In this document: one piece after another, positions 1-64,000 of the stretch
Layout of the letters: every line of letters begins with the position of its first letter
Position numbering within the stretch: the first letter of the stretch is position 1
Source of the DNA: Candidatus Cloacimonadales bacterium
Lineage (GTDB): Bacteria; Cloacimonadota; Cloacimonadia; Cloacimonadales; JAFGVF01
Reading direction: 5' to 3'
Assembly: GCA_963678315.1 (NCBI GenBank)
Contig: OY782781.1
Span: 2,464,001 to 2,528,000 of the forward strand
Length of the DNA stretch: 64,000 bases
The notes under the pieces: model-generated
What the model saw: only the letters and a program-made list of their open reading frames with translations
Told to the model about the DNA's origin: nothing
Database searches by the model: none
Position numbers and translations under genes: made by a program

Positions 1-547
1 TTATACTCTCGTTATTAGGATCAATAGCAGTAAGAGGAATAGATATAATTTCACCTTCCTGAACTGTAAATGTAGTATCTACTAGCAGAGTTGGAGAGTG
101 ATTTTCTATTATAATCTCGCTATTAACAAGTGATAAGCCAGCACTGGATTCATTAACAGAAACATTATCAAATGAAACAGCTGTAGATGAAGTCTCGCTT
201 AGCAAAGCAAAATCTAGTTCTAGCAAGAGATCAGTAATATTGACGTTTGAAATGCCATATATACTTATCAAGATATGGCCATCATCAGTAATATTATATT
301 CTGGTCTTTCCCAATTATTCTCTACAATAGAAGAAAATCTTACTCCATCGCAAAGCAAATAGTTCGTATCATATTCTATATTAATATGCACTGAATAAGC
401 ATCTTCTAGATTACTAACATTTAGAGGAACAGCAACTGTATCAGTTACATTCCCTTGGGCATTGCCGAGACTAAATATAGTCTCAGCAAAGCCTAAAGTA
501 GTAAAGATTAAGAATATACTTATCCAGATAATTCTAGATAATTTCAT
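1..547 (-). CDS. Secreted cohesin-like/Ig-domain protein, 5' part only (runs off the window edge)
   Basis: Not in the ORF track; translated by hand from ATG at 547: MKLSRIIWISIFLIFTTLGFAETIFSLGNAQGNVTDTVAVPLNVSNLEDAYSVHINIEYDTNYL... Open to position 1. Signal peptide, cohesin-like 'VxVPLxV...I.YD..L' pattern, then cadherin/Ig-like 'NHSPTL...VQEGE..IPLTAIDPN'. Confidence 0.75.
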   Translation of the reverse strand, partial: MKLSRIIWISIFLIFTTLGFAETIFSLGNAQGNVTDTVAVPLNVSNLEDAYSVHINIEYDTNYLLCDGVRFSSIVENNWERPEYNITDDGHILISIYGISNVNITDLLLELDFALLSETSSTAVSFDNVSVNESSAGLSLVNSEIIIENHSPTLLVDTTFTVQEGEIISIPLTAIDPNNESI

Positions 548-558
548 AATTATACCTG

Positions 559-3500
559 TTATTTTAGGAGAACCATTTTCTTAAGTTTAGAAGATCCATT
601 TTCAGTTGTGACTTTGTAGTAATAAATACCTGAAGCAAAACCTTCAGCATTCCATGTAACTTGGTTTCTTCCTGCTTGGAATTCTCTATCTGCTATTTGT
701 GTGACTTTTTGACCTTTCACATTATACACAGTAACTTCAACATTAGCACTTTCTTTAAGGTTAAATATAATGTTTGTTTCAGGGTTAAAAGGATTTGGAT
801 AGTTTTGTGATACACTAAAGCTAGTAACAGGGTTAATATCATCTGCATTAGCTGTAACTGCTACATTAGCAAATTCTTCATCAAATAACAGACTAGAGAT
901 ACGTAAATCATTAACATTGATAGCTTCATTAATTTCAATTGAGATTGTGTATATTGCTTCATTAGATGCTACTTGTTGAGTTCCGAAAGAGCTAAATAAA
1001 AGAGAACCTTCTCTAGAGTTATCATTATGAGCAAAGTCTTCAACTAAAGCAGATCTATTGATTCCAAGAATATCTATCTTTGATGAATTATAAGCTATAT
1101 TACCATATAAAGAGCTAAACTCATTTGAAGCATAAACAGGAATCTCAACAATACCAGTAGTTCCATTCAATAGTGAAGAAATATCAACTACCATCTCTTC
1201 AGTATTTCTAGCTACAGGTGTCCAGTTTTTAGAAGGGTCACCAACTACTAAAGCTGAGAAGTCTTTTGTTGCATTATCAATACCTAAAGTGAAGTTATAA
1301 GTGTTTGGATTAATTAACCAATCACCAGCTTCAAATGAATCAATTAATTGCACTGAGTATTGAGCTATCAAAGAAGCATCATAGATAGTAGCATTTCCAT
1401 CATTGTTAACATCACCAGCAGTTTGTTGAAGTGAAGTAAATGTTTCTAGACCTATAGCAAATCTAGCAACTAGAGATGCATCATAAGGAGTAATAGTTAA
1501 TTCACCAATTTCAGCATCTATAGAACTTTCTAAACTGTAATCACCAGCAAACTGATTCTCAAATAGATATTCACCATTAACATCTGCAGTGAATAAACCG
1601 TCATTATCGCCTGAAAGATTAATTATTGCACCTTCTATTGGTGTAGCTTCATCATTATAATAGCTTACTGAGCCAGATATGTTGTATTGATTCTTTACTG
1701 TGATTAAACCATTGCTAGTTGTCACACTTTGACTTCCATCATTAACAATGAATTCTGTGAATGTTAGTGGTGTAGTTGCAAAATTACTAGCACCTTCTGC
1801 AACTTGTAAAGTTACATAAACTAAGTCACCAGGAACTGAGAATGCTTCAGAAGCGAAACCATTAACAGCTATTTCTCCTGGAACAGTTGTGTTAGAGAAG
1901 ATTGACCAGTTTTCACTTAAAGAAGCAATATTATCAATAGAGTTTACTGTAATTAAATTTGGGTCATAAGTTAATGTAAATTGGAATGCTGTTATATCAT
2001 AATGAGAATAAGCATTCAATAATTGTACAGGAACCACTATCTCTGAATTAGAAGCTACTTGTAATTGATCAGAAACATTTCCAGTTAATGGACCTACTTG
2101 AATAATGTAATCAGTTTCATCAGTTACTGTTGTATCTGATCCTGCATCATAGATTTCAGCAATAATCTTATATAAACCATATTCTACAGTTGATACGTTC
2201 CAATTAAATGAATCGCTATTGTTATCTTCAGATATATTCTCTGTAATAAGAATTCTTTCATCAGAACCGATAAGTTGATAATATAAACTAACTGTAGCAT
2301 CATTATCCAAGTCCAAGTCAGACCAAGTAATATTTACAGTAGTTGGATTTAAAGTTAGTTCACTTGGTGCTTCTATCGCTATTTCAGGTTCAAAGTTAGA
2401 TAATGAAGATGTTGCTTCATCAATGTTAGCTACTGCTAAATTAGCGTAATTAGTGAAACCGTCATTTGTTTGATATACCATAGCATCAACGCCATTAACA
2501 GAGCCCCACCAGTTGTGTTCTAGATCTGCAATCGCTGAAGCGTTTGTATTAGTAATTTGATATCCTTCGATTGGTATTTCATATTCTATGGCAGATAATC
2601 TACCCCAGTAACTATATACTGAGTATTGTGATAAACTAACTCTTAGTTGATTAGAAGTTCCTGGATTTGATAAAGTTACCCATGAATCAAAGCTAGTATC
2701 GTAAGATGTATTTGGTCTTTGGTATGAGTAAATTGTAGTTCCAGAACCATTATGGACATAGAAGTAATAATCATCTGAACTAGAGTTGTGATCAGCATAA
2801 CCACTTACATGTACAGATGTTATGTAATTTAATGGATATCTAGTTGTGTAGAAACTTGAGTTACCTGTTGAAGACAAATATAATTGACTAGATGGTATAG
2901 TTTCACTATCCTCGAAAGTAACTGAGCCAATATTATTGTTATAGATATTATTATAATTTGCAGTAACATTAGCTTCTGTAGAAATCATTAAAGCTGAACC
3001 AATATTATTTATAATAGTAGAATAGAGTATCTCCAAATTAGCTTGATTAGTAGCATTGCAACCAAAAACACCATTCTCAGAAATCTCTGAATAGCTAAAT
3101 GTAACATCAGAAGTTGAGTTATTTACAGATATACCATGACTATCGTTATTGGCTATAACTGCATTTTCAATATCAACAATACCACTTTCAACTCTGAAGC
3201 CAATTCCACCATTAGAAATTGATCTCACATCATTTAAGTCAAAAGAATCTGTATCATGAATATAGAAACCTTCATCTTCACATTGAGCAACAGTTACATT
3301 ATTACCGGTAACAGTTGTTCCATCAAAAACCTTAACACCATAAGTTCCACAATCAACGATATTAGCATAGTTAATGCTTACAAGTCCAGATTCAATGTTC
3401 ATACCGTAACCTAAACAATCACTAATTAACAAATTGTTCAATGAAGTTGATTCAATTGAATCTTCTATTCTCATACCATAACTTTTGCTGTGTTCAATTT

Positions 3501-3930
3501 TACAGTTATTGAGAGTTACATTTCTACCATTGATAGAAAAGCCTTTGTCAGCATATCTAATATAAGTGTGGTTTAGATTAGATATTGTTCCTGCAGAAGG
3601 AGCATTCAATGTAATTCCTGCCCAGTCCCCGTGAGCTGGAACTTCTTGGTTAGAAGTAAAGATAACAGGATTAGCACTTGTTCCTTGTGAAATTACTCTT
3701 CCGTTTATGTAGAAATTGATATCACCAATTCCATTATTATCTTGATCTATCTTAGGAATGGATATTGTCACACCAGGCATTATTGTTAAAGTAACACCTT
3801 CATCTACCCAAGTATCCCCAGTTAGTGTAAAATCTTCACTCCAAGTAATATTCTCAGAGATATGACCTGAAAATGCTGCTAGGATTGTAGTTAAGCAAAG
3901 CAATAAAACAACAAATGTACTTTTTTTCAT
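559..3930 (-). CDS. Large secreted protein: right-handed beta-helix repeats, cohesin-like and dockerin-like modules, C-terminal FlgD-Ig/T9SS-type sorting domain
   Basis: Likely start ATG at 3930 (MKKST...) with GGGAG RBS. Signal peptide, PbH1-like repeats, cohesin-like 'IVVPVQL...AFQFTLTYDPNLI', dockerin-like 'GDVNNDGNATIYDASLIAQY', C-terminal 'QNYPNPFNPET...YNVKGQ...SGIYYY'. Confidence 0.8.
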   Translation of the reverse strand: MKKSTFVVLLLCLTTILAAFSGHISENITWSEDFTLTGDTWVDEGVTLTIMPGVTISIPKIDQDNNGIGDINFYINGRVISQGTSANPVIFTSNQEVPAHGDWAGITLNAPSAGTISNLNHTYIRYADKGFSINGRNVTLNNCKIEHSKSYGMRIEDSIESTSLNNLLISDCLGYGMNIESGLVSINYANIVDCGTYGVKVFDGTTVTGNNVTVAQCEDEGFYIHDTDSFDLNDVRSISNGGIGFRVESGIVDIENAVIANNDSHGISVNNSTSDVTFSYSEISENGVFGCNATNQANLEILYSTIINNIGSALMISTEANVTANYNNIYNNNIGSVTFEDSETIPSSQLYLSSTGNSSFYTTRYPLNYITSVHVSGYADHNSSSDDYYFYVHNGSGTTIYSYQRPNTSYDTSFDSWVTLSNPGTSNQLRVSLSQYSVYSYWGRLSAIEYEIPIEGYQITNTNASAIADLEHNWWGSVNGVDAMVYQTNDGFTNYANLAVANIDEATSSLSNFEPEIAIEAPSELTLNPTTVNITWSDLDLDNDATVSLYYQLIGSDERILITENISEDNNSDSFNWNVSTVEYGLYKIIAEIYDAGSDTTVTDETDYIIQVGPLTGNVSDQLQVASNSEIVVPVQLLNAYSHYDITAFQFTLTYDPNLITVNSIDNIASLSENWSIFSNTTVPGEIAVNGFASEAFSVPGDLVYVTLQVAEGASNFATTPLTFTEFIVNDGSQSVTTSNGLITVKNQYNISGSVSYYNDEATPIEGAIINLSGDNDGLFTADVNGEYLFENQFAGDYSLESSIDAEIGELTITPYDASLVARFAIGLETFTSLQQTAGDVNNDGNATIYDASLIAQYSVQLIDSFEAGDWLINPNTYNFTLGIDNATKDFSALVVGDPSKNWTPVARNTEEMVVDISSLLNGTTGIVEIPVYASNEFSSLYGNIAYNSSKIDILGINRSALVEDFAHNDNSREGSLLFSSFGTQQVASNEAIYTISIEINEAINVNDLRISSLLFDEEFANVAVTANADDINPVTSFSVSQNYPNPFNPETNIIFNLKESANVEVTVYNVKGQKVTQIADREFQAGRNQVTWNAEGFASGIYYYKVTTENGSSKLKKMVLLK

Positions 3931-4026
3931 AAATTCTCCCAATTTAATTTATTATTTGTTTGACTATTATTTTCTAATCACAAATTTTAAGTTAAGAAAT
4001 AAATTTGTCAATGGTTAAATATTATT

Positions 4027-4767
4027 ATGAATCTAATTACTATGGAGATATGTGTTGATAGCATTAAATCAGCCCTCAATGCACAAAAAGGTGGAGCTGA
4101 TAGAATAGAACTATGTAGTAACCTAGCTGTAGGAGGAACAAGCCCTTCTTACGCTTTAATCAAGCAATGTAAAGATCTCGTCACTATCCCAACAAATGTT
4201 CTAATAAGGCCTAGAGGTGGAGATTTCACTTACAGTGATCTTGAAAAAGCTCAAATACTAGAAGATATCATCATGTGTAAGAATATTGGAGTCAATGGGA
4301 TTGTTATCGGTGCTTTAGATGATAACGGACGTTTGGATAAAGACTTTATCTGGAAATGTAAGTCAGTAGCAAAAGATTTACAGATTACATTTCATCGAGC
4401 TATTGATGTTTGCATTAATCCTCTTGATTGCTTAAATGATCTATATGAAATCGGGATACAGAGAGTTCTAACATCTGGCCAAGCTAGTAAAGCTTTAGAT
4501 GGCTTAGACAAGCTTAAACTCTTTGTTGAAGAATCCAGCAATAGGATTTCAATTATGGCTGGTTCTGGTATACGTTCACATAATATTAAACAAATAATTG
4601 AAGCTACAGGAGTAAAAGAAATTCATGCTACAGCTTTTGGGAAAGCTACTCTTAATAGAAGCTATATGAACAGAGTTCCAATGGGACATGAAAATACTTC
4701 CAATACTTACCAGGAAACATCTATTTCAGTTGTTAAAGATCTTGTTAAGGAGATTAATAGTCTATAG
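4027..4767 (+). CDS. cutC: CutC family protein
   Basis: Motifs EICVDS, GADRIELC, GGTSPS, IRPRGGDF, TFHRAID, RVLTSG. Confidence 0.93.
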   Translation: MNLITMEICVDSIKSALNAQKGGADRIELCSNLAVGGTSPSYALIKQCKDLVTIPTNVLIRPRGGDFTYSDLEKAQILEDIIMCKNIGVNGIVIGALDDNGRLDKDFIWKCKSVAKDLQITFHRAIDVCINPLDCLNDLYEIGIQRVLTSGQASKALDGLDKLKLFVEESSNRISIMAGSGIRSHNIKQIIEATGVKEIHATAFGKATLNRSYMNRVPMGHENTSNTYQETSISVVKDLVKEINSL

Positions 4768-4803
4768 ATAAGTATTTGTTATCAAGAATTTATATTGCTA
4801 TTA

Positions 4804-5613
4804 TTAATCTTGTAATAGAAGAGAGTAGATATAGTTCTTTTTTACATCTAAAGACTTTGATAGTTCTTTAGCTATTCTACTATTACTCATTCCCTCTTTT
4901 TGAAGTTTCATTGCTTGTTCTATTATATATGCATCGGATATTTCTTCTTCTCTTTTTCCTTCAATTACAAGAACAAATTCTCCTTTTAGCTTAATCTCAT
5001 CAAAATTATTCAAGTAATATGAGAGTGTATTTCTATAGACACTTTGATGTAATTTGCTAATTTCTCTAACTATAGCTATATTCCTATCTCCAAGTATGTT
5101 ATATATCTCATTTAAAGTTTTTTCCAATGCGTGTGGAGATGCATAAAAGACTAATGTTTCTTTTAATTCTTTGCAATAATTTAGTAAAGAATCTTTGTCT
5201 TTATTTTTATCAGGTAAGAATCCTATAAATGTAAAGGCATTAGTATCTAGACCAGAAATAACTAAAGCTGGAATTACCGCAGTAGCTCCTGGCAAGACAT
5301 CAATTTTAATCTTGTTTGAAATAGCTTCTTTAATAATATAGGAGCTTGGATCAGATATACCAGGCGATCCTGCATCTGAGATAACAGCTATATTTTTGCC
5401 TTCTTTCAGTTTACTTACTAGCTCTACACTACGTTTGGATTCATTAAACTTATGATAAGAGATTGTCGGTGTTTTTATATCGAAATATGATAACAACTTA
5501 CCAGAAGTTCTAGTGTCTTCACAAGCAATTAGATCAACTTCTTTTAATACTTCCAGAGCTCTAAGAGTGATATCTTTTAAATTTCCTATAGGTGTTGGAA
5601 CAATATACAGCAT
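4804..5613 (-). CDS. rsmI: 16S rRNA (cytidine1402-2'-O)-methyltransferase
   Basis: LYIVPTPIGNLKDITLRA, ACEDTR, SDAGSPGISDP, REISKLH, KGEFV. Confidence 0.95.
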   Translation of the reverse strand: MLYIVPTPIGNLKDITLRALEVLKEVDLIACEDTRTSGKLLSYFDIKTPTISYHKFNESKRSVELVSKLKEGKNIAVISDAGSPGISDPSSYIIKEAISNKIKIDVLPGATAVIPALVISGLDTNAFTFIGFLPDKNKDKDSLLNYCKELKETLVFYASPHALEKTLNEIYNILGDRNIAIVREISKLHQSVYRNTLSYYLNNFDEIKLKGEFVLVIEGKREEEISDAYIIEQAMKLQKEGMSNSRIAKELSKSLDVKKNYIYSLLLQD

Positions 5614-5650
5614 GCAGTTTCCTTTTATAAAATATTCATTTCATAATTAG

Positions 5651-5691
5651 TAATAAGCTGAAACATCCGTCAAGGACATTTCAGCTTATTA
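5651..5691 (-). terminator. Hairpin downstream of kbl, probable terminator
   Basis: TAATAAGCTGAAA...TTTCAGCTTATTA inverted repeat. Confidence 0.55.
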
Positions 5692-5723
5692 TATTTTAAA
5701 TATAAGTTAAAAACATCTTCTAA

Positions 5724-6911
5724 TTAGATTAATTCCATCTCTTTACCAATTTCGATGAATGCATTGATAGCTTTGTCAAGCATCTCTTTAGTATGAGCTG
5801 CTGATAATTGAACTCTAATTCTAGCTTTGCCTTTTGGAACAACTGGATATACGAATCCAATAACATAAATTCCTTTAGCAAGAAGTCTGTTAGCAAATTC
5901 TACTGCTTTTGGAGCATCATAAATCATAACAGGTACGATAGCTGTATCACCTTTAACTATATCAAAGCCAGCTTTAATCATTTCAGCTCTAAAATAGTTT
6001 GCATTATCCCATGTCTTTTCAATAATTGAAGGATCGTTTTGGATTAACTCAAGAACTTTCATTGTTCCACCAACAACTGATGGAGCAACTGTGTTTGAGA
6101 ATAAATAAGGTCTAGAACGCTGTCTAAGAACTTCAATAATCTCTTTTCTACCAGAAGTACAACCACCATTTGCACCGCCAAGAGCTTTACCGAATGTTGT
6201 TGTGATAATATCAACTCTATCTTGAACACCACAAGCTACGTGAGTTCCTTTACCACCTTTGCCAATATAGCCAGTAGCATGAGAGTCATCAACCATAACT
6301 AATGCATCATATTTGTCAGCTAAATCACATATTTCTTTTAATTTAGCAATATCTCCATCCATAGAGAAAACACCATCAGTACAAATTAGTCTATATTTAG
6401 CATCTTGTGCATCTTGTAATTGTTTTTCAAGATCAGCCATATCAGAGTGTTTGTATCTATATCTTTGAGCTTTACAAAGTCTAACACCATCAATAATAGA
6501 AGCATGGTTTAGTTCATCAGAAATGATTGCACCTTCTCCATTTAATAGAGGTTCAAAAACACCACCATTAGCATCAAATGCAGCAACATAAAGAATTGTA
6601 TCTTCAGTACCTAAGAATTCAGAAACTTTCTTTTCAAGTTCTTTATGAATATCTTGAGTACCACAAATGAATCTAACAGAAGAGAGACCATAGCCTCTAT
6701 CGTCCATGATATCTTGTGCAGCTTTTACAACTTCTGGATGGTTAGCTAAGCCAAGATAATTGTTAGCACAAAAGTTCAATACTTCTGAACCATCTTGAAG
6801 TTTAATATTGCCACCTTGTGGACTTGCAATAATTCTTTCATCTTTATAAAGACCTTGTTCTTTCAACTCTGTAAATAATTGTTGAAGATCTGTTTTCATT
6901 TGCTTAAACAT
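5724..6911 (-). CDS. kbl: Glycine C-acetyltransferase (2-amino-3-ketobutyrate CoA ligase)
   Basis: [60 protein letters not shown]. Confidence 0.95.
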
Positions 6912-6924
6912 TAGGGTTCCTCCA

Positions 6925-7635
6925 CTATTTTTTATTTATTATATTTTTCATTGTTTTTACTGATTCTGCTAATCCACTAAATACAGCCCTTGAAATAATT
7001 GAATGTCCAATATTGTATTCAGTAAATATCTCTAGTTCAAGTAATGGATATATGTTTTTGTAATTAATCCCATGACCTGCTACAACTCTCATTCCAGAAG
7101 ACTTAATCAATTTTGCGCCCTTCATTAATCTTTTCAATTCTTCTTCATGTCTATCTTCTAAGAATAGTTGGCAGTATCTACCAGTATGAAGTTCAACAGC
7201 ATCAGCCCCACATTTAGCAGCTAATTTGATTTGTTCTGGATCAGGTTCTATAAAAAGGCTAACTTCAATACCTGCTTCTTTTAATGCTTGAACTGATTCT
7301 TTAACTTCGCTTGTGATAACTAGTCCACCCTCAGTTGTGATTTCTTGTCTTTTTTCAGGAACTAAAGTCACTGTATCAGGTAATAAGTTCTTAGCGATAG
7401 TAACCATTTCAGGAATTGGTGCCATCTCTAAGTTAAGTTTAGTTTGAATTGTTTTTCTTAAGATTTGAACATCTCTTTCTTGAATATGTCTTCTATCTTC
7501 TCTTAAATGAACTGTTATCTGATCAGCTCCATTTTGCTCTGCTATAAAGGCACCGTAGATTGGGTCAGGTTCTACACCCATTCGTGCTTGCCTAATTGTT
7601 GCAATATGATCAATATTTACTCCTAAAGCAATCAT
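6925..7635 (-). CDS. pdxJ: Pyridoxine 5'-phosphate synthase
   Basis: [50 protein letters not shown]. Confidence 0.96.
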
Positions 7636-8028
7636 AACAGTAACTCCTAATTTTATTAATATTTATTAGATAAATTTGTAGCGATAACTTGGCAAGTAAA
7701 AAAATACTTTTTTTTCTCTGCCTAATCAGTGTAATCAGTATTCTATTCATTTGAACAGTTCTATAAATCTATATCGTCCCTTTAAAACAATATATCAAAT
7801 AAGATAACTATCCACAAATTACACTAATTACTCTAATTAAATCATTTTTGCCACAGATAACACAAATCTAAACCTTAATCAATTAAACATCTAAACTCGT
7901 AAACATCATATCTGTATAATCTGCCTTTTCTGTGCTCTATTTTATTTGAAAGACCAGCTATCCTGCAGTAGCCGGACTAAAAGCAAAGCGTTCCCAGTTA
8001 TTATTCATTATCATTTTCTATTTAAGAA

Positions 8029-8123
8029 TTATGTCGTCCCTTCAGGACTCAATTCATTTATGACATTAAACATGGGGTACAAGACCCCATGCTAATACAT
8101 GACGTCCCTTGGGGACTAAATAC
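8029..8123. repeat. REP-like composite palindromic element, family A
   Basis: TTATGTCGTCCCTTCAGGACTC...CATGGGGTACAAGACCCCATG...GACGTCCCTTGGGGACTAAATAC; an inverted copy lies at 61503-61647. Confidence 0.8.
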
Positions 8124-8159
8124 TGTCCTAACTCCTCACTTCTAACTCCACACATACGC

Positions 8160-8209
8160 CCCTCTTTGAAAAAATGGACTTTTTTCAAGGAGACAAGTAA
8201 GGATGGAGT
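8160..8209. repeat. Palindromic repeat family B (CTCCTTGAAAAA...TTTTTCAAGGAG)
   Basis: Related copies at 22435-22483 and 43174-43231; the flank AAGTAAGGATGGAGT is shared in inverted orientation with the 43.2 kb copy. Confidence 0.8.
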
Positions 8210-8259
8210 GACCTTTTAAAAGTCTTTAAATAAAGCTTATTATTATCAGGATTAAAAAA

Positions 8260-8290
8260 TAAAAGGGAAAATCTAAGAATTTCCCTTTTA
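8260..8290 (-). terminator. Rho-independent terminator after the antiporter operon
   Basis: TAAAAGGGAAA...TTTCCCTTTTA hairpin followed by a T-rich tract on the minus strand. Confidence 0.7.
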
Positions 8291-8331
8291 TATAAATACT
8301 TGTATTATTTTCATAAATTATGATAATAAGA

Positions 8332-9537
8332 TTAGACCTTCTTAATCTCTCCAGCTCGAGATAAACCATACTTAGCTAAGGTAGGGCCAACCAACATAAT
8401 AATGAATGTTGTAGCTACCATTACACTTACTAACTGATTAGCATCTTCTACACAATGGGGGTAATTTGCATTAACAAGATAGTGAGATGTTGCTAAAGTC
8501 AATCCTATAGCAACACCAGCCTGTGAAAGAAGTGTAAAACCTAAGAATTTAGTGGTAGCCTTAGGAGCTTTTGAAATTTTGCAACCCATAAAAGCTCCAC
8601 CCCATTTCCCAAATGATCTGAAAATGATGTATATTAAAATTAATATCCAGTTATTATAAATCATGTGAAAATCCAGTTTAGTACCAATAAGAACAAAGAA
8701 AAGAACGTAAACAGGAGGAGACCAAGAACTAAGAACACTATTCAATTTTCTGGAAATTAAAGAGCTTCTATTTACGATAATGATACCAACACACATGTTT
8801 AGAAGAATTGGAGAAATCTCTAGCATTTCAGCGATTCCACAGTGAACAAATAGCATTCCCAATGAGAAAAGAAGCATAATTATTGTATCGTGAACTTTTC
8901 TAGCTATCCAGGACATAAAGAAACCTGAAGCAGTACCAATAACTAAAGCAAGTAATATTTCTAGACCAGCTTTCAATAAGGCAGCACCAACCGTAATTTC
9001 ATGTGACCCTAGCAATATAATGGCAACTGGGATAGCAATAGAATATAATAATAAAGCGTAAATATCATCCAAGCCCATTACTGCATATAAAGTTTTGGTT
9101 AAATTACCTTTAGCTCTATATTGATTGATTACATCAGTAGTTCCAGCAGGGGCTGTAGCAGATGCTAAGGCACCATAAATAATTCCTAAAGAAATATTTC
9201 TTGTAACTAGCCAAGTAATTAAACCAACAACGATAAAGGTTAGTGTGGCTTCAAAAAAGACTATTGCAAAAATACCTGAACCAAGTTTCTTCAAATCTTT
9301 TATAGATAATTCTGCACCTACACCAAAGCCGATTAAGGATAATGTAATTGTATTAATGATGTTAAATGATGAATAATCAATATTCACATGGGCAAGATAT
9401 ATTGTTTGTCCAATGATGGCACCGGCTACAATATAGCCTAGAACCATTGGAGCTTTTATAAATGAAACAACTCTAGCTAGTAATATTGAGATTAGAATTG
9501 AGATTCCAACAAAACAAAGAACTAAATAATTATTCAT
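8332..9537 (-). CDS. Cation:proton antiporter (CPA2/Na_H_Exchanger family)
   Basis: About 12 hydrophobic segments; 'ASATAPAGT', 'GLDD', 'LLSQAGVAIGL' motifs. Confidence 0.88.
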   Translation of the reverse strand: MNNYLVLCFVGISILISILLARVVSFIKAPMVLGYIVAGAIIGQTIYLAHVNIDYSSFNIINTITLSLIGFGVGAELSIKDLKKLGSGIFAIVFFEATLTFIVVGLITWLVTRNISLGIIYGALASATAPAGTTDVINQYRAKGNLTKTLYAVMGLDDIYALLLYSIAIPVAIILLGSHEITVGAALLKAGLEILLALVIGTASGFFMSWIARKVHDTIIMLLFSLGMLFVHCGIAEMLEISPILLNMCVGIIIVNRSSLISRKLNSVLSSWSPPVYVLFFVLIGTKLDFHMIYNNWILILIYIIFRSFGKWGGAFMGCKISKAPKATTKFLGFTLLSQAGVAIGLTLATSHYLVNANYPHCVEDANQLVSVMVATTFIIMLVGPTLAKYGLSRAGEIKKV

Positions 9538-9541
9538 ATCG

Positions 9542-9859
9542 CTATCCGTATATCTTTTGAGTTGGTATCAATATAATTTTACCTAGCTCATCTCCAACAA
9601 TATCAATGCCAGCATGTTTCAACTCATCAAGAATAAACTCGATTTGTTCCTCATCAGCAAAACCCATTATTATCTTTCCATAATCTCTTTGTGCTCCATA
9701 GGTGTCTCTAAATGAAGCGAATAATGGATTATCAAAGATTAGTTTGTGCCCTGTTGCTTCACCAGAAAGAACAATTGTATCTTCAACTCCCGCTTCAGCA
9801 ATTGCCATAAGAACATCTGATATATACTTTTCGAAAAATAATTGAAAAATCATGTACAT
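9542..9859 (-). CDS. PII-like (GlnB-fold) small protein
   Basis: 105 aa; 'DVLMAIAEAGVEDTIVLSGEATG' and C-terminal 'GKIILIP' resemble PII-superfamily patterns; lies between two antiporters. Confidence 0.6.
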   Translation of the reverse strand: MYMIFQLFFEKYISDVLMAIAEAGVEDTIVLSGEATGHKLIFDNPLFASFRDTYGAQRDYGKIIMGFADEEQIEFILDELKHAGIDIVGDELGKIILIPTQKIYG

Positions 9860-9912
9860 AACAAACTCCTTTATTTATAAATTTTTTATCTATCTTTTCT
9901 TTAAAAACCAAA

Positions 9913-11148
9913 CTACTGTCTCTTAGCTTCACCTGATTTAAAAAGCCCATATTTTACAAAGTTAGGTGCTATAATCATTATTAGAAAGGTTGTAATTGTC
10001 ATAATTGAAGTCACTAATTTAGCTTCTTTGACATAACCTGCAGATATTAAATATTTACCAGAAGCAATTGAAAGTCCAATAGCGACACCTGCTTGTGATA
10101 ATAGCGTAAATCCAAGATAATTACGGATTTTCTTTGGAGCTCTAGCAACTGTAGCTCCAATGTAAGCACCATTATATTTGCCAATCATAGTTGCCACGAT
10201 ATAAACGATTATTAAAAGCCAATATTCGGCAATGATGTTTAGATCTAGCCTAGTCCCAATTAATACAAAAAACCAAACATAAATTGGAGGTGACCAATCT
10301 GTTAAAGCTTGGTTTAGCTTTCTAGCAATCAACTTGCTTCTATTAACTAGTACAATTCCAGCAAACATATTAATTAGAATTGGTGATAAATCGAATTGTT
10401 CAGCCACTGCACACATCAACAAAATGCTTCCTAAACTAAGATAGATTATCATGAACTTTTCGTGTACTTTTCTTCCAAAGACTGATAGAAGATAACCTAC
10501 AAATGAGCCAATAGTAATCGAAAGAACAATTTCGATAAGAGAATGCAACAATGCTTGTCCAATAGACAATTCATTTGAGCCCAGTAACATAATTGCCACT
10601 GGTAAAGCAAAGGTAAATATTAAAAGTGCAAAGATATCATCTAAGCCCAACACAGCATATAGCGTTTTAACTAAATCGCCTTTCGCTTTATATTGATTGA
10701 TAACATCAACGGTTCCAGCAGGTGCTGTCGCTGACGCAAATGAACCAAAAAGTATACCCAGAGGAATAGCTACGCCCCAACCTAATGAGTAATGCAGAAG
10801 AAAAGAAATGACACAGCCAACAATTATAAATGTTAAAGAAGCTTCAAAAATTGTTATCCAGAGAACGGTTTTACCAACCCTCTTAAGAGTATTATACTCT
10901 AGCTCTGTGCCAATGCCAAATCCTATTAAGGAAAGTGTTATAATGTTAATTATCTCATAATCCTCAACCTTAAAAGCCCACGGATTATCAATTGGGATTG
11001 ATATATCCAAGACTAATCCAACTACTGCGCCTGTTAAAATGTAGCCCAACAACAAAGGAGCTTTGAGTAATGAAACTCCTCTACTTGTTAAGATTGAAAG
11101 TAATAACGCTGTAGAAAGAAAAAAGAAAATTAATGCTATTTCAGACAT
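9913..11148 (-). CDS. Cation:proton antiporter (CPA2/Na_H_Exchanger family), paralog of 8332-9537
   Basis: Same ASATAPAGT, GLDD and LLSQAGVAIGL motifs; long stretches nearly identical to the neighbouring antiporter. Confidence 0.88.
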   Translation of the reverse strand: MSEIALIFFFLSTALLLSILTSRGVSLLKAPLLLGYILTGAVVGLVLDISIPIDNPWAFKVEDYEIINIITLSLIGFGIGTELEYNTLKRVGKTVLWITIFEASLTFIIVGCVISFLLHYSLGWGVAIPLGILFGSFASATAPAGTVDVINQYKAKGDLVKTLYAVLGLDDIFALLIFTFALPVAIMLLGSNELSIGQALLHSLIEIVLSITIGSFVGYLLSVFGRKVHEKFMIIYLSLGSILLMCAVAEQFDLSPILINMFAGIVLVNRSKLIARKLNQALTDWSPPIYVWFFVLIGTRLDLNIIAEYWLLIIVYIVATMIGKYNGAYIGATVARAPKKIRNYLGFTLLSQAGVAIGLSIASGKYLISAGYVKEAKLVTSIMTITTFLIMIIAPNFVKYGLFKSGEAKRQ

Positions 11149-11149
11149 T

Positions 11150-11608
11150 TTACTTAGTAGAAGTTATAATTTTGAATAACTCAGAACTGTCTTTGGCTTT
11201 CTTGAGGGATTTAAGTACAGCTTTGTCTTTCAGACGTAGTACTAATCTTGAGAGTAGTCTTATATAATCTTTATCTTGTTGGTCAGATGCACCAATCATG
11301 AAGATTAATTCTACTGGTTGGTCATCAATTGATTCATATTCGATAGGTTTGGATAATCGTCCGATAGCAATAACAAAATCTTGACATTGTTTTATCTTGG
11401 CATGTGGAACTGCTATTCCATAGCCGATACCAGTACTCATTAATGTTTCTCTTTTAAGAATTGCTTTCTTAAAAGCTTTAATATCCTCAATGTTATCAGA
11501 AGAAGAAATAAGCTCTATCATTTCGTTGATAGCATCTTCTTTATTAGTAGCTTCTAAATCTTTAATACGAGACTCATCAATAAAATCACTAACTTTAATT
11601 ATTCTCAT
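11150..11608 (-). CDS. PTS EIIA domain protein (Ntr/Fru type)
   Basis: 'RETLMSTGIGYGIAVPHA' with the phospho-acceptor His. Confidence 0.9.
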   Translation of the reverse strand: MRIIKVSDFIDESRIKDLEATNKEDAINEMIELISSSDNIEDIKAFKKAILKRETLMSTGIGYGIAVPHAKIKQCQDFVIAIGRLSKPIEYESIDDQPVELIFMIGASDQQDKDYIRLLSRLVLRLKDKAVLKSLKKAKDSSELFKIITSTK

Positions 11609-11779
11609 ATAAAACCATCCTTTCCTTTAGATGGTGCTACAAAAAAACCATCTATAGAGTTGTCAATATTTATTGAAGATTAATTTGTTTTATTATAATA
11701 ACATGTTTTTAACCTAATCTTAACATAAAAAATCATATTCCTCACATGTTAGTATGATTAAGCACCTTAATAACATAAT

Positions 11780-12151
11780 CTAGTTGCTTGTTGTATACAT
11801 GAATTCTACTATAGTATTCTTTATACCTCTCAACATACTGTTTACATTAAAATCAAAATGCATTAAAAGAATAGTAAAAATTACTAGTCCAAAAAATAAG
11901 ATAATCCATAAGAAATTTGCATATAACGACTGCATAGTTAGCCAAAAGGAAAACTTAGGCATAGCGACACTAGCATTGGGGTCTCTATCCATTTTATCAA
12001 ATAGAACTTGAGTCTCTGTTCCCCATTTAATCTCTTTATCCTTATCATCTTTATCAATATATGCGATATATCCCAACTTCTTATACTTCTGTACTAACCG
12101 AGCAGGAATTGATTTCAACTCCTCTTCTGTTAAGATTTTCTTCTCTCCCAT
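11780..12151 (-). CDS. Hypothetical membrane protein
   Basis: GGAG RBS, one C-terminal hydrophobic segment, 8 bp downstream of the repressor gene. Confidence 0.7.
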   Translation of the reverse strand: MGEKKILTEEELKSIPARLVQKYKKLGYIAYIDKDDKDKEIKWGTETQVLFDKMDRDPNASVAMPKFSFWLTMQSLYANFLWIILFFGLVIFTILLMHFDFNVNSMLRGIKNTIVEFMYTTSN

Positions 12152-12159
12152 TTAATCTC

Positions 12160-12870
12160 CTAATCAAATTTTCGGTACAAGAAAGTCATCACTCCAATCA
12201 GATAAAAATCATCATGATCTTCAGGTTTGACTTCTATAACACTAAATTCCTCATTCATAGGTATCAATAAAAGTGAATGTTTGCTTTTGTCAAGTTTCAA
12301 TTTCTTCAAAGTTATCTCGCCATCTAATCTAACAGCGCAAATACGGTCATAACCCCTTTCCCAGTTATTAGTTTTCTCAATTAATATAACATCACCATTA
12401 GAAATAAATGGTTCCATTGATGAGCCATTAACTTTTAGGCATAGATAATTATCAACATTTCCCTTAATCTGGTCTCTACTAAGTTTAACTGTCCCGTGGT
12501 CAGCTTCACTTGATTCAAGGGGTAGTCCAGCTGATATTTCTCCAGATATAGGAATTGAAATCATTGAATCATCAAAGAATCTCTTCTTTGCATCAAGAAC
12601 ATTCTGTATATGGTCTGAGAATACCTTTTCTAGATTATCAATTTCTTCGAACTTAGAACCGTCTACTAACATCTTTCCTTTACCGGTAATTAGCCAGTGT
12701 AGATTTAAGCCATAAGCTTCACATAACTTTGTCATTGTTTCAATAGAAGGCTTTATTTTATTAGATTCCATTTGAGAGAGTGCAGAAGCTTTAAGATTCA
12801 GTCTTTTAGCCAATTCAATCTGCTTTATGTTCTTGAGTCTTCGGATTTCTTTAATTCTTTCTCCAATCAT
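12160..12870 (-). CDS. XRE-family HTH repressor with S24 (LexA/CI-like) autopeptidase domain
   Basis: N-terminal HTH_3 'IGERIKEIR...QIELAKRL...WLITGKG', Ala-Gly cleavage site 'ISAGLP', catalytic Ser 'NGSSMEP' and Lys 'ITLKK'. Confidence 0.9.
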   Translation of the reverse strand: MIGERIKEIRRLKNIKQIELAKRLNLKASALSQMESNKIKPSIETMTKLCEAYGLNLHWLITGKGKMLVDGSKFEEIDNLEKVFSDHIQNVLDAKKRFFDDSMISIPISGEISAGLPLESSEADHGTVKLSRDQIKGNVDNYLCLKVNGSSMEPFISNGDVILIEKTNNWERGYDRICAVRLDGEITLKKLKLDKSKHSLLLIPMNEEFSVIEVKPEDHDDFYLIGVMTFLYRKFD

Positions 12871-12881
12871 ATTAATGTCTC

Positions 12882-12926
12882 CTTAAGTTTTGATGTAAAC
12901 TTAAGCATAAGTTAATATGCTGTCAA
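12882..12926 (-). promoter_or_regulatory. sigma70-like promoter overlapped by a palindromic candidate operator
   Basis: Minus-strand TTGACA (12926-12921), 17 nt spacer, TAAGTT (12903-12898); palindrome CTTAAGTTT-N6-AAACTTAAG at 12882-12905. Confidence 0.55.
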
Positions 12927-12991
12927 GATTATTATTGATAATTAATTTTATAAGTGGGAATTCAGTAATAGTTACAATAAATTGAGCTTTT

Positions 12992-13894
12992 TTATATTTT
13001 ACTTCTTTTTACTAAGTAGCTTAAGAGATTATCTTCAATTGGAACAGTAGTCGTCATAGGAATATATTCTATCTTAGCATTCAGACAATCCTGTTTTATT
13101 TGAGAATAGTAGTTTTGATAGTTGTTTTGAACAGTTTCTCTAATCTGCCATGGTTCCACTGTAATCTTGTCACCTGTTTCAGAATCAATAAAAAGTGTTT
13201 CGTTCTTGTAATTAAAAGCCTTCTCTTGCTCATCAACAATATGAAATACTAGCACTTCATGCTTCTGAAATCTAAAGTGTTTGAGACTACTCACTAGTTC
13301 TCTAGCATTATTCATAACATCATTAGAATTCCCAAGTAAATCAGATATTACAATAATCAAGCTACGTTTCTTTATCTTTTCAGCAATCTTATGGAGAACT
13401 TTCAGACCATCAGTCTTGCCATCTGCTTCTAGTTCATAAATCTTCTTATAAATAGCTGAAATATAGCCTCTATGAGCTCTTGGAGATTGCATGTATGATA
13501 TATCTTCATTAAAAGAAACTAGGCCTACAGCATCGCTTTGTTTTGAGATTAAGTAGGTTAAGGAGCCAGCAAGCAACTTAGCGTAACTTAATTTAGATAT
13601 TTTACCAGATGAGAACTTCATTGAATTGCTATGATCAATTATTATGTAAGCTCTGAGATTAGTCTCATCTTCAAACTGCCTTACATAATATCTATCAGTT
13701 TTTGCATATATCTTCCAGTCAATATCTTTGATTTGGTCGCCAGGAATATACTGCCTGTAGTCAGCAAATTCTACACTATAGCCATGATATGGAGACTTAT
13801 GTAGCCCTACCATGAATCCTTCCACAATTTCCTTTGCAGTCAATTGAAAAGCATTTAGTGTGTTTATTATACGTTCATTTAGAAGCTTATTCAT
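12992..13894 (-). CDS. DUF58 domain protein (MoxR-associated, vWA-like)
   Basis: GLHKSPYHGYSVEFADYRQYIPGD, IDWK, FEDETN, DHSNSM. Confidence 0.9.
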   Translation of the reverse strand: MNKLLNERIINTLNAFQLTAKEIVEGFMVGLHKSPYHGYSVEFADYRQYIPGDQIKDIDWKIYAKTDRYYVRQFEDETNLRAYIIIDHSNSMKFSSGKISKLSYAKLLAGSLTYLISKQSDAVGLVSFNEDISYMQSPRAHRGYISAIYKKIYELEADGKTDGLKVLHKIAEKIKKRSLIIVISDLLGNSNDVMNNARELVSSLKHFRFQKHEVLVFHIVDEQEKAFNYKNETLFIDSETGDKITVEPWQIRETVQNNYQNYYSQIKQDCLNAKIEYIPMTTTVPIEDNLLSYLVKRSKI

Positions 13895-14099
13895 TATCCT
13901 TTTTCTTGTAGAAGAATCCCAAAGGTATAACCACTACATAGCTAATTGTTAAAAGTATTGGAGAGATAGTACTATCACCAAATTCAATTGAAGGGTTATT
14001 CATAATAGAGTATCCTGCAATAAGAAGAATAATTCCAATTGCAAGAAGAATGTAATTTACTGTTGTAAAACCTAAACGGTCTTTGAAGTTCTTTTTCAT
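13887..14099 (-). CDS. Small membrane protein (DUF3098-like)
   Basis: 'F...NYILLAIGIILLIAGY..M' with two transmembrane segments; translationally coupled to neighbours. Confidence 0.65.
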   Translation of the reverse strand: MKKNFKDRLGFTTVNYILLAIGIILLIAGYSIMNNPSIEFGDSTISPILLTISYVVVIPLGFFYKKKDNE

Positions 14100-14107
14100 T
14101 ATATCTC

Positions 14108-14875
14108 CTAAAAGTTTGTTGAATATATTATTTCGAATGATCTATCGTAACTTGAATTATCTCCATTGTTTAATTCTGGAGAGTTATTCATCATATCATG
14201 CAAAGTAAATTTGAATTGAAGTTCAGGTATAATATACCAGCCAGCAGAAAAGTTTAAATAGCCTCTTCCTTCTCCAAGTCTATCTAGTTCATTTGTTGGT
14301 TCATCTGAGTTATCATTGAAAGCACAATCGTATTCAAGTGAGAATTTAAGGTCTTCTCCTATACTTTGTGACAGACCAATAAAGGCATTAATATCTTTAT
14401 CTCCATCATCATCTTCCATTGATTTATTAGCTCCTGCTTGAATTTCAAATCCTCTCAAGAATATATCTTTCTTGCCTATTACAGCGTAAAATCCTTTAGA
14501 TTTGATAGCATAACGGGATAAGTCATCATTCCAAATACCGTGACCTTCTGAGTCAAATCCAATACTTAAGCCAGGTATATTGACAGTCTCTTTTAATATT
14601 TGAAATTTAGCTTTAAAATCTACATGGTCATTCCAATCGAAGTCTTCGCTTCCAACAAATTCAGATGCTCCATAACTAAAGCCAAGCATTAATCTTTCGA
14701 ATAGCCCAATATTAGCCCCAATTCTAAAACTATTTTGCCCATAAAACTTAGTTGTAAAGTTGTATTCGCCCTTTTCTGGAACATTAGCAGTAGGAGCTGA
14801 TATAGTTAACAAGTCAAGTGCTGCTAAGTTCATTAGTGTTACGAATACGAATACTGTAATAATTAACTTCTTCAT
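14108..14875 (-). CDS. Outer-membrane beta-barrel protein (YjbH-like)
   Basis: Signal peptide, 'ISAPTA' start motif, amphipathic strands, terminal Phe. Confidence 0.6.
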   Translation of the reverse strand: MKKLIITVFVFVTLMNLAALDLLTISAPTANVPEKGEYNFTTKFYGQNSFRIGANIGLFERLMLGFSYGASEFVGSEDFDWNDHVDFKAKFQILKETVNIPGLSIGFDSEGHGIWNDDLSRYAIKSKGFYAVIGKKDIFLRGFEIQAGANKSMEDDDGDKDINAFIGLSQSIGEDLKFSLEYDCAFNDNSDEPTNELDRLGEGRGYLNFSAGWYIIPELQFKFTLHDMMNNSPELNNGDNSSYDRSFEIIYSTNF

Positions 14876-15948
14876 TTCATCTCCTTCAAATGATAGGATT
14901 TAGCTATCGCTTCAAGTTCTAGCATAAAAGGTATCTTAGTTCCTGCAGGATAATAAACTGCTGTATCAATAAAGAAAGCTCTTTCTGATTTGTCATCATA
15001 GAAGACATAGCTTCTAAATGTACCACCATTATTTGTTTCTTCATTCTTCCATGCTCCATAAACCTCATAGCCATCATGTACATCTGTTTCCCATGAAGAG
15101 ATAGATTTTGGTCTAATCTCAGATCTATACCAATCAACAACATCATTATCTAATATTTCTTTACCTATTTTATCTCTAGTTCTAATAACCCATTTTCTAG
15201 TAAACTCATCTTTGGAGATATCTTCATAGTGAATAGTAATGAATTTATCAGGAACGATAGAATCCTTCTTTGAATATCTGTAAATAAAACTTATCATGTT
15301 GTTTATTTCATCTTCTTTATAAAGCTGATAGGAATCGGGTATTCTAAGAGTTATTGGATAGTTATCGAAGTACTTTTGCTTTAAAATCCCACGGTAATAT
15401 GCGCGCTTTGCCATTCTATGTAAGAATCTCTTGTGATACTCAAGATATAGGAATTGTGCTTTAGTTAAAATTACATTCTCAATGTTATCTGCAGATTTAC
15501 CAATAATAAAGGTTATCATTTGATCATCAGACCAAACATTTTGATAAGTAAGCATTAATGCAGCTTTATCCTTTGCGAAAGAGATTTTTTCAGCAGGGAT
15601 CTTTTGTTCTGTGAGAGAAACTAATTCATCCATTTGACTTAAATCACATAGAAATATAATATTCTTTGCTCTTTTAAGTTCTTCAAACTCATCAAAATCT
15701 TTCCATAAAAGAAAGAAATCTTTTTCATTTTGAGCTCCTTCAACTTCATGTCCAAACTCTTTCTTAAGTGTTTCCATAATATCTGATTTAAGAGCAATAT
15801 TTGAATATACATAGATATCTTGATGATTGCCATAAGATGATGGTTTACTAGAATCCATAAAGTCTTTAACTGGCATATATTTTTCTTCTTTCTTAGCACA
15901 GGCTACTAATATCAAAATAGTAATAAGTATTAAAAGTATTTTCTTCAT
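14872..15948 (-). CDS. Lipoprotein (DUF4837-like)
   Basis: Lipobox LVAC; C-terminal 'GAW...GGTFRSY...VYYPAGTK...LEAIAKS'. Confidence 0.65.
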   Translation of the reverse strand: MKKILLILITILILVACAKKEEKYMPVKDFMDSSKPSSYGNHQDIYVYSNIALKSDIMETLKKEFGHEVEGAQNEKDFFLLWKDFDEFEELKRAKNIIFLCDLSQMDELVSLTEQKIPAEKISFAKDKAALMLTYQNVWSDDQMITFIIGKSADNIENVILTKAQFLYLEYHKRFLHRMAKRAYYRGILKQKYFDNYPITLRIPDSYQLYKEDEINNMISFIYRYSKKDSIVPDKFITIHYEDISKDEFTRKWVIRTRDKIGKEILDNDVVDWYRSEIRPKSISSWETDVHDGYEVYGAWKNEETNNGGTFRSYVFYDDKSERAFFIDTAVYYPAGTKIPFMLELEAIAKSYHLKEMK

Positions 15949-16484
15949 TAGAACAACTCCTTAATTCTAGTAAAATATGTTAAACCGGATATAACAGTAA
16001 CAAAAGCTACTATCCAAAAGTAGATATTAATCCATAGTTTATATGCCAATAAATTATAGTCAAGCGCTATAAGCAAGAAAATTACAGTTAAGCCAACCAT
16101 CTGCAGAACTGTCTTGATTTTACCCCAGTTATTTGCTGCAAGAATTATCTTCTTTTTCTTATATAAATCTCTAAGTATAGTTATAAGAACTTCTCTTAAA
16201 GTAATAATTACAAATATCCCTAGTGATAATATAGCTTTTTCACCGAATGAAATTAAGCCTATTGCAGAAAGAACTAACAATTTATCTGCTAAAGGGTCCA
16301 TTATTTTACCAAAGTTAGATATTACGTTGAACTTACGAGCTAAATACCCATCAGCAAAGTCAGTTAATGAGGCAACAATGAATATTATGAAGGCTCCAAG
16401 ATATGATCCGGCTACGAAGCTTTGTATAAAGAAAGGTACTAGGATAATTCTAAATAGGGTTAAGATATTTGGTATATGTTTCAT
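15948..16484 (-). CDS. pgsA: CDP-diacylglycerol--glycerol-3-phosphate 3-phosphatidyltransferase
   Basis: IPNILTLFR, TDFADGYLAR, GKIMDPLADK, GKIKTVLQ. Confidence 0.93.
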   Translation of the reverse strand: MKHIPNILTLFRIILVPFFIQSFVAGSYLGAFIIFIVASLTDFADGYLARKFNVISNFGKIMDPLADKLLVLSAIGLISFGEKAILSLGIFVIITLREVLITILRDLYKKKKIILAANNWGKIKTVLQMVGLTVIFLLIALDYNLLAYKLWINIYFWIVAFVTVISGLTYFTRIKELF

Positions 16485-17441
16485 TTATAACTCAATTTTT
16501 TCTTTGTTTATATTTATGATTAATAAGCTAATAATTAATGATGAAATTACTGCAAGCATCATATGGTAAGGAAGTATAGTTGCTTGTTTGATTAAATATG
16601 AATAAATAAGCTCATAACTACTCACTACAAGTAGAATTAGCAATACAAAAGACTTACTAAAAGCTAATAGCTTGAAGTATTTTACTGGATTAACACGTCC
16701 TTGTAATAGTAATTTAGTTAATGTTAGATATTTTAGTCTGAAGTACTGGTCTAATAGTCTAACTAATAAAACTAGAATTAAACACAATACAAGTGAGAAA
16801 GCTATCATGATATATTTCCATAACTTATCTCTTTCAGACCTAAGATTTTCAATTTTGTAATTATCACTTAGTTTCATCATAATATCACCACTTTCTGACT
16901 TATTGTAGTAGTAATGTTTAATGTTTGACTTAACAGAAGGTAAATTACCTTTTTGAATAAAAGAATATTCTTGATTAACAAGATAATCTTCAATAGCACT
17001 GATTAACATAGGATTCTTTTCACTTTGTCCAAAGTTTATAAGAAGCTCATTAGGTAAAAATAGCTTTAAGTTGTTAAGCAAAGATTTATTCTTGTTACTG
17101 AACTTTGATTTTCTCATATACTTCACTATATCACTGTCATAAAGTAAAGAATCAATAAAAGAAGCTTGTTCTTGAATGGTTATAGACTTAAATTCTTTTA
17201 AAGGATAAATTTTGGTTATATCGCTTTTAACTCTTTCAAGCTCATTTACATCATTGTGGTAAATTGAAAACTGTAATTTACTATATCTATCCAGCAGGAT
17301 TTGTTTCTGATAATCATTAAAACTCTTTGCTTTTTCACCAAATGAATAAGATCTAATTTCGTTATATCCAAAACCAATAGCTAAAACTATAATATAAACT
17401 ATTAGGATTGATATATTAAAGACTATGAATCTCTTCTTCAT
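16485..17441 (-). CDS. Hypothetical membrane protein with FtsX-like topology
   Basis: One N-terminal TM, a large soluble loop, three C-terminal TMs; overlaps the upstream ABC-ATPase-like gene by 4 bp. Confidence 0.55.
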   Translation of the reverse strand: MKKRFIVFNISILIVYIIVLAIGFGYNEIRSYSFGEKAKSFNDYQKQILLDRYSKLQFSIYHNDVNELERVKSDITKIYPLKEFKSITIQEQASFIDSLLYDSDIVKYMRKSKFSNKNKSLLNNLKLFLPNELLINFGQSEKNPMLISAIEDYLVNQEYSFIQKGNLPSVKSNIKHYYYNKSESGDIMMKLSDNYKIENLRSERDKLWKYIMIAFSLVLCLILVLLVRLLDQYFRLKYLTLTKLLLQGRVNPVKYFKLLAFSKSFVLLILLVVSSYELIYSYLIKQATILPYHMMLAVISSLIISLLIININKEKIEL

Positions 17442-18034
17442 ACTAATTTCACCTCATAATCTTCAATATTGTACTTTTTCTCTACCTCATCTAATTTCTG
17501 ACTTGAAGTCATTAACACACTTCCACTTTCTTTAGAAAAAAGCATTAATATTTTTCCAACTATCTCCAGAATTTCTTTTTTAACAATTCTATCAAAGTCA
17601 TCAATTAAAAGAAGAACCGGGTTCAATCCACATCCTAGGCATAAGTTAAGAAGAATTTTCTCATTATTGTTTAATTCACTAATCTTATAAGTCAGCTTAT
17701 CACCAAGCTCTGCAATTAGCAAATATTCTAGAACTTGTTGATAGTGATTTTTGTAGTAACTCTTAAGAAGTTTATCAATTGTACAGTCTTCCAATAAATG
17801 AAGATTCTCAGTAAGCATACAGGTCAATGGTCTCTTTTCAATTTCCTCATTTACTATAGAAATCTGTCCGTCATACTTTCTGTATAATCCATGAATAGTA
17901 TTTAAGAGTAGAGTTTTACCAGACTTAGAAGCTCCTGTAACCACACAAAATTCGCTCTTATTTATGGTCATTTTCTCTATTGAGAGTAGTGTTTGACTTT
18001 TATTATTTATCTTTACATCATTAATTTCGAGCAT
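17438..18034 (-). CDS. Degenerate ABC-ATPase-like protein (FtsE-like)
   Basis: Walker A GASKSGKT present; signature is LNNNEK, Walker B is LLLIDD, and there is no H-loop His. Confidence 0.7.
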   Translation of the reverse strand: MLEINDVKINNKSQTLLSIEKMTINKSEFCVVTGASKSGKTLLLNTIHGLYRKYDGQISIVNEEIEKRPLTCMLTENLHLLEDCTIDKLLKSYYKNHYQQVLEYLLIAELGDKLTYKISELNNNEKILLNLCLGCGLNPVLLLIDDFDRIVKKEILEIVGKILMLFSKESGSVLMTSSQKLDEVEKKYNIEDYEVKLV

Positions 18035-18684
18035 CTTTTTATCCTAACCAAGACTAATTTATTGTTATATATAGTACTTTCTATTTTTAATTCATTTCTT
18101 GCTACATTTTCTTCAATTTCATTCATCCTATCTTTTGGATAGAGCAAATAAGCATTACCATTTTCATTAAGATTACAAGCTACACATTTTATTACATCTT
18201 GCATAGAACATTTTAATTCAAACTTTGCAATATTAGATATATAGCTTGCAGATAATCTGCCCGTGCCTAGCTTTCTAAAAGGAGGGTTTGAGATAATAAT
18301 ATCGTATTTTTCATTACTTTTATAGTGTTTTATATCAGCATGTTTAAACTTACATTGTGCCTCTTGTAGGGTGCGATTTTCCCTTGCTAAAGACACAAGG
18401 GAATCATCAAGTTCAATTCCTGTAAAACACCATTTACTAAAAGTCTTTGCCAACATGAATATATTAATACCGTTTCCAGATCCTAACTCTAAACACCTTA
18501 GTGATTGCTGTCTATGTTCTATATAGAGTTTTACTACTTCTGCATTTATAAACTCGTTATCTGACGATATCTTTTGTCCTTCATTTAATTGAAAGATATA
18601 GCTTCCATCTGGCAAGGTAACTTTTTGTAATTTATTAATATTATTTTTCACCTTTATTCTTAGAATATTCAAGCATAGCATCAA
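18013..18684 (-). CDS. SAM-dependent methyltransferase, tRNA1(Val) A37 N6-methyltransferase-like
   Basis: LELGSGNG, ISNPPF; true start probably a little downstream of the track start. Confidence 0.75.
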   Translation of the reverse strand: MMLCLNILRIKVKNNINKLQKVTLPDGSYIFQLNEGQKISSDNEFINAEVVKLYIEHRQQSLRCLELGSGNGINIFMLAKTFSKWCFTGIELDDSLVSLARENRTLQEAQCKFKHADIKHYKSNEKYDIIISNPPFRKLGTGRLSASYISNIAKFELKCSMQDVIKCVACNLNENGNAYLLYPKDRMNEIEENVARNELKIESTIYNNKLVLVRIKRCSKLMM

Positions 18685-19567
18685 TACTTTTCTTCGCTTC
18701 TAGTCTAAGATCATTTGGTAAAGTTATTTCGAAACTTTCTTCTTCTAAACTTCTCAGCACATCTGCGACATGTATTTTCTTCATATTAACACAAACTGCA
18801 TTCTGAGCTAGAGGAATAATATTCTTACCAGGATTATCCTTCTTAATTTGTTCAAAAAGTCCTACTTCAGTACCAATAATTAAGTTATCATTTTCTTTAG
18901 CAAAATCTGCCATACCTTTTGTTGAAGCTACTAGATCAGCATGTTTAACAATATTAGTAGGACATTCTGGATGAACCAATAGTTTATATTTTGGATGTTC
19001 TTTTTTAGCATTTTTAACATCACTTTCAGTCATTTTAATATGATGAACAGGACAATAACCATCCCATACTACCACATTTCTGCCAGTTTGATGAGCAGCA
19101 TAAGTCCCAAGATTTTGGTCTGGAACAAATAAAATCTTCTTATCTTTAGGTAGACTGTTTATTATATCCACAGCATTTGATGAAGTACAGCAAATATCAC
19201 TTTCAGCTTTAATTTCAGCAGTAGAATTAACATAACACATCACAATAGCACCTGGATGATTTTGTTTAAACTGCTTCAATTGTTCTCTAGTAATCATTTC
19301 AGCCATAGGACAACCTGCGTCCTTAACAGGCAACAATACTTTTGTAGATGGGGATAGGATTTTAGCAGTTTCAGCCATAAATTTAACCCCACAAAAGAGA
19401 ATCATTTTAGCTTTCACTTTTGAAGCTTCTATGGATAACTGTAATGAATCACCAACAAAATCTGCAAGTTCTTGAATATCAAGAGTTACATAGTTATGGG
19501 CTAAGATTACAGCATCTTTTTCTTTCTTTAGTATCTTTATTTTTTCAATTAAATCTTTATTTTCCAT
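18641..19567 (-). CDS. nadA: Quinolinate synthase
   Basis: ILAHNY, FCGVKFMAETAK, AGCPMA, YVNS, CTSSNA, VHPEC. Confidence 0.96.
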   Translation of the reverse strand: MENKDLIEKIKILKKEKDAVILAHNYVTLDIQELADFVGDSLQLSIEASKVKAKMILFCGVKFMAETAKILSPSTKVLLPVKDAGCPMAEMITREQLKQFKQNHPGAIVMCYVNSTAEIKAESDICCTSSNAVDIINSLPKDKKILFVPDQNLGTYAAHQTGRNVVVWDGYCPVHHIKMTESDVKNAKKEHPKYKLLVHPECPTNIVKHADLVASTKGMADFAKENDNLIIGTEVGLFEQIKKDNPGKNIIPLAQNAVCVNMKKIHVADVLRSLEEESFEITLPNDLRLEAKKSIDAMLEYSKNKGEK

Positions 19568-19575
19568 TGTTTCCT

Positions 19576-20010
19576 CTATATCTTAGTATGACCAAAGCCA
19601 CCTTCACCTCTAACAGTTTCAGAAAGACTATCAACCTCATTAAAATGAACATTTTCATATTTAGCCACAACCATTTGGGCAATCCTCATGCCATGCTTTA
19701 TAACAAAATCTTCTTTACCAAGGTTCATAAGAATCACTTTAACTTCTCCTCTATAATCAGGATCTATAGTCCCAGGAGAATTTAATACACAAATCTGATT
19801 TTTTAAAGCAAGTCCACTTCTAGGTCTAATTTGTACCTCATAGCCAGGTTCAATAGCAATTGATAGTCCAGTTGGAACAAGAGCTACTTTACCAGCCTCA
19901 ATAAGCATATCTGAGTTTAAACAGGCAGATACATCGTAACCTACTGCATGATCTGAATATTTTTGAGGTATGATAGCTTTAGCATCATTTTTTTTTATTT
20001 CAATCTTCAT
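19576..20010 (-). CDS. dut: dUTP diphosphatase
   Basis: QIRPRSGLA, NSPGTIDPDYRGE, RIAQMV, RGEGGFGHT. Confidence 0.97.
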   Translation of the reverse strand: MKIEIKKNDAKAIIPQKYSDHAVGYDVSACLNSDMLIEAGKVALVPTGLSIAIEPGYEVQIRPRSGLALKNQICVLNSPGTIDPDYRGEVKVILMNLGKEDFVIKHGMRIAQMVVAKYENVHFNEVDSLSETVRGEGGFGHTKI

Positions 20011-20906
20011 TAGAATTTTCTGGTTAATATAAAGTCAGTTAGAAGTTGCAACATTTCAGCTTTTTCTCCATAGAAATTAAGTATTCTTTTTGCGCTACGG
20101 ATTAATTTATCAGCCATTTCATGTGATTTTTCTAAGCCATGAACAGCTGGGAAAGTAGCTTTGTTCACATCTGCATCTTTTCCGATAGACTTTCCAAGAA
20201 CTTTTGGATCACCTTCAATATCAAGAATATCATCAACAATCTGGAATGCTAAACCAATTTTTGTAGCATACTTATCAAGTCTTTGAATATCTTCTTCAGA
20301 AGCATTTGCAGCTAAACAACCAAATCTAACAGCTAAATTTAAAAGTTTTCCAGTCTTATTATCATGTATATATTCTAACATTCTTTTAGACACTTTCTTA
20401 TCTTCGTGTTCTATATCTTGTATTTGACCAGATATAAGACCCTCATGACCACTCACCTGAGCAAGTTCTTTAATGTAAAATATCTTTTCTTCATCTGTAA
20501 ATGGAGAACTATTAATTAATTCGAAGGCTGATACAAGCAGAGCATCTCCTGCTAAGAGTGCTATATCTGGACCATAGACAACATGACATGTTTTTTTGCC
20601 TCTACGCATATCATCATTATCAATTTCAGGCAAATCATCATGGATTAAAGTATAGGTATGTAGCAGTTCAATTGCTCCAGCTAGATATTTTACTTTAGAA
20701 AAGTCATCATCAAAAAGAGAATAAATCGATAATGTTAAATAAGGTCTAATCCTTTTACCACCTGCAAACAAAGTATGTCTAATTGCTTTATGAATGTGTT
20801 TTGGATATTCATCTTTGCGTGGTAAAAATCTATCTAATATAATATTAACAATTTCACGTTTTTCTTTTATATCTCTTTTTATTAACATCGATTTAGGATT
20901 AGTCAT
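20010..20906 (-). CDS. ispA: Polyprenyl (farnesyl) diphosphate synthase
   Basis: GGKRIRP, LIHDDLPEIDNDDMRRG, FQIVDDILD; follows xseB as in the usual cluster. Confidence 0.9.
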   Translation of the reverse strand: MTNPKSMLIKRDIKEKREIVNIILDRFLPRKDEYPKHIHKAIRHTLFAGGKRIRPYLTLSIYSLFDDDFSKVKYLAGAIELLHTYTLIHDDLPEIDNDDMRRGKKTCHVVYGPDIALLAGDALLVSAFELINSSPFTDEEKIFYIKELAQVSGHEGLISGQIQDIEHEDKKVSKRMLEYIHDNKTGKLLNLAVRFGCLAANASEEDIQRLDKYATKIGLAFQIVDDILDIEGDPKVLGKSIGKDADVNKATFPAVHGLEKSHEMADKLIRSAKRILNFYGEKAEMLQLLTDFILTRKF

Positions 20907-20911
20907 TTATA

Positions 20912-21115
20912 TCATTCTCCTGAATTATTTCTATTAATAACATTTATTTTTTCTTCAAATTTCTTTAGTTCTTTTTCACAGTACTTTATCAACTCATTAC
21001 CTTTTTCATACAAAGTAATCATTTTATCAAGCGGTAAATTACTTTCTTCTATTTGAGCAATAATATCGTTGAGCTCTTCAATAGCTTTTTCGTAAGTAAT
21101 GTTTTTTGATGCCAT
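20912..21115 (-). CDS. xseB: Exodeoxyribonuclease VII small subunit
   Basis: YEKAIEEL..I...IE....PLD....LYEKG..L...C. Confidence 0.92.
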   Translation of the reverse strand: MASKNITYEKAIEELNDIIAQIEESNLPLDKMITLYEKGNELIKYCEKELKKFEEKINVINRNNSGE

Positions 21116-21123
21116 CTTTTTAC

Positions 21124-22050
21124 CTACTTGAACATTGCAGATACAAATTCTTTTGCATCAAAATCTTGTAAATCATCTATTCCTTCACCAAGTCCTATCA
21201 GTCTAACAGGAACATTTAAAACTCTCTTAATATTTAAAACAATACCACCCTTAGCTGTACCATCTAATTTTGTTAGTACTAACCCTGTTAAAGGAATAAT
21301 ACCATTGAATGTTTTAGCTTGATTTACAGCATTCTGACCAGTTGTAGCGTCTAATACCAAGAAAACCTCATGAGGTGCTTCTGGTATTACTTTTTTAATA
21401 GTTCTATTTATTTTTTCTAGTTCTTGCATTAAGTTAGCTCTATTATGTTGTCGACCTGCAGTATCTATCAGAACTACATCTTTGTCTCTTGCAACTGCAG
21501 CTTTTAATCCATCAAAAACAACTGAAGAAGGGTCAGCACCATGTGACTGCTTAATTATTTCTACATCAGATCTATCTGCCCAAATATCTAATTGTTCGAT
21601 TGCAGCAGCTCTAAATGTATCCCCTGCAATCATCAAAACAGACTTTCCTTCCTGTGTAAAACGCTTTGCTAATTTACCAATTGTAGTTGTCTTACCAACA
21701 CCATTCACTCCAATAAATAAAAATACTTGAGGTACATTGTCGTTGAATACAAATACTTCTTCTTTTTCCTCATAACCTTCAAGAAGTTCTGCACTCATGA
21801 TATCTTGGATAATTCTTTGCACTTCTTCTGCATCTTGAATTTTATTGATTCTAATCTCATCTCTTAGCTTGTCAATAATCTCCATTGACATCTCAACGCC
21901 TGTATCACCTTGTAATAAAATTTCCTCTAATTCTTCGAGAAGTTCTTCATCAACCTTACCTCTAATTTTTACGGCTTCAGCTATTTTACCTATGAAATTA
22001 CTCTTGGTCGTTGCTAATTTATCCTTAAGTTTCTTAACAAACTTGAACAT
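21124..22050 (-). CDS. ftsY: SRP receptor FtsY
   Basis: GVNGVGKTTTIGKLA, DTFRAAA, DTAGR, DATTGQN, TKLDGTAKGG. Confidence 0.97.
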   Translation of the reverse strand: MFKFVKKLKDKLATTKSNFIGKIAEAVKIRGKVDEELLEELEEILLQGDTGVEMSMEIIDKLRDEIRINKIQDAEEVQRIIQDIMSAELLEGYEEKEEVFVFNDNVPQVFLFIGVNGVGKTTTIGKLAKRFTQEGKSVLMIAGDTFRAAAIEQLDIWADRSDVEIIKQSHGADPSSVVFDGLKAAVARDKDVVLIDTAGRQHNRANLMQELEKINRTIKKVIPEAPHEVFLVLDATTGQNAVNQAKTFNGIIPLTGLVLTKLDGTAKGGIVLNIKRVLNVPVRLIGLGEGIDDLQDFDAKEFVSAMFK

Positions 22051-22434
22051 TAAAACTCCTATTTTTTTAGATAATGCACCATTTTATGTAAAGAGTCTAA
22101 CTTATTCTTACAGAAATTCTTCACCTATACATAAAACTCAACTTGACTAATATTATAATAATATAAAAACACTACTACATTACCTAAATCTCACTACAAT
22201 TCTTTTATAAGTCATTATACACAAGCTATTAATAAAGTCAATGAAAAATATTATCAAATAACTTTTTATAGAAGACGGATTACTTTAGCCTATATAAGTC
22301 ACTCACAAATTACATCTTGGTCATTAGATCTTTTGAAACAGCTCAAATACCGTGTGTAAACATCCACCATCAGGTTGAAGGAATTTCATGCTTACCCAAA
22401 GATAAGCACATTGTAACTCCTCCTAACTCCTCTA

Positions 22435-22483
22435 TTACTTGCCTCCTTGAAAAAAAGCCAATTTTTCAAGGAGACCCTTAAGG
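22435..22483. repeat. Palindromic repeat family B
   Basis: TTACTTGCCTCCTTGAAAAAAAGCCAATTTTTCAAGGAGACCCTTAAGG; matches the 8160 and 43174 copies. Confidence 0.8.
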
Positions 22484-22504
22484 CAGAAGATACTTTCTAT
22501 AATA

Positions 22505-22534
22505 AAGAAAGGGACACCATAGTTGGAGTCCCTT
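22505..22534 (-). terminator. Terminator downstream of the TPR lipoprotein gene
   Basis: AAGGGAC...GTCCCTT stem with a T-rich tail on the minus strand. Confidence 0.6.
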
Positions 22535-22561
22535 AAAAAGAAATATATTTATTAACTAGAA

Positions 22562-24229
22562 TTAGAAACTTGTTTCTAATCTTTCATTAATTTCTCTTAA
22601 GCTAGCTAATCTTTTATCAATAACTTTGATAACATTAGGTTTTGTTGTAAGTTTCATAGCTTTATTTAGATTTTCTTCTACAGAAGTGAATAAATCTCTA
22701 GCTTGGTTTTTAGCTTCATCTCTTTTGTTAGCAAGAGTTTCAGCTTTAGAACCTGAAGCTTTAGGAATTTCTCTGTTAAATTTCTTTGCTTCATTATATT
22801 TATCAAGACCTTTAGATTGTTCAATTTGAGCAATGATTAATAGTGGAGCATAATTAGTAGGGCTAAATGTTCTTGCTTTTTTAGCATTTTCTTCAGCTTT
22901 TTTATAGTTCTTTTCTCCATAATATAAACTTGCAAGTCTGTTATAAACAATACCATTAGTATTATCAATTTTTATTACTTTATTGAATGTAGCTAAAGCT
23001 TTTTTATTATATGATTTAGCTGTTTTATTTTTATTGTTTTTCTTTGCTTCATTAGCAGCAGCTAAGTACATGTTAGCAAGATTAAGTCTTGAGTTGATAT
23101 CATTCTTATCTTTTTTAACGATTTTTTCATAGTTTGTAATAGCTTGTTCAATTTGTCCAGATTGTTGGTAAGCAGTAACAAGGTTATCTGTGATAATATC
23201 ATCATCAGGATTAGCTTGGTTTACTTTTTCTAAGTAAGGGATTGCATCAACAAAAGCTTGTTTATCAAAAAGAATGATAGCATATCTATAAATAGTATCA
23301 AGATCTTCTTCATCAATTTCAAGAGCTTTTAAAACAGCCATTTCCATGTTATTCAAGTCATTAGCTCTTGAATACATATCAGCAAGTTCAATCCATCTTT
23401 CTTTTGTGTTTTCAATTTCAGCAAGTTCTTTCATAGGGTTTGTTGCTTCTCTAAACTTATTTTGCATTAGATAAGTTTGAGCTTGTCTTTCACGGTATTT
23501 GATAGTACCAGCTGTATCTTGAGCAACTAAGTAATCAAATCTTGCAAGAGCTTGGTCATATTCTTCATTCTTAAGATTGATAAGACCTAAGTAGTAATAT
23601 GGCTCAGTGCTTTCAGGATTAATTTTAATAATATTTTCGAAAGATTCTTTAGCTAAATCATATTTTTTAACATTATAGTTTTGAATAGCTAAGTCGGTTA
23701 ATTTTGTCATTTCACCAACAACAAAATCATCTAATTCTTTCATGAATTTTGTATCAAGTGTTGTGAGTCTTTCATTTTTGTATTTTGTTAAAACTAATTT
23801 ACTAGGAGTAACATCACCTGTTCTCATAGAAGACATATTGTAAGTCATATTGAACCAAGGATTTCTTTTCTCTTCGATAGTAGCAGTAACCACGATATCT
23901 GCATTAAGTTCTTTACCTAAGTCTTCAATTTCTTCAGGTTCTAATTCTTCAACAGATAAGTCTTCACCTAAATCTAAGAAAGCTTCATTAGTTTGAGCTA
24001 AGTCAACTAGTTCAAATTTAGCAGATTTTCCAAAGATTAATTCTAAATCTCTAACTTCCATAATTTTTTTAATGTAACCACTCTGTGAATCGAGTTTTTC
24101 TAAAGGTAAAATAGCAACTCTGATAGGGTTGTCTATCTTCTCAACTTTAGTTCCATCAAACTCAGAAGTTAGGTTCATACTACAAGCGAATAAAAAAGCG
24201 CTCAGTAGAATTACAATAATTTTTCTCAT
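22562..24229 (-). CDS. Tetratricopeptide-repeat lipoprotein
   Basis: Lipobox LFAC; CsgG/TolB-N-like 'RVAILPL...GKELNADIVV'; multiple TPR helices. Confidence 0.8.
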   Translation of the reverse strand: MRKIIVILLSAFLFACSMNLTSEFDGTKVEKIDNPIRVAILPLEKLDSQSGYIKKIMEVRDLELIFGKSAKFELVDLAQTNEAFLDLGEDLSVEELEPEEIEDLGKELNADIVVTATIEEKRNPWFNMTYNMSSMRTGDVTPSKLVLTKYKNERLTTLDTKFMKELDDFVVGEMTKLTDLAIQNYNVKKYDLAKESFENIIKINPESTEPYYYLGLINLKNEEYDQALARFDYLVAQDTAGTIKYRERQAQTYLMQNKFREATNPMKELAEIENTKERWIELADMYSRANDLNNMEMAVLKALEIDEEDLDTIYRYAIILFDKQAFVDAIPYLEKVNQANPDDDIITDNLVTAYQQSGQIEQAITNYEKIVKKDKNDINSRLNLANMYLAAANEAKKNNKNKTAKSYNKKALATFNKVIKIDNTNGIVYNRLASLYYGEKNYKKAEENAKKARTFSPTNYAPLLIIAQIEQSKGLDKYNEAKKFNREIPKASGSKAETLANKRDEAKNQARDLFTSVEENLNKAMKLTTKPNVIKVIDKRLASLREINERLETSF

Positions 24230-24313
24230 ATATCCTCCACGATAATATTCATTTATTTAAAAAAAATTTATTTATATTCATTAAGTCAATAATTTTCTTA
24301 TAATTTTTGAAGT

Positions 24314-25060
24314 TTAGTAAATTTTTGTAACAGTTCCAGAATAAAAAGGTTGAATTAAATTCTCATCAAGTTCAAGAATTAAAGCCCCTTTATTATTAAC
24401 TTTCAGCACTGTTCCAGAGAACTTTTGAAATTCAGTATCTAGCTCAATAAGTTTATCTGTAAGATATGCATAACTATTAAAGTAATCTTTATAATAAGCA
24501 AATCCCTTTTCAATAAAGATTGGTAAATTCTTGTACAATTTATCTAAGAATTGAACAAGTATTACCTTATTATCAATCTCACTTGATAAATATCTCTTGA
24601 GTGATGTAGCAATGTTTAATAACTCATCTGGTAATTCATCAACATTTGAATCTAAACCAATTCCACAAACAAGATATTTAGCCCAAGAAAAATATGAAGT
24701 TAGAATACCACATATTTTTTTATCTTCAATAAAGATATCATTTGGCCATTTTATTTTTAAGGTATTTTCTAGTAAAGGAAAATTATCAATCAATGTTTCA
24801 TGGAGCAAGACTGACATAAAAAGTGTAATTGAGCTATCTTGCACAATGTTATATAAACCAAGAGAGAACCATAATCCCCCAGAAGGCGAATACCATACAT
24901 TTTTACCTCTACCTTTACCAGAATCTTGTTCTTCGGCTAATACTAAAAAGTTCCCTTTAACCAAATTATCTTTAATCATAGAAAGAGCTAAAGTAGAAGT
25001 GCTGTTAACCCTCTTCTTCTGGATAATTTCATCAAGTAATGGATGTTCTTCGATAAGCAT
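24314..25060 (-). CDS. birA: Biotin--[acetyl-CoA-carboxylase] ligase without HTH domain
   Basis: AEEQDSGKGRG..WYS, IKWPNDI, KKICGIL. Confidence 0.92.
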   Translation of the reverse strand: MLIEEHPLLDEIIQKKRVNSTSTLALSMIKDNLVKGNFLVLAEEQDSGKGRGKNVWYSPSGGLWFSLGLYNIVQDSSITLFMSVLLHETLIDNFPLLENTLKIKWPNDIFIEDKKICGILTSYFSWAKYLVCGIGLDSNVDELPDELLNIATSLKRYLSSEIDNKVILVQFLDKLYKNLPIFIEKGFAYYKDYFNSYAYLTDKLIELDTEFQKFSGTVLKVNNKGALILELDENLIQPFYSGTVTKIY

Positions 25061-25069
25061 AATAATCCT

Positions 25070-26110
25070 TTAGATAATTAACATAGCATCGCCATAACTA
25101 AAAAATCTATATTTTTCAGCAACAGCTTCTTTATAAGCATTCATAACATTATCATAACCAGCAAATGCTGAAATCATCATTAATAAAGTAGATTCAGGCA
25201 TGTGGAAGTTAGTTATAAGACCGTCAATAATCTTTAGTTGTTTACCAGGATAGATGAAAATACTTGTCCATTTCTCTCCGTGCTCAAGTCTATCATCTTT
25301 TACGAAACTTTCTAAGGTTCTAGTTGAGGTTGTACCAACAGTTATGACACGTCTGTGTTCATCCTTAGCTCTATTAACTATTTCTGCAGTTTCCTTAGAA
25401 ATATAACAGAATTCAGAGTGCATTTTATGTTCTTCGATATTATCAGTTTTAACTGGTCTGAATGTACCAAGCCCGACATGTAGAATAACTTCGGTAATGA
25501 TAACACCTTTTAGTCTCAAAGCTTCAATAATAGAGTCATCAAAGTGTAATCCAGCTGTGGGAGCGGCAACAGATCCTTTAATCTTAGCATAGATAGTTTG
25601 GTAAGTTCTTGAATCAGATTTTTCGGCTTCTCGCTTTATATAGGGAGGAAGTGGAATATGACCAATATCACTAAGAGCTTCCCAGAAATTACCTTCGTAA
25701 GCAAACTCGACAACTCTTGCTCCCTCATCAGCGTTATCTATAACTGTAGCTTTAAAAGTATCAGAAAATAATATTTCTGTACCAATCTTGCACCTTTTCA
25801 CAGGTTTAACAAGACATTTCCATTTGTCTTTTTCAATGTGATTTAGAAGAAATACTTCTATCTTTGCGCCTGTCTCCTTTTCTCCAATAAGTCTAGCCGG
25901 AATAACTTTTGTAGCATTAACCACTAGAACATCACCTGCTTTAAAATAATCAACAATATTCTTAAAATTATCGTGATTAACATGACCATTGCTTCTATCA
26001 AGAACAAGTAATCTAGAACTTGAACGATTCTCTAAAGGATATTGAGCAACTAATTCTTCTGGTAAATCATAATGATAACTCTTTTTATTCAATAAATCTA
26101 TTGATATCAT
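25070..26110 (-). CDS. queA: S-adenosylmethionine:tRNA ribosyltransferase-isomerase
   Basis: YDLPEELVAQYP, PLPPYIKR, GSVAAPTAGLHF, TNFHMPESTL, YRFFSYGDAM; probable start ATG at 26110. Confidence 0.96.
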   Translation of the reverse strand: MISIDLLNKKSYHYDLPEELVAQYPLENRSSSRLLVLDRSNGHVNHDNFKNIVDYFKAGDVLVVNATKVIPARLIGEKETGAKIEVFLLNHIEKDKWKCLVKPVKRCKIGTEILFSDTFKATVIDNADEGARVVEFAYEGNFWEALSDIGHIPLPPYIKREAEKSDSRTYQTIYAKIKGSVAAPTAGLHFDDSIIEALRLKGVIITEVILHVGLGTFRPVKTDNIEEHKMHSEFCYISKETAEIVNRAKDEHRRVITVGTTSTRTLESFVKDDRLEHGEKWTSIFIYPGKQLKIIDGLITNFHMPESTLLMMISAFAGYDNVMNAYKEAVAEKYRFFSYGDAMLII

Positions 26111-26112
26111 AT

Positions 26113-26874
26113 TTATACTTTTCCACCTGTTAAGTAAATTTCCTCTCCAGTTATATAGCTGTTTTGTTCTGAAGCAAAGAAGAGGCAACTTTTAAATAAG
26201 TCTTCTGGTTCCACAAATCTATTTATGGGTATATTTTGCAATTCTTTTTTAAAATATTCTTTTCTAAACTCCTGATAATGTTCAGGAAAATGGCTTTGAT
26301 CAACATTGACAGGTCCAGGGGAAATCGTATTTATTAGAATGTTATATTCACTGTATTCTAGGGATACTGTTCTTGTAAGATTAGCTAATGCACCCTTAGA
26401 CACAGCGTAAGCCGTTCCAAATTTCAGACCTGTTCTACTTATATTTGAGCCTAAAAAAACTATTCTACCATCCCTTAACCTCTGATAATAGGGTATTAAA
26501 ATATGGAGTAAATTATAACATGAAAGAATGTTTACTTCTACAATATTCCACCAATGAGAACCTTCAGTATCAGCCAGAAGCTTATGATCATTTGACCTTA
26601 ATGCTGCAGTATGTATTAGACTAATAGGAATAAAACCTTTCTCTTTGTGATATTCTTCAATAATATATTTAAGCTGTTCATAATCAGTTAATTCACATGA
26701 TTTTATGGTTAAAAACTTATCTCTTTCGCTAACTGAAGAGACAATATCCTTAAGTCTATCGCTAGTTTGATGCACTAATGCAAATACCTGATATCCTTCT
26801 TCGAGAAATCGTTTAACAAAATATGCCCCAATGGCTCCGTTAGCCCCAGTTATAATAATACTTTTCTTACTCAT
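26113..26874 (-). CDS. SDR family oxidoreductase
   Basis: ITGANGAIG, YAVSK, INTISPG, YITGE. Confidence 0.9.
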   Translation of the reverse strand: MSKKSIIITGANGAIGAYFVKRFLEEGYQVFALVHQTSDRLKDIVSSVSERDKFLTIKSCELTDYEQLKYIIEEYHKEKGFIPISLIHTAALRSNDHKLLADTEGSHWWNIVEVNILSCYNLLHILIPYYQRLRDGRIVFLGSNISRTGLKFGTAYAVSKGALANLTRTVSLEYSEYNILINTISPGPVNVDQSHFPEHYQEFRKEYFKKELQNIPINRFVEPEDLFKSCLFFASEQNSYITGEEIYLTGGKV

Positions 26875-28045
26875 TATTTCTTAATTGCTCTATCTTTTCA
26901 AATATTTTTATGCTCAATTCAAACTTAGAACCTTGAAATTCTTCAACAGCATCTCTTGTAATGAGAAATGCTTTTGTATCATCTGAGCCGGAGACATTTA
27001 TATTGTTGGCAATTAGTAAATCTAAATTCTTCTTAATGAGTTTAGCCTTGCCATACTCTATTACATTGTTAGATTCAGCAGCAAATCCGACAAGTATCTG
27101 CCCCTGAACTTTGTTTTGACCAAGATAGTTTAAGATGTCAGTTGTTCTTTCAAGTTCTAAAACCAAATCATCTTTTTTCTTAATCTTTTCAGAAGATTTA
27201 GTGATAGGAGTGTAGTCAGCTACAGCTGCGGTCATAATTATAACATCTTGTTTTTGATAAATTTCTTTTATTGCTTGAAACATAGCTTGAGCAGTGTTTT
27301 CATTTATACAATTTTCAAAATAATAAGGAAGAGGGACAGATATTTTACTGTGCACTAGAGTGGTTGTATTACCGCTAAAATATGCTATTTTAGCTAAGTT
27401 TATTCCCATTCTTCCAGTAGAATGATTAGATATAAATCGCATTGGATCAATTTCTTCTACTGACGCCCCTGCAGAAATTAAGATATTACACTTAGGGAAG
27501 CTAAAGTCTTTAACTAATTCAAATTTAATTAAGTCTAGCACATCTTCATTAGGGGGATATTTGCCTTTACCCTCATAACCACAGGCTAGCATACCCTTGG
27601 CTGGATCCATAACTGTAACACCTTTTGAACGCAAATATGAAACATTATCTTGAACAATTGCATTGTGGTACATGTTTACATTCATGGCAGGAACGAGAAT
27701 AATCTTCTTATGAAAAGCAATTGCTGTAGTGCTTAATAAATCATCTCCAATTCCATGAGCAAGCTTACCTAGTATATTTGCTGTAGCAGGAGCTATAATA
27801 AATATATCAGCCCAATCAGCTAATGAAATATGAGAGATTGGGTCTTCAAGCTCAAATTGGTCAATATAACTTCTTTGACCTGTAATAGCACGAAAGTTAT
27901 TTTCTGAGATGAATTTCAAAGCACTATTAGTTAGAATTGTTCTAACTATCGCACCTTCTTTTTTCAATCTACTAGCCAAATCTATAGCTTTGTAAGCTGC
28001 AATTCCACCAGTTACACCTAACAGTATTTTCTTATCTTTTAGCAT
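26867..28045 (-). CDS. coaBC: Bifunctional phosphopantothenoylcysteine decarboxylase/phosphopantothenate--cysteine ligase
   Basis: GVTGGIAAYKA, APATAN, PAMN, IDPMRFISNHSTGRMG, AAVADY, VGFAAES. Confidence 0.96.
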   Translation of the reverse strand: MLKDKKILLGVTGGIAAYKAIDLASRLKKEGAIVRTILTNSALKFISENNFRAITGQRSYIDQFELEDPISHISLADWADIFIIAPATANILGKLAHGIGDDLLSTTAIAFHKKIILVPAMNVNMYHNAIVQDNVSYLRSKGVTVMDPAKGMLACGYEGKGKYPPNEDVLDLIKFELVKDFSFPKCNILISAGASVEEIDPMRFISNHSTGRMGINLAKIAYFSGNTTTLVHSKISVPLPYYFENCINENTAQAMFQAIKEIYQKQDVIIMTAAVADYTPITKSSEKIKKKDDLVLELERTTDILNYLGQNKVQGQILVGFAAESNNVIEYGKAKLIKKNLDLLIANNINVSGSDDTKAFLITRDAVEEFQGSKFELSIKIFEKIEQLRNNE

Positions 28046-28206
28046 ATTAATTCCTTTTATTTATAGTAGCTAAAAGGCATAGTTTTGTCAAGAATTTACT
28101 ATTAAAAAAGTAAGAAACCTAAGAAAATATTATTTTTAATTTGTTTTTACAAAACCATAGTTTATATTCTAAATAAATTCGATAATAAATAAAGGAGTTA
28201 TATAAA

Positions 28207-28704
28207 ATGGCTAAAATAACATTACAAGGAAATGAAATTAATACTGTAGGTAATCTTCCAGAAGTTGGAGCAATCGCAAAAGATTTTACTTTAACAAATG
28301 CAGGATTAGCAGACGTTAATTTAAATGAATATAAAGGTAAGAAAGTAATACTTAACATTTTTCCTAGTTTAGACACAGCAGTTTGTGCTGCTTCAGTAAG
28401 AAGATTTAATGCTGAATTAAATAATTTAGATAATACTATTGTGCTATGCATTTCTAGAGATCTTCCATTTGCTCAAGCAAGATTTTGCGGTGCTGAAGGA
28501 TTAGAAAATGTAGTTACATTAAGTGAGATGAAAGATAATGACTTTTCTAATGCTTATGGTGTGAGAATAGTTGATGGTCCACTAGCATCCTTGATGGCAA
28601 GATCTATTGTTGTTATTGATGAAGAAGGTAAGATTGTTTATACTGAGTTAGTTCCTGAAATTGCTCAAGAACCAGACTATGATAAAGCGTTAGCTGCAAT
28701 TTAA
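28207..28704 (+). CDS. tpx: Thiol peroxidase
   Basis: FPSLDTAVCAASVRRFN, ISRDLPFAQARFCGAEG, EPDYD. Confidence 0.96.
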   Translation: MAKITLQGNEINTVGNLPEVGAIAKDFTLTNAGLADVNLNEYKGKKVILNIFPSLDTAVCAASVRRFNAELNNLDNTIVLCISRDLPFAQARFCGAEGLENVVTLSEMKDNDFSNAYGVRIVDGPLASLMARSIVVIDEEGKIVYTELVPEIAQEPDYDKALAAI

Positions 28705-28740
28705 GCTAACTAAAACTACCAACAAAACAACCAAAACATA

Positions 28741-28780
28741 AATAAAGAGACTGCTGTATATTGGCAGTCTCTTTTATTTT
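28741..28780. terminator. Bidirectional terminator between convergent tpx and malQ
   Basis: AAAGAGACTGC-loop-GCAGTCTCTTT with A/T tracts on both sides. Confidence 0.8.
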
Positions 28781-28797
28781 CATTATAACAAAATTAA

Positions 28798-30261
28798 TTA
28801 TCTTTTAGTTGCATTAACCATTTTTGCAAGATTAGCAGTATCAATTTTACCATAGAAATCTTTATCCAAACGTATTGCCCAATTCCCTTTTGCAAGACCA
28901 GGAACATTTAATCGATAAGTAGAATCTAGATTGAGTAGATCTTGAACTGGAATTATAACTAGCTTACTCTTAGAATGATAAGCAAGCTCAATTAGGTCTT
29001 TAGAAATAGTTTCCTGTGAGCAAGAACTTTCAACTTTCCGAATATCAGTTAAGAAACTGTTTAGTCTTGTTATTCCATAATCTGAATATTCTTCATTCTG
29101 ATACCAACCTAATGTTGTGTTGTTATCATGAGTTCCTGTATAGACTACAGTTTCTTCTTTGACTTCAAAAGGATTATATCTATCATCATCAAGGCAGAAG
29201 TGTAACACCTTCATTCCAGGAAGTGAGTAAGATTCTTGCAAAGCTACAACATCTTCATTAATCAAACCTAGATCCTCAGCAATTATATTGATTCTTCCCA
29301 ATGTGTTATGCAAGGTATCGAAGAGCTTATCTTTAGGTCCTATCCCCCACTGACCATCTCTAGCATCAGCTGTCTCAGCAGGAATCTTCCAATATCGACA
29401 AAATCCGATGAAATGATCAAGCCTAATAGAATCAAACATCTCTAGTTGGAATTTAATTCTATTAATCCACCATGAGAAGGCTGTCTCTTCATGTTTTTCC
29501 CATCTATATAAGGGATTATCCCAGACTTGCCCAAGTTCATTAAAATAATCTGGTGGAACTCCAGCTATATGTAGCATTCTGTTATTCTCTAAGTCAAACA
29601 AATCTCTATTGAAATATACATCGCTACTATTGTATGAAACATAAATTGGTAAATCTCCTATAATAGATATCCCTTTTCTAGCAGCATAGTCTTTTAACTT
29701 TCCCCATTGCTTCATAAATATAAACTGTTGGAAGATATTAAACAGATAAGTCTCCTCTGCTAATGTATCAGATAAATCTAAAGATGTAATATCCCAATTA
29801 CACCAATCTTTTTGATTGTTTACATCATACAATGTTTTGAAAGTAGCAAATTCTTTAACCCATGAAAGCTGTTCAAATTGATTAAATTCATTATTATTAT
29901 AATCATAATTTTTGAATGATTCTTTGAGCAATAAAGACTTGGTTTTGGTAACAAGTTCATAATCTATAAATTTAGTCAGTTGAATTTTATGCTGATTAGC
30001 TAATTCTTCAGATATTAGACCCTCTTCTATCAATAAATCAATTGATATTAAATTAGGGTATCCAGCAAAAGATGAAAGAGGAGTGTAGGGAGAATTCCCC
30101 TTTTCCGGATAGGTTAAGGGTAAAATTTGCCAATATGATTGTTTAGCTGAGACAAGAAAGTCAATAAATCTATAAGCAGATGGTCCTAAATCACCTATTC
30201 CCCACTCAGTCGGTAACATTGTAGGATGTAATAATATTCCACAACTTCTTTCCAGCTTCAT
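28798..30261 (-). CDS. malQ: 4-alpha-glucanotransferase (GH77)
   Basis: GILLHPTMLP, WQILPL, GDLPIYV, AGVPPDYF, RLDHFIGF, IAEDLG, YTGTHDN. Confidence 0.95.
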   Translation of the reverse strand: MKLERSCGILLHPTMLPTEWGIGDLGPSAYRFIDFLVSAKQSYWQILPLTYPEKGNSPYTPLSSFAGYPNLISIDLLIEEGLISEELANQHKIQLTKFIDYELVTKTKSLLLKESFKNYDYNNNEFNQFEQLSWVKEFATFKTLYDVNNQKDWCNWDITSLDLSDTLAEETYLFNIFQQFIFMKQWGKLKDYAARKGISIIGDLPIYVSYNSSDVYFNRDLFDLENNRMLHIAGVPPDYFNELGQVWDNPLYRWEKHEETAFSWWINRIKFQLEMFDSIRLDHFIGFCRYWKIPAETADARDGQWGIGPKDKLFDTLHNTLGRINIIAEDLGLINEDVVALQESYSLPGMKVLHFCLDDDRYNPFEVKEETVVYTGTHDNNTTLGWYQNEEYSDYGITRLNSFLTDIRKVESSCSQETISKDLIELAYHSKSKLVIIPVQDLLNLDSTYRLNVPGLAKGNWAIRLDKDFYGKIDTANLAKMVNATKR

Positions 30262-31190
30262 CTCTCGCCTCGTTTCAATAGTTTCATAAAGAATACACTC
30301 CCAATAATCGTTGTAATAATACCTACAGGTAGTTCTCCAATCGGACTAATATGAAAAGCAATAAAATCACAAAGTAGTAAGAACAATCCACCACTTATCA
30401 TAGTAAGGAAATAGTTGTTTTTGATATTATCACCAAGTATTAGCCTTAAGATATGAGGAATAATTAGTCCTACAAATCCAATAATACCAGCATAGGAAGT
30501 TACTATTGCAACTAATATAGAGGTTATTATAAATATCTTTTTTCTAATCTTGGAGGTATTGATTCCTAAAGTGTGAGCTGTAACTTCTCCAGTTGATATA
30601 ATATTCAAACTATTAGTTAAGAAGTAAAGGTAAACCATCAGTACCAAAGAGAGTACTGCTAAAGCTAGGAAATATAGCCATTCTGTATTAGTAAATACAT
30701 GGTTCAGACTCCCCATCAATACACTCATAATTGCACTTACTTTATCAGGGAAAAGATAGATATAAAGTGAAATAACAGCACCACATATCATTGATATAAT
30801 TATCCCTGATAAAATCAACTTAACAGAGTTAAAGCTTTTACCTTGTTTAGTTAGCATCCATACAGCTAAAATACTAGAGAAGGCACCAAGAAATCCGAAG
30901 ACTGGCATTAAGAGATAGTAGCCTAAGATGTATGCAGTTATAGCGAATAATGCTGACCCTGAAGAAGTACCTAAAATATAAGGCTCTGCTAAAGGATTGT
31001 TCAATAACATCTGATAAGTATTTCCAATTGTAGCTAATACCATACCAGTTAATAAAGTAAGTACAAACCTAGGTATTCGTATATTTTGGATAACAATTGC
31101 TGATGGAGAACCATAACAGAAATAAAGAACTGTAATTCCAGCAAATATGCTGACAAAAATCGTATAAAAGAGAAGCTTATTATTTGTCAT
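30258..31190 (-). CDS. FecCD/BtuC-family ABC permease
   Basis: IRIPR, NPLAEPYILG, GIIGFVGLIIPH, ELPVGIIT. Confidence 0.9.
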   Translation of the reverse strand: MTNNKLLFYTIFVSIFAGITVLYFCYGSPSAIVIQNIRIPRFVLTLLTGMVLATIGNTYQMLLNNPLAEPYILGTSSGSALFAITAYILGYYLLMPVFGFLGAFSSILAVWMLTKQGKSFNSVKLILSGIIISMICGAVISLYIYLFPDKVSAIMSVLMGSLNHVFTNTEWLYFLALAVLSLVLMVYLYFLTNSLNIISTGEVTAHTLGINTSKIRKKIFIITSILVAIVTSYAGIIGFVGLIIPHILRLILGDNIKNNYFLTMISGGLFLLLCDFIAFHISPIGELPVGIITTIIGSVFFMKLLKRGER

Positions 31191-32019
31191 AGTTCAAGAA
31201 TATTTGATTCATTATCTTTATTGCTTCTATTGAGTTAGGTACACAACGAAAAAGATGATTAGGATTAAGATCTTCTGCAGTATATATCTGTTCATTTCTT
31301 ATAGCTGAAAGATTATTCCAGCCTTTACGTTTACTAATTTCATCTTTGGAAAGACCTGATAAGGCAATTATTATATCTGGATTAAAGTTTAGAATATCTT
31401 CATTCTTTGCAATCAAAAATGATTTATTAATTGACTTGAATATATTCATTCCGCCAGCTTTTGTAATTGCATCAGATATAAATGAAGGTTTGCCTATTGT
31501 TCCCAAGTTTGGTGATATTTCGAAATATACTTTAGGACTATTTTCTGGTAAAGTCAAAGAATCAAGTTCTTTTTGAAAGTTGCTGATTATTTCATTACCT
31601 TTATCTTCTTTTCCAATGATAGCTGCTATTTTATTTACATTATTATAAAAAGATTCGATTGAAGTTGAGTTAATAACCTCTACTTTAATACCATAATTTG
31701 CTAACTTTTCACTTTGACTTTCTTGCTCCATATTAGCAGTAAAAACTATATCTGGTGAAATATCTAGTACCTTTTCAATATCAATTGTAGAAAAATCTCC
31801 AACAATCTCAATCTTATCCATTTGGTTTGGAGTATCGCAGTAACTTGCTCTTCCGACAATCCTGTCTAAAGATCCTAGTTCATAAATAACTTCAGCTACT
31901 TCTGGCGAAGTTACAACAATACTTTCAATATCATTCTTCTTTTTATTACTTTCTGCTAAACACCCTGTCAAACAAATTATAATAAGATAAATGATAAGAA
32001 TAATTCCATTACGCTTCAT
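31180..32019 (-). CDS. Helical-backbone metal/cobalamin-binding lipoprotein (BtuF-like)
   Basis: Probable start MKRNG at 32019; lipobox LTGC; 'P..AEV.YELG...IVGR..YCD.P', 'AGG.N', 'NPDII'. Confidence 0.85.
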   Translation of the reverse strand: MKRNGIILIIYLIIICLTGCLAESNKKKNDIESIVVTSPEVAEVIYELGSLDRIVGRASYCDTPNQMDKIEIVGDFSTIDIEKVLDISPDIVFTANMEQESQSEKLANYGIKVEVINSTSIESFYNNVNKIAAIIGKEDKGNEIISNFQKELDSLTLPENSPKVYFEISPNLGTIGKPSFISDAITKAGGMNIFKSINKSFLIAKNEDILNFNPDIIIALSGLSKDEISKRKGWNNLSAIRNEQIYTAEDLNPNHLFRCVPNSIEAIKIMNQIFLNYDK

Positions 32020-32791
32020 AATACACCCCTTCAGTAGAATGGTCAAAAATAAGTTTATATCCTTCCTTATTGACTTTATCTAAGATCATCTTCTTTGCCT
32101 TAACAGTATCTCTTCGACACACATCATAAGCTGATGTTATAGGAATCTTCATAAACTTCTCAGAAGGTATTATATCTCCAGCGTAGATATATTTATCTTT
32201 GCCATTACAAATAGTAACAATTTGCATACCTTCACTATGCCCTCCAACAAGAGATAATAACACATTTTCGGTTAGTTTATAGTCTCCATTAATAATATTA
32301 ATATTACCAGTTTCTTCGAGCAGTTTAAGGTTATTCTCATAATCATAAGCAGCACTATTTAGTTCATCAGGAAACTTAGCAATAGTCCATTCTTTTTCCT
32401 GAATATGATATCTTGCATTAGGAAAGGTAAGCTTGAAAACTTGTCCATATTTACTGACAATTCCACCTGCATGATCAAAATGGAGATGTGTCATCACAAC
32501 ATCAGTTATCTCTAGAGTTGTAATATTGAATGCCTGCAAAACATCATCAAAGTCTTTGATATCAGCTTTAAAAATAGACATCATCTTCTCATTGAGTTTA
32601 TTACCAATTCCTGTATCAACCAATATGGTTCTTCCCGCATCCTTAATAAGCAATAGATTTAAGTTTAACTTCATTCTATGTTTATCATCTACATGCAGAA
32701 ATCTTCCCCATATAGAACGGGGAAGATTTCCAAAAGAAGCACCTGCATCTGTCCAAAAAGAACCAACAGTTACTATGTTTATCTTTGTCAT
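32009..32791 (-). CDS. MBL-fold metallo-hydrolase (YtnP-like)
   Basis: THLHFDHAGG, GHSEG, AGD; N-terminal 'DAGASFG..P..IW'. Confidence 0.88.
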   Translation of the reverse strand: MTKINIVTVGSFWTDAGASFGNLPRSIWGRFLHVDDKHRMKLNLNLLLIKDAGRTILVDTGIGNKLNEKMMSIFKADIKDFDDVLQAFNITTLEITDVVMTHLHFDHAGGIVSKYGQVFKLTFPNARYHIQEKEWTIAKFPDELNSAAYDYENNLKLLEETGNINIINGDYKLTENVLLSLVGGHSEGMQIVTICNGKDKYIYAGDIIPSEKFMKIPITSAYDVCRRDTVKAKKMILDKVNKEGYKLIFDHSTEGVYYEA

Positions 32792-32795
32792 ATTA

Positions 32796-33662
32796 TTAAC
32801 TTTCTTTTTTTACTTGATTACTAGTATTCCTTCTAGGTCTTCTATTAAAAGTCTTTTTCTTAGCCTCATTATTTGGCTTTGGTCTATTTTCGTTGTTGTT
32901 TGCAACTCTCTTCTTAGGAGCGTTATTGTTGTTAATATTTTTCTTAGGAGCTGCATCTTTTACTGGACTAGTTTCTGGAGAATTAGGATCCCTTCTTTTT
33001 TTTGGAGGAATATAACTCCTTTTCCTAATCTTGCTTTGATCATAACCTTTAGGGAACACCACGATTCTTTTTCTCTTTCCATCACCTATAGTTAAAGTAC
33101 TTAAACTATCATTTTCATCAATGTATTGATGTAAGATTCTTCTTATATTAGGATCTAGAGGTTCTAATGTATATGGTTTTTGGTTAGCAACAACTTTATC
33201 AAATATTGGCATATATTTCTTTGTTATAGTTTCAGCTTGTCTTTTTTTATAATCATCAACATCAATATATATACGTTTTCTATTTTCACGAGTTTCAAAG
33301 ATTCTATTTACAAGGTATTGCATATTATTTAAGAATCTTGCTTCTTTCCCAATTAGGAAGCCAGCGTCGTCTGAACCAATAATATGATAAGTTACTGAAT
33401 CATTTTTTTCGTTAACATCAATATCAACATAGTCAACACCCATTTTTTCTAGTAGTCCTTTAATAAAAGCAAGAACTTTTTGTTTGTCTCCAAAAGAAAC
33501 AATTTTAATTGAAGCTTTTTTTCCACCAATAAATCCTAGGAATCCACTTTTACCTTCTTCAATAACTTCGTAATTAACATCATTTTTGTTAATATTATTT
33601 TCTTGGCAGAATTTCTTTAATATGCTTTCGACTGTACTTCCATTCAAAATTTTTGAATCCAT
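32796..33662 (-). CDS. jag: RNA-binding protein Jag/KhpB (Jag_N, KH, R3H)
   Basis: EEGKSGFLG, GFLIGKEA, RRILHQ; follows yidC. Confidence 0.9.
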   Translation of the reverse strand: MDSKILNGSTVESILKKFCQENNINKNDVNYEVIEEGKSGFLGFIGGKKASIKIVSFGDKQKVLAFIKGLLEKMGVDYVDIDVNEKNDSVTYHIIGSDDAGFLIGKEARFLNNMQYLVNRIFETRENRKRIYIDVDDYKKRQAETITKKYMPIFDKVVANQKPYTLEPLDPNIRRILHQYIDENDSLSTLTIGDGKRKRIVVFPKGYDQSKIRKRSYIPPKKRRDPNSPETSPVKDAAPKKNINNNNAPKKRVANNNENRPKPNNEAKKKTFNRRPRRNTSNQVKKES

Positions 33663-33663
33663 A

Positions 33664-35295
33664 CTATTGTCCTCTAAATTTTTTGTTAATATAATTTTGT
33701 TGGAATATACCTAGAATATTGAATACTGTCCAATATAAAACAAGGCCTGATGGTAAATTCTTGAATATGAAGAACATTATTACCGGCATAAAATATGCCA
33801 TCATCTTTTGACTTTGCATCATTGCTTCTTGTTTTTCGTCTAGGTCCTGATTACCTGTTTTTTGCTTTGCAAGCATCATCTTTTGCTGAATGAACATAAA
33901 TACACCCATAAGTATAGGCAATACAAAATAAGGGTCTGGAATTGATAAATCTTGTAACCAACCAACAAAAGATGCTCCTCTTAGTCCTAATGAATATCTA
34001 AGAGTAGGATAAAGTGCAAAGAATATTGGCATTTGAATAAGCATAGGGAGACATCCACCAAGAGTAGAAACTCCATGTTCTTTCATTACCTTACTTCTTT
34101 CTTGTTGCATCTTCATCGGATCACTTTTGTACTGTTTTTGAATAGCATTTAATTGTGGTTGTATTTGCTGCATTTTGGTACTGTTTTCAAAAGCCTTATG
34201 AGTTAATGGATACAGTATAACTTTCATTAATATTGCAAAGATAATAATCACTAAGCCATAATTAGGAATCACTTTTCCTAAATATTTAAAAACTATTTCA
34301 AAAAGTTTTGATAACCAGTGTAACCAAGTCCAAGATCTTTCAATAACTCTATCAAACTCTAAAGTAGAATCAAATTTATTAATAAACTCTGGATCTACTG
34401 GACCTAAATACATGTTGTATTTGTGTTGAGTATCATCGAAGTTTGCATCTTCGATTGATAGAGTAAAGGCTGGACTTTCATTTTCCATCCTAGCATTGTA
34501 TGTTTTTTTACCACTAATTTGATTTGAGAAAAGAGATATTACAAAATATTTTGACCTAACAGCAGCCCATTTAACTGACTGACTTTCACTATTTTGATTA
34601 GATTTCTTTAGTTTGTTTAAGTCATAAGATTCAATTTCATTGTTATCTAAAGAAATAAACTTATAATCTCTTGTCTTACCTTTAAAATAACTTTCAGGAT
34701 TTTTTTCTTTGTAAGAAAGATTCTCTGTATCAGTAATACCATTTACGTTGAAGGTATAGTCATCTTGGTATTCTTCACTTGAAAAATCAAGATTAAGGTC
34801 TAATTGATAATCTTCGTGTAAAACATATTCTTTTGAGAAGACTTCGTTACCGTCTTTATCATTTAAATAAAATCTTACACTATTTTTATTTTCTTCAAAC
34901 AAATACAAGTAATTATCTAATTTACCTTTGTCTAAATCAACTTTACCTAATACAGTATTAGTAGGAATTAATTGTACAATTTGTTCATCTGTAAGTTTAA
35001 AATTTTTTAATTTTGCACTTGTTATCACTGCATTTCTATTAGAGAAAGTTAACTCTAAAAAATCATTAGCTAAAGTTACAACCTTAGTAGTATCATCTTG
35101 AATAATGTCACCAGAAGCAATAACATTGCTTATTGGTTCATCTTTTGAGCTAACTTGCTCATTATTGTTGTTATCTTTAGTTTCTTCTGTCGCTGGTTTA
35201 GTCACATTCTTTTGCGGCTTCGGTATAATATAAGTATTGAATACCCAATATGTTAAAAACATAAGTGCTATTGCTAGTAGGGTTTTCCTATTCAA
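33664..35295 (-). CDS. yidC: Membrane protein insertase YidC
   Basis: NYGLVII, GGCLPMLIQMPIFFALY, WLQDLSIPDPY, PSGLVLYW. Confidence 0.96.
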   Translation of the reverse strand: MNRKTLLAIALMFLTYWVFNTYIIPKPQKNVTKPATEETKDNNNNEQVSSKDEPISNVIASGDIIQDDTTKVVTLANDFLELTFSNRNAVITSAKLKNFKLTDEQIVQLIPTNTVLGKVDLDKGKLDNYLYLFEENKNSVRFYLNDKDGNEVFSKEYVLHEDYQLDLNLDFSSEEYQDDYTFNVNGITDTENLSYKEKNPESYFKGKTRDYKFISLDNNEIESYDLNKLKKSNQNSESQSVKWAAVRSKYFVISLFSNQISGKKTYNARMENESPAFTLSIEDANFDDTQHKYNMYLGPVDPEFINKFDSTLEFDRVIERSWTWLHWLSKLFEIVFKYLGKVIPNYGLVIIIFAILMKVILYPLTHKAFENSTKMQQIQPQLNAIQKQYKSDPMKMQQERSKVMKEHGVSTLGGCLPMLIQMPIFFALYPTLRYSLGLRGASFVGWLQDLSIPDPYFVLPILMGVFMFIQQKMMLAKQKTGNQDLDEKQEAMMQSQKMMAYFMPVIMFFIFKNLPSGLVLYWTVFNILGIFQQNYINKKFRGQ

Positions 35296-35307
35296 AATTT
35301 TCCTCCA

Positions 35308-35577
35308 TTATTTCAAAGGGTCATAACCACCTGGGTGGAATGGATGGCATTTTAGAATTCTTTTAGTAGATAAGTATGTTGCATAAAAAAAGTTGTATTT
35401 TCTAAATGCCTGTAATGCATAGCTAGAACATGTAGGAGTAAATCTACATGTTTGGGGTAAAAGGGGTGAAATATAAATTTTATACACTTTGATAATAATA
35501 AGTACACTTAAATTTATACATTTAGTTGTTTTATGAGCAATGTTTTTCAAGCTTCTTAAAAACGTAATCAAGCTCAC
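35308..35577 (-). CDS. yidD: Membrane protein insertion efficiency factor
   Basis: [33 protein letters not shown]; start uncertain. Confidence 0.94.
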
Positions 35578-35899
35578 TTTTAAAATCTCTCCATGTTATC
35601 TTTGATGAATCAGAAAGCGCTATAATATTTATCATTGTCCCATTAACTTCTGTAGTAAGTTCATTTCTAAGATAAGCTCTAACTCTTCGTTTAATCCTAT
35701 TTCTAATCACTGCATTCCCTATTTTTTTAGTCACAGTTATCCCAATAGATAAAAAAGAAGATTCTGTGTCATGAAGACACAGAACTAAAAATCTTTTAGA
35801 TGAAACCTTCTTTCTTGCATTGTAGAATTTTAAGTATTGCTTTCTATCTTTAATAAACTTAAACAGTGAGTCTTTTTCTGCCTTTAGCTCTTCTTGCAT
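35531..35899 (-). CDS. rnpA: Ribonuclease P protein component
   Basis: [20 protein letters not shown]; true start probably near the rpmH stop. Confidence 0.92.
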
Positions 35900-35993
35900 T
35901 CAATACTCTTCTACCGTTTGCTGTACTCATGCGAGAACGGAAACCGTGTTTGTTCTTTCTTTTTCTGTTATGAGGTTGATATGTTCTTTTCAT
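35859..35993 (-). CDS. rpmH: 50S ribosomal protein L34
   Basis: Not in the ORF track; hand translation [53 protein letters not shown]. Confidence 0.97.
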
Positions 35994-36271
35994 CTCATTC
36001 TCCTTCTCTATTTAATATATTTTTTATCGTTTTATTTCAAGTTATGTAATTTTCTTAGGTCTGGCAAATATGTCAAGAAAAAATGATTATCTCTTGACTT
36101 ACTTAACAATAGCACTTTTAAAGTGTTTAACAGAACAAATCAATATAGTACTTATAAATACTTATTATGATTATTTTTAAGTGTTTTACTAATAACTAAG
36201 AATTTATTTCAAAATGTAGAATTAACTAGTATTAATACAATTTCTTAACCTAGAAATATTTTTAAGTCAGA

Positions 36272-38179
36272 TTATTTTCTATTTTCTCCTATCTTGACAA
36301 GAAGTAGCTCAAATATCAACAGAGTGACTAAAGCAATTAATATATATTTAACTATTTCAAAGTTGTTACTATCACTAAAAATATCATTTCTCCAATCTTT
36401 AGTTTTGCTAATTTCTTCATTATTAATGTTGCTATTTGCTTTACTTTCTTCAAAATGTTTATCTTGAAGATTTACAGCAATATATTTAATGCTTCCATTA
36501 TTTAAAAGCAATTTATAAATTCCTGTTTGTTCATACTGATAATAAGTTGTAGTCACATCTATATCATTGATTTTTTTTATATTGCTAGCATCAATCTGAC
36601 TAAGTACGCTTTCAGAACTAATCTGTATTTTACTCTCACTAAGAGATTCAAGTATTTTATTGAATATAACTGGATATGAAGAATCAATTACAAAATCATT
36701 GTTTTCTCCAAAAAACATATAGAAGCGCTTATCTTTTTTATATAGTATTGGTCTATTTTCATTGCTTAGTAAGTTATTACTTTGCTCTGCTATTCTAGCA
36801 TCTATTACATCATTAAAATACAAATTACTCATAGATTCTTTTGAAACATTCTGAAGTATTTCATCGTAAATATTAACCTTGTTTGGACTAAGCTGTAAAA
36901 ATTTATCTGATAGTATTTCAATTTTTTCTTTCTTGAAAAGTTGTGTCTCTGATAGCCCTTTATTGTTAGCAACTAGCCATAAAAAACCTTTATCTCTTTC
37001 GTTTAAATAATCAATAGCAGCATCAATGTTTGATGATATTGATGTTAGCTTGTTGAATATAATTACATCAAAATCTTTAATCAGATTATTGTTAACTAAG
37101 TCTGGATTCAAATAAGAAATATTACTAGTATTTCCTGCAAAAATCTCTAACATTGTTTTATAAGGTAGAGCTAGTTGAGACTCTGTAACTACTGCTATCT
37201 TAGGTGCTAAATTATAATAGAAACTAAAGTAATACCTATTATCAAAAGTCAGTTCTTCATCTTGAATCTCTATATAACCCTTCTGCCAACCACTATTTTC
37301 GAGTTGTATGGAAAAGTGATCTTCAATAGTTTTATTGCCTTCAATTGAAATAAATTTATCTATTTTCCTATCATTTAATTTAACTCTGACTAATTGATCC
37401 TTAAAAGCTTTAAGACAGTGATTATGCACAGAATATGTCAAATCTAGAAACTTATTCCCTTTCCTAGTCACAATCGATGCTTCATTGATTGAACATGATA
37501 AATTCTTCCATTTTTCTCTGTTATATATTGGTATTGATAGAATATCATCTAGAGAATCTAGCTTTGAAATAGGCTCATTAAAATCACTAATAAGTATTAT
37601 CCGATTATTAACTGTTTTTGATTCTTTGAAATCTTTCTTAGCTTGCGAGATAAGACTATCAATTGGCACAGTATCAAAGCTTACTTTAATAGAGGATAAG
37701 AGACTATCTGACAGTGATCCATTGTGGAATTTGCTAGCTAACAGATTATGATCTTTAGTATAAATTCTTATAAAGTCATCTGCTTCTAACTCATTATTTA
37801 TTTCTTTTAGGATATCCTTCAGTTTATCTAGATTAGATTCCTCATCCTCATAAAAATCCATACTAATAGAATTATCAGCTATAATAGATAAGCTTGTAGG
37901 GGCATGATAGTTAGAAGAAACAGACCCAAAACCTGAAATTAGCGGTCTTGCAAATGCTAAACAAACCAGTAGGATTATTATTATTCTAATTATAAGTAAG
38001 AGAATATTTATAAGGTTAATTTTACTTTTTTTTTCTTTTTGACTCTGTGTTATAAATCTAATTGAACTGAAGATAACTTGTTGAGGTCTTTTCTTTGCAA
38101 AGAAATAAATCAACAAGGGAATCAATGCTGCAAGTCCAGCTATTAAAAAACCAGTATTCAAGAAAGATAAAGAGAACAA
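36272..38179 (-). CDS. BatA-domain/vWA membrane protein
   Basis: N-terminal 'FLN..FL..GLAALIPLLIYFF......FSSIRF...LLLIIR...AFARP'; DNSISM; C-terminal TM. Confidence 0.8.
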   Translation of the reverse strand: MFSLSFLNTGFLIAGLAALIPLLIYFFAKKRPQQVIFSSIRFITQSQKEKKSKINLINILLLIIRIIIILLVCLAFARPLISGFGSVSSNYHAPTSLSIIADNSISMDFYEDEESNLDKLKDILKEINNELEADDFIRIYTKDHNLLASKFHNGSLSDSLLSSIKVSFDTVPIDSLISQAKKDFKESKTVNNRIILISDFNEPISKLDSLDDILSIPIYNREKWKNLSCSINEASIVTRKGNKFLDLTYSVHNHCLKAFKDQLVRVKLNDRKIDKFISIEGNKTIEDHFSIQLENSGWQKGYIEIQDEELTFDNRYYFSFYYNLAPKIAVVTESQLALPYKTMLEIFAGNTSNISYLNPDLVNNNLIKDFDVIIFNKLTSISSNIDAAIDYLNERDKGFLWLVANNKGLSETQLFKKEKIEILSDKFLQLSPNKVNIYDEILQNVSKESMSNLYFNDVIDARIAEQSNNLLSNENRPILYKKDKRFYMFFGENNDFVIDSSYPVIFNKILESLSESKIQISSESVLSQIDASNIKKINDIDVTTTYYQYEQTGIYKLLLNNGSIKYIAVNLQDKHFEESKANSNINNEEISKTKDWRNDIFSDSNNFEIVKYILIALVTLLIFELLLVKIGENRK

Positions 38180-38180
38180 G

Positions 38181-39185
38181 TTACATTCCTAAAGTTACTG
38201 AAAATAAATAGTCTGTATTATTTAATACAAAGCCATGAGAGATACCAGAAAAGTTAACAGTAAACATGCTTACAGTGTAGCCTAAGCCGAATGTATAATT
38301 AATATCATCCATACTTTTAAAGTCATCACTATACATACCTGTTTTGAAACCTAAAGTTTGTTCATAAACCTTGCCGAAACCTAAAGAATAACTATATCCT
38401 AGATGATAAGTTTGATAATCTTGATTCCTAAATCTCCCTTGTGTAGCCATTGTAAAAGTAGAAGATTCATTTTTATAACCAATTCCTGCAGAGTATCTTT
38501 TACGTAAATGATCATTACTTCTACCACTCCAATATAATCTAGAAATCACATCATAAAATGAAATTCCATAAATCATGCTATCTTGAATATATGATAGGCC
38601 TAAATCAACTGAGTATCCTGTCACAGAATCATCAACAAATTCTTGGTCTTCCCAATGATTTCCTATTTTTTCTTCTTGGTGATAGACCTGTCTGCCATCA
38701 ATTAGTTTTAGATTAAAGCCAAGTTTTAATTTTTGATAATCTTCATCTTCAGCAGCTAACGAGATTGAATAAGCATTCATATATAAGTCATGGTATGTTT
38801 TTAATGTATCATTCTCCACATTACTATTAATATTCATTACTGGCTGATAAGAAGCTGCAAATTTCTTAGTTGAAAAAGTATAGTAAACAAATTGCTTTTC
38901 ATGAAGTAGATAATTGGGGTTTAAAAGAGAAGCAACATTTTCATCTTCCATTCTTCTTGATCTAAATGAAGCTGTAATATAGCTCTGACTCCTTAAATTA
39001 AGTAATGCCGGATTATCATAAGCAACACCATAGTCTTCAGCAAAAACCTGATTAATCCCTCCTAAAGATATCCCAACAGTTGATATGTGTCTATCTGGTG
39101 TATGCCAATCTAAATCGATTTTTGGATATGCACTCAAGCCTTGGAATAAACAAAAGATTGCAAATAACCATGCCACCCTTTTCAT
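38181..39185 (-). CDS. Outer-membrane beta-barrel, PorV/UPF0164/FadL-like
   Basis: Signal peptide; 'SLGG....A.D....Y.NPALL' hatch motif; 'GYSVDLGLSY'; amphipathic strands. Confidence 0.6.
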   Translation of the reverse strand: MKRVAWLFAIFCLFQGLSAYPKIDLDWHTPDRHISTVGISLGGINQVFAEDYGVAYDNPALLNLRSQSYITASFRSRRMEDENVASLLNPNYLLHEKQFVYYTFSTKKFAASYQPVMNINSNVENDTLKTYHDLYMNAYSISLAAEDEDYQKLKLGFNLKLIDGRQVYHQEEKIGNHWEDQEFVDDSVTGYSVDLGLSYIQDSMIYGISFYDVISRLYWSGRSNDHLRKRYSAGIGYKNESSTFTMATQGRFRNQDYQTYHLGYSYSLGFGKVYEQTLGFKTGMYSDDFKSMDDINYTFGLGYTVSMFTVNFSGISHGFVLNNTDYLFSVTLGM

Positions 39186-39188
39186 ATT

Positions 39189-39809
39189 TTACAACTCCCT
39201 TCTTTTTCTTGATACAAGAAAGTTAACTATTACCATTAATATAGATGCTATCAAAATCTTTGTTGTTAAGCTTGGACTATCTTGCATAATAGTTGAAGCT
39301 ATTAACGATGATATTACAGGTGCTCCAACGGTAAAATACTTAGCTGCCCTTTTCTGATTAAACACAACCACCATTATAGTAGATAGAAAGCCAACTATCA
39401 GCATCGTTACAGGTGCAAAATAGCCAATATATCCAGCAAAAGTAAAGATACCTCTTCCACCTCTAAATTTGTTATATACAGGGAAGCAATGCCCTAGAAT
39501 CAAGAAAAAACCATATATAAATAAGAGATTATCAGAGCAATATAACTCGCTTTTAAAAATTAGTTTAGTTAAATATTCTATTAAAAATAAAAAGACACAG
39601 ATCTTTACAATATCAACAATTCCTACAAACACACCTAGAGTTCTATTTACATTCGAATAAATATTTTCTGTATCAAGATGGCCTGAACCAACTTTAGAAA
39701 GTTTAATATTTTTGAAAACTTTAGCTACAACTCTTGCTGCTGAGAATAAGCCAGCTATATAGCCAATTAGACATATACTACATATTATTAAAATATCAGT
39801 GATAGACAT
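39189..39809 (-). CDS. plsY: Glycerol-3-phosphate acyltransferase PlsY-like
   Basis: GSGHLDTEN, DIVK, ILGHCFPVYNKFRGGRG; motif 1 is divergent. Confidence 0.75.
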   Translation of the reverse strand: MSITDILIICSICLIGYIAGLFSAARVVAKVFKNIKLSKVGSGHLDTENIYSNVNRTLGVFVGIVDIVKICVFLFLIEYLTKLIFKSELYCSDNLLFIYGFFLILGHCFPVYNKFRGGRGIFTFAGYIGYFAPVTMLIVGFLSTIMVVVFNQKRAAKYFTVGAPVISSLIASTIMQDSPSLTTKILIASILMVIVNFLVSRKRREL

Positions 39810-39818
39810 TTTTTCTCC

Positions 39819-40529
39819 TTAATTATAATTTCTTGCCCCAAATATCGCAGATCCAATTCTTACAATATTTGCCCCTTCCTCGATTGCAACCTCGAAATCA
39901 TGCGTCATGCCCATTGATAAATAGTCCATATCGACATTCTGGAGCTCTGCTTTCTTAATGTTATCAAATATACTTTTTAGTGTCCTGAAATATGGCCTAG
40001 TTACCTCAGGATCTGGATTGAATAGACCAATAGTCATTAATCCTTTTATTTTTATATTTGGAAGTTGAGATATTTTTTCCACTAAATCATAAACTTCTTT
40101 TTCTCCAGCTCCTGATTTACTATTCTCTTGAGTTATATTAACCTGAACAAGAATATCTTGCAGGACATTATGTTTCTCACAATATTTGGATAATTTTTCA
40201 GCTGTGGAATATTTATCTATTGAATGTATTAGGCTTGGTTTTAAAGGTATCAAATCTTTGATTTTGTTAGATTGAAGGTGTCCAATAAAATGAAATTCCT
40301 CATATAAACCAGCAAGCAAGGGAAGCTTATTCTTAGAATCTTGTATTTTATTTTCACCAATATATTTAGCTCCTGCAGCTAGTGCTTCTTTAACAACTTC
40401 TGCTGGGTGTGTCTTTGTCACAGTAATTAATTTTACTGAGTTAGGTGATTTATTCAGTTTAATACAACATTGCTTTATCTTTTCTTCAATATTCTTGTAG
40501 TTTTCTGTTATACTCATTTTATTCTCCAT
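39819..40529 (-). CDS. yggS: PLP homeostasis protein (YggS/PlpHP)
   Basis: [46 protein letters not shown]. Confidence 0.95.
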
Positions 40530-40690
40530 TCTTAATCAAATATTTATTCGATTACATTCATCTTATAAGTTAAACATATTTTTTATAGTCTAATGTCAAT
40601 AAAAATATAATTGAGAGTTAGAATAACCCATTTTTTAAAGTTTGGATGACTGTCTTATTGACATTTTCAATAAGCAGACAAGAGTCACTC

Positions 40691-41192
40691 TGTCTTCATT
40701 ATCAATTGTCTATTATAAATTCATCCTCACATTCCACACGATTGAAATCATAGGTTCAGAGGAGATATGTTCTTCCAGGACGATACAATCTCTTAGCGTA
40801 AGCATGAACTATCTTGTTCAGCATAACGGCGGATGCTTGCACTCCTTTTTCTGAGACGTTTTTCCAAACGTCTCTACAAATTCAAATTCACTTATAACTA
40901 CCTTCTAAGTGAAGCCAGCACGGAGGCTGGCGATCCCAGTATGTCTTCATTATCAATTGTCTATTATAAATTCATCCTCACATTCCACACGATTGAAATC
41001 ATAGGCTCAGAGGAGATATATTCTTCCAGGACGATACAATCTCTTAGCGTAAGCGTAAGCATGAACTTTCTTGTTCAGCCTAACGGCGGATGCTTACACT
41101 CCTTTTTCTGAGACGTTTTTCCAAACGTCTCTACAAATTCAAATTCACTTATAACTACGTTCTAAGTGAAGCCAGCACGGAGGCTGGCGTTC
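40691..41192. repeat. Tandem duplication of a ~251-bp unit made of several hairpin repeats
   Basis: Unit 1 is 40691-40941; unit 2 starts at 40942 with an extra AGCGTA, is interrupted at 41192 by the intron and resumes at 43087. Confidence 0.92.
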
Positions 41193-43086
41193 GTACGATA
41201 GTGATATCTAACTATCTGTTAGGTGAAAGTCCTAACCAAATCTTACATCAGAGATTTGTAATTGAATGTAACTGCGTAACCGTGAGGTTGGGTGGGGAGT
41301 AACAGGAAATGAAAGACCAGTCCGTAACATTAGTGAACTCGTTTCGGCAGCTAATAGTGTTGAGCCTCCGATCGCAGGGCGAAAACTGATGATGATAAAG
41401 AGTTTTATCATACACCTGATAAACTGAATGATGTGATAAAGTTATATCAGGACTTTAGATGTGGTAGGAGATGGAATGGTAAGAAGTTAGTTAGAGGTAA
41501 GCTATGAGACCTGAATATAGGTTTAGAGATATATTCAGGAGTCAGAGTTCTCATAGTAGTGATGATACTTAGGACAGCATAACCTAAGAGTAGCGAAGGG
41601 GAACAGGATAATAAAATTTTGAAAGGAGAAACAGATGAAAGAAAAATGTTCGACAGTGTCAAAAGAGACTAAACAAGAACAAGAAGAAAACTCACAACTA
41701 AGATTAGAATGGGAGTGGACAGAATCATCTGTCTGGACAGACAAAATGTTGACAGCTCTCCAAAGGGGAGTCAAAGGTGGCAAATGGTTTAGTTTAATAG
41801 ATAAAGTTTATTCAAAAGCTAATCTGTTATCTGCATGGAAAAGAGTAAAAGCTAATAAAGGTAGTGCTGGAGTTGATAAGATGAATATTTCTCACTATGA
41901 GAAACATCTCGAACAAAGGCTACAAGGCTTAGCTAAACGCTTAGAAATGCAGGAATATAAGCCAAATGCAATTAAAAGGGTAATGATTGATAAACCTGGA
42001 AGTAAGGAGAAACGACCTTTAGGTATTCCAACAGTTGAGGACAGAATAGTTCAAACAGCAATAAGGAATGTAATCGAACCAATATTTGAAATAAATTTTT
42101 CAGATAACAGTTTTGGTTTTAGACCTAAAAGAAGTTGCAAAGATGCACTTAGAATAGTGTATAATAACCTTAACCGAGGCTATCGATACGTAGTTGATGC
42201 AGATTTAAAAGGATATTTTGATACAATACCTAAGTCTAAATTAATGGATTTAGTAAAAGAAGAAATATCTGATAGTCGGGTATTAGAATTGATTGAGAAA
42301 TTTCTAAATCAAAGTATATTTAATGGGCTAGATACATGGATTCCCGAAAAAGGAACACCACAAGGTGCAGTATTAAGTCCACTGTTAGCAAACATCTACT
42401 TGAACAAATTCGACTGGTTAATGAGTAGCAAATACTATCAAATGGTAAGATATGCTGATGATTTTATTATCATGTGTAGAAGCCAGAAAGAATCAGAAGA
42501 AGCTCTTGAAATAGTAAAGCAATGGACGGAAAAAGCTGAGTTAATTCTTCATCCTACAAAGACTAAAATTCTTGATAGTATGCAAGATGAGATAGGCTTT
42601 TTAGGTTATAGATTTGTTAAATCTAAGAACTATGAGAAAATAAAGATTTTCTGAAAGTTTCCTAAACGTAAGAGCGAAAAGAAATTCAAGGATAGTATAA
42701 GAAAACATACTAGAAGAACAAATGGGAAAAGCTTAAAAGAAATAATCAAACGAATAAACCGTATAATTCGGGGTTGGTTTGAATATTATAAACATTGTTA
42801 TAAAAGTACTTTTCCAGGTTTAGATGGTTGGATACGACGGTGATTAAGAAGTATTCTTAAGAAATTTGAAAAACGGAAAGGAATAGCTACAACAGGTAGA
42901 GATAATATCAGATACCCAAACAAAATCTTTGAAGACGCTGGGCTTCTCTCTCTAACCGAAACCCACCGTCAATTATGTCAATCTCTACATAGAGAGTAAA
43001 TTATTATCTGGAGAGCCGTATGCGGGAAAACCGCACGTACGGTTCGGAGGGAGGGGTGTCAGTAATGATAGCACCCCTACCCCTAT
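41193..43086 (+). mobile_element. Group II intron (IIB-like ribozyme, RT/maturase without endonuclease domain)
   Basis: 5' end GTACG; domain 5 GAGCCGTATGCGGGAAAACCGCACGTACGGTTC with AGC triad; domain 6 GGGGTG...CACCCCTACCCCTAT ending in AT; removal restores the repeat GCTGGCGTTC|CCAGTG. Confidence 0.92.
41635..42999 (+). pseudogene. ltrA: Group II intron reverse transcriptase/maturase interrupted by two in-frame TGA codons
   Basis: RPLGIPTVEDRIVQ, GTPQGAVLSPLLANIYL, YADD, FLGY. The frame continues past TGA at 42652-42654 and 42841-42843 through domain X (INRIIRGWFEYY, DGWIRR*LRSIL) to TAA at 42997-42999. Confidence 0.9.
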
Positions 43087-43155
43087 CCAGTGTTTAGCCA
43101 GCATGGAGGCTGGGCGTTCCCAGTGTTTAGCCAGCGCGGAGGCTGGCGTTCCCAA
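43087..43155. repeat. Two tandem 32-33 bp REP-like hairpin units (intron target family)
   Basis: CCAGTGTTTAGCCAGCATGGAGGCTGGGCGTTC and CCAGTGTTTAGCCAGCGCGGAGGCTGGCGTTC. Confidence 0.88.
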
Positions 43156-43173
43156 CTAGATTTTACTGTCTTT

Positions 43174-43231
43174 ACTCCATCCTTACTTGCCTCCTTGAAA
43201 AATCGGCTTTTTTTCAAGGAGACCAGTAAGG
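43174..43231. repeat. Palindromic repeat family B
   Basis: CCTTACTTGCCTCCTTGAAAAATCGGCTTTTTTTCAAGGAGACCAGTAAGG long hairpin. Confidence 0.8.
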
Positions 43232-43573
43232 AAGCACTTAGTGTACACTTTATGCACACTTTTTACATTAATATATATAGATTAGCTTGCAGTCAGTTTA
43301 GTCTTTATATAGAATTTGATCCTCATTAAATACCCTACTTTTAATATTGTGCAACTCAGATTATGAAATTAGCTATCTGGAATATTTCATTGCAAACAGG
43401 TAGAGACCTTGCATAGATTAGTAGATAAATAAACACTGAGATACTTATGTTTTTAAAATATGTTGATTAAATAAGTAATAGCTGTTTTTGTCTTGACATA
43501 TAAAAGGTAAATAATTTTATAATTTTATTTAAGTTTTATTTAAGAAATATATATAATAAATATAGGAGATAAT

Positions 43574-46500
43574 ATGAGAAAAACTATTTTATTCATTTTG
43601 TTACTTTCATTAGTTTTCTCGCTAGCTGCTGACAAATTTGTTGATGGTGCATACGAGAGAAATAATATTGTTGTAAGTTTCAAAATGGACACAATTGGAA
43701 ACATTGATGGTACAATCCCAGTAACTTACGACAATGGTATTGTTCAAACTAACATTGAATCATTTAATCAATTCGCAAGAGATTTCGCAGTAACTGAAAT
43801 CAAACAAGACTGTCCTTTCGTAAAAGACAAAGAATGGAACGATAACGGACAATACATTCAATGTATTTATAAAATTACAATTAAAGATCATAACAGAATT
43901 GAACAAGCTTTAGACACAATTCAAAAAAGCAATGATATTAATTGGGCACAATATGTAACTATTAATAGAACTTATTATACTCCAAATGACCAACTTTATT
44001 CAACACAGTGGTTCATTACTCAAACAGAAACAGATCAAGTTTGGGATTTTGTGAGAGATGCTTCTGATGTTGTTATTGGTATTACTGATTCAGGTATCAA
44101 ATGGAATCACCCAGATCTTCAAGACTTGATATTTATCAACCAAGCAGAAATGAATGGCGCTACTATTGATTGGGAAAACGGTACTTTCACAGGTAATGGC
44201 TTAGATGATGATAATAATGGTAAAGTTGATGATGTAATGGGTTGGGATTTCAACGCTAATGGTGGTGAAGACAACAATCCAATGCAGACTTTTGCAGCTA
44301 ACTATCACGGTACACACGTTGCAGGTTGTGCTTCTGCTGAAGGAGACAATGGCATAGGTACAGCAGGTCCTGCTTTTAATGCTAGATTAATTAACTGTAA
44401 AGGTGCTATCGATAATGGAGAATCAAATGGTATTGCTCAAGGTTACCCTCAAATAGTATATTGTGCTGATTTAGGTGCAGATATTATCAACGCATCATGG
44501 GGTGGACAAACTTCAAGTTTATACTATGCAAATAATTACATCAACTATGCTCACAATCATGGTTCTTTAGTTGTTGCAGCTGCTGGTAACGGAAACTTAC
44601 TTCACGGTAACGGTTATATGGATGCACCTGCTGACTGTGATAACGCTTTTTGTGTTGCGGCATTAGAATTAAATGACACAAAGGCTTCTTTCTCTGATTA
44701 CGGTGATCCTATTGATATTTCAGCTCCTGGTGTACAAATTAGATCTACAATCATCGAAAATAATGGTTGGGGAAATGCTCAAGGTACATCTATGGCTTCT
44801 CCTATTGTAGCAGGTATTGCAGCCTTAGTTAAAGCTGCTCACCCTGAACTTACAAACACCCAAATCAGACAACGTATTGAATATACAGCTGATTATATTG
44901 ATGATATTAACGAAGATTATACAAACCAATTAGGTGCTGGTAGAATTAATGCTTACACTGCTGTTTTATATGATTTAGTTCCTAAAATAAGTGTTGTTGA
45001 ATCTGAACTTACTGAAGTATCAGGCGATAATGATGGTGTAGTTAATCCTGGTGATGTCGCAAGTTTAAAAGTTAGATTAACTAACCATCAAGACTTGAAT
45101 ACAGGTATCTCATGGGCAAACTCTAATGATACTGAAGTTACACTAAGATGTGACTATCCTGGAATCGTTATCCAAGATTCTGTTGCAACTATCGGAAACA
45201 TTGTAGCTGGTAACTTTGTTTGGAATGATGATGAGCCTTTCTCATTTACATCATCTTCAGATGTTACTACTGCTCCAATAGAATTTACTCTTCATATTGT
45301 TTCTAATCAAGATGAAGAAATTCCTTACACAAAAGATATTACTTTTGAAATTAGCCTTTCTCTTAGCCATGCTAACTGGCCTTATGCAACTGATAGCCAA
45401 GCTCAATCTGCTCCTATCGTTTTAGATATGGATGGCCAAGCTGGGGACGAAGTGATTTTTGCTGACTTAGCTGGAAATGTTCATGTTCTTAATGGTGCTA
45501 ACGAAGAAATGTCTGGTTTCCCTGTAAATGTTGGAACTCAAGTACTTCTTCCGGTTGCTATTGGTGATTTAAATAACGATGATACTATGGATATTGCTGT
45601 TGTTAATTCAAGCAAAGAACTATATGCTATTGCTAATGATGGTTCAATTATTTATGGTCCTATATCATTAAACAACCAAATGGTAAAAGCTTCTCCAATG
45701 ATTGCTGATATGAACAACGATGGAGTTAATGACGTTGTTGTATGTACTATGACGGGTACACTTCATATCTTCAACCAAGCTGGTGAAGAACATGATGGTT
45801 ACCCTGTTTCATACACAGGTAACTTTGTCTTTAATAATGCTATAGCTGACATGAATAATGATGGTAGCAAAGAAATTATCCTACAAGCAATTAATGGTAA
45901 CATCTTAGTAATAGATTATAATACAACTGAAAATATAGATGGTTTCCCATTTGCTATTGGTGCAAACACTGAAGCTGCTCCTATTGTAGTTAACTTAGAT
46001 GATGATAATTATCCTGAACTATTAGTTACTGAACATTCTTCTGGAATGATATTTGGTGTTGACCATGATGGTTCTACATTGTTCTCACACCAAATGAATA
46101 TCACAATTAAAAAAGATGTTCTTGTTGCTGACTTCAATGGAGATGGTGCTAAAGAAATCTTATTTGTATCATATAATGGTAATGTTGGGGCAATTAACCT
46201 AGATGGTGAATACCTTCCTAACTTCCCACTAGATATGGGTGGTTTCTTAGAAGGAAATATGATTCTAGCTAATCTTGACGGTGACGGACTATGCATGATT
46301 TTTGGTGATGCAGCTGGTTACTTACATGCTATCAAATCTGACACTTCAGAAGCTAATAACTTCCCTATTTACCTTAATGATAACTTAAAATTCACTCCAG
46401 CTATAGGTGATGTTGATGGTGATGATGATTTAGATATTGCTGTTGCTAACATTTCAGGAATGCAATTGTTAGATATGAAACGTAATGGTTATGGTGCTTG

Positions 46501-46861
46501 GACTATGTATAAAGGTAATCCACAAAGAACAGCAAATATGTTTGAAGCATATACAGATGTTGATGACAATGATGTTGCAGTTTATGATAATGGTTTAATT
46601 GGTAACTATCCAAACCCATTCAATCCTGAAACTACTATTTCTTATAATCTAGAAAAATCAGCAGACGTTCAAATCAATGTGTATAACATTAAAGGTCAGC
46701 TTGTTAAGAATCTTGTTAATGACCACAAAGCTGCTGGTAATCATACTGTTGTTTGGAATGGTAAAGACAACAATAATAACAATGTATCATCAGGCGTATA
46801 TTTCTACAAAATGAAAGGTGGAAAATACTCTAAAACAAAGAAAATGATTCTTATGAAATAG
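43574..46861 (+). CDS. Secreted S8 (subtilisin-like) serine peptidase with FG-GAP repeats and C-terminal sorting domain
   Basis: Triad GITDSG / YHGTHVAG / GTSMASP; repeated 'DMNNDG' FG-GAP motifs; NYPNPFNPETTI CTD. Confidence 0.92.
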   Translation: MRKTILFILLLSLVFSLAADKFVDGAYERNNIVVSFKMDTIGNIDGTIPVTYDNGIVQTNIESFNQFARDFAVTEIKQDCPFVKDKEWNDNGQYIQCIYKITIKDHNRIEQALDTIQKSNDINWAQYVTINRTYYTPNDQLYSTQWFITQTETDQVWDFVRDASDVVIGITDSGIKWNHPDLQDLIFINQAEMNGATIDWENGTFTGNGLDDDNNGKVDDVMGWDFNANGGEDNNPMQTFAANYHGTHVAGCASAEGDNGIGTAGPAFNARLINCKGAIDNGESNGIAQGYPQIVYCADLGADIINASWGGQTSSLYYANNYINYAHNHGSLVVAAAGNGNLLHGNGYMDAPADCDNAFCVAALELNDTKASFSDYGDPIDISAPGVQIRSTIIENNGWGNAQGTSMASPIVAGIAALVKAAHPELTNTQIRQRIEYTADYIDDINEDYTNQLGAGRINAYTAVLYDLVPKISVVESELTEVSGDNDGVVNPGDVASLKVRLTNHQDLNTGISWANSNDTEVTLRCDYPGIVIQDSVATIGNIVAGNFVWNDDEPFSFTSSSDVTTAPIEFTLHIVSNQDEEIPYTKDITFEISLSLSHANWPYATDSQAQSAPIVLDMDGQAGDEVIFADLAGNVHVLNGANEEMSGFPVNVGTQVLLPVAIGDLNNDDTMDIAVVNSSKELYAIANDGSIIYGPISLNNQMVKASPMIADMNNDGVNDVVVCTMTGTLHIFNQAGEEHDGYPVSYTGNFVFNNAIADMNNDGSKEIILQAINGNILVIDYNTTENIDGFPFAIGANTEAAPIVVNLDDDNYPELLVTEHSSGMIFGVDHDGSTLFSHQMNITIKKDVLVADFNGDGAKEILFVSYNGNVGAINLDGEYLPNFPLDMGGFLEGNMILANLDGDGLCMIFGDAAGYLHAIKSDTSEANNFPIYLNDNLKFTPAIGDVDGDDDLDIAVANISGMQLLDMKRNGYGAWTMYKGNPQRTANMFEAYTDVDDNDVAVYDNGLIGNYPNPFNPETTISYNLEKSADVQINVYNIKGQLVKNLVNDHKAAGNHTVVWNGKDNNNNNVSSGVYFYKMKGGKYSKTKKMILMK

Positions 46862-46907
46862 TATCATATTAATGCAAAATTAATAATTGATAATTTATAA
46901 ATAATAA

Positions 46908-46937
46908 AGAAGGCTGACCAAGTGTCAGCCTTTTTCT
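46908..46937 (+). terminator. Rho-independent terminator
   Basis: AAGGCTGAC-CAAGT-GTCAGCCTTTTTT. Confidence 0.85.
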
Positions 46938-47621
46938 AATTATTCAAACCATATAAAATGGGGCGAAGCTTTGCTATAAAGCATATAAACTACTCTAATG
47001 CGTTATCAGGGAAAATACAGCCTGGTACTGCTTCTTTAATTGTGTATAAGAGCATTCTTGAGTTAAATCCAGATGATGCATTAGGCTTTATGAAAATAGT
47101 GCAGATTCTTTCAGCAAAATATCTTACAGAATCGAAGCTTGAATAATATATATTCTAGTTGAGATTATGGAAGTTATTCTTGCCATGAGTCTTCGCTAAA
47201 GCTACGCCCTCACAGGAATAATATAGTGCTATTTTTTAAATCCTAGTGCATTATTTGGGTTAAAGCGATTGTAATTGATTTTAAAACGTAAAGAGCATTA
47301 TTGCATGAATAACATCTAAGCCGACATATATTACTTTATTTGCTTATTTTTTAATATGTTATGTAAAAGATACTTGACAATTTACTGCAATCAAAAGAAA
47401 TAGGATATTGTTGCTGAATGAAAATATTTATTCAAATAGGTTAAGTTAGTATAAGTTTATTTAGAATAATGAGTGAAGATTTAAATAAATTATAAATATG
47501 ACTAATCTAAAAAAAATGTCTAAATTTACTTGACATAATATCTAACTTAATAAATTTAAATACTTTATAAGTTCGTAACTAAATATAATAAAAGATACAT
47601 TATTGAGAATAAGGAGAAGAA

Positions 47622-47915
47622 ATGACTAAAGCTGATTTAGTAAAAATTATTGCTAATGATACAGGTATTATTAGAAAAGATGTAAGTGTAATTATTGATA
47701 GCTTCTTCGCTACAACAAAAGATTGCCTTAAAGATGGTAATCACATAGAAATTAGAGGATTTGGTACTTTCAAGTTAAAAACTAGAAAACCAAGAATGGG
47801 AAGAAACCCTAGAACAGATGACAAAATTCCAGTTCCAGAAAGAGTAGTTCCTACTTTTAAATTCTCAAGAGAATTTAAAAACTCTATTATCGACAAATTT
47901 AAAAAACAAAAATAA
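47622..47915 (+). CDS. hup: HU/IHF family DNA-binding protein
   Basis: MTKADLV, IEIRGFGTF, RMGRNPRT, VPTFK. Confidence 0.93.
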   Translation: MTKADLVKIIANDTGIIRKDVSVIIDSFFATTKDCLKDGNHIEIRGFGTFKLKTRKPRMGRNPRTDDKIPVPERVVPTFKFSREFKNSIIDKFKKQK

Positions 47916-47927
47916 AGGAGCGTTAAT

Positions 47928-48020
47928 ATGCCTTGCGGAAAAAAAAGAAAAAGACATAAGATTTCTACTCACAAAAGAAAAAAAAGACTTAGGAAAAACA
48001 GACATAAAAAGAAAAAATAA
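47928..48020 (+). CDS. Small basic protein, ribosomal protein bS22/AURKAIP1-COX24 family
   Basis: Not in the ORF track; AAGGAG RBS; MPCGKKRKRHKISTHKRKKRLRKNRHKKKK*. Confidence 0.88.
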   Translation: MPCGKKRKRHKISTHKRKKRLRKNRHKKKK

Positions 48021-48039
48021 TTTCTTTTAGAATAAATTT

Positions 48040-48068
48040 GCCCTCTCTTGGAGAGGGCTTTTTTTTTA
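48040..48068 (+). terminator. Rho-independent terminator of the hup-bS22 unit
   Basis: GCCCTCTC-TTG-GAGAGGGC followed by a T10 tract. Confidence 0.9.
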
Positions 48069-48170
48069 TCTACTATTAGCTACTAGCCCTCTCTGCTCTT
48101 CAGGAATAACGTATGGTTATTTTTTAAGTTCTAAGGTATTTATTATTAGGGGGATTAGAATCTTCTTTAA

Positions 48171-48396
48171 TTACAATCCTAGTGTTGGAGTTTGAGTGTA
48201 AGCATCCTCCCTTTAGGGATGAACTCTGTTCATGATTACGCTGAAGGTAAAAGAATTTCGTAAGCTAGAAGCTTACAATCCTAGTGTTGGAGTTGGAGTT
48301 GGAGTGTAAGCATCCTCCCTTTAGGGATGAACTCTGTTCATGCTTACGCTGAAAGTAAAAGAATTTCGTAAGCTAGAAGCTTACAATCCTAGTGTT
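48171..48396. repeat. Tandem 102/108-bp REP-like units (family C plus GTAAGCTAGAAGCTTAC palindrome)
   Basis: Units start at 48171, 48273 and 48381 (partial); they contain AGTGTAAGCAT...ATG(A/C)TTACGCT, related in inverted orientation to 40795-40845. Confidence 0.9.
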
Positions 48397-48436
48397 AATA
48401 TCTAAGCTGAAAGCTTGTGCACCCAAATTTGAGATA

Positions 48437-48465
48437 AAGAAAAAGGCTGACAAAGGTCAGCCTTT
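48437..48465 (-). terminator. Rho-independent terminator of the 1940-aa gene
   Basis: AAAGGCTGAC-AAAG-GTCAGCCTTT with a T tract on the minus strand; same stem as 46908. Confidence 0.85.
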
Positions 48466-48518
48466 ATATCAATATTCAATTATGAATTATCAACTATTAA
48501 TTTTGCATTAATATGATA

Positions 48519-51500
48519 CTATTTCATAAGAATCATTTTCTTTGTCTTTGAGTATTTACCAGATCTCATTTTGTAGAAGTAAACACCTGAAGATACTTTA
48601 TTATTATTATCATCTTGACCATTCCAAACAACAGTATGGATGCCTGTAGAATAGCTGTCATTAACAAGTTGTTTAACTTTTTGACCTTTGATATTATAAA
48701 TATCAATAGTAACATCACCAGCATCTTTCACATTAAATGCGATAGTTGTTTCAGGATTGAATGGGTTTGGATAGTTGTTTAGTAATGCATTACCTGCAAG
48801 TTCAACATCATCAGAAGAAATAGGTGTTCCATTAGGAGCAAGAACTTCTATATCATCAATCATGAAGATAAAAGCATCTGAAGATACACACTGGATAGCG
48901 AATCTAACAGTTTGACCAGCATAAGCATTTAAGTCATAAGAATATGAATTCCATGAAAGAGGAGCTTCAACATAAGTATCTCCAGAAATAACTGTAAAGT
49001 CATTCAGATCAGTTGAACCATTAGAAACGAGCACATTAAATCTTTCAAGACCATAAGTATCTGTGATAGATTTAGCCATAAATGAGAGACTTGCTTCTGC
49101 ATCAATTGTGAAGGCTCTTGAGATTAACCAATCGTCATTATCAGGAGTCATTGAAGCAAAACTAGCTAGATACTTTGAACCTGAGCTTGCCACAAATCCA
49201 GCTTCTGTAATTGCAGGAGTAGTTGAAGCTGGGTTGAACACCATGTAAGCCATAGGTAAACCAGCATTATCAAATTCAGTATTTTCAATACCATAAGTTT
49301 GAGATAAATCATTATCTACTAATGTCCAGTTAGCGAAGTCAATTGCGAAATCGTCATAAGCTTCAAAGTCATCAGTAAACAAGGCATCATCTCCACCAAT
49401 AGTAACAGTTACAGAGTTAGAAGGAACAGATTCTACTTGGTCGTACATTGCTGTTACATAATAAGTATAAGTTCCATCTTCTAAATCTTGGTCGTAATAT
49501 GAATATCCATCAACTTCAGCTATCATAACATCATCACGATAAACTTTATGACCTGTAGGGTCTCTATCGATAGTATTTCTTGAATTACCATTAACAACAA
49601 CTTCATTACCTGTTTCATCAACATAAGATTTATTAGTCATTGGTAGTACGAAGACAGTCCATAATAATTCTACACTACCTGAAGGAGTGATATTAGCCTG
49701 TAAATCAGATGGAGCTGGGTATTCAGAGATTTCTAAATCAGCACTATTACGAGCTGAAATATAGTTTCCATCAGTTCTTGAATTAGCAATAGCTGTAATA
49801 TTCAATATTTCTGAAGGGATCTCAGTTCCGATATAATCTACATCATAGAATGTAGCTCTGAAGTTGAAAGTATTAGTATTAGTAGCATTTGCAATTTCAT
49901 AAACTGCACCGTTTTCAAAATTGCCAGGAGTATTGAAGTGAGCATCTTGGATTTTAACTAATCTTGATTCGTATGATTCAAAGTTGTTAGTTAATTCATC
50001 TATTGTAACAAGCTGAGCTTGAACTATATTGTTAGAAGAAGTAGCAGCACCAGGATCTTGTGTAGGTATAAGCTGTAACATGTTGCCATATTCAGATAAT
50101 GTACCTCTTAAACCTGTAATACCATCGCCTACCATATAGGTTGATGTTATCACACCATTATTATCATCAATTAAGATACCAGCATTTGCATCTTGCAAGT
50201 ATTTTTGACCTCTATAGTCTTGTTGATAAGTAAGAATAACTTCACCTGTGATGATGTATTCATCACCACCAACTGTTTGGTTTCTTAGTTCTGCTAAATC
50301 AGCAACTTCAATAACTTGAGCAGCACCTGAGTTAGCTTGACCAGGAGTTCCCCCCATAACAGTTGAAGCTTGCCAGCTACTTGCTAAAGAATTATCAAGC
50401 ATAGGGTCGATAAGTTCTAGTGTAGCACCTGTACCATCAGCTGCAGAAGGCCAATCACCGCTATCTTGATAAATAACTTGATCAACAACATTACTTGATG
50501 CATCAAGAATAGATAAGTCTTCAGAGGTGTTTCCAAGATTCCAATCAAGTACTTCTGTTGCATCTACATCAGGAGTAAATGGGAAAGGTTCTGCTTCTTC
50601 ATGATGATCAATAGCAAGAGTTAAATATCCATTTGCAGGAATAACAACTTCAGCGCCAAAAGTGTATGGAGTGTGTTCAGCATCATTATCAGTAAATGTC
50701 CAACCAGCTAAAGAAACTTCAACATCTGAGATATTATAGAATTCTACCCATTCATTATCCCAACTTGCTGAGTTGTACATAATTTCATTAATAACAATTG
50801 CATTATCAGGAACAGTAGCTTGATCTAAAGCAAAGTTAACTTCAGTATTTGCATCAACATTAACTTGAACATCTGCAGTTATTGCAGTTGCATAACCTGT
50901 AGCTGAACAAGTTACACTGTAAGTATTTACCATAACATCAGCAATTGAGTAGTTACCTGAAGCATCTGTTTGAGCGTTTAATGAACCGATAGTAACTGTT
51001 GCACCTTCGATTGGACTATTATTTTCAGCATCAGTAACTTGACCTGAAATAGTACCATATTCAAGTTCACCAGCTGGTTCAAAATCAACTAAGTTTCTAG
51101 GAATAATTTGAGTAGTTCCATTGAATTGTAAGCATAAAGCAGTAATATTTACTGGACTTACTGGGATTTCAGTACCAATATAATCTACATCAAAAAATTG
51201 AGTTCTTAGGACTAATGTGTTAGCACCATCAGAAAGGTTATAGTTTTGTCCATTAGCAAAGCTTCCAGTTTCTTGGAAAGTAACAGCCATTACTTTAATC
51301 AATTCTGATTCATGGTTAGCTAAGTTATTATTTAAGTCATCTATAGTTAAGACTTGTGCAGTAACTTCATTATTATTAGATGTAGCAGTTCCAGGATCAA
51401 CTGTAGGGATAAATTCTAAGATACCATTATACTCAGTCAATGTACCTGTTAGACCTGTAACACCATCGCCTTCATTATAAGTAGAAGTGATAATACCAAT

Positions 51501-54341
51501 AAAGTCATCAACTAAAATACCACCAGTAGCATCTTGGAAGAACTTTTGGTTTCTGTAAGTTTGTGAGAAAGTCATCACTGCTTCACCAGTAAGTGAATAA
51601 GTGGTGCCATCAAGAGAACCAGCTCTTAGGTCAGCTATTGTTGAAACTTCAACAGTTTCTAAAAGAGTATACATAGCAGTTGCTACAAATGAAGCTTCTA
51701 AACCATCTGCATAAGCAATAGCTTTAAGAGTTGTTGTTTCACTTATTGAGATAGGTGTAGTATACATTGTAGAAGCATCTGTAGGCTCACTTCCATCTAA
51801 AGTATAATATATTGAAGCACCTTCAGTTGAACAAGTAATTGTAGCTTCAAAAGCTTCATCAAAAGTAGTTGAAGTAGGGTCAATTACAGGAGTTGAAGTA
51901 TATTCATCAGCTGAACCACCAGTGAATTCATGAGAACCAATATGAGAGAAATCATTTTGGTCATATACTATCCATTGTGAATTATCAGCAGAAGAACCTG
52001 CTGAAATAGCCCAGTCTGTAGAACCTTCACCAATTGTTGGTTTTCTTACAAGAGTTTGCTCACTAGTAGCTTCAGTAACACCTGCTACATCCCAAGCAAC
52101 ACCTGGATCTTCACCTTCGTTACCAATAACATCAATAAGTTGTCCATCCTTAAATAAGCCAATGGTATCATCACCATTGAAATAAGTGATAGTACTTGTG
52201 ATATCAGCAACAGCTTGAATTGCAGCATCAGCATCAGGATTAGCAATGATAAATACTCCACCATCAGCTAAAGTACCAGTTAATGCTTCTTCATTATCCA
52301 TTGGATTTCCATTGTTACCACGTTTTACAACATATTGAGATAGGTCTACATCTTCACCTGTTCCATTGTAGATTTCAAGAGCTTTATTGTTTCCTGAACC
52401 TTCTATATATTCAGAGAAGAATAAATCTACTGCTAGAGTAGGTTCTGTAGTTCCACCATTGTCAATTTCACCTGAATAAACTAATTGATTCTTACCAACA
52501 ACAATAACATTATTATCCCAACCAGCAATAGCAGTTAATCTTACAGGGTTAAAAGTAGTTTCAGGAAGATCTATTTCTGACCAAGATGCACCATTATCTT
52601 CTGATTTCATTAATGCCCAAGTTGTACCTAGGTTTGAAGAATCTGAAGATTGACCAGCAACAACTAATGTACCATCAGCAGTTTCATATATTGCATTTAG
52701 ATCATCATCAGCTGATTCAACAGCAGCTGTCCAATCACCTGCAGTAGCACCACCATTAGAAGTATAATATATCTCACCATCATCATTCACTAAAACACCG
52801 TTATCAGCATCTGTAAAGTAGATATCTTTAACATCTCCACCACTAACATTGATAGTTGTGAAATCAGTACCATTATTAGTTCTATATACTCTACCATCTT
52901 TACCACCAAGAAGAATATTATTCTCATCAAAAGCAAAAGCAGTATATATTTTATCATTTGAAGTAAAACCTGTCAACGTAATATCTGTCCAGTTAGCTCC
53001 GCCATCAGTAGTTTTTGAAGCAAAACCTTCGTGTCCAAAAGCCCAACCAATTTGATCATTGATAAACTCTAATGCATAAAGAGCTTTTGAAGAAGTTATT
53101 CCAGAAACTTGGTGTAATGTCCAAGAAACACCACCATCAGTAGTATTATATATAACACCTGCTTTACCAACAACGATACCATTATTTTCATCAAAGAATT
53201 TTGAATCATACAAGGTTTCTGTACCTGTAGCAACAAATATCTTGTCGTATGAAGCTCCAGCATCAGAAGTTCTAAATACAGTGTTTTTGTCTCCAACTAA
53301 ATACCAGTTATCTTCATCAATTAAAGAAATACTATAGTTATCAACTGAAGAAACTGTTTTTTCATTCCAGCTAATACCATCAGTAGATTTAGCTACTGTG
53401 CCATACCAACCAGCAAGCATTAAGTCTCCTGAATTGGTTGTAGTTAAGTCATGAGCATAGTAGTTCCAATCGTTGTATAAAATTTGAGTTGTTTGCCAGC
53501 CATCAGTTGTTTTAACAACAACACCATTCCAGCCAGTAGCATAACCCACATCACCATTCATAGTCACACCGTACATTCTAGGTTCTGAATCTCCACCTGC
53601 TGTTGGGTGATTAGTCCAAGTAAGACCATTATCATTGCTAACACCGATATAACCATCATCACCTAAAACAACAACTCTATCACCGAATTGTTTAACTTCG
53701 AAAGTTGTAGGATTAGTAGCCACACCTAAGTCAAGAACTTCCCAATTTGTACCAAAATCAGTAGTTTTAATTACTTTTCCTAAATCAGGACTACCATTGT
53801 TAGCAGCAATAAAGCCAATTCCTGATTCATTCATTGAGATACCATAATATGTGTCAGAGTTAGGAGTTGTTTGTAAAACCCAATTAGCACCATGGTCACT
53901 TGAGTAAACTACTTTACCGTTTGCTCCGCTAGCAAATATTTTGCCATCGGCTAAATATATTATTCCTTCTATATCATCACTTCCGAAAAATGTTTCTACT
54001 GCTGATGCCTGAGTCCATGATTGGCCACCATCAGTAGATAGTAAAAGCATACCATTCTCTGCTCCAATAGCTACATGGTTTGCATCTGCAAATGAGACAT
54101 CATTAGCGTCTAAATATGTTCCACTTCCTGGGTCAAATGTAGGTGAAGCCACAAAATCAAATGATTCTCCATCATCTGTTGATAAGCCAACAGCTCCATC
54201 TGAGCCTGCGATTACAACATTTGTGCCATAATTATCAATGCCATAAATATTTATAGGGAATTGAGCCTGTCTATCTAATTCCCATGAAAACAACGACAAA
54301 GCAACAAATAGTATTGTCGCAATAGTTATGAGTCTTTTCAT
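48519..54341 (-). CDS. Very large secreted multidomain protein (BNR/Ycf48-like propellers, lamin-tail domains, duplicated OB-like modules, cleaved-adhesin-like domain, C-terminal sorting domain)
   Basis: Many 'S/TTDGGxSW' Asp-boxes; LTD 'LFFSEYIEGSGNNKALEIYN' and 'INEIMYN..EWVEFYN'; 'IYYTLDGSEP'; 'NDDWLIS'; NYPNPFNPETTI CTD. Confidence 0.85.
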   Translation of the reverse strand: MKRLITIATILFVALSLFSWELDRQAQFPINIYGIDNYGTNVVIAGSDGAVGLSTDDGESFDFVASPTFDPGSGTYLDANDVSFADANHVAIGAENGMLLLSTDGGQSWTQASAVETFFGSDDIEGIIYLADGKIFASGANGKVVYSSDHGANWVLQTTPNSDTYYGISMNESGIGFIAANNGSPDLGKVIKTTDFGTNWEVLDLGVATNPTTFEVKQFGDRVVVLGDDGYIGVSNDNGLTWTNHPTAGGDSEPRMYGVTMNGDVGYATGWNGVVVKTTDGWQTTQILYNDWNYYAHDLTTTNSGDLMLAGWYGTVAKSTDGISWNEKTVSSVDNYSISLIDEDNWYLVGDKNTVFRTSDAGASYDKIFVATGTETLYDSKFFDENNGIVVGKAGVIYNTTDGGVSWTLHQVSGITSSKALYALEFINDQIGWAFGHEGFASKTTDGGANWTDITLTGFTSNDKIYTAFAFDENNILLGGKDGRVYRTNNGTDFTTINVSGGDVKDIYFTDADNGVLVNDDGEIYYTSNGGATAGDWTAAVESADDDLNAIYETADGTLVVAGQSSDSSNLGTTWALMKSEDNGASWSEIDLPETTFNPVRLTAIAGWDNNVIVVGKNQLVYSGEIDNGGTTEPTLAVDLFFSEYIEGSGNNKALEIYNGTGEDVDLSQYVVKRGNNGNPMDNEEALTGTLADGGVFIIANPDADAAIQAVADITSTITYFNGDDTIGLFKDGQLIDVIGNEGEDPGVAWDVAGVTEATSEQTLVRKPTIGEGSTDWAISAGSSADNSQWIVYDQNDFSHIGSHEFTGGSADEYTSTPVIDPTSTTFDEAFEATITCSTEGASIYYTLDGSEPTDASTMYTTPISISETTTLKAIAYADGLEASFVATAMYTLLETVEVSTIADLRAGSLDGTTYSLTGEAVMTFSQTYRNQKFFQDATGGILVDDFIGIITSTYNEGDGVTGLTGTLTEYNGILEFIPTVDPGTATSNNNEVTAQVLTIDDLNNNLANHESELIKVMAVTFQETGSFANGQNYNLSDGANTLVLRTQFFDVDYIGTEIPVSPVNITALCLQFNGTTQIIPRNLVDFEPAGELEYGTISGQVTDAENNSPIEGATVTIGSLNAQTDASGNYSIADVMVNTYSVTCSATGYATAITADVQVNVDANTEVNFALDQATVPDNAIVINEIMYNSASWDNEWVEFYNISDVEVSLAGWTFTDNDAEHTPYTFGAEVVIPANGYLTLAIDHHEEAEPFPFTPDVDATEVLDWNLGNTSEDLSILDASSNVVDQVIYQDSGDWPSAADGTGATLELIDPMLDNSLASSWQASTVMGGTPGQANSGAAQVIEVADLAELRNQTVGGDEYIITGEVILTYQQDYRGQKYLQDANAGILIDDNNGVITSTYMVGDGITGLRGTLSEYGNMLQLIPTQDPGAATSSNNIVQAQLVTIDELTNNFESYESRLVKIQDAHFNTPGNFENGAVYEIANATNTNTFNFRATFYDVDYIGTEIPSEILNITAIANSRTDGNYISARNSADLEISEYPAPSDLQANITPSGSVELLWTVFVLPMTNKSYVDETGNEVVVNGNSRNTIDRDPTGHKVYRDDVMIAEVDGYSYYDQDLEDGTYTYYVTAMYDQVESVPSNSVTVTIGGDDALFTDDFEAYDDFAIDFANWTLVDNDLSQTYGIENTEFDNAGLPMAYMVFNPASTTPAITEAGFVASSGSKYLASFASMTPDNDDWLISRAFTIDAEASLSFMAKSITDTYGLERFNVLVSNGSTDLNDFTVISGDTYVEAPLSWNSYSYDLNAYAGQTVRFAIQCVSSDAFIFMIDDIEVLAPNGTPISSDDVELAGNALLNNYPNPFNPETTIAFNVKDAGDVTIDIYNIKGQKVKQLVNDSYSTGIHTVVWNGQDDNNNKVSSGVYFYKMRSGKYSKTKKMILMK

Positions 54342-54494
54342 AATTCCTCCATTATTTTTCTCATATTATCATTTTAATAATTGTTAAGATTTTGGCAAGT
54401 ATTTTTGTATTAAGTATAATTAATAGTTCAAAAAACATACAGCAAAAAAAAGAGGAAGACATTTCTTCCTCATATATATTTGTGATTTTATTAC

Positions 54495-55439
54495 TTAAGC
54501 TTCAATGATAGTACCAGTTTTTCCTTCGAAAGCATCAACGATTTTTTCGATAGAAGTGATAATAACTTTTTTACCACCATTTTTAATAAAACTAATAGCA
54601 GCTAAGATTTTTGGTCCCATTGAACCTTTAGGGAATTGACCTTCATCATAATAAGCTTGAGCTTCTTCAATAGAAATATTATCTAAATCTTTTTGGTCTG
54701 GCTTACCGAAGTTTACAGCTACTTTATCTACACCAGTGAGAATTACTAAGAACTCAGCTCCAATTTTTTCCGCTAATAGTGCAGAAGCAAAATCTTTATC
54801 GATTACAGCATCAATACCTTCTAGCTTATTATCTTCTTCAAGAACTACTGGAATTCCGCCACCACCACAAGCGATAACAATTTGATTATCTTCTACAAGA
54901 GTTTTTATTGTGTTAGCAGGAACAATATCAATAGGTTTTGGTGATGGTACAACCTGTCTCCAGCCTCTGCCAGCATCTTCAGTCATAGTCCAACCAAATT
55001 CAGCTTCTAGAGCTTTAGCTTCATTTTCTGTATAGAATGGTCCAACTGGTTTTGATGGATTAGCCATACTTGGGTCATCTTTTGAAACAACAACTTGTGA
55101 GTTAATAGTTACAACACTGTTATTGATTCCTTCTACACGAAGTCTGTTTTGGAGACTTTGTTCAATCATGTAGCCCATTGTTCCTTCAGTTGCAGCAACA
55201 AGAACACCAAGTGGAAGTGGAGCAACACCTTTATCGATACCTGCATTATGTTGGATAAGCATATTACCAACTTGTGGTCCATTACCATGTGAAATTGCTA
55301 ATTGATAGCCTTGTTTAATTAATTCAACAACACCACCTAAGCTATCTCTTGTATTTTTAAACTGTTCGGTAATAGTACCTTTTTGACCAGCTTGAATAAT
55401 AGCGTTTCCGCCTAAAGCTAAAACTGCTTTTTTTGCCAT
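54495..55439 (-). CDS. arcC: Carbamate kinase
   Basis: ALGGNAI, HGNGPQVG, PSKPVGPFY, EDAGRGWRQVVPSP, AVIDKD, GSMGPK. Confidence 0.96.
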   Translation of the reverse strand: MAKKAVLALGGNAIIQAGQKGTITEQFKNTRDSLGGVVELIKQGYQLAISHGNGPQVGNMLIQHNAGIDKGVAPLPLGVLVAATEGTMGYMIEQSLQNRLRVEGINNSVVTINSQVVVSKDDPSMANPSKPVGPFYTENEAKALEAEFGWTMTEDAGRGWRQVVPSPKPIDIVPANTIKTLVEDNQIVIACGGGGIPVVLEEDNKLEGIDAVIDKDFASALLAEKIGAEFLVILTGVDKVAVNFGKPDQKDLDNISIEEAQAYYDEGQFPKGSMGPKILAAISFIKNGGKKVIITSIEKIVDAFEGKTGTIIEA

Positions 55440-55478
55440 TTATATTCCTCCAATAAATAATATTCATTTAAAAAAAGT

Positions 55479-55506
55479 TCGGAGACTTGCAAAAACAAGT
55501 CTCCGA
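55479..55506 (-). terminator. Strong hairpin between the arcE-like gene and arcC
   Basis: TCGGAGACTTG...CAAGTCTCCGA followed by a T tract on the minus strand. Confidence 0.65.
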
Positions 55507-55543
55507 TTGCTAATTTTTATTTTTCTAAAGTTTTGTCAATAAA

Positions 55544-56863
55544 TTAGAATCCATTTTCTGATAAAACATCAGCTAGAGTAGGTTTACCTATTTCTTGAAG
55601 TTCATAAGTAACTCTTACAGAAGGCTTTTTAATATTAACAATTCTTCTTAAATCTATTGGAGTACCAATTACGACAGCATCACAATCAACTGCATTAATT
55701 GTTTCTTCTAAATCTTTTATTTGTTGTTCACCATATCCCATAGCTGGTAACAAGATACCAATTTCAGGATACTTATCGAATGTTTCTTTAATCTCACCAA
55801 CAGCCCATGGACGTGGATCTACAGTATCTTCAACACCACATTTTTCAGCAGCAACGACACCTGCTCCATAGGTCATTTCACCATGTGTAAGTGTTGGACC
55901 ATCTTCTACCACAAGGACATTCTTGCCTGCAATAATTGATGGGTCTTCAACAAATACAGGAGAAGCTGCATCAATAATAATTGCATTAGGGTTATATTCA
56001 CGACAGTTTTCTCTAACTTCGAAAACACCTTCAGGATCTGCTGAATCAATCTTATTGATTACAATAACATCAGCTAAACGAACATTTGCTTCACCTGGAT
56101 AATAAGTAATTTCATGTCCTGCTCTGTGTGGATCAACCACAACAATTTTTAGTTCATTATCTGAAGTATAGAATGGAGTATCATTGTTACCACCATCCCA
56201 GATAATTACATCTGCTTCTTTTTCAGCTTCTCTGACAATTGCTTCATAGTCAACACCAGCATAGATTATTGAACCCATTGCAATATGTGGTTCATATTCT
56301 TCCATTTCTTCAATAGTACATTTATGTTTTACAAGGTCGTCTAAAGTTTCATAGCGTTGAACTTTTTGAGCTACAAGGTCACCATAAGGCATTGGATGTC
56401 TAATTGATACAACCTTTTTACCTTGTTCTCTAAAATATCTAACAACTGCTCTAGTAGTTTGTGATTTTCCGCAACCAGTTCTAGCAGCACAGATTGTTAC
56501 TAGAGGTTTACTTGTTTTAACTGCGGTATCTTTTTGACCCATTAACATGAAGTTTGCCCCTGCTGCATTTACTAATGATGCGTTATGCATAACTCTTTCA
56601 TGTGGTAAATCGCTATATGCTAAAACCACAAGATCTATGTCATATTGCTTAATTAAGCCAGGGAGCTCAGATTCGGGTAAAATAGGTATACCTTCCGGAT
56701 ACAGCTCACCTGCGAGTTGGGCAGGATATTTTTTATCGTCAATTCCTGGAATTTGTGTTGCTGTAAAAGCAACTACTTCGTAAGAATCATTACCTCTGAA
56801 AAAAGTATTAAAGTTATGAAAATCTCTTCCAGCGGCACCCATAATTATAACCTTTTGTTTCAT
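55544..56863 (-). CDS. arcE: Arginine synthetase (ArcE)-like P-loop protein, often annotated as GTPase or cyclic 2,3-diphosphoglycerate synthase-like
   Basis: IMGAAGRDFHNFN, VVAFTATQIP, RTGCGKSQT, RHPMPYGDL, WDGGNND, EDGPTLTHG, LPAMGY; adjacent to arcC. Confidence 0.75.
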   Translation of the reverse strand: MKQKVIIMGAAGRDFHNFNTFFRGNDSYEVVAFTATQIPGIDDKKYPAQLAGELYPEGIPILPESELPGLIKQYDIDLVVLAYSDLPHERVMHNASLVNAAGANFMLMGQKDTAVKTSKPLVTICAARTGCGKSQTTRAVVRYFREQGKKVVSIRHPMPYGDLVAQKVQRYETLDDLVKHKCTIEEMEEYEPHIAMGSIIYAGVDYEAIVREAEKEADVIIWDGGNNDTPFYTSDNELKIVVVDPHRAGHEITYYPGEANVRLADVIVINKIDSADPEGVFEVRENCREYNPNAIIIDAASPVFVEDPSIIAGKNVLVVEDGPTLTHGEMTYGAGVVAAEKCGVEDTVDPRPWAVGEIKETFDKYPEIGILLPAMGYGEQQIKDLEETINAVDCDAVVIGTPIDLRRIVNIKKPSVRVTYELQEIGKPTLADVLSENGF

Positions 56864-57133
56864 GTCACTCTCCTTTGACTTTATTGTTATCAGAATATAA
56901 CATGAAGATATTTAAATGTCAAGGAAAAGCTATTTGACTTGAAATATTAATTATAAGAATATCTCATCTTATTGTTTTCTAGATAGTTATAAATATATAA
57001 AAGATTGTTTATGCTTTGTATGTTTATCTTTTTTTCGGGACTAGAAGTGACTAATGCTATGCTTTCTCATCTATTCTTCCATCAAGTTGCCAGTAAAATC
57101 ACTTTCAGAATTCAAAATGTTGATTATAATACA

Positions 57134-57164
57134 CAAAAAGAGAATGTTGAAAACAACATTCTCT
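57134..57164 (-). terminator. Terminator downstream of rpsA
   Basis: AGAGAATGTTG-AAAA-CAACATTCTCT with a T tract on the minus strand. Confidence 0.75.
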
Positions 57165-57183
57165 AATTTATGGAACCTTATTA

Positions 57184-59175
57184 CTATTCTTTTACTTCTT
57201 CAGCTTCAGGTGTAGTTTCTTCAGCTACAATCTCTTCTTTCTTTTCTTCAACAACAACTTCTTCAGTTGGAGTTGCTTCAGGAGTAGCTTCAACAACAAC
57301 TTCTTCTACTGGAGTTTCTTTAGGAGCAGCTTCAACTACTACTTTTTCTTCAACAGTCTCTTCTTGAGATTTTGCATCTTCTTTCTTCATTTTTTCCATT
57401 TTTTTAGCTTCAGCTTTAGCTTTTTTTGCTTCTTTTTTCTTAGCAATTTTTTCGCTTTGCTCTTTATGGAATGCTACATAAGCATTTAAGCTATCTTGGT
57501 TTCTTGAGAAGAAGAATGCTTTTACAGAGAGAATAAGTCTTCTGTTGTCCATATCAAGTTCAATAACTTTTAATGGAATTTCTTCACCTACGAAGAAATA
57601 GTCTTCAGGGTTTTCTAATTTTGGAATAGCTAAATGAGATACTGGAACGAAACCTTCAACTAAAGTACCGTCACACTCGATATCTACTAAGATACCTTTT
57701 GGTATTAGTTTAGAGATAACACCTTTAAGTTCTGTGTTTAGAGGTAGGCTCTCATTTAGTGTTTGCCATGGATCTTCATGTAATTGTTTGATACCCAAAG
57801 CAACTCTGTGAAGTGTTTTATCAATAGATAATACAACAGCTTCAATTTCTTGATTCTTTTTGAAGAGATCTTTTGGATGATAGATTCTCTTTGTCCAAGA
57901 AATATCAGAAACATGAACTAAACCATCAATACCATCTTCGATTTCAACAAAGATACCAAATTCTGTTAAACTCTTAATTTTACGTTTAATAACAGTTCCT
58001 TCAGGGTATTTCATATCGATAGCTACCCAAGGATTTGGTTCCATTTGTTTTAAGCCTAAAGCAATTCTTTTGTTCTCTTTATTTACAGAAAGAACGATTG
58101 CTTCAACACTTTCACCAACTTTTAATAATTGGTTAGGATGGTTGATTTTCTTAGTCCAAGACATTTCAGTAATATGAATTAAACCTTCAACACCTGGTTC
58201 GAGTTCTACAAAAGCACCATATTGAGTTAAGTTTACAACTTTACCTTTTGCTTTTGAGCCTTCTTCATATTTCACATCAATGTTTTCCCATGGTTGAGGA
58301 ACTAATTGTTTTAAACCGAGAGAAACTTTTTCGTTTTCTTCATCGTAAGCAGTAACTTTAACTTTCAATTTATCACCGATATTTAAAATATCTGATGGAT
58401 GTTTAACTTTGCCCCATGACATATCAGTAATATGTAGAAGACCATCAATTCCACCTAAGTCAATGAAAGCACCATAGCTTGTGATGTTTTTAACTTCACC
58501 TTCGAGTTCTGCATCTACAGCTATTTTACCTTTTAAGTCTGCTCTTTTTTCTTTTAGCTCTTCTTCTAAAACATCTTTTCTAGAAACAATGATGTTCTTT
58601 CTGTCGCCATCTAATTTAATGATTTTAACATTAGCTGTTTTACCAATAAATTGATCTAAGTTAGGAATTGGTTTTAAGGCTATTTGTGAGCCTGGTAAAA
58701 ATGCTTCTAAACCGAACACTTCTACTATCATTCCACCTTTAACACGACGTCTGAAAATACCTTCAATGATTTCTTCTGCTTCAAATGAAGCTTGAAGTTT
58801 CTTGATGTTTTCTTGGAAATCTGCTTGTTTTTTAGAAAGTTTAACCTTTCCGTCACCATCTTCAACCTTAACAATGTACACTTTGATATCAGTACCTACA
58901 TCTGGTGATCCTGAATAGGTGAACTCGCCTATTGGAATTGATCCTTCTGATTTGTACCCGATATCTACTAGAACTTCACGGTCAGTTACACTAACTACTC
59001 TACCAGTAACAATCTGTCCTGATTCATAATTAGAGAATGACGCATCATACATTTCTAGCATTTCGTCTTTGCTAAGTTCTTTTTCTTTTGACATTACTTG
59101 CTGTTCATCAGCTTGGTTACCAACTACTTCATTTGTAGTTTCTTGAGTTTTGACTTCATCTTTGTTAAAGCTCAT
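57184..59175 (-). CDS. rpsA: 30S ribosomal protein S1
   Basis: Six S1 repeats (VDIGYKSEG, AFLPGSQ, GAFIDLGGIDGLLHITDMSW, GVEGLIHITEMSW); acidic low-complexity tail. Confidence 0.96.
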   Translation of the reverse strand: MSFNKDEVKTQETTNEVVGNQADEQQVMSKEKELSKDEMLEMYDASFSNYESGQIVTGRVVSVTDREVLVDIGYKSEGSIPIGEFTYSGSPDVGTDIKVYIVKVEDGDGKVKLSKKQADFQENIKKLQASFEAEEIIEGIFRRRVKGGMIVEVFGLEAFLPGSQIALKPIPNLDQFIGKTANVKIIKLDGDRKNIIVSRKDVLEEELKEKRADLKGKIAVDAELEGEVKNITSYGAFIDLGGIDGLLHITDMSWGKVKHPSDILNIGDKLKVKVTAYDEENEKVSLGLKQLVPQPWENIDVKYEEGSKAKGKVVNLTQYGAFVELEPGVEGLIHITEMSWTKKINHPNQLLKVGESVEAIVLSVNKENKRIALGLKQMEPNPWVAIDMKYPEGTVIKRKIKSLTEFGIFVEIEDGIDGLVHVSDISWTKRIYHPKDLFKKNQEIEAVVLSIDKTLHRVALGIKQLHEDPWQTLNESLPLNTELKGVISKLIPKGILVDIECDGTLVEGFVPVSHLAIPKLENPEDYFFVGEEIPLKVIELDMDNRRLILSVKAFFFSRNQDSLNAYVAFHKEQSEKIAKKKEAKKAKAEAKKMEKMKKEDAKSQEETVEEKVVVEAAPKETPVEEVVVEATPEATPTEEVVVEEKKEEIVAEETTPEAEEVKE

Positions 59176-60061
59176 TCGGTTCCTCCTTAAACACAGGAAT
59201 ATCTGAGATGAGTTCAGCTCTCTTCAAATCCCCGTTTATATTAATTATTCTATTATATACATTTATTATTAAATTATCTGGTGTTGAAGCACCAGCTGTT
59301 ATACCTATACTTTTCTTACTTTCAATCCATGATTCATCTATTTCATCAGCAACTTCAATATGATATGTTTCACAATATTCACTAGAAATCTTAGCTAACA
59401 TCTTTGTATTAGAGCTCATCATTCCACCAACAACTATCATCAAGTCGCTGTTTTTTGCAAGTTCCCTAGTTGAATTCTGTCTAACAGTAGTGGCATAGCA
59501 TATAGTATTTACTATCCTTAGCTCATAACTTTGTTTCAACAATTTAGCTACAATTGATTCAAACTTATTATAAGTTTGAGTTGTCTGAGATAATAAAGCT
59601 ACTTTTTTAAATCTTTTGTTAGGAATTTCTTCAGCATCAATAACAACTAAATGATTTCCTTCTATATAAGAACATACTGCTTTTACTTCTGGGTGATTCT
59701 TATCACCTAATATAACAACAAAATATCCTTCCTTTGAAAGATTGTTCCCATGTCTTTGCAAATCATAGACATTAGGACAGGTAGCATCAATTAAATTAGC
59801 ACCATTATCTTTTAAGAATTCAAGTTTCTCTTTTGATAGTCCATGAGATCTGATTATAGCAGACTTATCTTTAATTATCTCTAAATCTTTTGTAGAATAG
59901 ACATTTAAATCTTCTAACTGTGCCACAACTTGAGGATTATGAATGATAGGTCCGATAGTATATATTTTCTCAGAAGACTTCTTTCCAGCTTCTCTAGCAA
60001 TGTTTATTGCCCTTTTTACGCCGAAACAAAATCCTGAGTTTTTAGCTAACCTAACTCTCAT
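59165..60061 (-). CDS. ispH: 4-hydroxy-3-methylbut-2-enyl diphosphate reductase
   Basis: GFCFGVKRA, IIHNP, DATCP, SQTT, TICYAT..RQ, SSNT, TAGASTP. Confidence 0.96.
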   Translation of the reverse strand: MRVRLAKNSGFCFGVKRAINIAREAGKKSSEKIYTIGPIIHNPQVVAQLEDLNVYSTKDLEIIKDKSAIIRSHGLSKEKLEFLKDNGANLIDATCPNVYDLQRHGNNLSKEGYFVVILGDKNHPEVKAVCSYIEGNHLVVIDAEEIPNKRFKKVALLSQTTQTYNKFESIVAKLLKQSYELRIVNTICYATTVRQNSTRELAKNSDLMIVVGGMMSSNTKMLAKISSEYCETYHIEVADEIDESWIESKKSIGITAGASTPDNLIINVYNRIININGDLKRAELISDIPVFKEEPNEL

Positions 60062-60653
60062 TTTTTAATCCTTTAATTATTTCTAATATCTCATTGGAAA
60101 ACTGTCTATAAGAACTCTTTTCTAATGGTAAGTTCTCATAATAAGAAGGTTCAATTGGTTTCCCAAATACTATCTTCAATCTTTTTATCCTAAACAAGCA
60201 TTGAAAAATATGATTACTATTTTCAACATAAACAGGCAATATCCTCGACTTTGTATTCAAAGCCAACAATCCAATACCTGGTTTTGCTGTAAAATTCTTT
60301 CTAGAACCTTCTGGAAATATCAAGATAGACTCATCTTTATTAAGAATTTCATTAACACTTTTGATAGCTCGTTTATCAACAACACCTCTTTTAACAGGTA
60401 TAGCATTAAAGGAAGAAATAAGCCATCCAAATGGCCTGAATTTAAACAGTTCTTCCTTTGCTAAGAAATGTATAGGTGTTGGAATGAAACTACCAACCAC
60501 TGGCGGATCAAAGTTCGATATGTGATTACTTGCTATTATGCACCTAGATTTAGACACTTTCTCATAATCACACAAGGCTACAACTTTAGCCCCTAATATA
60601 TACTTTACTTTTATATTTATTAACTTTCTAAAAATCTTATAAGCTAAACCCAA
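60051..60653 (-). CDS. plsC: 1-acyl-sn-glycerol-3-phosphate acyltransferase
   Basis: NHISNFDP, FLAKEELF, IFPEGSR. Confidence 0.9.
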   Translation of the reverse strand: MGLAYKIFRKLINIKVKYILGAKVVALCDYEKVSKSRCIIASNHISNFDPPVVGSFIPTPIHFLAKEELFKFRPFGWLISSFNAIPVKRGVVDKRAIKSVNEILNKDESILIFPEGSRKNFTAKPGIGLLALNTKSRILPVYVENSNHIFQCLFRIKRLKIVFGKPIEPSYYENLPLEKSSYRQFSNEILEIIKGLKNES

Positions 60654-61334
60654 CTACTCTCCTATTATTAGTAAAATCTTCTCAACTTGCTTTTCAATTG
60701 TTAAATAAGAAGAATCTACTTCTAAAGCATCATCAGCTTTCTTTAGTGGAGCTATCTCTCTGTTAGAATCATTATAGTCTCTTTCAAGAAGTTCCAAAGT
60801 TACTTGTTCTAATGTCTTCTCAGAACCTTTAGCTTTTTCTTCCAACCATCTTCTTCTAGCTCTCACCTTTACATCAGCGACCATAAATATTTTATAATCA
60901 GCATCAGGAAAAACCACAGTTCCTATGTCCCTACCATCCATTACCACACGACCATTCTTACCAAGTTGACGTTGAAGTCTTGTCATTTCTTGTCTAACAA
61001 CTGGCCTAGCAGAAATATCAGAGGCAAGTTTACCTACATGAGGTTCTCTGATTGCTTTACTTACATCTTCCCCATTGAGGAAAATCTTGTTCCCATTTTC
61101 ACTATATTTAATTTCGATGTTGATTTCTTTCATCATAATTGATAGTTTTTCATCATCCTGTATAGAAATACCTAGCTTTTCAGCTAATAAACCACATGCA
61201 CGATACATAGCTCCAGTATCAATATAGACATATTCTAATTCTTTAGCTAAAGCCTTTGCTGTAGTACTTTTACCTGATGCTGCAGGACCATCAATTGCGA
61301 TTATATAATTACTACTTTTTATATTTTTTCTCAT
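60654..61334 (-). CDS. cmk: Cytidylate kinase
   Basis: IAIDGPAASGKST, DTGAMYR, DGRDIGTVVFPDA, RDYND..R..APL; probable start ATG at 61334. Confidence 0.96.
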   Translation of the reverse strand: MRKNIKSSNYIIAIDGPAASGKSTTAKALAKELEYVYIDTGAMYRACGLLAEKLGISIQDDEKLSIMMKEINIEIKYSENGNKIFLNGEDVSKAIREPHVGKLASDISARPVVRQEMTRLQRQLGKNGRVVMDGRDIGTVVFPDADYKIFMVADVKVRARRRWLEEKAKGSEKTLEQVTLELLERDYNDSNREIAPLKKADDALEVDSSYLTIEKQVEKILLIIGE

Positions 61335-61502
61335 AATAACCGAAAATGTCTTTTTTCTAAAATAAGTCAATCTATTTTTTTCTAAAGTTCGTTTAAATTA
61401 TTGTCTTACTTTTTTTTCAATAAAAATTCAGCATGTTTTGCCTATAATTATGTTTCTTTGTTTGGTGTTATTAGTTCCATTCATGGATAGTTCTCTTATT
61501 TG

Positions 61503-61647
61503 GTATTTAGTCCCCAAGGGACGTCATAATGTATTAATCCCAAACGGATGTTATGTATTAGTCCTAAAAGGACGTCATGTACTAGCATGGGGTCTTGCAC
61601 CCCATGTCAAAGACACAAATGAATAGAGTCCTGAAGGGACGACATAA
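61503..61647. repeat. REP-like composite palindromic element, family A (inverted, internally expanded)
   Basis: Reverse complement of 8029-8123 with three tandem 24-28 bp subunits (GTATT..GTCC....GGACGTCAT) before CATGGGGTCTTGCACCCCATG. Confidence 0.82.
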
Positions 61648-61743
61648 ACTTTTAGTCCAGCTCATACAAATAGAAGGCTGATAACCAAGATAAAATGAGT
61701 TAGATACAGACATCTTGTCTGCTATTACAAGCTAGAAGAGTCC

Positions 61744-63936
61744 CTATTTCATTAACATCATTTTGCTTACTTCAGATTTACTAGCAACTTTTAACTTATA
61801 GAAGTAGATGCCTGAAGCAACATTAGCATTGTTAGAATTTTTACCATCCCAAGAATAATTGTGATAGCCTTTATCAAACTTGCCTTTGTAGATAGTCTTA
61901 ACTCTCTGCCCTTTTATGTTGAAAATTGCTAGTTCACCTTGACCAGCTACCGGAACAACAAACGAAATTTGAGTTCGACTGCTACCCTTAGATAATGAGT
62001 TAACAGGATTAAAAGGATTTGGATAGCTTTTCAAACCAAAAGAAGAACTTGTAGCTGGAATGGTTTCATTATCGGAGTTAGCAACAATTGTTCTTGATAA
62101 TGGAATATTCAAAACTAGCTCCTCTCCTTCAGTAACTGTTATATCTGGAATAATTAATTCTTCATAATCCCAGCGACTAACTACTACTGAATAAACACCA
62201 GCTCCACAAGGATAAATGTAGTTACCTAGTGAATCAGAAAATTCTGGTAGTTTATTCAATATCTGTATTTTAGCACAATCTACAGCTTGTCCTGAATGAG
62301 CATCATAAACATTCCCTACCAAACCACCTATATATACAGAATTATATTCATAAGCTCCTATATCTACAGTTCCATTTTCTGATTCTATTCTCTTATGATA
62401 TCTTATATCAAAATCTGGTAAACCCTCGATATTTAAACCTGCATCTATTGCTGGGGATTCAGGAGACAAAGTGTAGTCAGAACTTAATGTATCTGCAAAA
62501 AGTGGATCAGCATAGAGATGATTCTCTACATAGTAGTATTCTGAGTTCTCTGGAAATGGATTTATGCAACAATTGTTGATATACTCAGTTACATAAGGAT
62601 AGTTAATCCCATATCCATTTTCAATACCAATAATATTGTTTGTATAAACAGGGAGACAATCTCCAGAATTCAACTGAAAACTACTATAATTAACAAAAGT
62701 ATTATTATAGATTAATGGTGAACTATCATTAACATGCAGAGCTGAAACATTTTCATTTAAATTCTTATAGTCTACTAAATTATTATAGAAATAAATTTCA
62801 CCACCCGGAAACTCCCCTGTTGCTTCTTCAAATTCCAGTGTCGGAAAAGTTGGCCGGGTACTCTCTATAATATTATTATATACATAGAACTTATTTCCTT
62901 CTCTTGCCGACATTCTAACCTTAGTATTACCTATTAAATAGTTATCTGATACATAGTTTGTTCCAAACCCAACTGCTCCAATAGCTAATATATTATTATT
63001 GCTAATTGATTCTAGTTTATTTCTCCGTGCAAAAATGACATCTGTTGAGTCAGCTGAGAAGCCACTCAAACCTTTATTGCCATTGTAGGCATAATTACCA
63101 TAAGTAGATATTGAAGCATAATTATAATCTCGTAAAGGTTCATTTATTACTCGTCCATCAAAGTTGTCATAAAAGTTGTAGAGAAACAAAACCTTTTCAT
63201 CCCCTCTAAGGTTTACTAAACCTGAGTGCCCTGTAAAGTAACAACTAGCTATTGTTACCTCATAGTCTCTTAGAGGTGGATTTTCTTCTGACGTACCTAT
63301 AGTTAAGGCTTTTGAAGCGGAAAAATGAGGTAAGTAAATGTAACCTGTATCAAAAGAACACTTATAAATCACTAAATCCATACTAAGGTTTCCCGTACTT
63401 AATGCTATGTAATTATCTGTGAATGAACAATGACTAATATCTATTATCCCATTATCTAGTTCAAGAACTGCGAATGCCCGTTTATATTGTTCATAATCAC
63501 ATACAAAGCTATTATTTAAAACACAATGTTTGAAAGTTGACATAGGAGCATTTTCGGTAAAATATATCCCTCCCCACTTATAATCTTCATCTTCTTCATA
63601 TTTATCAAATGTTATTGGATTTTCAAGACTACCTACAGCAATTATTGTTCCATCAACAATAATCTTCTTAGCATAAGGTTCTCCAGCGTTTGTCGGTCCA
63701 CTCCATTCAAAATCACCACTGCAATTAATGTCAGCACCATAGGCTAAAATCTCAGTTCCCGGAAGAATAGTTAAAGTAACATCGCTATCAACATAAAGAA
63801 AGGATGTTATAATATAAGGATTGTTCTCAGCTGACCATATAGTATCTTCAGTAAGATGACCACCTACTTCTATTGCAAAAATACCAAAAACCAAGAACAT
63901 ATAAGACAAAATCAGTATATTTTTCTTCATTTTCAC
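61744..63936 (-). CDS. Secreted beta-helix protein with carboxypeptidase-regulatory-like and C-terminal sorting domains
   Basis: Signal peptide; 'VGGHLTEDTIW...PYII...VTLTILPG'; 'SPAIDAG...VDIGAYEY'; 'SYPNPFNP...FNIKGQ...SGIYFY'. Confidence 0.82.
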   Translation of the reverse strand: MKMKKNILILSYMFLVFGIFAIEVGGHLTEDTIWSAENNPYIITSFLYVDSDVTLTILPGTEILAYGADINCSGDFEWSGPTNAGEPYAKKIIVDGTIIAVGSLENPITFDKYEEDEDYKWGGIYFTENAPMSTFKHCVLNNSFVCDYEQYKRAFAVLELDNGIIDISHCSFTDNYIALSTGNLSMDLVIYKCSFDTGYIYLPHFSASKALTIGTSEENPPLRDYEVTIASCYFTGHSGLVNLRGDEKVLFLYNFYDNFDGRVINEPLRDYNYASISTYGNYAYNGNKGLSGFSADSTDVIFARRNKLESISNNNILAIGAVGFGTNYVSDNYLIGNTKVRMSAREGNKFYVYNNIIESTRPTFPTLEFEEATGEFPGGEIYFYNNLVDYKNLNENVSALHVNDSSPLIYNNTFVNYSSFQLNSGDCLPVYTNNIIGIENGYGINYPYVTEYINNCCINPFPENSEYYYVENHLYADPLFADTLSSDYTLSPESPAIDAGLNIEGLPDFDIRYHKRIESENGTVDIGAYEYNSVYIGGLVGNVYDAHSGQAVDCAKIQILNKLPEFSDSLGNYIYPCGAGVYSVVVSRWDYEELIIPDITVTEGEELVLNIPLSRTIVANSDNETIPATSSSFGLKSYPNPFNPVNSLSKGSSRTQISFVVPVAGQGELAIFNIKGQRVKTIYKGKFDKGYHNYSWDGKNSNNANVASGIYFYKLKVASKSEVSKMMLMK

Positions 63937-63948
63937 TCCTTAAATCCT

Positions 63949-63975
63949 AGGGCTTCGACTATCCGAAGCCCTTTT
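63949..63975. terminator. Hairpin just upstream of the last gene, possibly the terminator of a neighbouring unit
   Basis: AGGGCTTCG-ACTATC-CGAAGCCCT followed by TTTT. Confidence 0.5.
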
Positions 63976-64000
63976 ATGTTCATACTATTTCATTAACATC

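Follow-up and report, generated by a model that had tools for sequence, protein, structure and literature searches.

The locus raises the question of what directs a group II intron to a point a few nucleotides behind the stem of a small hairpin repeat, and to which intron lineage such behaviour belongs. The window, that is, the whole stretch of 64,000 nucleotides analysed here, contains one such insertion. The reading favored by the results, with a probability of roughly 0.8, is that the intron is a retroelement that homes into REPs by means of a stem-loop and a tail read by EBS1, and that it belongs to a separate clade beside class C.

The boundaries of the intron were established at positions 41193..43086 of the + strand (1894 nt). 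The element begins with GTACG and ends with CTAT, which fits a group II intron (GUGYG-like 5' end and AY 3' end). An Rfam search of the entire window revealed Intron_gpII (RF00029, domains 5-6) at 43011-43086 with 62.7 bits as the sole family reaching its gathering score. Domains 5 and 6, both intron ends and an open reading frame for a reverse transcriptase (RT)-maturase (RVT_1 + GIIM) together identify the element as a group II intron. As stated in the initial annotation, the junction cannot be shifted, because the last base is C in the 5' exon but T in the intron, and the first base is G in the intron but C in the 3' exon.

The ribozyme portion of the intron without the open reading frame comprises 529 nt. 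Domain 5 (43013..43045, + strand) shows an AGC triad, a distal stem of 4 bp and the 5-nt loop GAAAA, and is followed by domain 6 with the intron 3' end (43046..43086, + strand). It had been described as a full-length AGC-triad domain; the triad was indeed found, but the length is 33 nt and not 34 nt. On the same strand, the domain 1 hairpin loop ACAUC (alpha, 41245..41249) pairs with GAUGU (alpha-prime, 41430..41434), the terminal loop of a stem-loop at 41415-41451. Of 20 aligned introns, 18 kept at least four of the five pairs, and both sides showed compensatory changes. IIC introns may also pair alpha loop-to-loop, and the alpha-prime trait is thus a weak class discriminator.

The target is an occupied REP module, the hairpin of which (GCCAGC-ACGGAG-GCTGGC; 41171..41188, + strand) has a 6-bp stem and a 6-nt loop. 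The hairpin is separated from the intron start by GTTC (41189-41192), consistent with the earlier claim that the intron begins 4 nt past it, so the insertion point lies within the module tail CGTTC|CCAGT and the hairpin occupies the place of IBS2 in IIA/IIB introns. Hairpin copies had been reported at 40914, 41171, 43097 and 43130, with a further tail at 7988-7998, and all were found on the + strand. The module at 40914..40940 is unoccupied and has the same hairpin with the tail CGATC|CCAGT, in which the five bases before the would-be site pair fully with EBS1 GAUCG. Two uninterrupted sister modules lie at 43097..43125 (GCCAGC-ATGGAG-GCTGG-G-CGTTCCCAGTG) and 43130..43155 (GCCAGC-GCGGAG-GCTGGC-GTTCCCAA), and a lone copy of the tail GCGTTCCCAGT lies at 7988..7998. 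The joined flanks of the intron had also been thought to match the sister copies, but nowhere in the window is the joint GCTGGCGTTC|CCAGTG matched exactly: the sister at 43097 differs from it by an additional G (GCTGGGCGTTCCCAGTG), the sister at 43130 ends in CCCAAC, and CGATC replaces CGTTC in the copy at 40914. The sequence from 40690 to 41192 (+ strand) is a composite repeat, composed of two tandem copies of approximately 250 bp that are 95% alike and each end in a REP hairpin module. A blastn search of the genome with this unit showed its parts to be scattered in dozens of copies.

The repeat is a REP family. In the genome, GCGTTCCCA occurred 149 times (4.4 expected) and GCTGGCGTTCCCA 12 times (0.006 expected); REP tails amounted to 207, and tandem arrays of 31-37-nt units were present. 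Nine genes matched Y1_Tnp (RAYT-like), and three of the nine had 4-8 REP tails within 700 nt, compared with 0.11 expected per such interval; one Y1_Tnp gene was bracketed by REP tails in inverted orientation. Since REP tails flank three of the nine Y1 transposase genes, the repeat can be regarded as a true REP family, with palindromes carrying a conserved tag, hundreds of copies, arrays and flanked Y1 genes. The tag is neither GTAG nor CGTC, the tags of the families that the title of PMC3733652 names. In the host genome, which is AT-rich (32.8% G+C), the GC-rich hairpins with a constant tail are the approximately 200 REP modules of the form hairpin + CG(T/A)TC|CCAGT, which belong to RAYT-type transposases and into which the intron lands.

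A small hairpin with GCC/GGC as its closing pairs carries EBS1 (GAUCG; 41370..41374, + strand) in its loop, right after the conserved GAGCCUCC. EBS1 faces IBS1 (CGTTC), the final five nucleotides of the 5' exon (41188..41192, + strand), with which it pairs at four of the five positions. In run X5, a G at 41372 changes EBS1 to GAGCG, which fits CGUUC at all five positions (one G-U); thus, the present U at 41372 may be a later change. The comparison covered 22 distinct EBS1/IBS1 combinations, in which 18 EBS1 sequences were represented; of these combinations, 21 paired at four or more of the five positions and 10 at all five, whereas non-cognate combinations paired on average at 2.6 of five; none of 20,000 permutations reached the observed total score. 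The one exception was the relative G006, with one pair of five. EBS1 and IBS1 covary over five positions. An alternative EBS1 register 5-7 nt downstream was ruled out after 12 members had been added. Another candidate, in the loop of the stem-loop at 41415-41451 (GAAUG against CGUUC), was rejected, as it shows no covariation with the exons of relatives and the loop pairs with 41245-41249 as alpha-prime.

No EBS2 was found by complementarity search or by comparison of the near-identical copies within G027 and G013, which stand behind stems of unlike sequence. IBS3 is presumed to be the C that opens the 3' exon (43087, + strand). Of 30 chromosomal sites, 25 (G119 included) have C as this base; it is T in G013 and G067, G in G178, and A on plasmids. 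In the search for EBS3, no alignment column fitted the base in all members, and the best candidate had two exceptions.

Within the phylum, 19 of the 232 genomes carried relatives of the intron, and two betaproteobacterial plasmids did so as well. In the phylum protein search, identity was at least 54% inside the family and at most 45% outside. The hairpin survey covered 30 chromosomal insertion sites in 18 genomes and 1995 control windows; 12 of the 30 sites come from two genomes, so that kin are not independent. The G053 copy, the 5' end of which was not found by pattern, lies outside these 30 sites, and the sites on the two plasmids, where a 5-bp stem lies 5 nt upstream, were counted in the EBS1 tally only. 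A perfect stem of at least 6 bp ending no more than 9 nt upstream was present at 28 of the 30 sites, compared with 2.9% of the control windows; for stems of at least 5 bp, the values were 29 of 30 and 9.6%. The stem mostly ended 3-4 nt before the site, and folding at 29 of the 30 sites was better than the 5th percentile of the controls. Homologues at non-palindromic sites, which would have spoken against the idea of a palindromic target, were not encountered among those examined. The insertion sites are thus associated with hairpins, and this association suggests that the hairpin is recognized as a structure.

The hairpin sequences are unrelated between genomes. In G027, the hairpin repeat has 55 genome copies (none of the reversed pattern), five of six introns stand behind it, and EBS1 UAGGG faces the tail CCCUA. 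In G013, the repeat has 21 copies (again none of the reversed pattern), four of six introns stand behind it, and EBS1 UAGCC faces the tail GGCUA. With both copies in the present genome also behind REPs and EBS1 fitting each tail, the proposal in the initial annotation of a multicopy REP-like landing pad was supported. Two other kinds of intron were used for comparison. Introns of the Rfam D1D4-4 type, which make up another family present in these genomes, lacked a hairpin at four of four sites in G000/G009 and showed shared exon sequence instead, and an RF02001-typed intron of G003 was inserted after stem-loop and T-run terminators in two of three copies read.

The proposed homing into REPs can be outlined as follows. 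The target would be a DNA stem-loop and six bases and not a long sequence; the six bases would be IBS1, which comprises the five directly 3' of the stem and is read by the 5-nt EBS1, and probably the base that opens the 3' exon. EBS2-IBS2 pairing would be absent, with the hairpin taking the place of IBS2. If IIC and other introns lacking an endonuclease are taken as models, the hairpin would form in single-stranded DNA, the RNA would reverse-splice past it, and the nascent strand of the replication fork would prime cDNA synthesis. In relatives from other genomes, EBS1 is re-tuned to the tail of the hairpin repeat of each host. Insertion into REPs should cost the host little, given that these are presumably both intergenic and dispensable.

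Passive spread, by duplication or by RAYT-driven movement of an intron-bearing repeat, would place introns behind REPs without retrohoming. RAYT-like genes are present, so the repeat is mobile in principle, and the second intron copy of the genome occupies the same place in the larger composite repeat. However, this copy, which differs at 11 of 1894 nt (99.4% identity), stands at the same point of another REP, as the collected exons of both copies showed (two of two, in different family members). The hairpin loops of the two sites are ACGGAG and TAGCA, substitutions and indels separate the flanking parts of the repeat, and the 3' flanks diverge directly after CCAGT, being unrelated beyond these 5 nt. 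The two copies are therefore independent insertions and not one duplication, and the same pattern recurs in the other genomes with six copies each at distinct loci, which makes passive spread extremely improbable. Homing to the REP consensus by sequence only, in the style of IIA/IIB introns and with the hairpin as an irrelevant passenger of the repeat, would agree with the similarity of the 5' flanks of the two copies over approximately 70 nt. It would also agree with an 8-nt complementarity in copy a between intron positions 171-178 (AGCCUCCG) and exon positions -15 to -8 (CGGAGGCU). The latter was rejected as an EBS2, since the intron segment is conserved throughout the family though exons vary, and the match is absent in copy b and in the relatives. 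In addition, one intron sequence stands behind three different hairpins in G013 and another behind three stem variants in G027, and a stem-loop with five EBS1-matched bases is the sole feature shared by the 18 genomes. A sequence-only mode is thus very unlikely.

Unlikely as well, though with more in its favor, is that the intron is an ordinary member of class C (IIC), in which case domain 5, EBS1 length and ribozyme size would be variation within the class and REPs would count among the "other inverted repeats" behind which IIC introns are known to insert. Class C introns have been described as inserting downstream of terminators "or other inverted repeats", without an EBS2 and without an endonuclease (Toor 2006, PMC1702495), and the behavior of the present intron is identical to this account. 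The best matches of its protein among solved structures were four RTs, one of them named GsI-IIC RT (E 5.5e-52 to 5.8e-51, approximately 177-180 bits), ahead of LtrA (140 bits) and the 6me0 maturase RT (125 bits). The Paraburkholderia plasmid relative scored 41.8 bits on RF02001, above the gathering score of 32, and G177 scored 28.2 bits; GGAAG was found in most, not all, members at the place of the AGGAA that is conserved in the epsilon-prime bulge of IIC. On the other hand, no RF02001 match was obtained in the window even at E<=10, and five other members scored best on RF02003, with 24-32 bits under a cut-off of 49. EBS1 has 5 nt compared with the 3-4 bp described for IIC, and the ribozyme of 529 nt exceeds the 412 nt given for O.i.I1 (Nagy 2013, PMC3753933).

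The protein tree comprised 44 rows, with class typing by Rfam as our own proxy in place of curated class references; RF02001 was taken to stand for IIC, as its consensus and the sites of its typed members suggest. The G000 family-B intron is outside the tree, as the locus sequence used for it did not include its open reading frame. The intron proteins formed a clade of 21 rows with support of 100/99. All eight RF02001-typed proteins, from four phyla, formed a separate clade (97/92), with the intron clade outside it and joined to the IIC side by a weak branch (85/82). The plasmid intron of Rhodococcus jostii RHA1 (taken as Rh.js.I1, g1 of Toro 2013) fell away from the intron clade. Accordingly, the proteins constitute a separate clade, found in Bacteroidota and on betaproteobacterial plasmids, that appears to adjoin class C. 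The earlier designation as a non-IIC lineage therefore holds in that the clade lies outside the RF02001-typed IIC proteins and the window lacks an RF02001 match. It is weakened by the position of the clade next to the IIC clade on a weak branch, by the IIC-type RT matches, by the RF02001 match of the plasmid member and by the IIC-like behavior. Clustering of the RT with ordinary IIC introns, named in the initial annotation as a refutation, was not observed in the tree, where the RT lies beside that clade and not inside it. The argument for it that had been drawn from domain 5 is not decisive: the 33-nt domain with its AGC triad departs from the usual IIC form, but the RF02001-typed, terminator-inserted intron of G003 also has AGC, so this triad is not diagnostic.

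Like the IIC introns B.h.I1, GsI-IIC and O.i.I1, as described in PMC1702495 and by Zimmerly & Semper 2015 (PMC4424553), the intron lacks an endonuclease and EBS2-IBS2 pairing, has a short EBS1, and occupies an intergenic site a few nucleotides past a stem-loop. Unlike them, it belongs to a clade outside RF02001-typed IIC and has a 5-nt EBS1 and a larger ribozyme, and its targets are REP hairpins with a constant tail and not stem-loops followed by a T-run. According to Toor 2006 (PMC1702495), the triad in domain 5 of IIC is CGC and the distal stem is shorter by 2 bp, whereas the present domain 5 has AGC, 33 nt, a 4-bp distal stem and a 5-nt loop. The IIC-attC introns of integrons, as outlined in PMC4424553, resemble the present case as a lineage specialized on one family of repeated recombination-site hairpins, which are attC hairpins there and RAYT-associated REPs here; an example from a Klebsiella integron was typed as RF02001 and fell inside the IIC clade of the tree.

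The nearest published statement is probably that of Miura 2022 (PMC8919778), in which the intron-encoded protein types g6, U1 and U2 are presented as non-C, close to class C in the tree and often located directly after Rho-independent terminators. That statement concerns terminators, and not REP families or EBS1 re-tuning, and the comparison is by description only. With IIE/IIF introns, as characterized in Nagy 2013 (PMC3753933), the intron shares the 5-nt loop of domain 5, an alpha-prime ending a domain 1 stem-loop, a ribozyme in the range of 450-700 nt and the lack of an endonuclease. Those introns have a clear covarying EBS2-IBS2 and the text on them describes no role of an exon hairpin, whereas here EBS2 is absent and a hairpin is nearly always present. 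For IIB introns, according to Sonbol and Siam 2021 (PMC7923331), upstream structures have no reported role. REPs are also targets of other mobile elements, namely ISPpu9, ISPpu10 and a group II intron of Pseudomonas putida KT2440, in which two of nine intron copies (22%) were REP-associated (Tobes & Pareja 2006, PMC1525189). In the cases given there, most elements are DNA transposons and the intron link is weak, whereas here two of two, five of six and four of six copies are involved and EBS1 is matched to the tail.

In the genome, 35 hairpin-bearing CGATC|CCAGT sites with a perfect EBS1 match were all empty, one of them 257 bp upstream of the intron, while both intron copies are in CGTTC sites with four of five pairs; recent activity with the EBS1 now present is thereby made less likely. 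The exon joint 41192|43087, expected of an empty site or of spliced RNA, was absent from the reads of the four public runs covered out of 24 listed; the one RNA run had 0 reads on the stretch. Paralogous REP copies account for the joints seen near the site (41187>43115, 41176>43167 and others), which were discarded as evidence of an empty site. GC skew places the origin near 0.73 Mb and the terminus near 2.0 Mb. By the same measure, both intron copies (n=2) lie on the C-rich (lagging-sequence) strand, as do 73 of 103 hairpin-bearing REP sites.

Homing to hairpins is a known intron strategy, which in this case is used by an offshoot of the usual intron family, and the general view of group II intron biology is unchanged. 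Hairpin-guided homing is usually held to be exclusive to class C, and a neighboring, well-delimited clade would share the strategy. The longer, covarying EBS1, matched to three host repeat families in three genomes, offers a natural series in which structure can be weighed against base pairing in target choice. REP families in AT-rich genomes can be sinks for retroelements, with intron copies located behind REPs and not behind T-run terminators. For annotation, siting in REPs explains assembly breaks at repeats for such introns. A wider proposal is offered tentatively, as it is more doubtful than not: the introns would form a distinct class that is sister to class C and extends over several phyla, on chromosomes of Bacteroidota and plasmids of Burkholderiales, in which homing is still guided by structure but the 5-nt EBS1 has repeatedly been re-tuned to the RAYT-REP tag of the host, so that two selfish systems are coupled, and in which one sub-lineage is gated at UGA by read-through or recoding. 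If so, REPs would be a self-renewing safe landing pad, the intron would read the same tail that marks a REP for the transposase, and a UGA located between the RT and maturase domains would control how much full-length protein that sub-lineage makes.

The intron-encoded protein gene (41635..42999, + strand) contains 454 codons and TAA, with two in-frame TGA codons. A domain search of the 454-codon protein gave RVT_1 (E 6.6e-42) and GIIM maturase (E 9.1e-17) only, and a DNA endonuclease domain was absent. In place of the TGA at codon 403 (42841..42843, + strand), the second genomic copy has CGA (Arg), as do G001, G005 and runs X4 and X5; this TGA is therefore a nonsense mutation private to the window copy, which is probably unable to move on its own. 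The TGA at codon 340 (42652..42654, + strand) is located within a 9-codon insertion, is conserved in five of five copies of the G000/G001/G005 lineage, and was unchanged in runs X4, X5 and X9. The host genome has tRNA-Sec and SelB; a search for a SECIS downstream of the conserved UGA gave no support, as neither the 64 nt that begin with this codon nor a 76-nt stretch across it folded better than shuffles (z -1.1 and -1.0). Purifying selection was observed on the protein gene downstream of the conserved UGA, and the two features together make this a candidate for regulated read-through in a retroelement protein.

Within the 64-kb window, the group II intron domain 5/6 model (43011-43086, 62.7 bits) was the sole Rfam family found at its gathering score. 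The domain match, the sequence and a second genomic copy placed the intron limits at 41193 (GTACG) and 43086 (CTAT), giving a length of 1894 nt. RVT_1 and the GIIM maturase domain were the only domains detected in the intron ORF (41635-42999), whose protein is therefore without an endonuclease domain; the ribozyme part, ORF excluded, is 529 nt long. The target hairpin (41171-41188) reads GCCAGC-ACGGAG-GCTGGC. The insertion 4 nt past it, the unshiftable junction, the four hairpin copies and the motif at 7988 reported in the initial annotation were all confirmed. The joined flanks, described there as matching the sister modules (43097 and 43130), resemble these closely but not exactly, and domain 5 does carry the AGC triad but measures 33 nt instead of 34.

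The genome holding the window (G000) consists of one contig (C1) of 2.99 Mb with 32.8% G+C, in which GCGTTCCCA occurs in 149 copies against 4.4 expected. The commonest 5-mers ahead of CCAGT are CGTTC (149), CGATC (54) and CAATC (30). The REP module, a GC-rich hairpin with a tail, is often arranged in tandem arrays of 31-37-nt units or embedded in larger composite repeats. Nine Y1 transposase matches (Y1_Tnp) were detected in the genome, six of them inside 1.10-1.13 Mb, and three of the nine have 4-8 REP tails inside 700 nt (0.11 expected). Arrays of these tails surround the RAYT-like genes at G000:C1:1110163-1111057 and 1114916-1115393; one gene carries them in inverted orientation on its flanks, which is the classical RAYT-REP picture. 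The label "REP-like" is therefore justified by the copy number, the module form and the tails around Y1 transposase genes. Long head-to-tail REP arrays at 545059-545214 and 891406-891770 of the same contig consist of 31-37-nt units, 6 in the first and 11 in the second, have no spacers and are not CRISPR-like. Window positions 40690-41192 are occupied by a composite repeat of about 250 bp in two tandem copies. Besides the REP module, the repeat contains another hairpin (GAGACGTTTTTCCAAACGTCTC), upstream of that module; the final ~95 nt of the repeat are found again at dozens of positions, and the ORFs of 70-92 aa called over it are probably spurious. The 1095-aa ORF downstream (43574-46861) has no relation to the intron; its product is a subtilase that carries FG-GAP repeats and, at the C-terminus, a type IX secretion sorting domain, the latter being indicative of Bacteroidota.

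The second intron copy in this genome (G000:C1:1079282-1081175, minus strand) differs from the window copy at 11 of 1894 positions and is placed at the identical REP point, GCCAGC-TAGCA-GCTGGCGTTC|CCAGT. The hairpin loops of the two differ, the upstream repeats are distinguished by substitutions and one indel, and the 3' flanks are unrelated past five bases, a pattern that is consistent with retrohoming into two REP members and not with segmental duplication. Judged by GC skew, the C-rich strand holds both copies, as it does 73 of 103 candidate sites. Public sequencing runs gave no sign of splicing, of mobility or of an empty site for the window intron.

A DNA search of 41 related genomes revealed full-length copies in G001 (one), G005 (two), G027 (six) and G013 (six), together with a partial copy in G006. 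In the protein search, the family protein was present at ≥54% identity in 19 of 232 genomes of the phylum, with next-best matches at ≤45%. An intron of this architecture, encoding a protein 46% identical, was also present on two Burkholderiales plasmids. The 5' exons of 30 chromosomal copies were read, leaving out the G053 copy, whose 5' end was not found. A perfect stem of at least 6 bp ending ≤9 nt from the insertion was present at 28 of the 30 sites, compared with 2.9% of 1995 control windows from the flanks of the loci examined; for stems of at least 5 bp, the values were 29 of 30 and 9.6%. The stem usually ends 3-4 nt from the insertion, and the target hairpin sequences are unrelated from genome to genome. 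A second intron family (Rfam D1D4-4 type; G000 and G009), which served as negative control, showed such a stem at none of four sites, the exon sequence being common instead; as a positive control, an RF02001-typed intron of G003 lay behind a stem-loop and T-run in two of three copies read.

The terminal loop of 41415-41451 was considered as EBS1 and ruled out by comparison with relatives; this loop is alpha-prime and has 41245-41249 as its partner: in 18 of 20 aligned introns at least 4 of the 5 positions pair, with both sides changing. EBS1 corresponds to 41370-41374 (GAUCG), the five bases immediately following the conserved GAGCCUCC, and covaries with the last five exon bases. The 22 distinct EBS1/IBS1 combinations include 18 different sequences of EBS1; at least four of the five positions are paired in 21 combinations and all five in 10, whereas non-cognate combinations average 2.6 pairs; the observed pairing total was reached by none of 20000 permutations. 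No sign of EBS2 was detected, as near-identical copies within G027 and within G013 follow stems of differing sequence; an EBS2-like 8-bp complementarity is private to the window copy. The first base of the 3' exon is C at 25 of 30 sites, and no EBS3 partner for it was located in the ribozyme.

EBS1 also corresponds to the repeat of each host. The hairpin used in G027 occurs in 55 copies (reversed pattern, 0) and precedes five of six introns, with EBS1 UAGGG and tail CCCUA, and that of G013 occurs in 21 copies (reversed pattern, 0) and precedes four of six introns, with EBS1 UAGCC and tail GGCUA. EBS1 of G000 (GAUCG) is a perfect fit to CGAUC, yet both copies occupy CGUUC sites (4/5), and 35 hairpin-bearing CGATC|CCAGT sites, including 40914-40940, are unoccupied. 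In contigs of sequencing run X5, position 41372 is G; the resulting EBS1, GAGCG, is also that of G001 and pairs 5/5 with CGUUC, one G-U included. Most simply, the lineage would have been tuned to CGTTC as the commonest tail, with the U of the G000 EBS1 arising later.

According to Toor 2006, IIC introns are small, insert after terminators or other inverted repeats, and have an AGGAA bulge, no EBS2 and an EBS1 of only 3-4 bp; their domain 5 contains CGC, and its distal stem is shorter by 2 bp. The hairpin intron family, comprising the window intron and its relatives, resembles them in sitting after inverted repeats and in having neither EBS2 nor endonuclease, but differs in its 5-nt EBS1, its domain 5 (AGC, 33 nt, 5-nt loop) and its 529-nt ribozyme. 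The AGC triad, which had been advanced against a IIC assignment, is not diagnostic, because the RF02001-typed intron of G003 has AGC too. The 5-nt domain 5 loop and the terminal-loop alpha-prime of the window intron are IIE/IIF traits according to Nagy 2013, but introns of those classes possess a clear EBS2. Rfam results for the family, with RF02001 as a proxy for IIC, were mixed: the window gave no RF02001 match at E≤10, the Paraburkholderia member scored 41.8 bits and G177 28.2 bits (cut-off 32), and five other members matched RF02003 at 24-32 bits (cut-off 49). The best solved-structure relatives form a group including the GsI-IIC RT (~177-180 bits), whereas LtrA reached 140 and the 6me0 protein 125. 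In a tree of 44 proteins (IQ-TREE, careful search), labeled by Rfam proxies and not curated classes, 21 family proteins formed one clade (100/99), and those of eight RF02001-typed introns, drawn from Bacteroidota, Bacillota and Pseudomonadota and including one integron attC example, formed a separate clade (97/92) with one misplaced long branch. The two clades share one side of a weakly supported branch (85/82), and the lineage therefore stands beside the ordinary IIC clade, not within it; under these proxy labels, the "non-IIC lineage" of the initial annotation is only partly borne out, the RT being outside that clade but adjoining it.

In the portions of the literature consulted, stem-loop homing is a class C trait (Zimmerly and Semper 2015; Waldern 2020), and a role of upstream structures is described as unreported for IIB introns (Sonbol and Siam 2021). 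Types g6, U1 and U2, near class C in the tree of Miura 2022, are also often directly behind terminators, g6 having been defined as C-like (Toro and Nisa-Martinez 2014), and two of nine group II intron copies in P. putida KT2440 are REP-associated (Tobes and Pareja 2006). Literature searches, at the level of main-text passages, turned up no publication on EBS1 re-tuning to REP tails or naming the hairpin intron clade. The window intron is a genuine, sharply bounded example of what appears to be a known strategy, in which hairpins guide homing into presumably harmless repeats. The clade that carries it adjoins class C, and its EBS1 is longer, covaries and matches the REP tail of each host.

Two in-frame TGA codons interrupt the ORF of the window intron. 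Codon 403 is TGA in the window copy and CGA in the other G000 copy, G001, G005 and runs X4 and X5. It is a nonsense mutation private to the window copy, which is thus probably unable to make full-length protein. Codon 340 (42652-42654), by contrast, is TGA throughout the G000/G001/G005 lineage, with five of five copies showing it (including L052 of G001, L051 of G005 and L054, the second G000 copy), and is unchanged in runs X4, X5 and X9; it belongs to a 9-codon insertion absent from G027 and G013 and comes after a 7-bp AU-rich hairpin. Between G000 and G001, the 114 codons past it showed 33 synonymous and 9 non-synonymous differences (dS 0.77, dN/dS 0.043), and are as constrained as the 339 upstream codons (dN/dS 0.052). 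Translation has evidently extended over these downstream codons, and UGA 340 must therefore be passed in some way. Read-through is raised for interrupted intron proteins by Miura 2022. The host genome contains a tRNA-Sec (G000:C1:2291151-2291245) and a SelB-like ORF, and folding of the sequence following UGA 340 gave no stable or SECIS-like hairpin.

The second group II intron family, unrelated to the first, is represented in G000:C1 by two copies 99.5% alike, at 982661-984567 (+) and ~2874731-2876637 (-). Its relatives match Rfam D1D4-4, and insertion occurs at the common exon sequence TGCATYAWYYGGG|TTTAAC without a hairpin. G009 gave seven matches to its conserved segment, two of which were read, and probably holds seven copies. 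At locus L065 (G178), the 3' exon immediately behind the hairpin family intron resembles the domain 5 end and domain 6 of this second family (…GGTTTGATGAGGGGGACAGG…CTCTACTCTAC), hinting at insertion beside or into another intron's remnant. The plasmid loci L078 (Paraburkholderia) and L079 (Cupriavidus) are similar over ~230 nt upstream, including the target hairpin ACCGC-GTCA-GCGGT; the L078 intron has integrase/recombinase genes on both sides and may therefore be carried by a larger mobile element. In G119, a fluoride riboswitch was detected at L053 641-699 with 54.9 bits, ~340 nt upstream of the intron copy.
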